A program made the translations under genes and the position numbers. From a virus, in the UHGV virus genome UHGV-0115898: a stretch of 40,790 nucleotides of DNA; one strand, written 5' to 3'. The stretch's first letter is position 1, and every line of letters starts with the position of its first letter. Below are positions 1-40,790 of the stretch, one piece after another. A model generated the notes under the pieces. It had not been told where the DNA came from and did not search any database. It saw only the letters and a list, made by a program, of their open reading frames with translations.

Positions 1-52
1 TTATCAATTTGTTGCAACGAACAGGTCACTATCAGTCAAAATAAAATCATTA
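1..52. promoter_or_regulatory. Fragment of lambda-type attachment site P-prime arm with tandem Int arm-type binding motifs (aggtcactat / cagtcaaaat / aaaatcatta); core not in window
   Basis: Sequence immediately 3' of int carries three tandem copies of the arm-type consensus (C/A)AGTCACTAT; recognised as lambda attP P' arm from memory; the overlap-region core is not present. Confidence 0.5.
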
Positions 53-1120
53 TTTGATTTCAATTTTGTCCCACTCCCTGCCTCTGTCATCACGATACTG
101 TGATGCCATGGTGTCCGACTTATGCCCGAGAAGATGTTGAGCAAATTTATCGCTTATCTGCTTCTCATAGAGTCTTGCAGACAAACTGCGCAACTCGTGA
201 AAGGTAGGCGGATCCCCTTCGAAGGAAAGACCTGATGCTTTTCGTGCGCGCATAAAATACCTTGATACTGTGCCGGATGAAAGCGGTTCACGACGAGTAG
301 ATGCAATTATGGTTTCTCCGCCAAGAATCTCTTTGCATTTATCAAGTGTTTCCTTCATTGATATCCCAAGAGCATCAACATGCAATGTTGTTGGGATGGC
401 AATTTTTACGCCTGTTTTGCTTTGCTCGACATAAAGATATCCATCTACGATATCAGACCACTTCATTTCGCATAAATCACCAACTCGCTGCCCGGTAACA
501 ACAGCCAGTTCCATTGCAAGTCTGAGCCAACATGGTGATGATTCTGCTGCTTGATAAATTTTCAGGTATTCATCAGCCGTAAGTCTTGATCTCCTTACCT
601 CTGATTTTGCTGCGCGAGTGGCGGTGACCGGGTTTGTTGTTATATGGCCTTCAGCTATAGCCTCTCGGAATGCATCGCTCAGTGTTGATCTGATTAACTT
701 GGCTGACGCAGCCTTGCCCTCGTCTATGTATCCATTGAGCATTGCCGCAATTTCTTTTGTGGTGATGTCTTCAAGTGGAGCATCAGGCAGCCCCCTCCTT
801 ATTGCTTTAATTTTGCTCATGTAATTTATGAGTGTCTTTTGCTTGATTCCTCTGCTGGTGAGGATTTTTTCGTAGCGATCAAGCCATGAATGTAACGTAA
901 CTGAATTATCACTGTTAATCCTCGCTGTCAGAGGCTTGTGTTTGTGTCCTGAAAATAACTCAATGTTGGCCTGTATAGCTTCAGTGATTGCGATTCGCCT
1001 GTCTCGGCCTAATCCAAACTCTTTACCCGTCCTTGGGTCCCTGTAGCAGTAATATCCATTGTTTCTTATATAAAGGTTAGGGGGTAAATCCCGGCGCTCA
1101 TGACTTCGCCTTCTTCCCAT
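50..1120 (-). CDS. int: Tyrosine site-specific integrase, lambda Int type (356 aa)
   Basis: ORF translation MGRRRSHERRDLPPNLYIRNNGYYCYRDPRTGKEF... with C-terminal catalytic region (HELRSL...LLGH...Y) matches lambda Int along its length; ATG start confirmed at 1118-1120. Confidence 0.97.
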   Translation of the reverse strand: MGRRRSHERRDLPPNLYIRNNGYYCYRDPRTGKEFGLGRDRRIAITEAIQANIELFSGHKHKPLTARINSDNSVTLHSWLDRYEKILTSRGIKQKTLINYMSKIKAIRRGLPDAPLEDITTKEIAAMLNGYIDEGKAASAKLIRSTLSDAFREAIAEGHITTNPVTATRAAKSEVRRSRLTADEYLKIYQAAESSPCWLRLAMELAVVTGQRVGDLCEMKWSDIVDGYLYVEQSKTGVKIAIPTTLHVDALGISMKETLDKCKEILGGETIIASTRREPLSSGTVSRYFMRARKASGLSFEGDPPTFHELRSLSARLYEKQISDKFAQHLLGHKSDTMASQYRDDRGREWDKIEIK

Positions 1121-1316
1121 TTCTGATCCTCTTCAAAAGGCTACCTGTTACTGGTCGATTTAAGTCAACCTTTACCGCTGATTCGTGGAACAGATACTCT
1201 CTTCCATCCTTAACCGGAGGAGGGAATATCCTGCATTCGCGCACCCATCGACGAACTGTTTCAAGGCTTCTTGGGCGTCGCTGGCGTGCGTTCCACTCCT
1301 GAAGTGTCAAGTACAT
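1098..1316 (-). CDS. xis: Excisionase Xis (72 aa), overlapping int start as in lambda
   Basis: Translation MYLTLQEWNARQRRPRSLETVRRWVRECRIFPPPVKDGREYLFHESAVKVDLNRP... matches lambda Xis; 23-nt overlap with int. Confidence 0.95.
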   Translation of the reverse strand: MYLTLQEWNARQRRPRSLETVRRWVRECRIFPPPVKDGREYLFHESAVKVDLNRPVTGSLLKRIRNGKKAKS

Positions 1317-1340
1317 CGCAAAGTCTCCGCAATTACACGC

Positions 1341-1368
1341 AAGAAAAAAACCGCCATCAGGCGGCTTG
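1341..1368 (-). terminator. Putative intrinsic terminator on minus strand between the early-left accessory genes and xis
   Basis: Minus strand reads GCCGCC-TGAT-GGCGG hairpin followed by TTTTTTTT (plus strand aaaaaaaccgccatcaggcggc). Confidence 0.5.
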
Positions 1369-1624
1369 GTGTTCTTTCAGTTCTTCAATTCGAATATTGG
1401 TTACGTCTGCATGCGCTATCTGCGCCCATATCATCCAGTGGTTATAGCAGTCGTTGATGTCCTCTGCTTCGATAACTCTGTTGAATGGTTCTCCATTCCA
1501 TTCACCTGTGACTCGGAAGTGCATTTATCATCTCCATAAAACAAAACTCGCCGTAGCGAGTTCAGATAAAAGAAATCCCCGCGAGTGCGAGGATTGTTAT
1601 TCACCTTTGACGGCAAGTTGCAGG

Positions 1625-1927
1625 TTAGCCATGGTTAACCTCCTGCGGAGTAGCCTTTACAAGCACTGGTGTAAATCCATCTTCATTAAGGTTATGAATA
1701 TAGACTTCCGTTCTCCTGCGCTCTTCAGCGTTTAATATGGTTTCTGGATCATAAACCCATACTTTCATTCGACTATTCCATGAAGAAATCGCTTCAGATT
1801 TAGTTCGTTTTTCTGGTCCTTGGGCACCACATTTGCATGACACATAGCGCATTTTCCCTCTGATACTGAATGAGTATCCGATGTTAAGCACAGTGGAACC
1901 ACAGAATGGGCAGCGATATAGATTCAT
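1625..1927 (-). CDS. Lar-family zinc-ribbon restriction-alleviation protein (100 aa)
   Basis: CPFCG...CKCG cysteine pairs in a small basic protein; resembles Lar/restriction-alleviation family from memory; ATG at 1925-1927. Confidence 0.55.
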   Translation of the reverse strand: MNLYRCPFCGSTVLNIGYSFSIRGKMRYVSCKCGAQGPEKRTKSEAISSWNSRMKVWVYDPETILNAEERRRTEVYIHNLNEDGFTPVLVKATPQEVNHG

Positions 1928-2520
1928 AAATCATCCACCTTAGGCGCAGCTGAGACAGCAACATTCCAGAACTCAGAAAACATATTGTATGCACCAGATA
2001 GATTGGAAGTGGCATACCCTCCAAGCTCACTTCTAATCTGAACGGCTCTCATCATTTCCGGGGTTAACTCCTTCGGCACCATAACCCAACCATCCGGAAT
2101 TACCGGAGAGTTGCCGGGTTCTTTAATGTGCAAGCGAGGCTCACCATCTTTTGGCTCAGGCCACTGGCGCTCCATGTTGATCTTCAATTTATCTTCCATA
2201 GCAGCGGTAATTTCAGCATCGCTGATGCCAGCACGGCGCTGTGCATCCCACAACAGAAACTGCATATCAGCCCACTCGCTAAGATCGTCTGGTTCGGCTG
2301 CGGCTTCCAGTGCCTCTTTTGAGAGATGTTTCAGCGGACCAATGGGGCCAACGCAGCCAAATGTGGAGTCAGACCATTTGGCATGCTCGTGGCGAATCTG
2401 TTCGCGTTGCAGCGATGCCAGAGCAATTCGTGCCAGTTCCATTTGTTCGCCACGGGTAAGTCCGTTTTCAAGCGGATTTTTAATGAACAATTCAATACGT
2501 TCTTTGGTAATAGTGGTCAT
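1924..2520 (-). CDS. Phage DUF550/DUF551-type protein (putative dATP/dGTP pyrophosphohydrolase), 198 aa
   Basis: Motif block DLSEWADMQFLLWDAQRRAGISDAEI...KLKINMERQWPEPKDG resembles the MazG-like DUF550 fold; C-terminal VIPDGWVMVPKELTPEMM resembles DUF551; ATGA overlap with downstream gene. Confidence 0.5.
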   Translation of the reverse strand: MTTITKERIELFIKNPLENGLTRGEQMELARIALASLQREQIRHEHAKWSDSTFGCVGPIGPLKHLSKEALEAAAEPDDLSEWADMQFLLWDAQRRAGISDAEITAAMEDKLKINMERQWPEPKDGEPRLHIKEPGNSPVIPDGWVMVPKELTPEMMRAVQIRSELGGYATSNLSGAYNMFSEFWNVAVSAAPKVDDL

Positions 2521-2530
2521 GTGTTACTCC

Positions 2531-2794
2531 TTAACCCGCAGTGCTTTCAACTGATGAGGAGAACAAAATCTTTTCATCAAACCCTGCATTCATATCATGA
2601 ACAGCAACACACCAATCCATCGACGAACGATTATCAAGAGCCTCCATGATTTCATCCATGCGGCGCAGGTCATACAGGTAAATGCTTTTATCGCCAATGG
2701 TGTAAAAACCAATTTTTTTCGGTGACGGGCAGCGATCAAGAACGTTCTGTAATTCGCTCAACCATGCCTGTTCCTTTTTTGTCAAAGTTGCCAT
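2531..2794 (-). CDS. Hypothetical early-left protein (about 87 aa from ATG at 2794; ORF-track start at 2824 is TTG)
   Basis: ORF in operon orientation; ATG at 2792-2794 lies 1 nt after the upstream gene stop. Confidence 0.45.
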   Translation of the reverse strand: MATLTKKEQAWLSELQNVLDRCPSPKKIGFYTIGDKSIYLYDLRRMDEIMEALDNRSSMDWCVAVHDMNAGFDEKILFSSSVESTAG

Positions 2795-2795
2795 A

Positions 2796-3488
2796 TCACT
2801 CTCCTTTGATGCGAATGCCAGCAAGCCAGTTTCTTATGCCGATATATTCAGCGTTCCTGAAACCGCTTTTTACATATATAAATGGCAAGCGAAGATTGTG
2901 ACCATTGGCTGCCAGGTAGTATTTACAACCCTGTTCGGTGAAACAGCAGGTAACGAATTCATCAATATCTTTCACAGCAACGCGCCGCCATTTTTCTGGT
3001 GGCTCTCGAAAGTTTTCGTGAAGTAGTTCGAGACGACGACTTTGGCGTTTATTGGCTTCATTACCATCTTCATCAACCCAGACAATCCGGTCATAGTCAT
3101 AATCAGCATCAACAACGATTTCGCGCTTTTGATACACACAAAACATAGGGTCTGACGTTATTCGATTATCCTGTGTTCGAATATTTTCACCGATGATGCC
3201 AAACGAATCTGGTGCAGCTTTTTTCTCCAGCTCTGCAATGCGTTTGCTTTGAGCTTCCAGTTCATCAAGAAGCGCAAGCACGGTAGCCGGATTAGCCTTG
3301 GCAACAAAATCCCGGACTGACTTACAATCAATCTCCGCAATGGGTTGATACGATGTGTAGCCATGCTGTCTTGTATAACTACCGTGACGAATAACGAAAA
3401 AATCACCATTTATTTTTTTAGCCTGCCACTTATCTTCACCGGCTTTCTCTGCCGCTTCACGCAGTGCCTGATAATCAATCTTGCTCAC
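2796..3488 (-). CDS. Hypothetical phage protein, Ead/Ea22-like (230 aa), GTG start with AGGAGG Shine-Dalgarno
   Basis: Long ORF; start codon is GTG at 3486-3488 preceded by AGGAGGCAACCA on the minus strand; central coiled-coil-like AQSKRIAELEKKA. Confidence 0.55.
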   Translation of the reverse strand: MSKIDYQALREAAEKAGEDKWQAKKINGDFFVIRHGSYTRQHGYTSYQPIAEIDCKSVRDFVAKANPATVLALLDELEAQSKRIAELEKKAAPDSFGIIGENIRTQDNRITSDPMFCVYQKREIVVDADYDYDRIVWVDEDGNEANKRQSRRLELLHENFREPPEKWRRVAVKDIDEFVTCCFTEQGCKYYLAANGHNLRLPFIYVKSGFRNAEYIGIRNWLAGIRIKGE

Positions 3489-3729
3489 TGGTTGCCTCCT
3501 GCTTTTCTGCCTTCAACACCATGCGAGAACCATCATCCAGCTCCCACACTATCTCACCACCTTCAGCCATGACCAGTTGCCACACCAATTGAGCAGCCTC
3601 ATTGGTAACATCACGACCTGGATCATTGCCAACGCGCATACGTCCACCTTCAACATCGCGCATTTTTGCCAGCATGATAGTTTTTGATAGCGGTGAAAAA
3701 CCAAGCTGTAGTCGTGCTGAATTACTCAC
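3475..3729 (-). CDS. Hypothetical small protein (84 aa), GTG start with identical AGGAGGCAACCA leader
   Basis: ORF with GTGA overlap to upstream gene stop; the same 17-nt start module as the gene at 3488. Confidence 0.45.
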   Translation of the reverse strand: MSNSARLQLGFSPLSKTIMLAKMRDVEGGRMRVGNDPGRDVTNEAAQLVWQLVMAEGGEIVWELDDGSRMVLKAEKQEATSEQD

Positions 3730-4226
3730 TGGTTGCCTCCTTTGCGAAGCTGGTCGGCGAACAAACGTACACCAGACGCTTCACTGCGTAGTAACTTAAC
3801 GGCATCATCAAAACCACCTCGTTCTGCGTCGTCTGCTCCGTTGTCGAGGTTATCTGCGTACATCTCTACCCCCTGCGCCCGTACTTCAGCCAGGAAAGCA
3901 TCGGTGGCTGGGGTGTCTGATTGCAGAGACTTTGCGCGATAGTCATTCCACCCTCTTGCATACATGGGATTAACTTGCACTCCATCTTTTACGCAATATG
4001 CCTGCCCTCCACGGTTGATAACCTTGATTTCGCCCATAGCGCCAGACTTCAGCCCCGCATTCTCCGCTGCCAGCGCCGCGCACTTAGCCTCCGCTTCAGC
4101 AAATTTACGCACCAGATATTCAGCGTTTGTTTCGTTAACCTTTAAATCTCGGGGGATGCATTTACCTTTCAGGAATCCATCCATCTCAATTAGTGACATT
4201 TGTTTCATTTCTTCCCACTCCGCCAC
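3726..4226 (-). CDS. Hypothetical early-left protein (166 aa; start ambiguous between GTG at 4226 and ATG at 4208)
   Basis: ORF in operon orientation; acidic C-terminal half; no recognisable domain. Confidence 0.5.
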
Positions 4227-4365
4227 ATTGCATTCAGATATTTGTTGTCATTAACAGAGCCGAAACTATTTCTCTTAAGCAATTCCTCTCTCGATGGCAT
4301 TGGCTTTACGCGTTGGCGAATAATCATTTCTGCCGGAAGAATGCCGGGATTGTATGCAAGTCCTC

Positions 4366-4689
4366 TCATGATTTACTCTCAACGAACTGGTCAATAGCCA
4401 TGCTAAGTGACATACCTAAAGTTTCGATATGCTGCTGAATATCCTGTAGCGTCTGCGCCTGAGATAACAGGATTTCACGGTTGCATAATTCTTTAACCAG
4501 ATGCTCAAACTTGCTGTAATAACCGATACGGCTTAGTGTTTCTTTCCCTGCATTCTCGCCTTCTTTGATAATTCCTCTTTCACTAAGAATCAGATCGTGT
4601 TTGGTTCCGGTAATAACGTATTTTCCGAGGTCGATGTTTAGCTTCATTGTTTTCATGGTAAATTCCTCAGTCATTACTGATAGCGCCAT
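4366..4689 (-). CDS. Hypothetical protein (107 aa)
   Basis: ORF with ATG at 4687-4689, overlapping the upstream gene end by 23 nt. Confidence 0.5.
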
Positions 4690-4963
4690 AGCGTGAGCGG
4701 TAATTACGCAGGCGCGGGTCGATATATTCAGGGAAGTGGGTATATGTGGCTTTGCGGAATGGTCGGATTGATGTTTCGTTTATTCGGTCTTTTTCCTGTT
4801 TTTCTGCGAGTTGTATATCGCGTCGGCACTTCCGTTCTTCTTTTGTTTCTGGTGGCAGAGCAAGAAACGCGTCGAGATTATTCTTGATATTTTCCAGCAC
4901 CTCCGATACGGAATTGCCGGAACAGCGGCGCGGGTCATCCGCACCATACAGAGGCGCTGGCAT
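4667..4963 (-). CDS. Hypothetical basic protein (98 aa)
   Basis: ATG at 4961-4963 preceded by AGGAG at 6-nt spacing on the minus strand. Confidence 0.5.
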   Translation of the reverse strand: MPAPLYGADDPRRCSGNSVSEVLENIKNNLDAFLALPPETKEERKCRRDIQLAEKQEKDRINETSIRPFRKATYTHFPEYIDPRLRNYRSRYGAISND

Positions 4964-4979
4964 GGTTTTCTCCTGTTGA

Positions 4980-5528
4980 TTATTTAGCTAACTTTTTCCA
5001 GATCGCTGAAACGTATTTGGCTTGGTGAATGGCATCATCAAGCGCGTTGTGGCGAGTTCCTTTGAATGGCATATCTCGCTTAGGGTCGAATCCTATTACC
5101 TTCCCAAGTTCGACGATTGTTCTTACGTCGCGGTCATTCCACCACTGCCACGGAACTGGCTGCCCTGTCAGCGAATAACTGTTTCGGAGAATAACGCAGT
5201 CAAATGATGCTCCATTCCCCCAAACCTGAACGAATTTGTGGTTAGCGTTCTTTATGATGAATTCAGATAACCATGAAAGAGCCGTTGAAAGCTCCTGAGT
5301 GTTGCTGGTTAGCGATTTTCTGGCTTCTTCACTCTGTTCCAGCCACCATAAAATCGTTGAAGCGTCAGGACGCGCTCGATATCGCATTGATGATTCAAGC
5401 GAGATATTTACCGAGAACTCTTCTCCTGTTTCTCCGGTATTCGGGTCAAAGAATACCGACCCAATAGAAATAACTGGCGCGTATGGCCCGTTGCCCATTG
5501 TTTCAAGGTCAACCATCAAGTGATTCAT
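4980..5528 (-). CDS. DnaQ-like (DEDDh) 3'-5' exonuclease (182 aa)
   Basis: Exo I motif MVDLETMG near the N-terminus and Exo III motif HNALDDA near the C-terminus; size typical of phage stand-alone proofreading-type exonucleases. Confidence 0.8.
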   Translation of the reverse strand: MNHLMVDLETMGNGPYAPVISIGSVFFDPNTGETGEEFSVNISLESSMRYRARPDASTILWWLEQSEEARKSLTSNTQELSTALSWLSEFIIKNANHKFVQVWGNGASFDCVILRNSYSLTGQPVPWQWWNDRDVRTIVELGKVIGFDPKRDMPFKGTRHNALDDAIHQAKYVSAIWKKLAK

Positions 5529-5536
5529 GTAAGTCC

Positions 5537-6052
5537 TTAAATTGCGTGAATAGCGTGACGAGGGAAGGGGAGAGTTACTGGTGCAAAGGGGATATCGTCG
5601 TCAAAATCCATAGGTGGTTCGCTGTGATTTCCCTGCTGCTGAGGTTGCTGTCTTTGTTGCTGACCATTATTTCGCTGAGGTGAAGACTGTTCATTGCCTC
5701 CTTGCTTGCCACCAAGCATTTGCATGGTTCCACCAACGCCCACGATGACTTCGGTAGTGAACCGATCCTGTCCGCTTTGATCCTGCCATTTTCTTGTCCG
5801 CAATTTGCCTTCAAGATAAACCTCAGATCCTTTTCGCAGATATTCGCTGGCAATTTCTGCCAGTTTCCCGCTCATTACCACGCGGTGCCACTCCGTCTGC
5901 TCCTTTTGCTCTCCAGTTTTCTTATCACGCCATTGTTCTGACGTAGCAACGGTAAGGTTTGCAAATGCCGTTCCTGATGGTGAATATCTGATTTCTGGAT
6001 CATGCCCAAGGCGACCAATAATGATCACCTTATTTACGCCTCTGCTTGCCAT
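5537..6052 (-). CDS. ssb: Single-stranded DNA-binding protein (171 aa) with Gly/Gln-rich linker and DFDDDIPF acidic tip followed by a 15-aa extension
   Basis: OB-fold N-terminus [23 protein letters not shown]..., [10 protein letters not shown] linker, [11 protein letters not shown] motif; ORF continues [15 protein letters not shown] before the stop at 5537-5539. Confidence 0.9.
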
Positions 6053-6760
6053 TTATGCCGCCTGTTTTAGCTCGTTAACTCTGATGTTCATTACCTGAAC
6101 GCATTTAGCCTGCGCCTCCTCGTTTCCAGCCATTAATTGCCAGTCATGCTGATAACGCTCGATGAGTTTTTTCTTGTCAGTTTCTGTCGCTGCATAATCG
6201 CTGAAGTCTTTCAGGATTTGTTCGCAGTCAACCGATGGAGATTTCTGGTTGGTATTTTCTGGTGATGGTTTGTTATCTGATGCTGGGATTGCCCATCCCG
6301 GCAGCGATGGAGGGGACCAGTAAAATCCTGTTCCATCCTTCAGTTTTGCCCTGTGCCATCCCTGCTTTTTATCGAGAGATGTTTGTGCGAAACCTTCCTC
6401 AAGGTTATACAGATACCGACCGATTCCCCATTGAACGGCAGCGCGCTTCATTGCGCCGGAACGACCACCTTTGACTGCTTCTACCTGCGTGTTTTCAGCA
6501 GCATCCCATTTGGTTACCCATTCGGAATCAATCTTTATTGATATGCCGCATTCAACGCCGCCGTTGTTGGGAATATCGCGGTATTCATTGCGCCATCCTG
6601 CTTTGCCGCAAACATCGTCCAGGCGTTTCATGATTGCCCGGTTCGTGACATAAGCCAGCACCATAGCCCACACTTTGCCATCGCGTGTTTTACCGCTTTG
6701 CTGTATTCGCCATTCGATATCTTCAGGGCTGAATGGCTCATCGAATTTGTTCAAATCCAT
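6053..6760 (-). CDS. Single-strand annealing recombinase: Rad52-like N-terminal domain fused to a P22 Erf-like C-terminal tail (235 aa)
   Basis: C-terminus ...AATETDKKKLIERYQHDWQLMAGNEEAQAKCVQVMNIRVNELKQAA matches the P22 Erf C-terminus from memory; N-terminal ~150 aa (EWRIQQ...LAYVTNRAIMKRLDDVCGKAGW) looks Rad52/Sak-like, not Erf-like. Confidence 0.75.
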   Translation of the reverse strand: MDLNKFDEPFSPEDIEWRIQQSGKTRDGKVWAMVLAYVTNRAIMKRLDDVCGKAGWRNEYRDIPNNGGVECGISIKIDSEWVTKWDAAENTQVEAVKGGRSGAMKRAAVQWGIGRYLYNLEEGFAQTSLDKKQGWHRAKLKDGTGFYWSPPSLPGWAIPASDNKPSPENTNQKSPSVDCEQILKDFSDYAATETDKKKLIERYQHDWQLMAGNEEAQAKCVQVMNIRVNELKQAA

Positions 6761-6847
6761 AATTCACCTCAGAATGGACATGGCCCAAGGAAATAACGCT
6801 GATTTAATACTTCAGTCTTTGCCGCATTCAAAAATACGCGAACACCT

Positions 6848-7018
6848 TCACGATCTCCCTTCTGGCGATACATTAACGCCTGCTGCGTGTACATGCGCCT
6901 CTGTAACTTGCTCTCCTTCACTGTGGTTGCAAGTGACATGAATATCTCCTTCGTTACCGATTAATTCTTTCATCTGACGAATGAATTCTTCGTCTGACCA
7001 GTTATCTGTAAAACTCAT
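6848..7018 (-). CDS. Hypothetical small acidic protein (56 aa from ATG at 7018) in the position of kil
   Basis: ATG at 7016-7018 forms an ATGA overlap with the cIII stop; ORF-track start at 7048 is TTG. Confidence 0.4.
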   Translation of the reverse strand: MSFTDNWSDEEFIRQMKELIGNEGDIHVTCNHSEGEQVTEAHVHAAGVNVSPEGRS

Positions 7019-7185
7019 GGACGGCCTTGTTGTTTCAAAATATCCCAAAGCTTTTCGAGCAAACTTTTCATTCTTGGTTGTTTAAAGTCTGCTCCGGTTA
7101 AAATGTTTTTTCGTGAATGCTGTACCGATAAAATCGGGTTGAAAGGGCGAACCGATGCCGCCCCTGCAATAGCGAACTGTTGCAT
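7015..7185 (-). CDS. cIII: CIII-like protease (FtsH) inhibitor, 56 aa
   Basis: Internal ATG at 7183-7185 with AAGGAG at 7-nt spacing; MQQFAIAG...LLEKLWDILKQQG resembles lambda CIII; lies left of N as in lambda. Confidence 0.7.
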   Translation of the reverse strand: MQQFAIAGAASVRPFNPILSVQHSRKNILTGADFKQPRMKSLLEKLWDILKQQGRP

Positions 7186-7249
7186 AGGATGCTCCTTCTG
7201 TTTGATTGCACAACGAAAACGCCTCGAATGAAGCGTTATTGGTATGCAT

Positions 7250-7276
7250 ATAAAAAGGCCCTCACACTGGAGGGCA
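7250..7276 (-). terminator. Putative intrinsic terminator (tL-like) on minus strand
   Basis: Minus strand GCCCTC-cagtgt-GAGGGC hairpin followed by CTTTTTAT. Confidence 0.45.
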
Positions 7277-7391
7277 AAGAAGATTTCCAATAATCAGAAC
7301 AAGTCGGCTCCTGTTTAGTTACGAGCGACATTGCTCCGTGTATTCACTCGTTGGAATGAATACACAGTGCTGTGTTTATTCTGTTGTTTAT

Positions 7392-7419
7392 GCCAAAAAT
7401 AAAGGCCGACTATGCGGCC
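7392..7419 (-). terminator. Putative intrinsic terminator directly after the 60-aa gene (minus strand)
   Basis: Minus strand GGCCGCATAGTCGGCC hairpin followed by TTTATTTTTGG, beginning 1 nt after the stop at 7420. Confidence 0.45.
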
Positions 7420-7602
7420 TCAGAATGGTTTGTATCCATGTTTAAAGGCGAAATCGTATGCCTCATCCTTAGTGCTGAAGTATTCATAATCAGCAAATCC
7501 ATCACGATAAAACTTGCAGCACCAATGAGGCGGAATGCCATCCTCAGGACCATAGTCTTGATGGAACACATCCTCAACGATGATATTTTCATCTTTTCCC
7601 AT
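7420..7602 (-). CDS. Hypothetical small protein (60 aa) immediately downstream of N
   Basis: ATG at 7600-7602 preceded by GAGGTG on the minus strand; aromatic/acidic composition; in the sieB/ral position of lambdoid phages but no recognisable similarity. Confidence 0.5.
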   Translation of the reverse strand: MGKDENIIVEDVFHQDYGPEDGIPPHWCCKFYRDGFADYEYFSTKDEAYDFAFKHGYKPF

Positions 7603-7610
7603 ATATCACC

Positions 7611-7937
7611 TCAAATAAGTGGTTTGCTGCCTAATTTCATTTTCTGGCGACCAACACAAGTCACACCCATTTCACTGCGTGGCTTGCTGTACCATGTGCG
7701 CTGATTCTTGCGCTCAATACGTTGCAGGTTGCTTTCAATCTGTTCGTGGTATTCAGCCAGCACCGTAAGGTCTATCGGATTCAGTGCGCTTTCTACTCGT
7801 GATTTCGGTTTGCGATTCAGCGAGAGAATAGGGCGGTTAACTGGCTTTGCGCTTACCCCAACCAACAGGGGATTTGCTGCTTTCCATTGAGCCTGTTTCT
7901 CTGCGCGACGTTCGCGGCGGCGTGTTTGTGCATCCAT
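7611..7937 (-). CDS. N: Antiterminator N (108 aa)
   Basis: MDAQTRRRERRAEKQAQWKAANPLLVGVSAKPVNRPILSLNRKPKSRVESALNPIDLTVLAEYH... matches lambda N including the arginine-rich motif; ORF-track extension to 8027 uses an upstream TTG. Confidence 0.92.
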   Translation of the reverse strand: MDAQTRRRERRAEKQAQWKAANPLLVGVSAKPVNRPILSLNRKPKSRVESALNPIDLTVLAEYHEQIESNLQRIERKNQRTWYSKPRSEMGVTCVGRQKMKLGSKPLI

Positions 7938-8047
7938 CTGGATTCTCCTGTCAGTTAGCTTTGAGTAACGCGCCGTGATGCTTATCTCCACGGTTGCTGT
8001 CTTGCAGCTGCATTTCGCGCTACTCAAAGCCTTCTGCTTTGAATGCT

Positions 8048-8078
8048 GCCCTTCTTCAGGGCTTAATTTTTAAGAGCG
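8048..8078 (-). promoter_or_regulatory. nutL site (boxA CGCTCTTA and boxB GCCCTGAAGAAGGGC on minus strand)
   Basis: Reverse complement of 8071-8078 is CGCTCTTA; reverse complement of 8048-8062 is GCCCTGAAGAAGGGC; located between pL and N. Confidence 0.85.
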
Positions 8079-8109
8079 TCACCTTCATGGTGGTTAGTGC
8101 GTCCTGCTG

Positions 8110-8150
8110 ATGGCTAAATAGTACGATTTGTACTTTATCGAGTCAATACA
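8110..8150 (-). promoter_or_regulatory. pL-type early leftward promoter with overlapping operator palindrome AGTACgatttGTACT
   Basis: Minus strand TTGACT - 17 nt - TACTAT; 15-bp palindrome at 8120-8134 lies over the spacer and -10. Confidence 0.55.
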
Positions 8151-8207
8151 AAATGTTCTAAATATAATTAGTTTTTTATAACACTTTGTATTTAATGGGT
8201 TTATATT

Positions 8208-8240
8208 TTGGAAAAAGAAAACCCGACGCTAAGGTCGGGT
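8208..8240 (-). terminator. Putative intrinsic terminator downstream of cI
   Basis: Minus strand ACCCGACC-ttagc-GTCGGGT hairpin followed by TTTCTTTTTCC, about 30 bp after the cI stop; lambda has rexA/rexB here. Confidence 0.5.
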
Positions 8241-8271
8241 TATTGTTGTGTGTTTTAGAGTTGTGAGGCTG

Positions 8272-8931
8272 TTAACTAAATGTCTCTTCAGGCCACTGGC
8301 TGGCGATAACTTTCCCTACTACGGAACAGCTATCATTGCATGGAATCATTGGATATTGCGGGTTTAGTGGCTGTAGGAACACCTGACCGCTATCCCTGAT
8401 CAGTTTCTTGAAGGTAAACTCGTCACCACCAAGTCTGGCTATGCAGAAATCACCTGGCTCAACAGCCTGCTCAGGGTCAACGAGAATTAACATCCCGTCA
8501 GGAAAGCTTGGCTTGGATCCTGTTGGCGCGGTCATGGAATTACCTTCAACTTCAAGCCAAAAAGCACAATCACTGGCTTTTTTGGTTGTGCTGACCCATC
8601 TCTCCGCATCACCTTTGGTAAAGGTTCTAAGCTCAGGCGAGAACATCCCGGCCTGAACATGAGAAAAAACAGGGTACTCATATTGTTTTTTAACGGGGGC
8701 AGATGAGTATTCGCCAACAGGTGAAAATGTACCGTCGTGGTTGAATGAGACGTTATCAATACCAAGGTATTTAAACACCACACCAATCTCGTCAAGAGAT
8801 GGATGACGAGATCCGCGCAACCAGTGACCAATTCCACCCTGCGTCATACCAAGCTCTTCAGCTAACTTCTCTTGAGTTATGCCGAGCTCTTTCATTCTGG
8901 ATCTAGCCAGTTCATACCATTTCATTTTCAT
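8272..8931 (-). CDS. cI: CI-type immunity repressor: lambda-like LexA/S24 C-terminal domain, non-lambda N-terminal HTH domain (about 219 aa from ATG at 8931; alternative ATG at 8925)
   Basis: C-terminal ~140 aa ([38 protein letters not shown]...[14 protein letters not shown]...FTFKKL...) matches lambda CI including the Ala-Gly cleavage site and Ser/Lys dyad; N-terminal ~80 aa differ. Confidence 0.88.
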
Positions 8932-9043
8932 ACCCTTATTATTACGCTCTGTACTAAAACCATCCATGCACAAGATGTATTTTTTTGTTTGCATTCTAAA
9001 AGTACATATCGTATTATTGTTTCATGGTTACTATGGAGGGCAT
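8932..9043. promoter_or_regulatory. Divergent cI-cro control region (oR-type operators, pR candidate TTGCAT-17-TATTAT, pRM region)
   Basis: Operator-like half-site pairs at 8941-8955 (atTACgctctGTACT) and 9001-9015 (AGTACatatcGTAtt) resemble the oL palindrome; -35 at 8989-8994 and -10 at 9012-9017 upstream of cro. Confidence 0.5.
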
Positions 9044-9259
9044 ATGAGCAACCTACGAAAATATCGAGAGTCACTGAATATCTCTCAAACAACACTTGCT
9101 AAGGCAGTTGGATGCACACAGGGAGCTATCGGACATTGGGAATCTGGTCGTCGCTTCCCAGACCTTAAAACATGCCGTGCTCTTGTTGAGTGCCTAAACA
9201 AGTTAGGCGCAAAAGTCAGTCTTGATGACGTGTTCCCGCCGGAACACAAAGCCGCTTAA
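9044..9259 (+). CDS. cro: Cro-like HTH regulator (71 aa)
   Basis: ATG at 9044 preceded by GGAGGG; helix-turn-helix ISQTTLAKAVGCTQGAIGHWESG; divergent from cI. Confidence 0.8.
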   Translation: MSNLRKYRESLNISQTTLAKAVGCTQGAIGHWESGRRFPDLKTCRALVECLNKLGAKVSLDDVFPPEHKAA

Positions 9260-9267
9260 GACATTCC

Positions 9268-9299
9268 CGCTCTTACACATCCCAGCCCTGAAAAAGGGC
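9268..9299 (+). promoter_or_regulatory. nutR site (boxA CGCTCTTA, boxB GCCCTGAAAAAGGGC)
   Basis: Exact boxA at 9268-9275 and boxB hairpin at 9285-9299 between cro and cII. Confidence 0.85.
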
Positions 9300-9378
9300 A
9301 TCAAATTAAACCACACCTATGGTGTATGCATTTATTTGCATACATTCAATCAATTGTTATCTAAGGAAATACTTACAT

Positions 9379-9672
9379 ATGGTTCGTGCAAACAAACGCA
9401 ACGAGGCACTACGAATCGAGAGTGCGTTGCTTAACAAAATCGCAATGCTTGGAACTGAGAAGACAGCGGAAGCTGTGGGAGTTGATAAGTCGCAGATCAG
9501 CAGGTGGAAGAGAGACTGGATTCCCAAGTTCTCAATGCTGCTTGCTGTTCTTGAATGGGGTGTCGTTGACGACGACATGGCTCGATTGGCACGACAAGTT
9601 GCTTCGATTCTCACCAATAAAAAACGCCCGGCGGCAACCGAGCGTTCTGAACAAATCCAGATGGAATTCTGA
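9379..9672 (+). CDS. cII: Transcriptional activator CII (97 aa)
   Basis: [51 protein letters not shown]... matches lambda CII; ATG at 9379; ORF-track start at 9319 is an upstream extension. Confidence 0.95.
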
Positions 9673-9704
9673 GGTCATTACTGGATCAATCCACAGGAAT
9701 CATT

Positions 9705-9851
9705 ATGACAAAACAACTCAGTCCTTACCAGGACAAAATTCACAAACACATACTACGTGATCGCTTCCTGTCCAGCTTCAAGCAGCCTGGTCGATTCCGG
9801 GCTGAGTTGGAAAAAGTGAAGCTGATGCAGAAGGAGAAAGGTCATGAGTAA
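9705..9851 (+). CDS. Small ORF (48 aa) between cII and the replication initiator
   Basis: ATG at 9705 preceded by AGGAA; basic 48-aa product; stop overlaps the O-like start; below the ORF-track threshold, found by reading the DNA; P22 has an orf48 at this position (from memory). Confidence 0.45.
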
Positions 9852-10704
9852 TCTTGCAACCGTAACACATTTAAGGCCTTCACAACGGCCTGTGGAGCGT
9901 CGTGTGGCAGAAGTTGAAGATGGTTATACCCGTCTTGCAAATGCCCTGTATGAAGAGCTTATCGGCGCAGATTTAACGAAAAATCAGAGTAAGGTTGCCC
10001 ACGCCATATGCCGTAAAACATACGGCTACGGTAAAAAGATGGATCGCATCTCTGATAGTCAGTTAGCTCAAATTACCAGGCTGCCAAGACAGAAGGTAAA
10101 CAAGGCCAAGAATGAGCTTATCGCGATGAAGGTTATCCTTCGCGAAGGCCAGCAAATCGGGCCTAACAAGAACATCGAGGAATGGCAAATCGAAGGGTGT
10201 CACTACTCTGGTGATAATGTCACTGCATTGGTGACAAAAAGTGTCACCAAAACGGTGACAGCGCTGTCACCAAAACAGGGACACACAAAAGAAACTATTA
10301 CAAAAGAAAAAAGAAATAATAAAAACACTATGTCCGAAAGTGTTCGGACGGAGTGTGAAAAATCACCTGACCGTCACGAAGAAACCGACAAGGCATTCGA
10401 GGAAATATTCTGGTGTGCAGGCATGCGGAAAGCCGGGAAGAAAAACGCAGCTTCGGCATTCAGAACACAGTTCAGGGAATGGCGTAAAACTACCAGGGGT
10501 ACGGCAAGCGAGTTTGCCACGATGCTGGCAGAAGACATCGCATGCAGGAATGGTAAGCAGTTCGGATTCGACAGGTTGTTACCATCGAGCTACCTGAACG
10601 GTCAGCGCTGGAACGACGAGAAGCCAGAAACTATTCAACCACAATCCAAACCATCATCCGCAATCACCGTATCGAAAACTGGCTACGTGTTTTTCGACAG
10701 GTGA
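9844..10704 (+). CDS. Replication initiator, lambda O / P22 gp18-like (286 aa)
   Basis: N-terminal block [56 protein letters not shown]...GPNKNIEEW parallels the lambda O N-terminus; gene contains iterons. Confidence 0.85.
10211..10330. other. Putative origin of replication inside the initiator gene: inverted-repeat iterons followed by an A-rich tract
   Basis: tgtcactgcattggtgaca / tgtcaccaaaacggtgaca / tgtcaccaaaacaggga at 10218-10281, then acacaaaagaaactattacaaaagaaaaaagaaataataaaaac; same layout as lambda ori within O. Confidence 0.7.
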
Positions 10705-10811
10705 ACCATGAAATCAAAAATCAAATCGCTACTGGTCGCTGGTTATAACCACGGCTGGTTAAGTATTTCGTTTGTCGATTTCTGGTTTAAAAATCTCAAT
10801 CTGAGGGAATC

Positions 10812-12692
10812 ATGACTCCAAGTGAACTCAGTGACCTGCTTTGGGCGCAGGTTGACAGGGTGGCTCCGCACCTGTTGCCAAACGGCAAGAAAGAGGGGCA
10901 TGAGTGGGTTGCCGGTAACGTCAACGGTGACAAGGGAAACAGCCTTAAGGTCAACCTTAGCGGCAAGAAAAAATGGGCTGATTTCGCTGAGGGAGACGGC
11001 GGTGACATGCTTGATTTGTGGATGGCATGTCGTGGAATTAACCTGCATCAGGCTATGCAGGAAGCGAAAGCCTTTCTCGGAATCAAGGATGACGATCACC
11101 ATTTCGATGCCAAACGTGAGAAGAAATTCTCCAGACCTGACCGCAAGAAAATCGCCCGCTACGTTACCAGAACAGAATCCCATCTTGAGTACCTGCAATC
11201 GCGTGGCATATCGCCAGAAGTCGTAAAGCGCTACGAGGTTGTCAGCGGCAAGGTGTGGAATGGAGAACGAGAACTTGATGCACTGGTGCTTCCGTACAAA
11301 CGCGATGGTGAGTTGTTGCAGGTCAAGCGAATCAGCACTGAGCGCCCGGACGGGAAGAAAGTCATTATGGCAGAAGGTGATTGCGAACCTTGTCTGTTCG
11401 GATGGCAGGCTCTGGACGCTGGCGTGAGGGCGGTTGTACTTTGCGAAGGCGAAATTGATTGTATGAGCTATGCGCAATACGGCATCTCGGCGTTATCCGT
11501 GCCGTTTGGTGGCGGGAAAGGCGCTAAGCAACAGTGGATTGAGTTTGAGTATCACAACCTCGACAGGTTTGAGGAAATATTCATCTCGATGGACGTTGAT
11601 GATGTTGGTCGTGAAGCCGCAAGGGAAATCGCAAGCCGACTCGGTGAACATCGTTGCCGTCTTGTTACTCTGCCGTACAAAGACATCAACGAATGCCTGA
11701 TGAACGGTGTTACCGAGGATGAAATCTGGCAGTACATCGGCACGGCATCCTACTTCGATCCTGAAGAACTCTACAGCGCGCGAGAGTTTTACCAGGACAC
11801 TATCAACGCTTTCTACGGCAAGCAGCAGTATCTGTTTAATCCACCGTGGGAATCTCTGGCAGATAAATTCCAGTTCCGTGAGGCCGAGTTGACGCTGGTC
11901 AATGGTGTGAACGGTCACGGAAAAACGGAGGTTGTCGGGCATATGGCTCTTGAGGCAATGCGTCAGGGTGTGAAGACGTGCATCGCGTCACTTGAGCTGA
12001 AGCCTGGTATTCTCCTTAAGCGCCTTACCCGTCAGGCGACGTGCTGCAAGATGCCGCCAGTGCTGGAAATTGACTCTGCATTTAAATTTTATGACGAAAG
12101 ACTTTGGGTGTTTGGTCTGACCGGAACGGCGAAAGCCGACAGGCTGATCGAAATATTCGACTACGCTCGCCGCCGATACGGCATCCAGTTATTCATCATC
12201 GACAGCCTGATGAAATGCGGCATAGGTGACGATGACTATAACGGGCAGAAAGCATTTGTTGACTCGATTTGTGACTTCAAAAACAAAACAAACTCCCACG
12301 TCATTCTCGTTACTCACTCCAGAAAAGGAGATAGCGAAGAAAAACCAACCGGGAAAATGGACGTAAAAGGCTCTGGAGCGATAACAGACCTGACAGACAA
12401 CCTTTTCATCATCTGGCGTAACAAGGCTCGCGAGAGAGCGTTACAGAGAGTTCAGAGTGGTGAAAAGATGTCAGAGAAGGACGAACAGCTACTGGCATCT
12501 CCGGCATCTGTTTTGATGCTTGAAAAACAACGTAACGGCGAAGGTTGGGAAGGTGGTGTCCCGTTGTTCCTTGACGAGCAATCGCACCAGTTCCTGCAAC
12601 TTGAATCAGGATCGCCATATAGCTACATCGCCAATATGCCGAAATCGGAATATGACGAGGCGTGGAGACAGGAAAACGTGACGGAGTATTAA
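10812..12692 (+). CDS. Bifunctional DNA primase/helicase (TOPRIM-type primase N-terminal domain, DnaB/RepA-like P-loop ATPase C-terminal domain), 626 aa
   Basis: Walker A VNGVNGHGKTE, Walker B-like LFIIDSL; N-terminal region with acidic TOPRIM-like VLCEGEIDCMS; occupies the lambda P / P22 gene 12 position. Confidence 0.8.
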   Translation: MTPSELSDLLWAQVDRVAPHLLPNGKKEGHEWVAGNVNGDKGNSLKVNLSGKKKWADFAEGDGGDMLDLWMACRGINLHQAMQEAKAFLGIKDDDHHFDAKREKKFSRPDRKKIARYVTRTESHLEYLQSRGISPEVVKRYEVVSGKVWNGERELDALVLPYKRDGELLQVKRISTERPDGKKVIMAEGDCEPCLFGWQALDAGVRAVVLCEGEIDCMSYAQYGISALSVPFGGGKGAKQQWIEFEYHNLDRFEEIFISMDVDDVGREAAREIASRLGEHRCRLVTLPYKDINECLMNGVTEDEIWQYIGTASYFDPEELYSAREFYQDTINAFYGKQQYLFNPPWESLADKFQFREAELTLVNGVNGHGKTEVVGHMALEAMRQGVKTCIASLELKPGILLKRLTRQATCCKMPPVLEIDSAFKFYDERLWVFGLTGTAKADRLIEIFDYARRRYGIQLFIIDSLMKCGIGDDDYNGQKAFVDSICDFKNKTNSHVILVTHSRKGDSEEKPTGKMDVKGSGAITDLTDNLFIIWRNKARERALQRVQSGEKMSEKDEQLLASPASVLMLEKQRNGEGWEGGVPLFLDEQSHQFLQLESGSPYSYIANMPKSEYDEAWRQENVTEY

Positions 12693-12720
12693 ATGACCAT
12701 CTACATCACTGAGTTAATAA

Positions 12721-12753
12721 CAGGCCTGCTGGTAATCGCAGGCCTTTTTATTT
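12721..12753 (+). terminator. Putative intrinsic terminator (tR2-like) upstream of ninB
   Basis: AGGCCTGC-tggtaatc-GCAGGCCT hairpin followed by TTTTTATTT. Confidence 0.55.
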
Positions 12754-12769
12754 GGGGGAGAGGGAAGTC

Positions 12770-13210
12770 ATGAAAAAACTAACCTTTGAAATTCGATCTC
12801 CAGCACATCAGCAAAACGCTATTCACGCAGTACAGCAAATCCTTCCAGACCCAACCAAACCAATCGTAGTAACCATTCAGGAACGCAACCGCAGCATAGA
12901 CCAGAATCGAAAGCTTTGGGCTTGCCTTGGTGACGTCTCTCGTCAGGTTGAATGGCATGGGCGCTGGATGGATGCAGAAAGCTGGAAGTGTGTGTTTACC
13001 GCAGCATTAAAGCAGCAGGACGTTGTTCCTAACCTTGCCGGGAATGGCTTTGTGGTAATAGGCCAGTCAACCAGCAGGATGCGTGTAAGCGAATTTGCGG
13101 AGTTATTAGAGCTTATACAGGCATTTGGTACAGAGCGTGGCGTTAAGTGGTCAGACGAAGCGCGACTAGCTCTCGAATGGAAAGCGCGATGGGGAGATCG
13201 GGCTGCATGA
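12770..13210 (+). CDS. ninB: NinB recombination protein (146 aa)
   Basis: MKKLTFEIRSPAHQQNAIHAVQQILPDPTKPIVVTIQERNRS... matches lambda NinB; ATG at 12770. Confidence 0.95.
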   Translation: MKKLTFEIRSPAHQQNAIHAVQQILPDPTKPIVVTIQERNRSIDQNRKLWACLGDVSRQVEWHGRWMDAESWKCVFTAALKQQDVVPNLAGNGFVVIGQSTSRMRVSEFAELLELIQAFGTERGVKWSDEARLALEWKARWGDRAA

Positions 13211-13734
13211 CTATCAAATCAAATACGCCAGCACACGACAAGGACTGCTGGCAAACGCCGCTTTGGCTTTTTGATGCACTGGATATTGAGTTTGGATTCT
13301 GGCTGGATTCGGCAGCGAGCGACAAAAATGCTCTGTGCGCTCACTGGCTGACTGAGGCCGACGACGCGCTCAATTCTGAGTGGGTAAGCCACGGTGCAAT
13401 CTGGAATAACCCGCCGTACAGCAATATCAGGCCGTGGGTGGAAAAAGCCGCTGAGCAGTGCATACAACAGCGACAGACGGTAGTGATGCTTGTGCCAGAG
13501 GATATGTCAGTCGGATGGTTCAGCAAGGCTCTGGAGAGTGTTGACGAAGTTCGTATTATCACTGATGGACGGATTAATTTTATCGAACCATCGACAGGGC
13601 TGGAGAAGAAGGGAAACAGCAAAGGCTCCATGCTGCTGATTTGGCGACCGTTCATCAGTCCTCGACGGATGTTTACTACCGTATCAAAAGCGGCATTGAT
13701 GGCGATCGGGCAGGGCGTCAGGAGGGCGGCATGA
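13207..13734 (+). CDS. Phage orphan DNA N6-adenine methyltransferase (Dam-type), 175 aa
   Basis: Catalytic NPPY motif (IWNNPPYSN), conserved W-x-TP region; ATGA overlap with ninB; replaces lambda ninC/ninD. Confidence 0.8.
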
Positions 13735-13907
13735 GACGACAGCGACGAAGTATCACCGACATCATCTGCGAAAACTGCAAATACCTTCCAACGAAACGCT
13801 CCAGAAATAAACGCAAGCCAATCCCAAAAGAATCTGACGTAAAAACCTTCAACTACACGGCTCACCTGTGGGATATCCGGTGGCTAAGACATCGTGCGAG
13901 GAAATGA
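13731..13907 (+). CDS. ninE: NinE (58 aa)
   Basis: [52 protein letters not shown]... matches lambda NinE. Confidence 0.9.
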
Positions 13908-14278
13908 CAATGGATTATTCACAGTTAAGTGATTTTGAAATTAACAGAATGGTAGGAGACATAATTTTTAAGGGCCTTTGGGCATGTAAGCCTGAAACAT
14001 CAGGGAATAACACAAATAAATGGTATTACGGAAATGCTGATACAAGTCTTGAGCCATTAAACCCTTTACCTGACTACTGCAATGATCCGAGAGCTGCATG
14101 GCCTGTAATCGCAAAACATCAGATCAGCATATGTGCATACGAAAGAAATAATCCTGGAATGAAGAATGAATATTGGTGGGAGGCGGATAGATTTTGTGAA
14201 TTTATTACCATAGACAATAACCCACTCCGCGCCGCCATGATTGTATTTCTCATGATGCAGGACGCCAATAATGCTTAG
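13904..14278 (+). CDS. Hypothetical nin-region protein (about 124 aa)
   Basis: ORF with ATGA overlap to ninE and overlap with ninF start; no recognisable motif. Confidence 0.55.
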
Positions 14279-14447
14279 CCCATCCCAATCAATTCAATAC
14301 CAGAAAGAAAGCGTCGAGCTGGCTTTAACGTGCGCTAACTGCGGTCAGAAGCTGCATGTGCTGGAAGTTCACGTGTGTGAGCACTGCTGCGCAGAACTGA
14401 TGAGCGATCCGAATAGCTCAATGTACGAGGAAGAAGACGATGGCTAA
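14271..14447 (+). CDS. ninF: NinF (58 aa)
   Basis: Translated by eye: [58 protein letters not shown]; matches lambda NinF; below the ORF-track size cutoff. Confidence 0.85.
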
Positions 14448-15051
14448 ACCAGCGCGAAGACGATGTAAAAACGAAGAATGTCGGGAATGGTTTCACCCTG
14501 CATTCGCTAATCAGTGGTGGTGCTCTCCAGAGTGTGGAACAAAGATAGCACTCGAACGACGAAGCAAAGAACGCGAAAAAGCGGAAAAAGCAGCAGAGAA
14601 GAAACGACGACGAGAGGAGCAGAAACAGAAAGATAAACTTAAGATTCGAAAACTCGCCTTAAAGCCCCGCAGTTACTGGATTAAACAAGCCCAACAAGCC
14701 GTAAACGCCTTCATCAGAGAAAGAGACCGCGACTTACCATGTATCTCGTGCGGAACGCTCACGTCTGCTCAGTGGGATGCCGGACATTACCGGACAACTG
14801 CTGCGGCACCTCAACTCCGATTTGATGAACGCAATATTCACAAGCAATGCGTGGTGTGCAACCAGCACAAAAGCGGAAACCTCGTTCCGTATCGCGTCGA
14901 ACTGATTAATCGCATCGGGCAGGAAGCAGTAGACGAAATCGAATCAAACCATAACCGCCATCGCTGGACTGTCGAAGAGTGCAAGGCGATCAAGGCAGAG
15001 TACCAACAGAAACTCAAAGACCTGCGAAATAGCAGAAGTGAGGCCGCATGA
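14440..15051 (+). CDS. ninG: NinG / Rap recombination-associated structure-specific endonuclease (203 aa)
   Basis: [41 protein letters not shown]... matches lambda NinG. Confidence 0.95.
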
Positions 15052-15254
15052 CGTTCTCAGTAAAAACCATTCCAGACATGCTCGTTGAAGCATACGGAAA
15101 CCAGACAGAAGTAGCACGCAGACTGAAATGTAGTCGCGGTACGGTCAGAAAATACGTTGATGATAAAGACGGGAAAATGCACGCCATCGTCAACGACGTT
15201 CTTATGGTTCATCGCGGATGGAGTGAAAGAGATGCGCTATTACGAAAGAATTGA
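15048..15254 (+). CDS. ninH: NinH (68 aa)
   Basis: [68 protein letters not shown] matches lambda NinH. Confidence 0.9.
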
Positions 15255-15897
15255 TGGCAGCAAATACCGAAATATTTGGGTAGTTGGCGATCTGCACGGA
15301 TGCTACACGAACCTTATGAACAAACTGGATACGATAGGATTCGACACCAAAAAAGACCTGCTTATCTCGGTTGGTGATTTGGTCGATCGCGGTACAGAGA
15401 ACGTTGAATGCCTGGAATTAATCACATTCCCCTGGTTCAGAGCTGTACGTGGAAACCATGAGCAAATGATGATTGATGGCTTATCAGAGCGCGGAAACGT
15501 CAATCACTGGCTGCTTAATGGCGGTGGCTGGTTCTTTAATCTCGATTACGACAAAGAAATTCTGGCTAAAGCTCTTGCCCATAAAGCAGATGAACTTCCG
15601 TTAATCATCGAACTGGTGAGTAAAGATAAAAAATATGTCATCTGCCACGCCGATTATCCTTGTGACGAATACGAGTTTGGAAAGCCAGTTGATCATCATC
15701 AGGTAATCTGGAACCGCGAACGAATCAGCAACTCACAAGACGGGATCGTGAAAGAAATTAAAGGCGCGGACACGTTCATCTTTGGTCATACGCCAGCAGT
15801 GAAACCGCTCAAATTTGCCAACCAGATGTATATCGATACCGGCGCAGTGTTCTGCGGAAATCTCACATTGATTCAGGTACAGGGAGAAGGCGCATGA
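15232..15897 (+). CDS. ninI: Ser/Thr protein phosphatase (lambda PPase / NinI), 221 aa
   Basis: Metallophosphoesterase motifs GDLHG, GDLVDRG, GNHE; matches the lambda phosphatase; ATG at 15232 (ORF-track start at 15157 is an upstream extension). Confidence 0.95.
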
Positions 15898-16517
15898 GAC
15901 TCGAAAGCGTAGCTAAATTTCATTCGCCAAAAAGCCCGATGATGAGCGACTCACCACGGGCTACGGCTTCTGACTCTCTTTCCGGTACTGATGTGATGGC
16001 TGCTATGGGGATGGCGCAATCACAAGCCGGATTCGGAATGGCTGCATTCTGCGGTAAGCATGAACTCAGCCAGAACGACAAACAAAAGGCTATCAACTAT
16101 CTGATGCAATTTGCACACAAGGTATCGGGGAAATACCGTGGTGTGGCAAAGCTCGAAGGAAATACTAAGGCAAAGGTACTGCAAGTGCTCGCAACATTCG
16201 CTTATGCGGATTATTGCCGTAGTGCCGCGACGCCTGGCGCAAGATGCAGAGATTGTCACGGTACAGGCCGTGCGGTTGATATAGCCAAAACAGAGCAGTG
16301 GGGGAGAGTTGTCGAGAAAGAGTGCGGAAGATGCAAAGGCGTCGGCTATTCAAGGATGCCAGCAAGCGCAGCATATCGCGCTGTGACGATGCTAATCCCA
16401 AACCTTACCCAACCCACCTGGTCACGCACTGTTAAGCCGCTGTATGACGCTCTGGTGGTGCAATGCCACAAGGAAGAGTCAATCGCAGACAATATTTTGA
16501 ATGCGGTCACACGTTAG
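15894..16517 (+). CDS. Q: Late-gene antiterminator Q (207 aa)
   Basis: Full-length match to lambda Q from memory ([31 protein letters not shown]... zinc-binding CRDCHGTG...CGRCKG). Confidence 0.97.
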
Positions 16518-16559
16518 CGGCATGATTGCCACGGATGGCAACATCTTTACGGCATGATA

Positions 16560-16590
16560 TTGACTTTTTGAATAAAGTTGGGTAAATTTG
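16560..16590 (+). promoter_or_regulatory. Late promoter pR' with qut region (TTGACT - 17 nt - TAAATT)
   Basis: -35 at 16560-16565, -10 at 16583-16588; sequence context matches lambda pR' downstream of Q. Confidence 0.75.
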
Positions 16591-16594
16591 ACCC

Positions 16595-16789
16595 AACGAT
16601 GGGTTAATTCGCTCGTTGTGGTAGTGAGATAAAAAGAGGCGGCGCTTACTACCGATTCCACCTAGTTGGTCAATTCGACGTATCGTCTGGAACTCCAACC
16701 ATCGCAGGCTGAGAGGTCTGTAAAATGCAATCCCGAAACAGTTCGCAGGTAATAGTTAGAGCCTGCATAACGGTTTCTGGATTTTTTAT
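16595..16789 (+). ncRNA. Putative 6S-type short late leader transcript from pR' to tR'
   Basis: About 195 nt between the pR' start region and the tR' hairpin, as in lambda; inferred from architecture only. Confidence 0.45.
16732..16789 (+). terminator. tR'-type intrinsic terminator
   Basis: CCCGAAAC...GTTTCTGG outer stem with inner GCAGG...CCTGC stem, followed by ATTTTTTAT. Confidence 0.7.
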
Positions 16790-17300
16790 GTCTGTGCAAC
16801 AGGTAAGAGCATTCTCCCTTATGGGGCTTGGCTTAAATGCACCGAGTGCTCTTACCGTTGTGATGAATGCACAGGCTGATGTGCCGCAACTACAGTAGTG
16901 CGCGCTTTGCGGGGCTTGCTACAACCCTGAGTCGGAGTTCAGCACCGACCATCACAACGCAACGTTAAGAGTATTTGGCTAATTAAGCGAATGCCGGAAG
17001 CAGAACCGGATCACCAAATGCGTACAGGCGTCATCGCCGCCCAGCAACAGCACAACCCAAACTGAGCCGTAGCCACTGGCTATCCTGGATTCATCAGTGA
17101 TAGTTATGCTGCGGCCTTCTACACATGACCTTCGTGAAAGCGGGTGGCATGAGGTTGCGCTAACAACCTCCTGCCGTTTTGCCCGTGCATATCGGTCACG
17201 AACAAATCTGATTACTAAACACAGTAGCCTGGATTTGTTCTATCAGTAATCGACCTTATTCCTAATTAAATAGAGCAAATCCCCTTATTGGGGGTAAGAC

Positions 17301-17624
17301 ATGAAGATGCCAGAAAAACATGACCTGTTAGCCGCCATTCTCGCGGCAAAGGAACAAGGCATCGGGGCAATCCTTGCGTTTGCAATGGCGTACCTTCGCG
17401 GCAGATATAATGGCGGTGCGTTTACAAAAACAGTAATCGACGCAACGATGTGCGCCATTATCGCCTGGTTCATTCGTGACCTTCTCGACTTCGCCGGACT
17501 AAGTAGCAATCTCGCTTATATAACGAGCGTGTTCATCGGATACATCGGTACTGACTCGATTGGTTCGCTTATCAAACGCTTCGCTGCTAAAAAAGCCGGA
17601 GTAGAAGATGGTGGAAATCAATAA
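17301..17624 (+). CDS. S: Class I holin S (S107 antiholin / S105 holin dual-start motif MKM), 107 aa
   Basis: [64 protein letters not shown]... matches lambda S; three TM segments. Confidence 0.97.
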
Positions 17625-18084
17625 TCAACGTAAGGCGTTCCTCGATATGCTGGCGTGGTCAGAGGGGACTGATAATGGACGGCAGAAAACCAGAAATCAT
17701 GGTTATGACGTCATTGTTGGCGGAGAGCTATTCACTGATTACTCCGATCACCCTCGCAAACTTGTCACGCTAAACCCAAAACTCAAATCAACAGCAGCCG
17801 GGCGCTATCAGCTTCTTTCCCGTTGGTGGGATGCCTACCGCAAGCAGCTTGGCCTGAAAGACTTCTCTCCGAAAAGCCAGGACGCTGTGGCATTGCAACA
17901 GATTAAAGAGCGTGGCGCTTTACCGATGATTGATCGCGGTGATATCCGTCAGGCAATCGACCGTTGCAGCAATATCTGGGCTTCGTTGCCGGGGGCTGGT
18001 TATGGACAGTTCGAGCATAAGGCTGACAGCCTGATTGCAAAATTCAAAGAAGCAGGCGGAACGGTCAGAGAGATTGAGGTATGA
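17608..18084 (+). CDS. R: Endolysin R (lytic transglycosylase), 158 aa
   Basis: [53 protein letters not shown]... matches lambda R. Confidence 0.97.
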
Positions 18085-18518
18085 GCAGAGTCACCGCGAT
18101 TATCTCCGCTCTGGTTATCTGCATCATCGTTTGCCTGTCATGGGCTGTTAATCATTACCGTGATAACGCCATCTCCTACAAAGAGCAGCGCGATAAAGCC
18201 ACATCCACAATCGCTGACATGCAGAAGCGTCAACGTGATGTAGCAGAACTTGACGCCAGATACACAAAGGAGCTTGCTGATGCTAACGCGACTATCGAAA
18301 GTCTCCGTGCTGATGTTTCTGCTGGTCGTAAGCGCCTGCAAGTCGCCGCCACCTGTGCAAAGTCAACGACCGGATCCAGCAGCATGGGCGATGGAGAAAG
18401 CCCAAGACTTACAGCAGATGCTGAACTCAATTATTACCGTCTCCGAAGTGGAATCGACAGGATAACCGCGCAGGTTAACTACCTGCAGGAATACATCAGG
18501 ACGCAATGCCTTCGATGA
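18081..18518 (+). CDS. Rz: Spanin inner-membrane subunit Rz (145 aa)
   Basis: N-terminal TM segment [31 protein letters not shown] matches lambda Rz; remainder coiled-coil but diverged. Confidence 0.9.
18280..18465 (+). CDS. Rz1: Spanin outer-membrane lipoprotein Rz1 (61 aa) embedded in the +1 frame of Rz
   Basis: ATG at 18280 preceded by AAGGAG; signal peptide [19 protein letters not shown] with lipobox VSAC; proline-rich mature part [13 protein letters not shown]. Confidence 0.8.
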
Positions 18519-18965
18519 TAGCGATAATTTTACTCATCATCCTTCACATCTGGCTCTGTAGACAGGGTGATGATCACTTCTGGAGTGAATCCAGATTAAA
18601 CATCTCATTGCTGATGCTTGATATTGAGCATCTGGCGCGCAGTAAGGGGCTGCGTTGAGATAAGAGCCAGTTCATTACAAAGCCTATCTACGGGTGGGCT
18701 TGATAATGAAACCGGAATTTATTCTGGGCAACCAGTTACGGCAGTACCGCGGAACAACCCAAGCCAGTAAGTGGGGAAATAACACTGGCAGCCACTGAAA
18801 GATGAACCTCATGCCTTATGGCAAAAAAGATTCTTTGTGGTGGCGGACTGATGGAAAGACATCGGTTATTGCAGAGGCCATTCAATGAGTGGTCTCGATA
18901 ATGGCTTATACCCTACACGGGATAACTTAACTGATATCCCTTTTAACGGATAAACGGAGCCAACA

Positions 18966-19208
18966 ATGGCAGAGATTATTCCCATGACTGAAGAACAGAA
19001 ATTCCAGTTAGAGATTTACAAGCTGGTCATGAACCAGAACGCAGCCGCAGAGGAAGCATTTCAGTTCATTGGCACTGACGAACTGAAGCTTGAGCTATTC
19101 AAAATTCACTTCCAGTCAGGTGGCGCTAATTCAGATATCACGACCCGCACTATCGAAGCGGTGCGTAAATCGAAGGAAGCGTTAGACCTGTTCACTACCG
19201 GAGCATAA
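18966..19208 (+). CDS. Hypothetical protein (80 aa) upstream of terminase
   Basis: ORF with ATG at 18966, immediately precedes the small terminase gene. Confidence 0.5.
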   Translation: MAEIIPMTEEQKFQLEIYKLVMNQNAAAEEAFQFIGTDELKLELFKIHFQSGGANSDITTRTIEAVRKSKEALDLFTTGA

Positions 19209-19210
19209 AC

Positions 19211-19648
19211 ATGGCACGCCCAACAAAGTATCAAGAGGCGTATGCCGAACAGGCACGCAAACTGTGCTTGCTGGGCTACACCGATGCAGAACTTGCTGAT
19301 TTCTTTGAAGTCAGTGAGTCAACTATTAACAAGTGGAAGCTTGATTATCCTAAGTTTTCGGAGTCCATAAAAAAGGGTAAGGCCGTCGCTGATGCAGAAG
19401 TTAGTGATCGTCTTTATCAACGAGCTATGGGCTTCGTGGCTCCAGACATCGATATTCGTGTTATTGAAAACAGAATTGTGGAAACTCCGCTTGAGAAGTA
19501 TTACCCGCCTGATACAACCGCCGCCATCTTCTGGCTTAAGAACCGACAGAAGGATAAATGGCGCGATAAGCAAGAAGTTGAACACACCGGAGAGGTTAAC
19601 CTGATTCAGCGCATTCAGGAGGCCAGAAAACGCGCGAGAGGTGAGTAA
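19211..19648 (+). CDS. Terminase small subunit (145 aa) with N-terminal HTH
   Basis: HTH-like YTDAELADFFEVSESTINKWK; position directly upstream of and overlapping the large terminase start. Confidence 0.75.
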   Translation: MARPTKYQEAYAEQARKLCLLGYTDAELADFFEVSESTINKWKLDYPKFSESIKKGKAVADAEVSDRLYQRAMGFVAPDIDIRVIENRIVETPLEKYYPPDTTAAIFWLKNRQKDKWRDKQEVEHTGEVNLIQRIQEARKRARGE

Positions 19649-21108
19649 TGTCGTCAGAATTCGAGGCAATGCTTGCCGATGATATGGGGCGATTCTTTTA
19701 CGATCCGCTTGGCTTCGTTATGTATGCGTTTGATTGGGGAACTGGTGAGCTTGAGGGCTTTGACGGACCCGATGAATGGCAGAAAGAGTTTCTGACAGAT
19801 TGGGGAGACGCAATCAGGACTAATAACTTCGACGGTGTTAAACCTGTTGAAGCCTATCGTTGCGCTACCAGCTCTGGTCACGGTATCGGTAAAAGTGCTC
19901 TAACTGCCTGGGTCATTCTGTACATCCTCAGCACTCGTCCTTTCTGCAAGGGCGTCGTGACAGCCAATACCTCTGAACAGCTTCGCACCAAAACATGGGG
20001 CGAGCTGGGCAAGTGGAAGAAGCGGTGCATCACTGGTCACTGGTTTGAGTACAACAACGGCAAAGGCAACATGAACATCTACCATGTGGATCACATGGAA
20101 TCATGGCGCTGTGACGGCCAGACGTGTCGGGAAGAGAACAGCGAGTCATTTGCTGGCCTGCATGCAGCTAACTCAAGCCCGTTCTACATCTTCGATGAAG
20201 CCTCAGCGGTTCCTGACAAAATTTGGGAAGTAGCAGAGGGCGGCCTTACTGACGGCGAGCCTTTCTGGTTTGCATTTGGGAACCCGACCCGTAACACCGG
20301 TCGATTCCGAGAGTGCTTCCGCAAGTTCAAACACCGATGGCGTCGACGTCAAATTGATAGCCGCCTGGCAAAGATGACCAACAAAGAGCTCATCGAAGAG
20401 TGGCGCAAGGATTACGGTGAAGACAGCGACTTCTTTAAAGTACGTGTTCGCGGTCTATTCCCATCGACATCAGAAGTCCAGTTCATACCTCAGGCATATG
20501 TGGATGAGGCCATGTCTCGCACGCTTGAGCCCGGGTCTTACACATTCGCATCCAAAATAATCGGCGTTGACCCTGCTTACACAGGTAGTGATGAGGCATC
20601 AATTTACCTTCGCCAGGGTCTTCATGCGCGCCTGCTTGGCACCTACCCGAAAACAGATGACGACGTTAAGTTCGCGCAAATCGTCGCAGGATTTGAGGAT
20701 GAGCATAAGGCAGATGCAGTGTTCATAGACTTCGGGTATGGCACCGGAATTCACTCAATAGGTAGGTCGTGGGGAAGGAAGTGGCAGCTGGTTAACTTTG
20801 GGGGTGAATCCAAAGACCCCGGCATGCTGAACAAGCGCGGTGAGATGTGGAACTCAATGAAGTCATGGCTCAAAGAAGGGGGAAGTATCGATGATCAGCA
20901 AACAGCTGACGAAATCGTTGCTCCTGAGTACAGGGTTAAGCTCGATGGGCGCATCGTCCTTGAGGCCAAAGAGGACATGAAGCGCCGTGGGGTTCCTTCA
21001 CCAAACCGCGCTGATGCGTTAGCCCTGACGTTTGCATTCCCGGTAGTCAAAAACAAACCAACTAAGCCATTGCCGGCTCCAATTCGTCCAATTTCCAGAG
21101 GTAGATAA
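19648..21108 (+). CDS. Terminase large subunit (486 aa)
   Basis: ATPase Walker A-like SSGHGIGKS, Walker B-like FYIFDEAS, C-terminal nuclease region; size and position typical of P22-like TerL. Confidence 0.9.
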
Positions 21109-23276
21109 TGGCCGACCAAGACGACAAATTGCGAACCATTCTCCTTCGGTTTGACGCAGACTGGATGGCGAGCGATGAAGCCAGAACCGAGGCGACAAAT
21201 GACCTGTATTTTAGCCGAGTGTCGCAATGGGATGACTGGCTATCAAACTACACCACCCTGCAATATCGCGGACAATTCGATGTTGTTCGCCCGGTGGTCA
21301 GGAAACTGGTCGCAGAGATGCGCCGGAACCCTATCGACGTTCTCTTCCGACCCAAAGACGGCGCTAATCCTGATGCAGCCGATGTGTTGATGGGGATGTA
21401 TCGTACTGATATGCGCCATAACACGGCAAAGATTGCCGTTAACGTTGGCGTTCGTGAGCAGATAGAGTCCGGCGTTGGTGCATGGCGTCTGGTCACACAG
21501 TACGAAGACAACGACCCAACAAGCAACAATCAGGTAATCAGACGCCTGCCAATTCATGAAGCCTGCTCACACGTCATATGGGACGCCAACAGCAAGCAGA
21601 TGGATAAGAGCGACGCTAAGCACTGCACGGTGATTAACGCCTTGTCGCGCAATGGCTGGAAAGAGTTCGCAGAGGATTACGGTATTGATCCGGACACCTT
21701 GCCATCTTTCCAGAATCCGAACGATACATGGCTGTTTCCGTGGGTATCGAATGATGTCGTCTACGTCGCTGAGTATTACGAGGTCGAAGAGAAGAAAGAG
21801 AAGGTCTTCATCTACCGCGACCCGCTGACAGGTGAGCCGGTCAGCTATTACCAGCAGGATATCAAAGACGTCATCGACGACCTGGCTAATCGTGGATTCA
21901 TTAAGGTAGCAGAGCGTAAGGTCAAGCGTCGGCGTGTGTATAAGTCGATCATCACCTGCACGCAGATACTGAAAGACCGCGAGAAGATAGCCGGAGAGCA
22001 TATTCCAATCGTTCCAGTGTATGGCGAATGGTCATTCGCTGGTGACAAGGAGTGCTACGAAGGAGTGGTAAGGCTGACGAAAGACGGTCAGCGCCTTCGT
22101 AACATGATCATGTCGTTCAACGCCGATATCGTTGCTCGTTCACCGAAGAAGAAACCGACCTTCTTCCCTGAGCAAATCGAAGGCTACGAATACATGTACG
22201 GTGGAAATGATGACTATCCGTACTATCTGCAGAACAGGACCGATGAAAACGGTAACGACCTGCCGATTGGTCCAATCTCCTACATGGAAAACCCTGAAGT
22301 GCCGCAAGCCAACGCTTACATGCTTGAGGCTGCCACCAACGCAGTGAAAGAGGTGGCTAGTCTTGGCGTTGATGCGCAGGCGGCAAATGGTCAGGTCGCT
22401 TTCGATACCGTCAATCAACTGAACATGCGGGCAGACCTTGAGACATACGTGTTTCAGGATAACCTGGCTACCGCAATGCGACGTGATGGCGAGATTTATG
22501 CCTCAATGGTCAACGATATTTATGACGTTCCTCGCCATGTAACGCTGACTCTTGAAGACGGAAGCGAGAAAGACGTTCAACTCTATGCGCAAGTTGTCGA
22601 TTACCAGTCCGGCAATGTGGTCACACTCAACGACATTCGCGGTCGCTATGAGTGCTATACAGACGTAGGACCATCCTTCCAGAGTATGAAGGAACAGAAC
22701 CGCGCAGAGATTCAGGAGTTGCTCACCAAGGTTCCGCAAGGTACTCCAGAGTTCCAGATGCTGATGCTGCAATACTTCACGCTGCTTGACGGTAAAGGCG
22801 TCGAGATGATGCGAGAGTACGCGAACAAGCAACTGGTGATGATGGGGCTGAAGAAGCCAGAAACACCTGAAGAGATGGAGATGGTACAGCAGGCTCAACA
22901 GCAGCCGCAGCAGCCATCAGCAGAGCAAATTCAGGCGCAGGGTATCCTTCTGCAAGGTCAGGCTGAATTGCTCAAGGCAGAGAACCAACAGGCGCAGATT
23001 CAGGTTGAAGCCGCCAAGGTTGAAGCCCAAAACCAACTCAACGCCGCGAAGATTGCGGAAATCTTCAACAATATGGACCTCGACAAGCAGGCAGAACTGC
23101 GTGAGTACCTCAAGCTCGTAGGTCAATTCCAGCAACAGCGCAGCAAAGATGCTCGTGCTAACGCTGAGCTGCTTCTTAAAGATGCAGACCAGACTCATTC
23201 ACAACGCATGGATTTCGCGAATCTTATGCGTCAAGTTCAAATCCCCTCCGGCGGAGTAGCCGAGACACCTCAATAA
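21108..23276 (+). CDS. Portal protein, P22 gp1-like (722 aa)
   Basis: Extensive match to the P22 portal from memory ([14 protein letters not shown]...[12 protein letters not shown]...[31 protein letters not shown]...), glutamine-rich C-terminal barrel region. Confidence 0.95.
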
Positions 23277-23289
23277 GAGAGAGTTAACC

Positions 23290-24201
23290 ATGGACCAAAC
23301 CACCGACATTCAGGCTTCTGAAGAATTAACCCTGCCCGGCAATCATGCAGCGGCATCTGCTGATGGCTTAGTTGTCGATAATGCCAACGACATCGCAGGT
23401 CAGGAAGAAGGCTTCGAGATTGTCCTGAAAGACGATGAGAAACCAAAACAAGACCCGGCAACTAATGCTGAATTTGCCCGTCGCCGCATCGAACGCAAAC
23501 GCCAGCGTGAGCTTGAGCAACAGATGGAAGCGGTTAAGCGTGGAGAGTTGCCGGAGCACCTGCGGGTGAACCCTGAGTTACCAAAACAACCAGACCCTAA
23601 CGATTATCTTTCCGAAGATGCACTGGCTAAGTACGACTATGACCAGAGCCGCGCACTGGCTGCCTTCCAGCAGGCAAATAGTGAATGGCAGATCAAGGCT
23701 ATGGACGCACGAAGCCAGGCTGTCGCCGAGCAGGGTCGCAAAACTCAGGAGTTCACCCAGCAATCAGCGCAATACGTCGAGGCAGCCCGTAAGCACTACG
23801 ACGCAGCGGAAAAGCTCAATATCCCTGACTATCAGGAGAAAGAGGATGCATTCATGCAACTGGTGCCGCCAGCAGTCGGTGCCGACATCATGCGCCTCTT
23901 CCCGGAGAAATCCGCTGCTCTCATGTATCACCTTGGTGCTAATCCTGAGAAAACACGCCAGTTGCTGGCGATGGACGGGCAATCCGCGCTGATTGAACTC
24001 ACTCGACTGTCAGAACGTTTAACTCTCAAGCCTCGAGCCAAACCTGTTTCAGAAGCCCCGCTACCTGATGAACCCATTCAGGGACACGCTGTTGCTGCAA
24101 ATATATCTGCGATTGAAAAGCAGATGGAAGCGGCAGCAAACAAAGGGGATGTAGAGACATACCGCAAGCTCAAGGCGCAACTGAATAAAGGAATTCGATA
24201 A
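23290..24201 (+). CDS. Scaffolding protein, P22 gp8-like (303 aa)
   Basis: Acidic, helical 303-aa protein between portal and coat; same length and position as P22 gp8. Confidence 0.85.
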
Positions 24202-25496
24202 TGGCATTAAATGAAGGTCAACTGGTCACGTATGCTCTGGATGAAATCATCGAAACCGTCCAGAACCTGACGCCAATGGCGTCCAAAGTGACAAAATACA
24301 CCCCTCCGGCAGAATCCATGCAACGTTCAAGCAACACCGTGTGGATGCCTGTTGAGCAGGAAGCGCCAACTCAGACTGGCTGGGATTTAACTGGCAACGC
24401 TACCGGGATTCTGGAACTCTCCGTGAAATGCAACATGGGCGATCCGGATAACGATTTCTTCGAGCTTCGTGCAGATGACCTGCGTGATGAGCGTTCTTAC
24501 CGTCGCCGCATCCAGGCATCCGCCAAAAAACTGGCGAATAACATTGAGTCAGCAATTGCCAAACAGGCAACTGAAATGGGCTCGCTTGTTGTTCACGATA
24601 CCCGCGCAATTGGTCCATCTACTGGCCTGTCTGGCTGGGATTTTGTGTCTGATGCAGAGCGCCTGATGTTCTCCCGTGAGCTAAACCGCGATATGGGCAT
24701 CAGTTACTTCCTGAACCCTGACGATTACCGCAAAGCAGGCCGCAACCTGGTAGATGGTGACATCTTCGGTCGCGTTCCTGAAGAAGCGTATCGCAACGGT
24801 ACTATTCAGCGTCAGATTGCTGGCTTTGATGAAATTCTTCGCTCACCGAAACTTCCGGCAGTTACCAAGTCAACCGCTACTGGTGTAACTGTTTCTGGTG
24901 CGCAGAAGTTTAAGCCGCAGGCATACACTCTTGATACCGATGGTAACAAAGAGAACGTCGACAACCGTGTTGCAACGGTGACCGTATCCTCCACCACCGG
25001 GTTTAAGCGCGGCGACAAAATCAGCTTCACTGGTGTGAAATTCCTGTCTCAGATGGCGAAGAACGTGCTGACTGATGATGCTACTTTCTCAATCACCCGT
25101 GTGATCGATGGTACTCACATCGAAATCACGCCGAAGCCGATTGCACTGGATGACGCGTCACTGACAAAAGAAGAGAAGGCTTACGCTAACGTAAACACCT
25201 CTCTTGCTGATACCACTCCGGTAAACGTTCTGAACGTGGCAACAACCACCGCTAACGTGTTCTGGGCTGATGACTCAATCCGCCTGCTGTCTCAGCCGAT
25301 CCCGGTAACCCATGAACTGTTTGCTGGCATGAAAACGTCTTCCTTCAGCATTCCTGGTATTGGTGTTAACGGCATCTTCGCAACGCAGGGTGATATCAAC
25401 ACTCTGTCTGGTAAGTGCCGTATTGCTGTGTGGTATTCAGCATGTGCTGTACGACCAGAGGCAATTGGTGTTGGTCTGCCTAACCAGACCGCGTGA
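24201..25496 (+). CDS. Major capsid (coat) protein, P22 gp5-like (431 aa)
   Basis: Match to P22 coat from memory (MALNEGQ...DEIIET...[20 protein letters not shown]...[13 protein letters not shown]). Confidence 0.95.
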
Positions 25497-25502
25497 TAAC
25501 CA

Positions 25503-25529
25503 AAGGGAGCTTCGGCTCCCTTTTTTATC
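25503..25529 (+). terminator. Intrinsic terminator after coat gene
   Basis: AGGGAGC-ttcg-GCTCCCT hairpin followed by TTTTTTAT, beginning 7 nt after the coat stop. Confidence 0.8.
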
Positions 25530-25540
25530 TGGAGACAAGC

Positions 25541-25789
25541 ATGACACACATGATCTTTCGTCATGGCGACATGAAGAAATGGAAAGGCGTTGGATACGAC
25601 TTTGAAATCGTGAAAGCCGAAGAGCTTCAGGAATATCTGGATGCTGGCTGGTTTGCACATCCTGATGATCTTCTGAAGGATGTTGCAGAGCCAGAGCCAG
25701 AGCCAGAGCCAGAGCCAGAAGAAAAACAGCGTAAAAAGCCTGGTCGAAAACCTAAGGCGGCAGCAGATGAACCTGACAACGAAGGGTGA
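25541..25789 (+). CDS. Hypothetical small protein (82 aa) with an internal (EP)5 repeat and a basic C-terminus
   Basis: ATG at 25541 preceded by GGAGA; contains [11 protein letters not shown] encoded by a hexanucleotide tandem repeat; 3' end overlaps the gp4 start. Confidence 0.55.
25687..25716. repeat. Hexanucleotide tandem repeat (agagcc) x5
   Basis: Five perfect tandem units read directly in the sequence. Confidence 0.9.
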
Positions 25790-26267
25790 TTTAGTCCTTG
25801 CGGCATTACGTAAGCTCGGTGTGGCATCAAATGCCACGTTAACCGATGTCGAACCGCAGTCCATGGAAGACGGCGTCAATGACCTTGAAATGATGATGGC
25901 TGAATGGCTTGGCGGTGATGTGTCACCTGGTATCAACGTTGGCTACATTTTTGCTGATGCAGATGTCGCTCCGGATCCGGGCGATGAGCACGGTTTATCA
26001 AATAACGCTATCAATTCTGTCATTTTCAACCTTGCCTGCCGAATTGCTCCGGATTATGCGCTGGAAGCCTCTGCAAAACTTATAACCACTGCCAGATACG
26101 GGAAAGAGAGACTCGTCAAACTGTCTGCAATGGACAGAGCAAAAGCCGCTAAATGTAAGTCCGGTTATCCAAACCGTATGCCTGTTGGTAGCGGTAACCA
26201 GTTGGCGAAGTGGAACGGTTGGAATTACTTCCACCATAAGGAACCTTGCGATAACGGGAGCGAATAA
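25767..26267 (+). CDS. Head completion / tail adaptor protein, P22 gp4-like (166 aa)
   Basis: [42 protein letters not shown]...[13 protein letters not shown] matches P22 gp4; ATG at 25767 (ORF-track start at 25680 is an extension). Confidence 0.9.
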
Positions 26268-27686
26268 ATGCCAATTCAGCAACTTCCGCTTATGAAAGGT
26301 GTCGGAAAAGACTTCCGAAACGCCGACTATATCGACTATCTGCCAGTGAATATGCTGGCTACACCCAAAGAAATCCTGAACAGCAGCGGATATCTTCGCT
26401 CATTCCCGGGCATTGCCAAACGTTCTGATGTGAACGGTGTATCTCGCGGCGTTGAGTACAACATGGCGCAGAATGCTGTTTATCGCGTATGTGGTGGCAA
26501 GCTGTATAAGGGCGAAAGTGAAGTCGGTGATGTTGCCGGAAGTGGTCGTGTATCAATGGCGCATGGTCGCACATCTCAGGCGGTAGGCGTTAATGGTCAA
26601 CTGGTCGAGTATCGCTATGATGGCACGGTTAAAACCGTCTCAAACTGGCCTACAGACAGCGGATTCACGCAGTATGAGTTAGGCTCAGTCCGCGACATTA
26701 CACGCTTACGTGGGCGTTATGCGTGGTCAAAAGACGGCACTGATTCATGGTTTATCACTGACCTTGAAGACGAATCGCATCCTGACCGTTACAGCGCACA
26801 ATATCGCGCAGAATCGCAGCCGGACGGCATCATCGGTATCGGCACATGGCGAGACTTCATCGTCTGCTTTGGTTCATCGACGATTGAATATTTCTCCCTG
26901 ACTGGCGCAACCACAGTTGGTGCCGCTTTGTATGTCGCCCAGCCATCGTTAATGGTGCAGAAAGGCATTGCCGGGACTTACTGCAAAACGCCGTTTGCTG
27001 ATTCCTATGCGTTTATCAGCAATCCGGCAACGGGTGCGCCGTCTGTATACATTATCGGCTCCGGTCAGGTGTCACCAATCGCCAGCGCGAGCATTGAGAA
27101 AATTCTCCGCTCCTACACTGCTGATGAACTGGCTGATGGTGTGATGGAGTCTCTGCGATTTGATGCGCATGAGCTGCTGATTATCCACCTTCCGCGCCAT
27201 GTTCTCGTGTACGACGCATCTTCAAGCGCCAATGGTCCGCAATGGTGTGTGTTGAAAACTGGCTTGTATGACGATGTGTACCGCGCTATCGACTTCATTT
27301 ACGAAGGCAATCAGATAACGTGCGGCGATAAGCTGGAATCGGTTACCGGCAAATTGCAGTTCGATATCAGCAGCCAGTACGACAAGCAGCAGGAACACCT
27401 GCTGTTTACTCCGTTGTTCAAAGCGGATAACGCCAGATGCTTCGATCTGGAGGTGGAATCATCCACTGGCGTAGCTCAGTACGCCGACCGCCTGTTCCTC
27501 TCGTCAACCACTGATGGCATCAATTACGGGCGTGAGCAGATGATTGAGCAGAATGAACCGTTCGTTTATGACAAACGTGTTTTGTGGAAGCGAGTCGGGC
27601 GCATCAGGAAAAATGTCGGCTTCAAATTGCGCGTTATCACGAAGTCACCTGTCACTCTGTCTGGCTGCCAGATAAGGATTGAGTAA
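26268..27686 (+). CDS. Tail accessory protein, P22 gp10-like (472 aa)
   Basis: Same length and gene order as P22 gp10. Confidence 0.85.
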
Positions 27687-28534
27687 TGGCGGATTCAAAT
27701 CTCAATGTGCCGGTAATCATTCAGGCTACACGGCTCGACACATCAGTCCTTCCACGCAATATCTTCTCGCAGTCGTATCTGCTTTACGTTATCGCACAGG
27801 GTACTGATGTTGGTAACGTGGCGAACAAGGCCAACGAGGCCGGACAGGGCGCTTATGATGCACAAGTCAGGAACGATGAGCAGGATGTGATTCTCGCTGA
27901 CCATGAGCAGCGAATTTCTGCTGCGGAAGCAACGCTTGTTAATCATGAGGAGCGAATCAGCCAGGCAGAATCAACTCTTCAGGAACATGAAACACGAATA
28001 GCTCAGAATGAAAGCGATATTGCGTCGCTTGATACCAGAGTTCAGTCGCTGGAATCGCAGGTTTCAGACCATGAAACGCGCATCGATGCTCTGGAGTATG
28101 CCACTACTCGCAAGAAGTCAGAGGTTGTTTACTCTGGCGTATCTGTCACCATACCGACAGCGCCGACCAACCTTGTTAGCCTGCTGAAAACGCTCACGCC
28201 GTCATCCGGCTCGTTGGCACCATTCTTCGACACAGTTAACAACAAGATAGTTGTGTTCAACGAGAACAAAACCTTGTTCTTCAAGCTGTCTATCGTCGGG
28301 ACGTGGCCCAGCGGAACCGCCAACAGGTCAATGCAGCTAACCTTTTCAGGCTCTGTTCCTGACACACTGGTAAGCAGTCGTAATGCGGCGACAACAACCG
28401 ACAACATCCTGTTAGCTACGTTCTTCAGCGTGGATAAAGACGGATTTCTTGCCACAAATGGCAGTACGTTAACCATCCAGTCAAATGGTGCGGCGTTTAC
28501 TGCCACAACCATCAAGATAATCGCGGAGCAGTGA
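27686..28534 (+). CDS. Tail needle, P22 gp26-like N-terminus with a longer, different C-terminal region (282 aa)
   Basis: N-terminal 60 aa match P22 gp26 ([29 protein letters not shown]...[24 protein letters not shown]); heptad-repeat central coil; C-terminal ~120 aa beta-rich and unlike P22. Confidence 0.85.
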
Positions 28535-28989
28535 TGATTCAGTTCAAACCAACGCGAAACATCGACCTGATCGAAGCAGTCGGAAATCACCCTGACATTA
28601 TTGCCGGGAGCAACAACGGTGATGGATACGACTACAAACCTGATTGCCGTTACTTTGAGGTGAACGTGCACGGGCAGTTCGGCGGCATTGTTTACTATCA
28701 GGAGATTCAGCCGCTTACATTCGATTGCCACGCCATGTACCTGCCAGAGATTCGTGGATTCAGCAAGGAAATTGGGCTGGCGTTCTGGCGATACATTCTG
28801 ACTAACACCACCGTTCAGTGCGTAACATCGTTCGCTGCACGCAAATTCCGACACGGTCAGATGTACTGCGCAATGATTGGCCTTAAGCGTGTCGGAACCA
28901 TCAAGAAATACTTTAAAGGCGTGGATGACGTGACTTTTTACAGCGCCACACGCGAAGAACTAATCGACTTCCTGAATCACGGGAGATAG
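28534..28989 (+). CDS. Virion assembly protein in the P22 gene 14 position (about 151 aa)
   Basis: Gene order after the needle gene; ATG at 28534 overlaps the needle stop (TGATG); ORF-track start at 28531 is GTG. Confidence 0.6.
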   Translation: MIQFKPTRNIDLIEAVGNHPDIIAGSNNGDGYDYKPDCRYFEVNVHGQFGGIVYYQEIQPLTFDCHAMYLPEIRGFSKEIGLAFWRYILTNTTVQCVTSFAARKFRHGQMYCAMIGLKRVGTIKKYFKGVDDVTFYSATREELIDFLNHGR

Positions 28990-28991
28990 CC

Positions 28992-29684
28992 ATGTTATAT
29001 GCATTTAAGCTGGGCAGAAAACTGCGCGGCGAGGAACCTTGGTGCCATGAAAAAGGCGGGAAAGGTGGTAGCTCTGATAAAAGCGCAAAGTATGCAGCAG
29101 AAGCCCAGAAGTATGCAGCAGACCTGCAAAATCAGCAGTTCAACACCATCATGAACAACCTGAAGCCGTTTACTCCTCTGGCTGATAAGTATGTCGGCAG
29201 CCTCGAGAACTTATCGTCTCTGGAAGGGCAAGGTCAGGCACTTAACCAGTATTACAACTCTCAGCAGTACAAAGATCTTGCTGGTCAGGCTCGCTATCAG
29301 AGTCTGGCGGCAGCGGAAGCAACAGGTGGATTGGGTTCCACTGCAACCGGTAATCAGTTAGCAACAATCGCACCAACGCTTGGTCAGCAGTGGCTGTCTG
29401 GTCAGATGAACAACTACCAGAATCTGGCAAACGTTGGGCTTGGTGCTCTGCAAGGTCAGGCAAACGCAGGGCAGACATATGCCAACAACATGAGTCAGAT
29501 TTCGCAGCAAAGTGCGGCTCTTGCAGCGGCAAATGCCAACAGACCATCAGCAATGCAATCTGCTATTGGCGGAGGTGCGTCTGGTGCTATTGCTGGGGCT
29601 GGACTTGCGAAATTAATTGGTTCATCAACTCCGTGGGGGGCTGCGATCGGCGGCGGTCTTGGTCTGCTTGGCTCGTTGTTTTAA
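28992..29684 (+). CDS. Ejection (internal virion) protein, P22 gp7-like (230 aa)
   Basis: Gln/Ala/Gly-rich low-complexity protein with glycine-rich hydrophobic C-terminus; length and order match P22 gp7. Confidence 0.8.
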   Translation: MLYAFKLGRKLRGEEPWCHEKGGKGGSSDKSAKYAAEAQKYAADLQNQQFNTIMNNLKPFTPLADKYVGSLENLSSLEGQGQALNQYYNSQQYKDLAGQARYQSLAAAEATGGLGSTATGNQLATIAPTLGQQWLSGQMNNYQNLANVGLGALQGQANAGQTYANNMSQISQQSAALAAANANRPSAMQSAIGGGASGAIAGAGLAKLIGSSTPWGAAIGGGLGLLGSLF

Positions 29685-29694
29685 GGGGTAATCA

Positions 29695-31110
29695 ATGGCT
29701 ACGTGGCAACAGGGTATTAATTCTGGTGGTTTTCTGGCTGGCATCGGTACGCAAAATGAGAATGCGCCAAAGGCAAGCGACATTAACGCAACGCTTGGTC
29801 TGATCCGCGAAAACAATGAACTGGCTCGCTCAGGTGCAAATAACGTTGGTCTGACCGCGTTACGTGGTCTGGCTGGAGTTGCTGATATTTACAATCAGGA
29901 ACAGCAACAGAAAGCGATTAGTGCGTTCAATAAGGTTCACGCTGATGCATGGGCTTCTGGTGATCCATCGGGACTATTTAAGTTTGCCCAGGAAAATCCA
30001 GCGTTTGTTGCACAGGCACAACAGGCGTTTTCCGGTCTTAATGATCAGCAACGCAACGATATGGGCGATTTAGCCATGAGGGCTAACGTCGCTCTTTCTC
30101 AGGGACCGGAAGCCTACAGTAAATTCATTACTGACAACAAGGACAGGTTAAATCGCGTGGGGGCGAATGCTGACTGGATGATTCAGACAGGTATCCAGAA
30201 TCCAGAGCAGCTATCACACATGCTGACTACTATGTCTCTCGGTGCGCTTGGACCAGAAAAGGCGTTTGCTGTTCAGGACAAGATGGCTGGTCGTGAAATT
30301 GACCGAGGCAAACTTGCAGAGACAATCCGCAGCAATCAGGCTGGAGAAGCACTTCAGGCGAGAGGGCAAAACCTTTCCTATCAGTCAGCAATGACTGGAC
30401 ACAATATCGCAGCACAACGCTTGGCTCTGGATCAGCAAGAGTTCGGGTTTAAGATGCAGCAAGCACAGGAAAAGGCTCAGCAGTTGATTAGCGAAGCACC
30501 TAAGCTGTCAGTAAACATGGAAAAAGGCATCGAGACGGCTGTAAACAATGCTACAGCATCATCAAACTCAGCCAATTCTATGAGTGCGCTTGCTCAACAG
30601 TTCAGAGCAGAAAAACCAACGACAGGTTTGTTCGGTAACGCACAGAACATGTTCGCAAAACTTACCGGAAGCGATACAACATTGCGTGATTTGCGCATCC
30701 GCCAAAATGCCCTTGTTAACAGTCAGGTTCTTAAATTCCTACCTCCCGGCCCCGCAACGGATAAAGACGTTGAGATCGTTCGGCAGGGTGCACCAACTGA
30801 CATGGATAACCCTGAGACGGTCGCAAGATGGCTTGATGCGATGGCAAACCTTGAGCGACGAAACGCGCAGTTTAATGAGTTTAAAGCCGAGTGGATGAGC
30901 GCGAATGGCAATCCAGGACAATCGCGTAATGGCGGTCAGATATTGGGGTTGGATGTTAAAAAAGGTGAATCATTGGGGAGTGCCGTTAAGCGGTATATGT
31001 CAATGAATACTGACGCAGCGCCAGCACAAGATTCGACACCTTCAGGAGAACCACGGAATCAGGTTGGATCATATACCTCAAAATCAGGCATTCAATTTAC
31101 GGTGGAATGA
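29695..31110 (+). CDS. Ejection protein, P22 gp20-like (471 aa)
   Basis: Length and gene order match P22 gp20. Confidence 0.8.
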
Positions 31111-33113
31111 TGAAAGTAACTGCAAACGGTAAGACATTTACCTTTCCTGATGGTACGAGCACCGAAGATATTGGCACCGCCATTGATGAGTATTTTGCTG
31201 GTCAGTCAGCACCAACACAACAAGGTGTTCAGCAATCGCCAGCAGACAACTCACTTGCATCAGGATATGCACAGCTTGCCACTCAGCAGAAGGAAGGACT
31301 AGATCGCTCTGCTGAGCAAGGGGCTGTTTTAGGTGCTGCAATGCGCGATGCCGTTACCGGTGAAAGCCGAATGACACCAGAAATGGAGAGACTGCAAAAT
31401 GTTGGGTCTGCTCCAGAGCTTAATAGCTTAAGCACTGATGCGCTGCGTGCTGGATTGGGGCAGCTATTTGGTTCCGACGCTTCACAGGAGAAAATACTGC
31501 AAAGTATTGGCGGGAAAATCCGGAAGGATGAGAAGGGAAATTCCATAGTCACCCTTCCTTCAGGGGAATATGCACTTAACAAGCCTGGTTTGTCACCGCA
31601 GGATATAACGTCATTCTTGGCAAATGCTCTTGCATTCACTCCAGCAGGTAGAGCTGCGTCTGTTGTAGGTGCAACACTAAAATCAGGCGCTACTGATTTA
31701 GCTTTACAGGGTGCCACTAAGATCGCTGGCGGTGAGAATGTTAATCCAGTTCAAACTGCAATTTCTGCTGGTCTTGGTGGGGTACTGAAGGGTGTAGAAA
31801 ACACCGCAAGCGCAGTGTCTCGTTCTGCTATGGGTAAGATTGCTCCTGAAAAAAAAGCTCAGATTGACTTTGCCAAGCAGAACAACTTGCCACTGATGAC
31901 AACAGATCTTGTGGAACCGGGAACAAATATTGGTAAGCAAGCACGAGCTATGGCTGAGCGAATCCCAATAGCCGGAACAGGTGGGATAAGAAATGCACAG
32001 CAAAAGGCCAGGGAAGATTTAGTTAGAACATTTAGCGATAATGTTGGTGGAATATCTGACGCACAACTTTACCAATCAGCTACTCGTGGTCAGCAGCAAT
32101 TTATTCAGGCTGCTGGCAAGCGGTACGACAGGATCATCAGTTTGATGGGGGATACTCCTGTTGACATCACTGGAACAGTGAAAGCAATTGATGAGCAGAT
32201 TTCCAAGTTAACTCGCCCAGGAGTATCGCAAGATCGCTCAGCTGTTTCTGTCCTTCAACAGTTTAGAAATGACATCACCAGCGGTCCAAATAACCTGCAA
32301 TTAGCTAGAGAAAACCGTACAAACTTACGTAAGCGCTTTATGGCAGCACCTGACGAGGTCGATAGAGATACGCTGGAGAAAGCTGCGCAGTCTGTTTATA
32401 ACGCATACACAACAGACATGAAAAAAGCGGTTGGCGCAAAACTAGGTGCGAAGGAAGCGCAAAACATGTCGCGTGTTGATCGTTCTTGGGCAAAGTTCAA
32501 CGACATGATGAGCAATACACGTGTCCAAAAAGCTATTCAGAGTGGTAAAACAACGCCAGAAGATGTCACTAAACTAGTATTCAGCCAAAGCCCAGCGGAA
32601 AGGGCGCAACTTTATCGATTGCTTGATGATAGTGGGCGTCAAAATGCTAGAGCAGCACTTGTTCAGCGTGCAATGGATAAGGCGACAAGCGATTCAGGAA
32701 AGCTTAGCGTTGAGAAGTTTATTAATGAAATGAAAAGGAATCGGAAGCAGGCTGAGACGTTCTTCAGAGGAGAGCATGGGAAACAGCTTGATGGGATAAT
32801 GAAATATCTTGATTCCACTAGACAGGCAGCTACTGCTGCCGCAAGCCCACTAACAGGGCAAATGGTAGCTGGTCCAGCAGCGCTGATAACAGCTCTTGCG
32901 TCTGTTACAAATCCAATGTTTGCAAAAGTTGCGGCAGTTGGAGCTGGTATCGGTATGGCTGGCAGGGGCTATGAGTCACGCGCGATGAGGAACGCATTAC
33001 TAAAGTTAGCAAACACGCCAAAAGGAAGTACTGCTTATGATAGAGCGATCAGACGGGTATCTGAAACTCTTACACCTCTAATTCAGGCTTCAAGTGAGAA
33101 AGCCCAGCAGTAA
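31107..33113 (+). CDS. Ejection protein, P22 gp16-like (668 aa)
   Basis: Gene order; large Ala/Gln-rich protein; overlapping start with the previous gene. Confidence 0.8.
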
Positions 33114-33121
33114 AAAGTTGG

Positions 33122-33514
33122 TTAGCGGTTGATGGTTGCTTTTTTCGGGTCATACCATCTCGGCCATTCTTTCAGGAATGGGAATGAGTCGGGAGCGTGG
33201 TTCTTTTTGTACGATTTAAGCAGCCTTAACCGCTCTATCGCACACTCATAAACCTCTTGTTGCCCTGTAGTCATCTCGGTCCATGAAAGGTGATCCATTG
33301 ATAAGACAACGTTTTCAGCTTCTTTTATGAGGGCGTTTTTATTTCTCACCGCAGCAGCATGGCTGACAGAGCAATCCTGCCATATTCTTAAAAGCCAAAT
33401 AGCTAAGCAGATAAAAAAAATGGTAGATAGCGATATATACACACCAACCTCTTTAGTTTTTCTAGTTACTTTGTCACGATAGGATATGCGAAATGATAAA
33501 ACTAAATTGCGCAC
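33122..33514 (-). CDS. Hypothetical membrane protein (130 aa, GTG start, one N-terminal TM helix) in AT-rich insertion; positional analogue of P22 sieA
   Basis: TM segment VGVYISLSTIFFICLAIWLLRIW after a basic N-terminus; AT-rich codon usage by eye; start is GTG with weak Shine-Dalgarno. Confidence 0.45.
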   Translation of the reverse strand: MRNLVLSFRISYRDKVTRKTKEVGVYISLSTIFFICLAIWLLRIWQDCSVSHAAAVRNKNALIKEAENVVLSMDHLSWTEMTTGQQEVYECAIERLRLLKSYKKNHAPDSFPFLKEWPRWYDPKKATINR

Positions 33515-33702
33515 ATGATAACTCAGTAATAATTGTTAATGAAAACATGATCACCTATATTGCACAAGGCGAAACAGGAAGCATAATCTGGTTTCATGAG
33601 TGTGATCACGTTTGGGTAAATCAAAGTCAAGAGGAAATACTTGAAATTATCAAAAATAACTATCTAAACGTTGCACACGACTCATCTATCCATTTTTCAT
33701 AA
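33493..33702 (+). CDS. Possible small ORF (69 aa) overlapping both flanking minus-strand genes
   Basis: ATG with AGGA 8 nt upstream; overlaps the 130-aa gene start by 22 nt and the 193-aa gene end by 43 nt, so at most one of the overlapping models is likely to be fully correct. Confidence 0.25.
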   Translation: MIKLNCAHDNSVIIVNENMITYIAQGETGSIIWFHECDHVWVNQSQEEILEIIKNNYLNVAHDSSIHFS

Positions 33703-34241
33703 AATTGTATACCGAGATAGGCAAGAACAGATGGATGTATATCAACAAGCTTTTCGCCAAGATGTTCTGTTGGAGGTGGATAATCTTTGCCTTGGTTTCT
33801 TACGGTTATAGGCATAGTTGTTGCTGGATGAAACTCAACTATCATAGGGTCGCCTTCGTATTTTGCTATTTTCCCTGTTGAATCAATGATTAACTCTTTA
33901 ATATAATGGCTTCTTGCTCCCGGAAATGCCCCAAGAGTAGTATAAGGAGGTTCAAGTTTTGAGATTTCCATAGTGGAATGATGATCAGCATTTCTTGCTT
34001 GGTGAAGGTAAGCAAGTGTTTTGTCTGTTTTTCTAAGCATGAACTTTTGGTTGAAGTGGCTGCTAAATTTTCCACTAACCGGCTTTGTTGCACAGAGCAA
34101 CTTACTGAAAGACTTTTCTATATGCCCAAGACATTCTCGCCAGTGCATTTCAAAATCATCATGGTTTGTAGATGATTTCATCTGCTCTAGGCACTTTTTA
34201 GCTGCGATGATTTCTTTTTTTGCTGGGTTGTAATCGATCAT
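33660..34241 (-). CDS. Hypothetical protein (193 aa) translationally coupled to mnt
   Basis: ATG at 34239-34241 overlaps the mnt stop (ATGA) with AAGGA 6 nt upstream; AT-rich; no recognisable domain. Confidence 0.6.
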   Translation of the reverse strand: MIDYNPAKKEIIAAKKCLEQMKSSTNHDDFEMHWRECLGHIEKSFSKLLCATKPVSGKFSSHFNQKFMLRKTDKTLAYLHQARNADHHSTMEISKLEPPYTTLGAFPGARSHYIKELIIDSTGKIAKYEGDPMIVEFHPATTMPITVRNQGKDYPPPTEHLGEKLVDIHPSVLAYLGIQFYEKWIDESCATFR

Positions 34242-34492
34242 TTTGCATCCTTGCCATACATGTTTTTAAGTGTCTCAAATACCACAGACTTGAACTGTTC
34301 AGCCTGCATCTCGGCTAATCGTTCAGCTTCATTGCGATAACCTTTTACAGGAGATGGTCTCGATAGAGCATCTTGGACGATTTGCAACAATTCTGAGTTC
34401 ATTGATCTACCATTTGACTCTGCTCTGTATTTTAATTTTTCTCTTACTTCCAAAGGCATGCGGAAGTTAAAGTGCGGATCATCTCTAGCCAT
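34238..34492 (-). CDS. mnt: Mnt repressor (ribbon-helix-helix), 84 aa
   Basis: MARDDPHFNFRMPLEVREKLKYRAESNGRSMNSELLQIVQDAL... matches P22 Mnt. Confidence 0.93.
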   Translation of the reverse strand: MARDDPHFNFRMPLEVREKLKYRAESNGRSMNSELLQIVQDALSRPSPVKGYRNEAERLAEMQAEQFKSVVFETLKNMYGKDAK

Positions 34493-34514
34493 GCCATCAC
34501 TCCAAGTTAGTGTA

Positions 34515-34566
34515 TTGACATGATAGAAGCACTCTACTATATTCTCAATAGGTCCACCGTGGACCT
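34515..34566. promoter_or_regulatory. immI control region: Pant (TTGACA - 17 nt - TATATT), Arc operator (atgatagaagcactctactat) and Mnt operator palindrome (AGGTCCACCGTGGACCT)
   Basis: Perfect 17-bp palindrome at 34550-34566; Arc operator-like sequence at 34520-34540; consensus -35 at 34515-34520. Confidence 0.8.
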
Positions 34567-34582
34567 ATATTGTGAGGTGAAC

Positions 34583-34744
34583 ATGAAAGGAATGAGCAAA
34601 ATGCCGCAGTTCAATTTGCGGTGGCCTAAAGAAGTATTGGATTTGGTACGCAAGGTGGCGGAAGAGAATGGTCGGTCTGTTAACTCTGAGATTTATCAGA
34701 GAGTAATGGACAGCTTTAAGAAGGAAGGGCGTATTGGCGCGTAA
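34583..34744 (+). CDS. arc: Arc repressor (53 aa)
   Basis: [53 protein letters not shown] matches P22 Arc with two or three conservative differences. Confidence 0.95.
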
Positions 34745-34812
34745 AGTTGAAGCCCCAACTGCGGGAACAGTCAGGGCTTCTGTTGTCAGTAAATTCGTGG
34801 AGAAAAACCAAC

Positions 34813-35715
34813 ATGAATAGTATAGCAATTTTAGAAGCAGTGAACACCTCTTACGTACCTTTCAATGGTCAGCAGATTATCACCGCCATGACTGCCGGAG
34901 TTGCATATGTTGCGATGAAGCCAATCGTTGAAAACCTTGGAATGAGCTGGTCAACGCAGCAAACAAAACTCATGAAGCAGATTAGCAAATTCAACTGTGT
35001 TCATATGAACATGGTTGCCGCTGATGGTAAGCTTCGTAGGCTACTCTGCCTTCCTTTGAAGAAGTTAAATGGATGGCTGTTCAGCATCAACCCTGAGAAA
35101 GTTCGTGCTGACATCCGCGATAAACTGATTCAGTACCAGGAAGAATGCTTTACTGTGCTGCATGACTACTGGACGAAGGGAAAGGCAGAAAATGCACGTA
35201 AGAAAACATCTGTTGATGACAGGACTCCGCTTCGTGATGCTGTAAATATGCTAGTCAGCAAAAAGCATCTAATGTACCCAGAAGCTTATGCAATGATTCA
35301 TCAGCGTTTCAACGTGGAAAGTATTGAAGAGCTTGATTCATCTCAGATACCGCAAGCAGTAGAGTACATCCACAGGGTAGTGCTTGAAGGCGAGTTCATC
35401 GGCAAACAAGAGAAGAAAACCAACGAGCTTTCTGCAAAAGAAGCAAACAGCCTTGTATGGTTATGGGATTATGCCAACCGCTCACAGGCATTATTCCGCG
35501 AACTGTATCCGGCGCTAAAACAAATTCAATCGAACTATTCCGGCAGATGCTACGACTACGGTCATGAGTTCTCGTATGTTATCGGAATGGCGAGAGACGT
35601 TTTAATAAACCACACGCGAGATGTTGATATTAATGAGCCAGACGGACCAACGAATCTTTCCGCATGGATGAGACTTAAGAATAAAGAATTACCTCCTTCA
35701 GTACATAACTACTGA
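34813..35715 (+). CDS. ant: Antirepressor Ant (300 aa): P22 Ant-like N-terminal domain, different C-terminal domain
   Basis: [40 protein letters not shown]... and [28 protein letters not shown] matches P22 Ant; the C-terminal half does not. Confidence 0.85.
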
Positions 35716-35733
35716 CAGATAACCAACGCAACG

Positions 35734-35758
35734 ACCCAGCTTCGGCTGGGTTTTTTTA
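35734..35758 (+). terminator. Intrinsic terminator after ant
   Basis: CCCAGC-ttcg-GCTGGG hairpin followed by TTTTTTTAT. Confidence 0.8.
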
Positions 35759-35815
35759 TGCCCAAAATTCACCGTAGCCATGCTGCGGCGATTCCTTGTA
35801 TCTGGAGCAAATTAA

Positions 35816-37972
35816 ATGACAGACATTACAGCCAATGTGATCGTATCGATGCCTTCGCAACTCTTCACTATGGCTCGTTCTTTTAAAGCCGTAGCCAATG
35901 GCAAAATTTATATCGGTAAAATTGACACTGACCCGGTAAACCCTGAAAACCAGATTCAGGTTTATGTGGAGAACGAAGACGGCTCTCACGTTCCTGTTTC
36001 GCAACCAATCATCATTAACGCTGCTGGTTACCCGGTATATAACGGACAGATTGCCAAGTTCGTAACTGTGCAAGGCCATTCTATGGCTGTTTATGATGCA
36101 TACGGTGTGCAGCAGTTCTATTTTCCTAATGTGCTGAAGTATGACCCGGATCAGTTTTCTGCAGAATGGCTTGCCAAGATGTCTGCGCCTGATTCTTATG
36201 CATTATTTGGTACATTCTCATCAATAGCAGATCTACGAGCATTTACTGCATACTCATCAGTTAAGGAAAATGGAAGAGTCTATGTTGATTCTTATCACCT
36301 TGGAGCTGGTTATGGCGGAGGATATTTCCGCTGGAATTCAACTAGCACTGATACTGATGACGGTGGCTATACCATTAACCCAACTGGCAATACTGGAACA
36401 GGACGCTGGAAGCGAGAGATATCCTCTGCGTATGTCGCAAGGACGGTGAGTCCGTTGGAGTTTGGGGCAAAAATTAACGATAGTACTTTCGACTGCGCGC
36501 CAGCTATCAATGCGGCTATTTTATATTTGAATCCTTATCTTGATTCCTCATATGATTCTCATCAGGGTGGAGATATTGTGTTGCCAGCAGGGCAGTTTTA
36601 TATTAATGACACTATATACGGCTCTCCCAATGTCAGGGTGCTGGGAACTGGCGGCACTCCAGGGTTCAGATATTCTAGGTCTGGGTGTTCTGTTATTGTC
36701 GCAATGCCCACAATGGATCTCATGAAAATTATGTATGATACCGCCCCGTGGTTGACAGACGGCACATCCAGATACACTAATACAAACGAGATGGTTTACG
36801 GCAGAACGGAAAGTCAGGGATACTATGGGACCTACATTGAGAACATAGTTTTTGTTGGAAATGCAGATCAACAGTGCGGAGTACGTATCTGGCGAGTTCC
36901 ATGCTCCACTCTCAAAGGTGTTGCAGTCTACTCCTGTAAAGTAAGTTTCTGGGTAAATGGTTCGTGGGATGTGATGCTTGATAATTGCTTCTCATATGGC
37001 GCGAAGTACGCCACAATTTTGCCTTATCAAATTACATCGCTTCGCATAGTAGGCGGCTATTATACAGGAAATACTGCACAACTTTATTCTATGGGGACTG
37101 AACAGTGGTTTCATCGAGCGATAGATGAAACTAACAAGCCAAACATTGCTTATGTAACTACTTTCATGTATGCATATAACAGTTTTGATATAAATCTGTA
37201 TGGCGTAACAATAGAAGGGTACAACAGAGAGTTTGCTCTTTTTTATTGCGGCAATGTTAATATGTTTGGTGGGTATACAGAATGGATTGGAGTACCTGCA
37301 AGCGAGACAGGGCATCGTGTTTTTGTGCATGGTGTTGCCTCAGAGTTTTATTCAACAGGGACATACTTTAATCACGACATTAAAGATCTGGCGGTGCAGT
37401 CAGGGAATGTTTTTGACACTACTTCAGGAGAATACCTCCCATCTGAAAGATCACGAGTGATAATTGAAAATCCAAGAGTGGTAACAAAATTCCAGAATCT
37501 TACTAAAGATTTAGGATATGGCTCCTACAATATTGTCATAAAAAACCAACACCCTATCACAGATAGCTTATCGACTACACTTTCAGCGCAGAGGCTTTTT
37601 ACAGTTCAATTTGTTGGATTGCTAGACCAGTATACAATGCGAACTCCTGCTGTAACTGCAAATGGTACAGTGAGCTTTAGTATCCAGATTGGAAATATTG
37701 CAGATGGAGGTGAGTATAGCGTTAGGCTTTTGATGAGAAACACCGCATCCACTGTACAGCAGGATTTAAGATTTACAGTGTTGGTAGGAACAACAACAAC
37801 TGTTACTGGCTACCAGGGACGCTCGAAGGCTGGGACCACATTAATACCAGCACCCACAGCAACATTCACTGGTAGCACATTAACTCTTACTTTCACAGGT
37901 AATTCAGGTTATTATTCATTCTTCAGAATGAAGTGCGTGCCTGTAGAAGATCAACATATTTATACCTATTGA
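35816..37972 (+). CDS. Tailspike protein: conserved P22-family N-terminal head-binding domain, distinct beta-helix receptor-binding domain (718 aa)
   Basis: First ~115 aa ([11 protein letters not shown]...[34 protein letters not shown]...[13 protein letters not shown]...NVLKYDPDQ) match the P22/Sf6/HK620 tailspike N-termini; rest is Gly/Tyr/Thr-rich. Confidence 0.9.
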
Positions 37973-37993
37973 TGGATTTTAGGCCGGGCAACC

Positions 37994-38027
37994 CCTGCCA
38001 ATAGACTTTATTGGCAGGATTTTTTAT
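37994..38027 (+). terminator. Intrinsic terminator after tailspike, overlapping the 3' end of convergent gtrC
   Basis: CCTGCCAATA-gactt-TATTGGCAGG hairpin followed by ATTTTTTAT. Confidence 0.75.
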
Positions 38028-39462
38028 CAAAATCAACAATCAAAATGCTATCCTTGATATAGGAATTTAGCCATTGCCCCTGAAAGGATAGGTTACCTTC
38101 ACATTTATGTGAAATGTAATTTTTAGCCTTGTTTGCTGGCATGTATGTATTCTTTATCCCATTAAATGACATGTACGCACTTCCCCAATACCAGTTCCAG
38201 AAGTAATCTGTGACTGAATAGTTTATCAAAGGAAAGTTTAATGCTGCATTTTTTACAGCTTCGGATCTTGGTGCTGTGCCGGTAAACACAATGCTAACAT
38301 TATCACTACCAGCGTCGCGAATGGATTGCATAATTTCAGAAAGAACTACTTTATTTATCCTTTCCTGAGCCTTCAAAGCATTTCCGTATACATACATTAA
38401 AATCATAGAATACAATACGGGTATTAATGTAATTGATGTTACGTATCTATGTTCTTTAAAGCAATAATATAGCAATGTACTCATGAGGACATAAAAAACT
38501 CCAACCGACATGTATAAGTGAACTCCTCCCAATGGGTTGGCGAGAACCAGCAATGCCCCCATAGTCATTGGCATAGCGATTGCTGTTGCGAGTATCGCTC
38601 CAGTTATAACGTTAAATACTTTCCAGTTTAGGCCTTTACATTTAACGTATTTGTAACTCAGAAACGCCGTCATAATAATGCAAGCTAAAGCTGACAGGAG
38701 TAATAATTCACCACCGACAACCCTGTAAAAATTTGTAGAAGCAAAATCGTAATACTTTAAGCTGTTATTCTTTAGTGCCCCTAATATATCATTTGATATT
38801 CTTGGGTGATTAGATGAATAATGCCCGCTAAAAGTTATGGGTAATATGAATTTCACGTATATCATACCACCTACTAAAACCTGCATTATACGTAATGCAA
38901 CCCTTTTAAGTATTAACTGCGGGTCAGTAAATCTGGCCATGTTAACTATTACTTCACATATTAATAAAATCGCAACGACATTAATGACTGCCTGATAAGT
39001 GCCAAGCACTATCACTACAAATGCGGTGCCTATTATTAATTCATGAACCAGTCTTTTGCACTTAATTGCAAAGAGAGCAAATGCAGATGCAATGGAGAAA
39101 CTGAAAGTTAAAACATCAAACCGATAAGAGAACATTGATATAATAGCTGGATTCGCCATGAATGCCAGAGGTATAATAAAGCTCCATTTTCCCCCATCAA
39201 GAAACCTCTTTCTGTAACATGCAAAAGATATTGCAAGCAGCACAGAAGCAAGAATGATTGGTAGAGGTGCAAGATCGACGATTCTGGAGCTAAGATTGAG
39301 AACTGACATTACTATATCAGCTACAGGCCTCCCGTCCACACCCCATTTAGTATAACCAACAGTCGTTCGCCCAATATCATCAACATAAAATTGGTTTGCT
39401 AGGATAATTGGCAATATAAATATAAAAATAACATACGAGTAACGTTTTGAGTTGTTAATCAT
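38008..39462 (-). CDS. gtrC: GtrC-type serotype-specific O-antigen glucosyltransferase, polytopic membrane protein (484 aa)
   Basis: Multiple hydrophobic TM segments, AT-rich, located 3' of gtrA/gtrB with overlapping start. Confidence 0.8.
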
Positions 39463-40381
39463 TTTTATTCTTACCCTTTAAAATATATCTTGGACGCTGT
39501 TTAACCTCGATATAAATCCTTCCGATGTATTCACCAAGTACCCCTATACCGATCAACTGAATCCCGCCCAAGAAAAGTATCGATACCAGCAAAGATGGAT
39601 AACCACGAACAGCATTCCCAAATACAAGCGTGTCGATAATCATCCACGTTCCGTACAGGAATGCCACTCCGGCAACAAACAGGCCGATATAGGTCCACAT
39701 ACGCAGGGGTAATGTTGAGAAACTTGTGATTCCTTCAAGTGCTAAATTCCACAACTTCCACCCATTGAATTTTGAATCACCTGCAACCCGTTCTGCGCGT
39801 GCGTATTCCACGACATCTGTCTTTCCGCCAACCCAACTAAGAATGCCTTTCATGAAAAGATTGCGTTCTGGCAGGAGCTTAATATTCTCCACTACCTCGC
39901 GAGACATTAGCCTGAAATCTCCAACATTTTCCTCGATCTGCGGGTTGCTGATTTTGTTATGCAGCTTATAGAACCACTCGGCGGTTTTCCTCTTCAGTCT
40001 GCCATCAGTTGAGCGGTCAGATCGTTTAGCAAGCACCATGTCAGCACCTGCTAGCCATTTCTCAATCAGGTGAGGAATAACTTCTATTGGATCCTGTAAG
40101 TCAACGTCAATCGGGATAATCGCCTCACCAGTTGCGTGATCAAGACCAGCGAACAGCGCAGGTTCTTTACCAAAGTTTCTGGTGAATGACAAAGGAACAA
40201 CAAGCGGATCGGAAACAGCCAGCGCGTTTATAATTGATTCAGTAGCGTCTATGCTACCGTCATTAATAAAGACTATCTCGATTTCATGTTGCTGAAGCCC
40301 TTCAAATTCCCGAGCCGTTTTATAAAAAATCGGTATTGTGTCTTCTTCGTTGAAGACGGGAACGACCAGAGAAATTTTCAT
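39455..40381 (-). CDS. gtrB: GtrB bactoprenol glucosyltransferase (GT2 family), 308 aa
   Basis: GT2 motifs ([22 protein letters not shown]) with two C-terminal TM helices. Confidence 0.92.
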
Positions 40382-40740
40382 CTCGCATCCCTAAATACAA
40401 TTAACTTTGAATAGACGAAACCGCACACCAGGCTGATGGCGGAGAAAGTGATAAGGGTGACCATTGGGGGAAGTGCACATCTATCAGCAGCCCACCCGAC
40501 GACAACACTCAGGGTTCCCATGAATCCCACGTATAACATGTAGCGCATCGTTGTAGTCGATGCTTTGAATGTGAATCTTGCATTCGCGAAGAAGCTAAAG
40601 CTCACAGCTACTATGAAACCTGCGAAGTTTGCCAGAGCCTGATTGGTATGCGCTGCATAGATACATACACCAAAAACCACCCAGTGTATAAGTGTGTTTA
40701 GCACACCAATCGAGGTGTACTTTGCAAATAGCTTTAACAT
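40378..40740 (-). CDS. gtrA: GtrA flippase-like small membrane protein (120 aa)
   Basis: Four predicted TM segments, 120 aa, immediately upstream of and overlapping gtrB. Confidence 0.88.
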
Positions 40741-40790
40741 TTCTTCTATCAGCTAATAATCAAAGGCATGAAGTCTATCATCCAAGTCTC

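Follow-up and report, generated by a model that had tools for sequence, protein, structure and literature searches.

Positions 35,816 to 40,740 of a 40,790-nt stretch of viral DNA (UHGV virus genome UHGV-0115898; hereafter, the window) belong to an intact E. coli prophage of the P22-like (Lederbergvirus) type and make up its right end. Here, a receptor-binding tailspike is followed by a convergent gtr conversion module that would mask the receptor of this tailspike in the lysogen, an explanation to which, as a whole, we assign a probability of about 0.8. Conceptually, the locus poses no new question: its cassette is another example of the known rule that P22-like phages exchange back-to-back receptor-binding and receptor-modifying modules via conserved flanks. 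Its practical value is modest. An uncharacterized polysaccharide-specific tailspike could be used for typing, engineered pyocins or phage retargeting, and a tailspike together with a glucosyltransferase that most likely masks its receptor makes a clean pair for studying conversion versus depolymerase.

Gene content and prophage setting

The four open reading frames were confirmed at the coordinates given in an earlier note on this DNA. As described there, gtrC, gtrB and gtrA are convergent to the tailspike gene; the three overlap one another and are intact. The features referred to below are the following (positions in the window):

34745-34812: sar RNA
35733-35759, + strand: predicted intrinsic terminator downstream of ant, ahead of the tailspike gene (8-bp stem with 5 G-C pairs, T-run)
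35816-37972, + strand: tailspike gene, intact ORF, 718 residues
35816-36154, + strand: P22-type head-binding (particle-attachment) domain, residues 1-113, up to the conserved KYDPDQ linker
36155-37972, + strand: receptor-binding and probable depolymerase body, residues 114-718, of a rare family
35916-39516: variable tailspike-plus-gtrC cassette that appears to move as a unit
37994-38025, + strand: predicted Rho-independent terminator for the late transcript that includes the tailspike gene (hairpin at 37994-38018, then a T-run)
38008-39462, - strand: gtrC, serotype-specific polytopic membrane glycosyltransferase, 484 aa, intact
39455-40381, - strand: gtrB, bactoprenol (undecaprenyl-phosphate) glucosyltransferase, 308 aa, 8-nt overlap with gtrC
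40378-40740, - strand: gtrA, small membrane protein and putative UndP-glucose flippase, 120 aa, 4-nt overlap with gtrB
40772-40780, - strand: putative extended -10 of the gtr promoter, TGn-TAGACT, identified by its correspondence in position to the mapped -10 of P22 gtr

Upstream of the tailspike gene, matches to the Arc and Ant families occur in the same order as in P22, and the tailspike gene, which is preceded by the immI region (mnt, arc, sar, ant) and then by a terminator, closes the series of late genes. It had previously been counted, with gtr, as one of two morons; as an essential late gene for a structural protein, it does not qualify as a moron. The succession of ant, terminator, tailspike gene, convergent gtrC-gtrB-gtrA and attachment site is that of P22, in the same orientation. 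Unlike P22, the prophage has a lambda-type integrase and is inserted at the lambda attB, beside the bio operon. The placement of the tailspike gene next to gtr had been put forward as notable. We dropped the idea that this adjacency is itself unusual, since the annotated P22 and HF4s records show the identical gene order, which is the canonical P22 layout. The order ant, tailspike, gtrC, gtrB, gtrA was also present in the best-ranked 25 E. coli genomes. ORFs of unknown function nearby gave no matches in defense-system libraries.

A P22-type head-binding domain carries a body of a rare family

Residues 1-113 of the tailspike match the Pfam Head_binding model (PF09008) over its full length (E = 3.4e-66), and the protein is 75% identical to P22 gp9 over residues 1-117, KYDPDQ included. 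At the DNA level, the domain is 93-97% identical to that of the E. coli phages N7, HK620 and CUS-3. Beyond residue 117, we detected no sequence similarity to gp9. The earlier description of a P22-family N-terminus fused to an unrelated, beta-helix-like body was thus borne out: the body is predicted to be a right-handed parallel beta-helix followed by a C-terminal beta domain.

This body is rare: at 50% identity, 1.84 billion protein representatives contain it in one cluster only. About 30 public contigs and assemblies encode the exact tailspike (cluster P0001). Neither the body nor gtrC was found at the DNA level in any of 50,697 phage records or 5,426 complete E. coli genomes, and scans of a species-representative genome collection with the tailspike and GtrC alignments found nothing. 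Sequence searches of the PDB returned no solved structure related to the core of the body and no relative of GtrC, and no NCBIfam model matched the tailspike, GtrC or GtrA. The tailspike has many invariant Asp and Glu residues. Identity to Kuttervirus CBA120 TSP1 and TSP2 and to other beta-helix depolymerases is only 11-14%, which is too low to carry over a substrate or catalytic residues from them. The body most likely recognizes a polysaccharide on the host surface, with the O-antigen as the likeliest candidate, and probably cleaves it. It matched no receptor class outside surface polysaccharides; a match to a receptor unrelated to O-antigen is what the earlier note had named as refuting its reading.

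The gtr genes form an intact gtrABC operon

The GC content of gtrC is 36.5%, compared to 47.1% for the whole window, in agreement with its description as AT-rich. GtrC matches Pfam GtrII (E = 7.7e-22; PF14264, 78 bits against a cut-off of 30) and, over its full length, phrog_4829. With ∼9-10 hydrophobic segments, it is predicted to have a GT-C fold, not an acyltransferase-3 fold. Its length equals that of its relatives, and the possibility of gtrC being a pseudogene, named in the earlier note as a refuting outcome, can be set aside, as the gene is full-length and intact.

GtrB matches the Pfam GT2 family (E = 8.5e-29) and is 88% and 91% identical to GtrB of P22 and HF4s, both annotated as bactoprenol glucosyl/glycosyltransferases; it scored below every NCBIfam equivalog cut-off. 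The gtrB DNA is 81-85% identical to gtrB of SfV, SfII, SfI and HF4s. GtrA, encoded by the first gene of the operon, matches PF04138 (E = 6.9e-14) and is 79% identical to its P22 and 92% to its HF4s counterpart. In contrast to GtrA and GtrB, GtrC is just 26% identical to that of P22.

Tailspike body and gtrC lie in one variable cassette

Comparison with the IMG/VR locus L006 delimits the exchanged segment. Identity is ∼100% over 35916-39516 and 71-90% in gtrB and gtrA, and upstream of the tailspike gene L006 cannot be aligned to the window. Matches to other E. coli phages and prophages are confined to 35700-36156 and to the sequence from ∼39483 onward. GC at third codon positions is 35% in the tailspike body and 34% in gtrC, compared to 44-50% in the flanks. 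As judged from these sequence comparisons, the tailspike body and gtrC make up one variable cassette of low GC content that is bordered by conserved sequence on either side. HF4s and many E. coli P22-like prophages (tailspike, gtrC-like gene, yfdH, yfdG) have the same architecture, with conserved flanks around such a cassette, and differ in the content of the cassette itself.

We considered how tightly the two variable genes are linked, using eight contexts of the GtrC subfamily (GtrC at least 49% identical). A tailspike of the body family was convergent and adjacent in 7/8: the window, L006, L007, L004, L005, L087/L088 and the degraded L089. L087/L088 is a tape-measure-encoding prophage of Enterobacter cancerogenus, with a PF18668 N-terminus on its tailspike. 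Long-tailed Enterobacter prophages thus harbor diverged copies of the cassette, and E. cancerogenus CP134403.1 is one of the hosts of such copies. Of 68 IMG/VR loci in which GtrC was more distant (<45% identity), none encoded a full-length member of the body family. The linkage is nonetheless partial, and physical adjacency fits it as well as functional matching does. Tailspikes of the body family (56-67% identity) are paired with unrelated GtrC types in L008, L009 and L012 and occur without any gtr in L010 and L011, and the closest GtrC relative outside the cassette (58% identity, L085/L086) has no tailspike nearby. In L007 and L008, moreover, similarity to the window peaks in the gtrC-proximal tailspike segment and falls with distance, as plain physical linkage predicts.

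Tentatively, and at rather less than even odds, we propose that the body and the GtrC proteins of this subfamily belong together in a matched cassette for recognizing a receptor and then masking it, held together by selection and moving as a unit between short-tailed P22-like and tape-measure-encoding prophages of Escherichia and Enterobacter, with an O-antigen specificity of its own for which there is no characterized phage. A somewhat unlikely alternative is that the two modules are adjacent but unmatched. The gtrABC genes would then merely occupy the place between tailspike gene and attachment site where P22-like phages usually carry conversion genes, serving immune evasion or the exclusion of other phages, and their co-transfer with the body would be hitch-hiking, because there is no conserved sequence between the back-to-back variable genes at which recombination could separate them. 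The relatives with other partners or with none and the decay of similarity away from gtrC all favor this alternative, as does the known transfer of gtr clusters among phage types (PMC2629481). Against it, the pairing has outlasted divergence to 62-70% identity in the tailspike body and 49-53% in GtrC and is kept across short-tailed and tape-measure-encoding prophages and different genera, and in P22 and BTP1 the adjacent pair was found by experiment to be functionally matched.

Proposed function of the module

Under the preferred explanation, the first ∼113 tailspike residues would dock to the virion, and the beta-helix body from KYDPDQ onward would bind, and probably cleave, a surface polysaccharide, likely the O-antigen. 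As a conversion module expressed from the prophage, gtrA-gtrB-gtrC would alter this structure: GtrB would put glucose onto undecaprenyl phosphate, GtrA would flip the lipid-attached glucose and GtrC, as a GT-C-fold enzyme, would act in the periplasm and attach it at a single defined position of the O-unit. By analogy to P22 and BTP1, the modified O-antigen of the lysogen would no longer be bound or cut by its own tailspike, resulting in superinfection exclusion and LPS protection. The cassette itself would be exchanged by recombination in the conserved flanks, with the head-binding domain on one side and the gtrB 3′ end on the other.

That Gtr alters the receptor of its own phage's tailspike is an established paradigm from P22 and BTP1 (PMC4413052, PMC2909390). 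In P22, whose gtrABC brings about O1 conversion, gtr glucosylation blocks the P22 tailspike, and in BTP1 GtrC shields the O-antigen from the convergently encoded tailspike (PMC4413052). BTP1 resembles our case as a P22-like prophage with a convergent tailspike and gtr that is not phase variable (PMC4413052). It differs in its tailspike, a P22-type endorhamnosidase 70% identical to that of P22 where the body here is unrelated, and in its GtrC, which acetylates, whereas the present one is a GT-C glycosyltransferase coupled to GtrA and GtrB. The receptor modification put forward in the earlier note gains some support from the finding that the body and the GtrC subfamily occur together in several unrelated phages, and we judge it to be probably right. 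Its plan to derive the O-serotype and the sugar linkage by homology of tailspike and GtrC was carried out and allowed no prediction. On the contigs in which the prophage is found, the region covered is gal-bio and does not include the O-antigen gene cluster.

Two further explanations concern the chemistry. The body might target a capsule or exopolysaccharide (K antigen or colanic acid) rather than the O-antigen, in which case Gtr would leave the receptor untouched. The best PHROG match of the tailspike, phrog_8280, is indeed annotated as ‘tail spike protein with colanic acid degradation activity’, and the same head-binding domain is found in CUS-3, which targets K1. Many structural neighbors of the body are capsule depolymerases; its fold matches include O-antigen tailspikes as well. 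We regard a capsular or exopolysaccharide target as quite improbable. It is also conceivable that GtrC adds a group other than glucose or works without GtrA and GtrB, like the acetylating GtrC of BTP1, given that GtrC proteins are very diverse and that some ‘GtrC’ families are acetyltransferases (PMC4413052). This would be very surprising for a protein that matches Pfam GtrII with a predicted GT-C rather than acyltransferase-3 fold, and whose gene is translationally coupled to an intact gtrB with 88-91% identity to glucose-specific GtrB proteins.

The gtr promoter lacks the P22 phase-variation signature

The earlier note had placed the gtrA promoter beyond the end of the window. This applies to the -35 element and the sequence further upstream, which lie past base 40790, but not to the extended -10, which is inside the window. 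We took the sequence upstream of gtrA from two contigs, L001 and L003, which match the window at 100% identity in every protein compared and in the overlapping upstream bases. The -10 lies at -40 to -32 and the -35 (TCGATC) at -60 to -55, the same positions as in P22. The -35, 5-10 nt past the end of the window, contains the sole nearby GATC. In P22, gtr transcription starts 33 bp downstream of GATC-4 (PMC2909390). From these positions, we infer that the core gtr promoter, comprising the -10 and the -35 with GATC-4, is present.

Phase-variation signals had been expected in this region, and the recovered sequence does not contain the signature known from P22. GATC occurs upstream of gtrA only at -155 and -58, compared to -135, -122, -71 and -58 in P22, and the P22 pattern of four GATC in two pairs 13 bp apart is absent, with GATC-1 to GATC-3 missing. 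Scanning for OxyR half-sites with ATAGNTNNNANCTAT recovered the P22 sites A, B and C at -134, -102 and -70 with 8-9/10 matches; at ≥7/10, there was none upstream of gtrA here and none in HF4s. HF4s, whose gtrBA DNA is 85% identical, has the same organization upstream of gtrA, with a single GATC at -58. In Salmonella, a gtr operon in which only the -35 (GATC-4) and the -10 remain was not phase variable (PMC3688519). With a core promoter only and without the Dam/OxyR switch of P22, gtr expression is probably constitutive here, while the missing switch may still be compatible with other regulation of gtr.

Terminators flanking the tailspike gene

The records of HK620 and epsilon34 also annotate a terminator at the site between ant and the tailspike gene. 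Late transcription reads through this terminator, a usual feature of P22-like phages.

Downstream of the tailspike gene, a bidirectional terminator shared with gtr had been proposed at 37994-38027. The hairpin (37994-38018) is real, with a stem of 10-11 bp, but a U-tract follows it on the + strand alone (AUUUUUUAUC); past the stem on the - strand, the sequence reads GGGUUGCCCGG, GGGUUGCCCGGCC, without a U-tract. The terminator after the tailspike gene is accordingly predicted to be unidirectional. The hairpin encloses the gtrC stop codon (38008-38010) and overlaps the last gtrC codons. Between gene 9 and gtrC of P22, the scanner reports no terminator. The hairpin of the window is kept in L006 and L007, and other members of the family have different hairpins at this position.

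Tailspike and gtr operon in the default arrangement

The ORF listing, Pfam and PHROGs searches, BLASTP against P22 gp9 and GC content all bear out the core observation that a tailspike with a P22-family head-binding N-terminus is followed by a convergent gtrCBA operon. The gtrC, gtrB and gtrA ORFs overlap one another and run towards the tailspike ORF.

Features discussed in the text (coordinates, strand, description)
50-1120, strand not given, lambda-type integrase (Arm-DNA-bind_1 domain)
34745-34812, -, sar antisense RNA (Rfam match 91 bits, E 3e-18)
35816-37972, +, tailspike ORF, 718 aa (ORF listing)
37994-38018, +, hairpin of 10-11 bp, followed by ATTTTTTATC on the + strand
38008-39462, -, gtrC ORF, 484 aa (ORF listing; Pfam GtrII, E 7.7e-22)
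39455-40381, -, gtrB ORF, 308 aa (ORF listing; Pfam GT2, E 8.5e-29)
40378-40740, -, gtrA ORF, 120 aa (ORF listing; Pfam GtrA, E 6.9e-14)

Tailspike residues 1-113 form a full-length P22 Head_binding domain (Pfam, E 3.4e-66), and the protein is 75% identical to P22 gp9 over residues 1-117, the alignment ending at the KYDPDQ linker. PHROGs agreed with Pfam, with a full-length GtrC-like match (E 5e-79). BLASTP found no similarity to gp9 beyond the linker, and an AlphaFold model built on 30 sequences reached a pLDDT of ~80 over the body. This confirms the proposed beta-helix-like fold of the body and its lack of sequence relationship to P22. The GC content of gtrC, rightly described as AT-rich, is 36.5% against 47.1% for the whole window, with 42.1% for the tailspike body and 44-46% for the head-binding part, gtrB and gtrA.

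The earlier note had pointed to the placement of the gtr operon next to the tailspike; this adjacency is present, but it is the default arrangement. In the annotated P22 record, ant and gene 9 are followed by convergent gtrC, gtrB and gtrA and then int, HF4s has the same gene order (ant, tailspike, gtrC, gtrB, gtrA), and 'head-binding/tailspike protein, GtrC-like, yfdH, yfdG' lies under the two-piece match in the 25 best-ranked E. coli genomes. The published description of gtrABC in P22-like phages is likewise of a highly mobile operon in which gtrA and gtrB are conserved and gtrC is specific to the serotype (PMC2629481). Nor is the tailspike one of 'two morons', being an essential late gene. 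The observation holds and its annotation is correct, yet in kind it is ordinary: a P22-like prophage whose tailspike/gtrABC arrangement is the standard one. What is rare here is the tailspike body, which is uncharacterised, and GtrC.

The tailspike body and gtrC as an exchangeable cassette

In other E. coli phages and prophages, matches to the window are confined to 35700-36156 (the end of ant and the head-binding domain) and to the part from ~39483 onward (the last gtrB codons, then gtrB and gtrA). The IMG/VR locus L006 is ~100% identical from 35916 to ~39516 and 71-90% identical across gtrB and gtrA, and does not align to the window upstream of the tailspike. These limits, together with the common low GC3 of the tailspike body (35%) and gtrC (34%; flanks, 44-50%), show that the two, back to back through their convergent orientation, move as one unit, exchanged by recombination in the conserved flanks. 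Among complete E. coli genomes (5,426 searched), the cassette was absent at the DNA level.

The tailspike body was absent from the 50,697 phage records searched, among which only its first ~110 residues matched anything, at 30-38%. A large protein collection contained ~37 body relatives with 45-70% identity, including proteins of Yersinia kristensenii and Mixta; the N-termini of the relatives were of three kinds (P22 head-binding domain, PF18668 Tail_spike_N, or none). When 1.84 billion representatives at 50% identity were searched exhaustively, the body in its full length came down to one cluster plus fragments, all other matches being limited to the proximal ~120-300 residues. The homology search that had been suggested for predicting the O-serotype was uninformative in this respect, as no substrate could be read from the matches obtained.

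The proximal body (window 36170-36700; residues ~120-300) is the only part common to hundreds of otherwise unrelated tailspike-like proteins, and nearly all of the 671 matches at E up to 0.001 were confined to it. Recombination may use this stretch as a second anchor, internal to the gene.

GtrB shares 88% identity with the P22 protein and 91% with that of HF4s, so from family knowledge glucose is the expected sugar. GtrC is only 26% identical to its P22 counterpart. It is full length and, since all 17 of its relatives (40-97% identity) measure 484-489 aa, not the pseudogene that the earlier note had considered. Its D28 and D29 are invariant, in a segment after the first predicted helix that may correspond to the site where GT-C enzymes put their catalytic acids.

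Pairing of tailspike and GtrC beyond adjacency

Related bodies and GtrC proteins occur convergent together in the tape-measure-encoding prophages L004 (body 62%, GtrC 53% identical), L005 (69% and 49%) and L087/L088 on Enterobacter cancerogenus chromosome CP134403.1 (62% and 52%), whose tailspikes carry an N-terminal adaptor different from that of the window. A degraded P22-like prophage (L089) has a 70% identical yet fragmented body and a 52% GtrC. Among 68 IMG/VR loci whose GtrC is <45% identical, none encoded a full-length member of the body family. These diverged pairs and the 0/68 count argue for a pairing beyond adjacency. Against it stand body-family tailspikes (56-67% identity) that lie beside unrelated GtrC types (L008, L009, L012) or without any gtr (L010, L011), and the most similar GtrC from outside the cassette (58%; L085/L086), which belongs to a chromosomal islet without a tailspike. 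Further evidence against comes from L007, where GtrC is 98.8% identical, tailspike residues 451-718 are at 98-100% and the central helix (residues 201-450) at 62-78%, and from L008, where divergence is strongest in tailspike residues 501-600, along with gtrC; similarity thus drops the farther a segment lies from gtrC, which is what simple linkage would produce. The comparative data are compatible with, rather than proof of, functional matching, and the model in which Gtr acts on the receptor of its own tailspike rests mainly on experiments with P22 and BTP1 (PMC4413052; PMC2909390). A more novel reading, that body and GtrC form a selected, matched cassette crossing phage morphotypes and genera, has a probability of roughly one in three.

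The L007 tailspike (7001-9157; IMG/VR UViG_2698536687_000008) is an intragenic mosaic, with residues 1-200 and 451-718 at 98-100% to the window protein. The lower identity of the central beta-helix between them, next to a nearly identical GtrC, suggests a swap of the putative substrate groove alone. In L089 (7500-9650), an intact gtrABC lies beside a tailspike split into three ORFs, and in L085 (4735-9163) the gtrABC islet adjoins an acyltransferase-3 gene, with phage genes absent nearby. Both look like decay stages of the tailspike-gtrABC cassette, which fits with conversion genes being kept after prophage death.

Transcription signals of the gtr operon

The gtrA promoter region, said to be cut off by the window end, is partly inside it: TGn-TAGACT lies at -40 to -32 of gtrA (40772-40780), within the 50 nt upstream, and the rest extends beyond the window. 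P22 has TGn-TACACT at the matching position, and its gtr transcripts were mapped to start 33 bp downstream of GATC-4. We took the sequence further upstream from L001 and L003, contigs that match the window at 100% in every protein compared and in the shared upstream bases. GATC occurs there at -58 (the -35 position) and -155, whereas P22 has two pairs (-135/-122 and -71/-58). OxyR half-sites with at least 7/10 matches were found neither in the upstream element of the window's gtrA nor in HF4s; the same scan recovered the three P22 sites at 8-9/10. According to Davies et al., phase variation did not occur in a Salmonella gtr operon that retained just the -35 (GATC-4) and -10 elements, and they found no evidence of it for Shigella gtr (PMC3688519). 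Based on the GATC positions, the OxyR scan and these precedents, the P22-type epigenetic switch is absent, with constitutive gtr expression as our best guess; the phase-variation signals anticipated beyond 40790 (GATC or OxyR sites) did not materialize as P22-type GATC pairs or OxyR half-sites in L001/L003.

The terminator between tailspike and gtrC had been called bidirectional. On the + strand, the hairpin and the following ATTTTTTATC constitute a standard terminator of the late (tailspike) transcript. The - strand reads GGGTTGCCCGGCC after the stem, without a U-tract, and the hairpin contains the gtrC stop codon (38008-38010), so that the terminator is not bidirectional in the canonical sense. 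Other hairpins occupy this position in related loci.

Prophage context and integration site

The window is an entire P22-like prophage, from the lambda-type integrase through gtrA. Its structural genes are ~97% matched to IME10, Sf101 and Sf6-type phages, and its immI region, with Mnt and Arc family proteins, Ant and sar RNA, resembles that of P22. The sar RNA match overlaps the TTG-started ant ORF of the ORF finder, so the true ant start is probably 34813 (300 aa), as called on the matching contigs by their gene callers. The exact tailspike protein was found in public E. coli assemblies, and on three contigs every gene of the window recurs at 100% identity. L001, which extends beyond the window, places the prophage at the core of lambda attB (gcttttttatactaa), with ybhB, bioABFCD and uvrB as neighbours (L001 15200-15400).

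The make-up is mixed, a lambda-type integrase being joined to P22-like virion and immI modules (window 1-1120); bases 1-49 we take to be the lambda attP P' arm. Just outside the window, an integrase 3'-end remnant of ~24 codons (..HAQYLDKRREMMQWWADWIDEKVE*; L001 15079-15150, -) lies ~155-225 nt upstream of gtrA and immediately precedes its regulatory region; HF4s has an intact integrase gene at this position. The lambda-type module seems to have replaced an int/att that had originally come in with the gtr module.

The slot that holds sieA in P22, bounded here by the gp16-like DNA-transfer gene and mnt, is an AT-rich stretch (38.7% GC) that encodes a 193-aa soluble protein (33660-34241, -). The ORF overlaps the end of mnt in the same direction, and its product matched phrog_23516 and had no Pfam or PADLOC match. 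Two more small ORFs without known function lie beside it (33122-33514, -; 33493-33702, +), and all three are candidates for prophage-expressed exclusion or defence genes.
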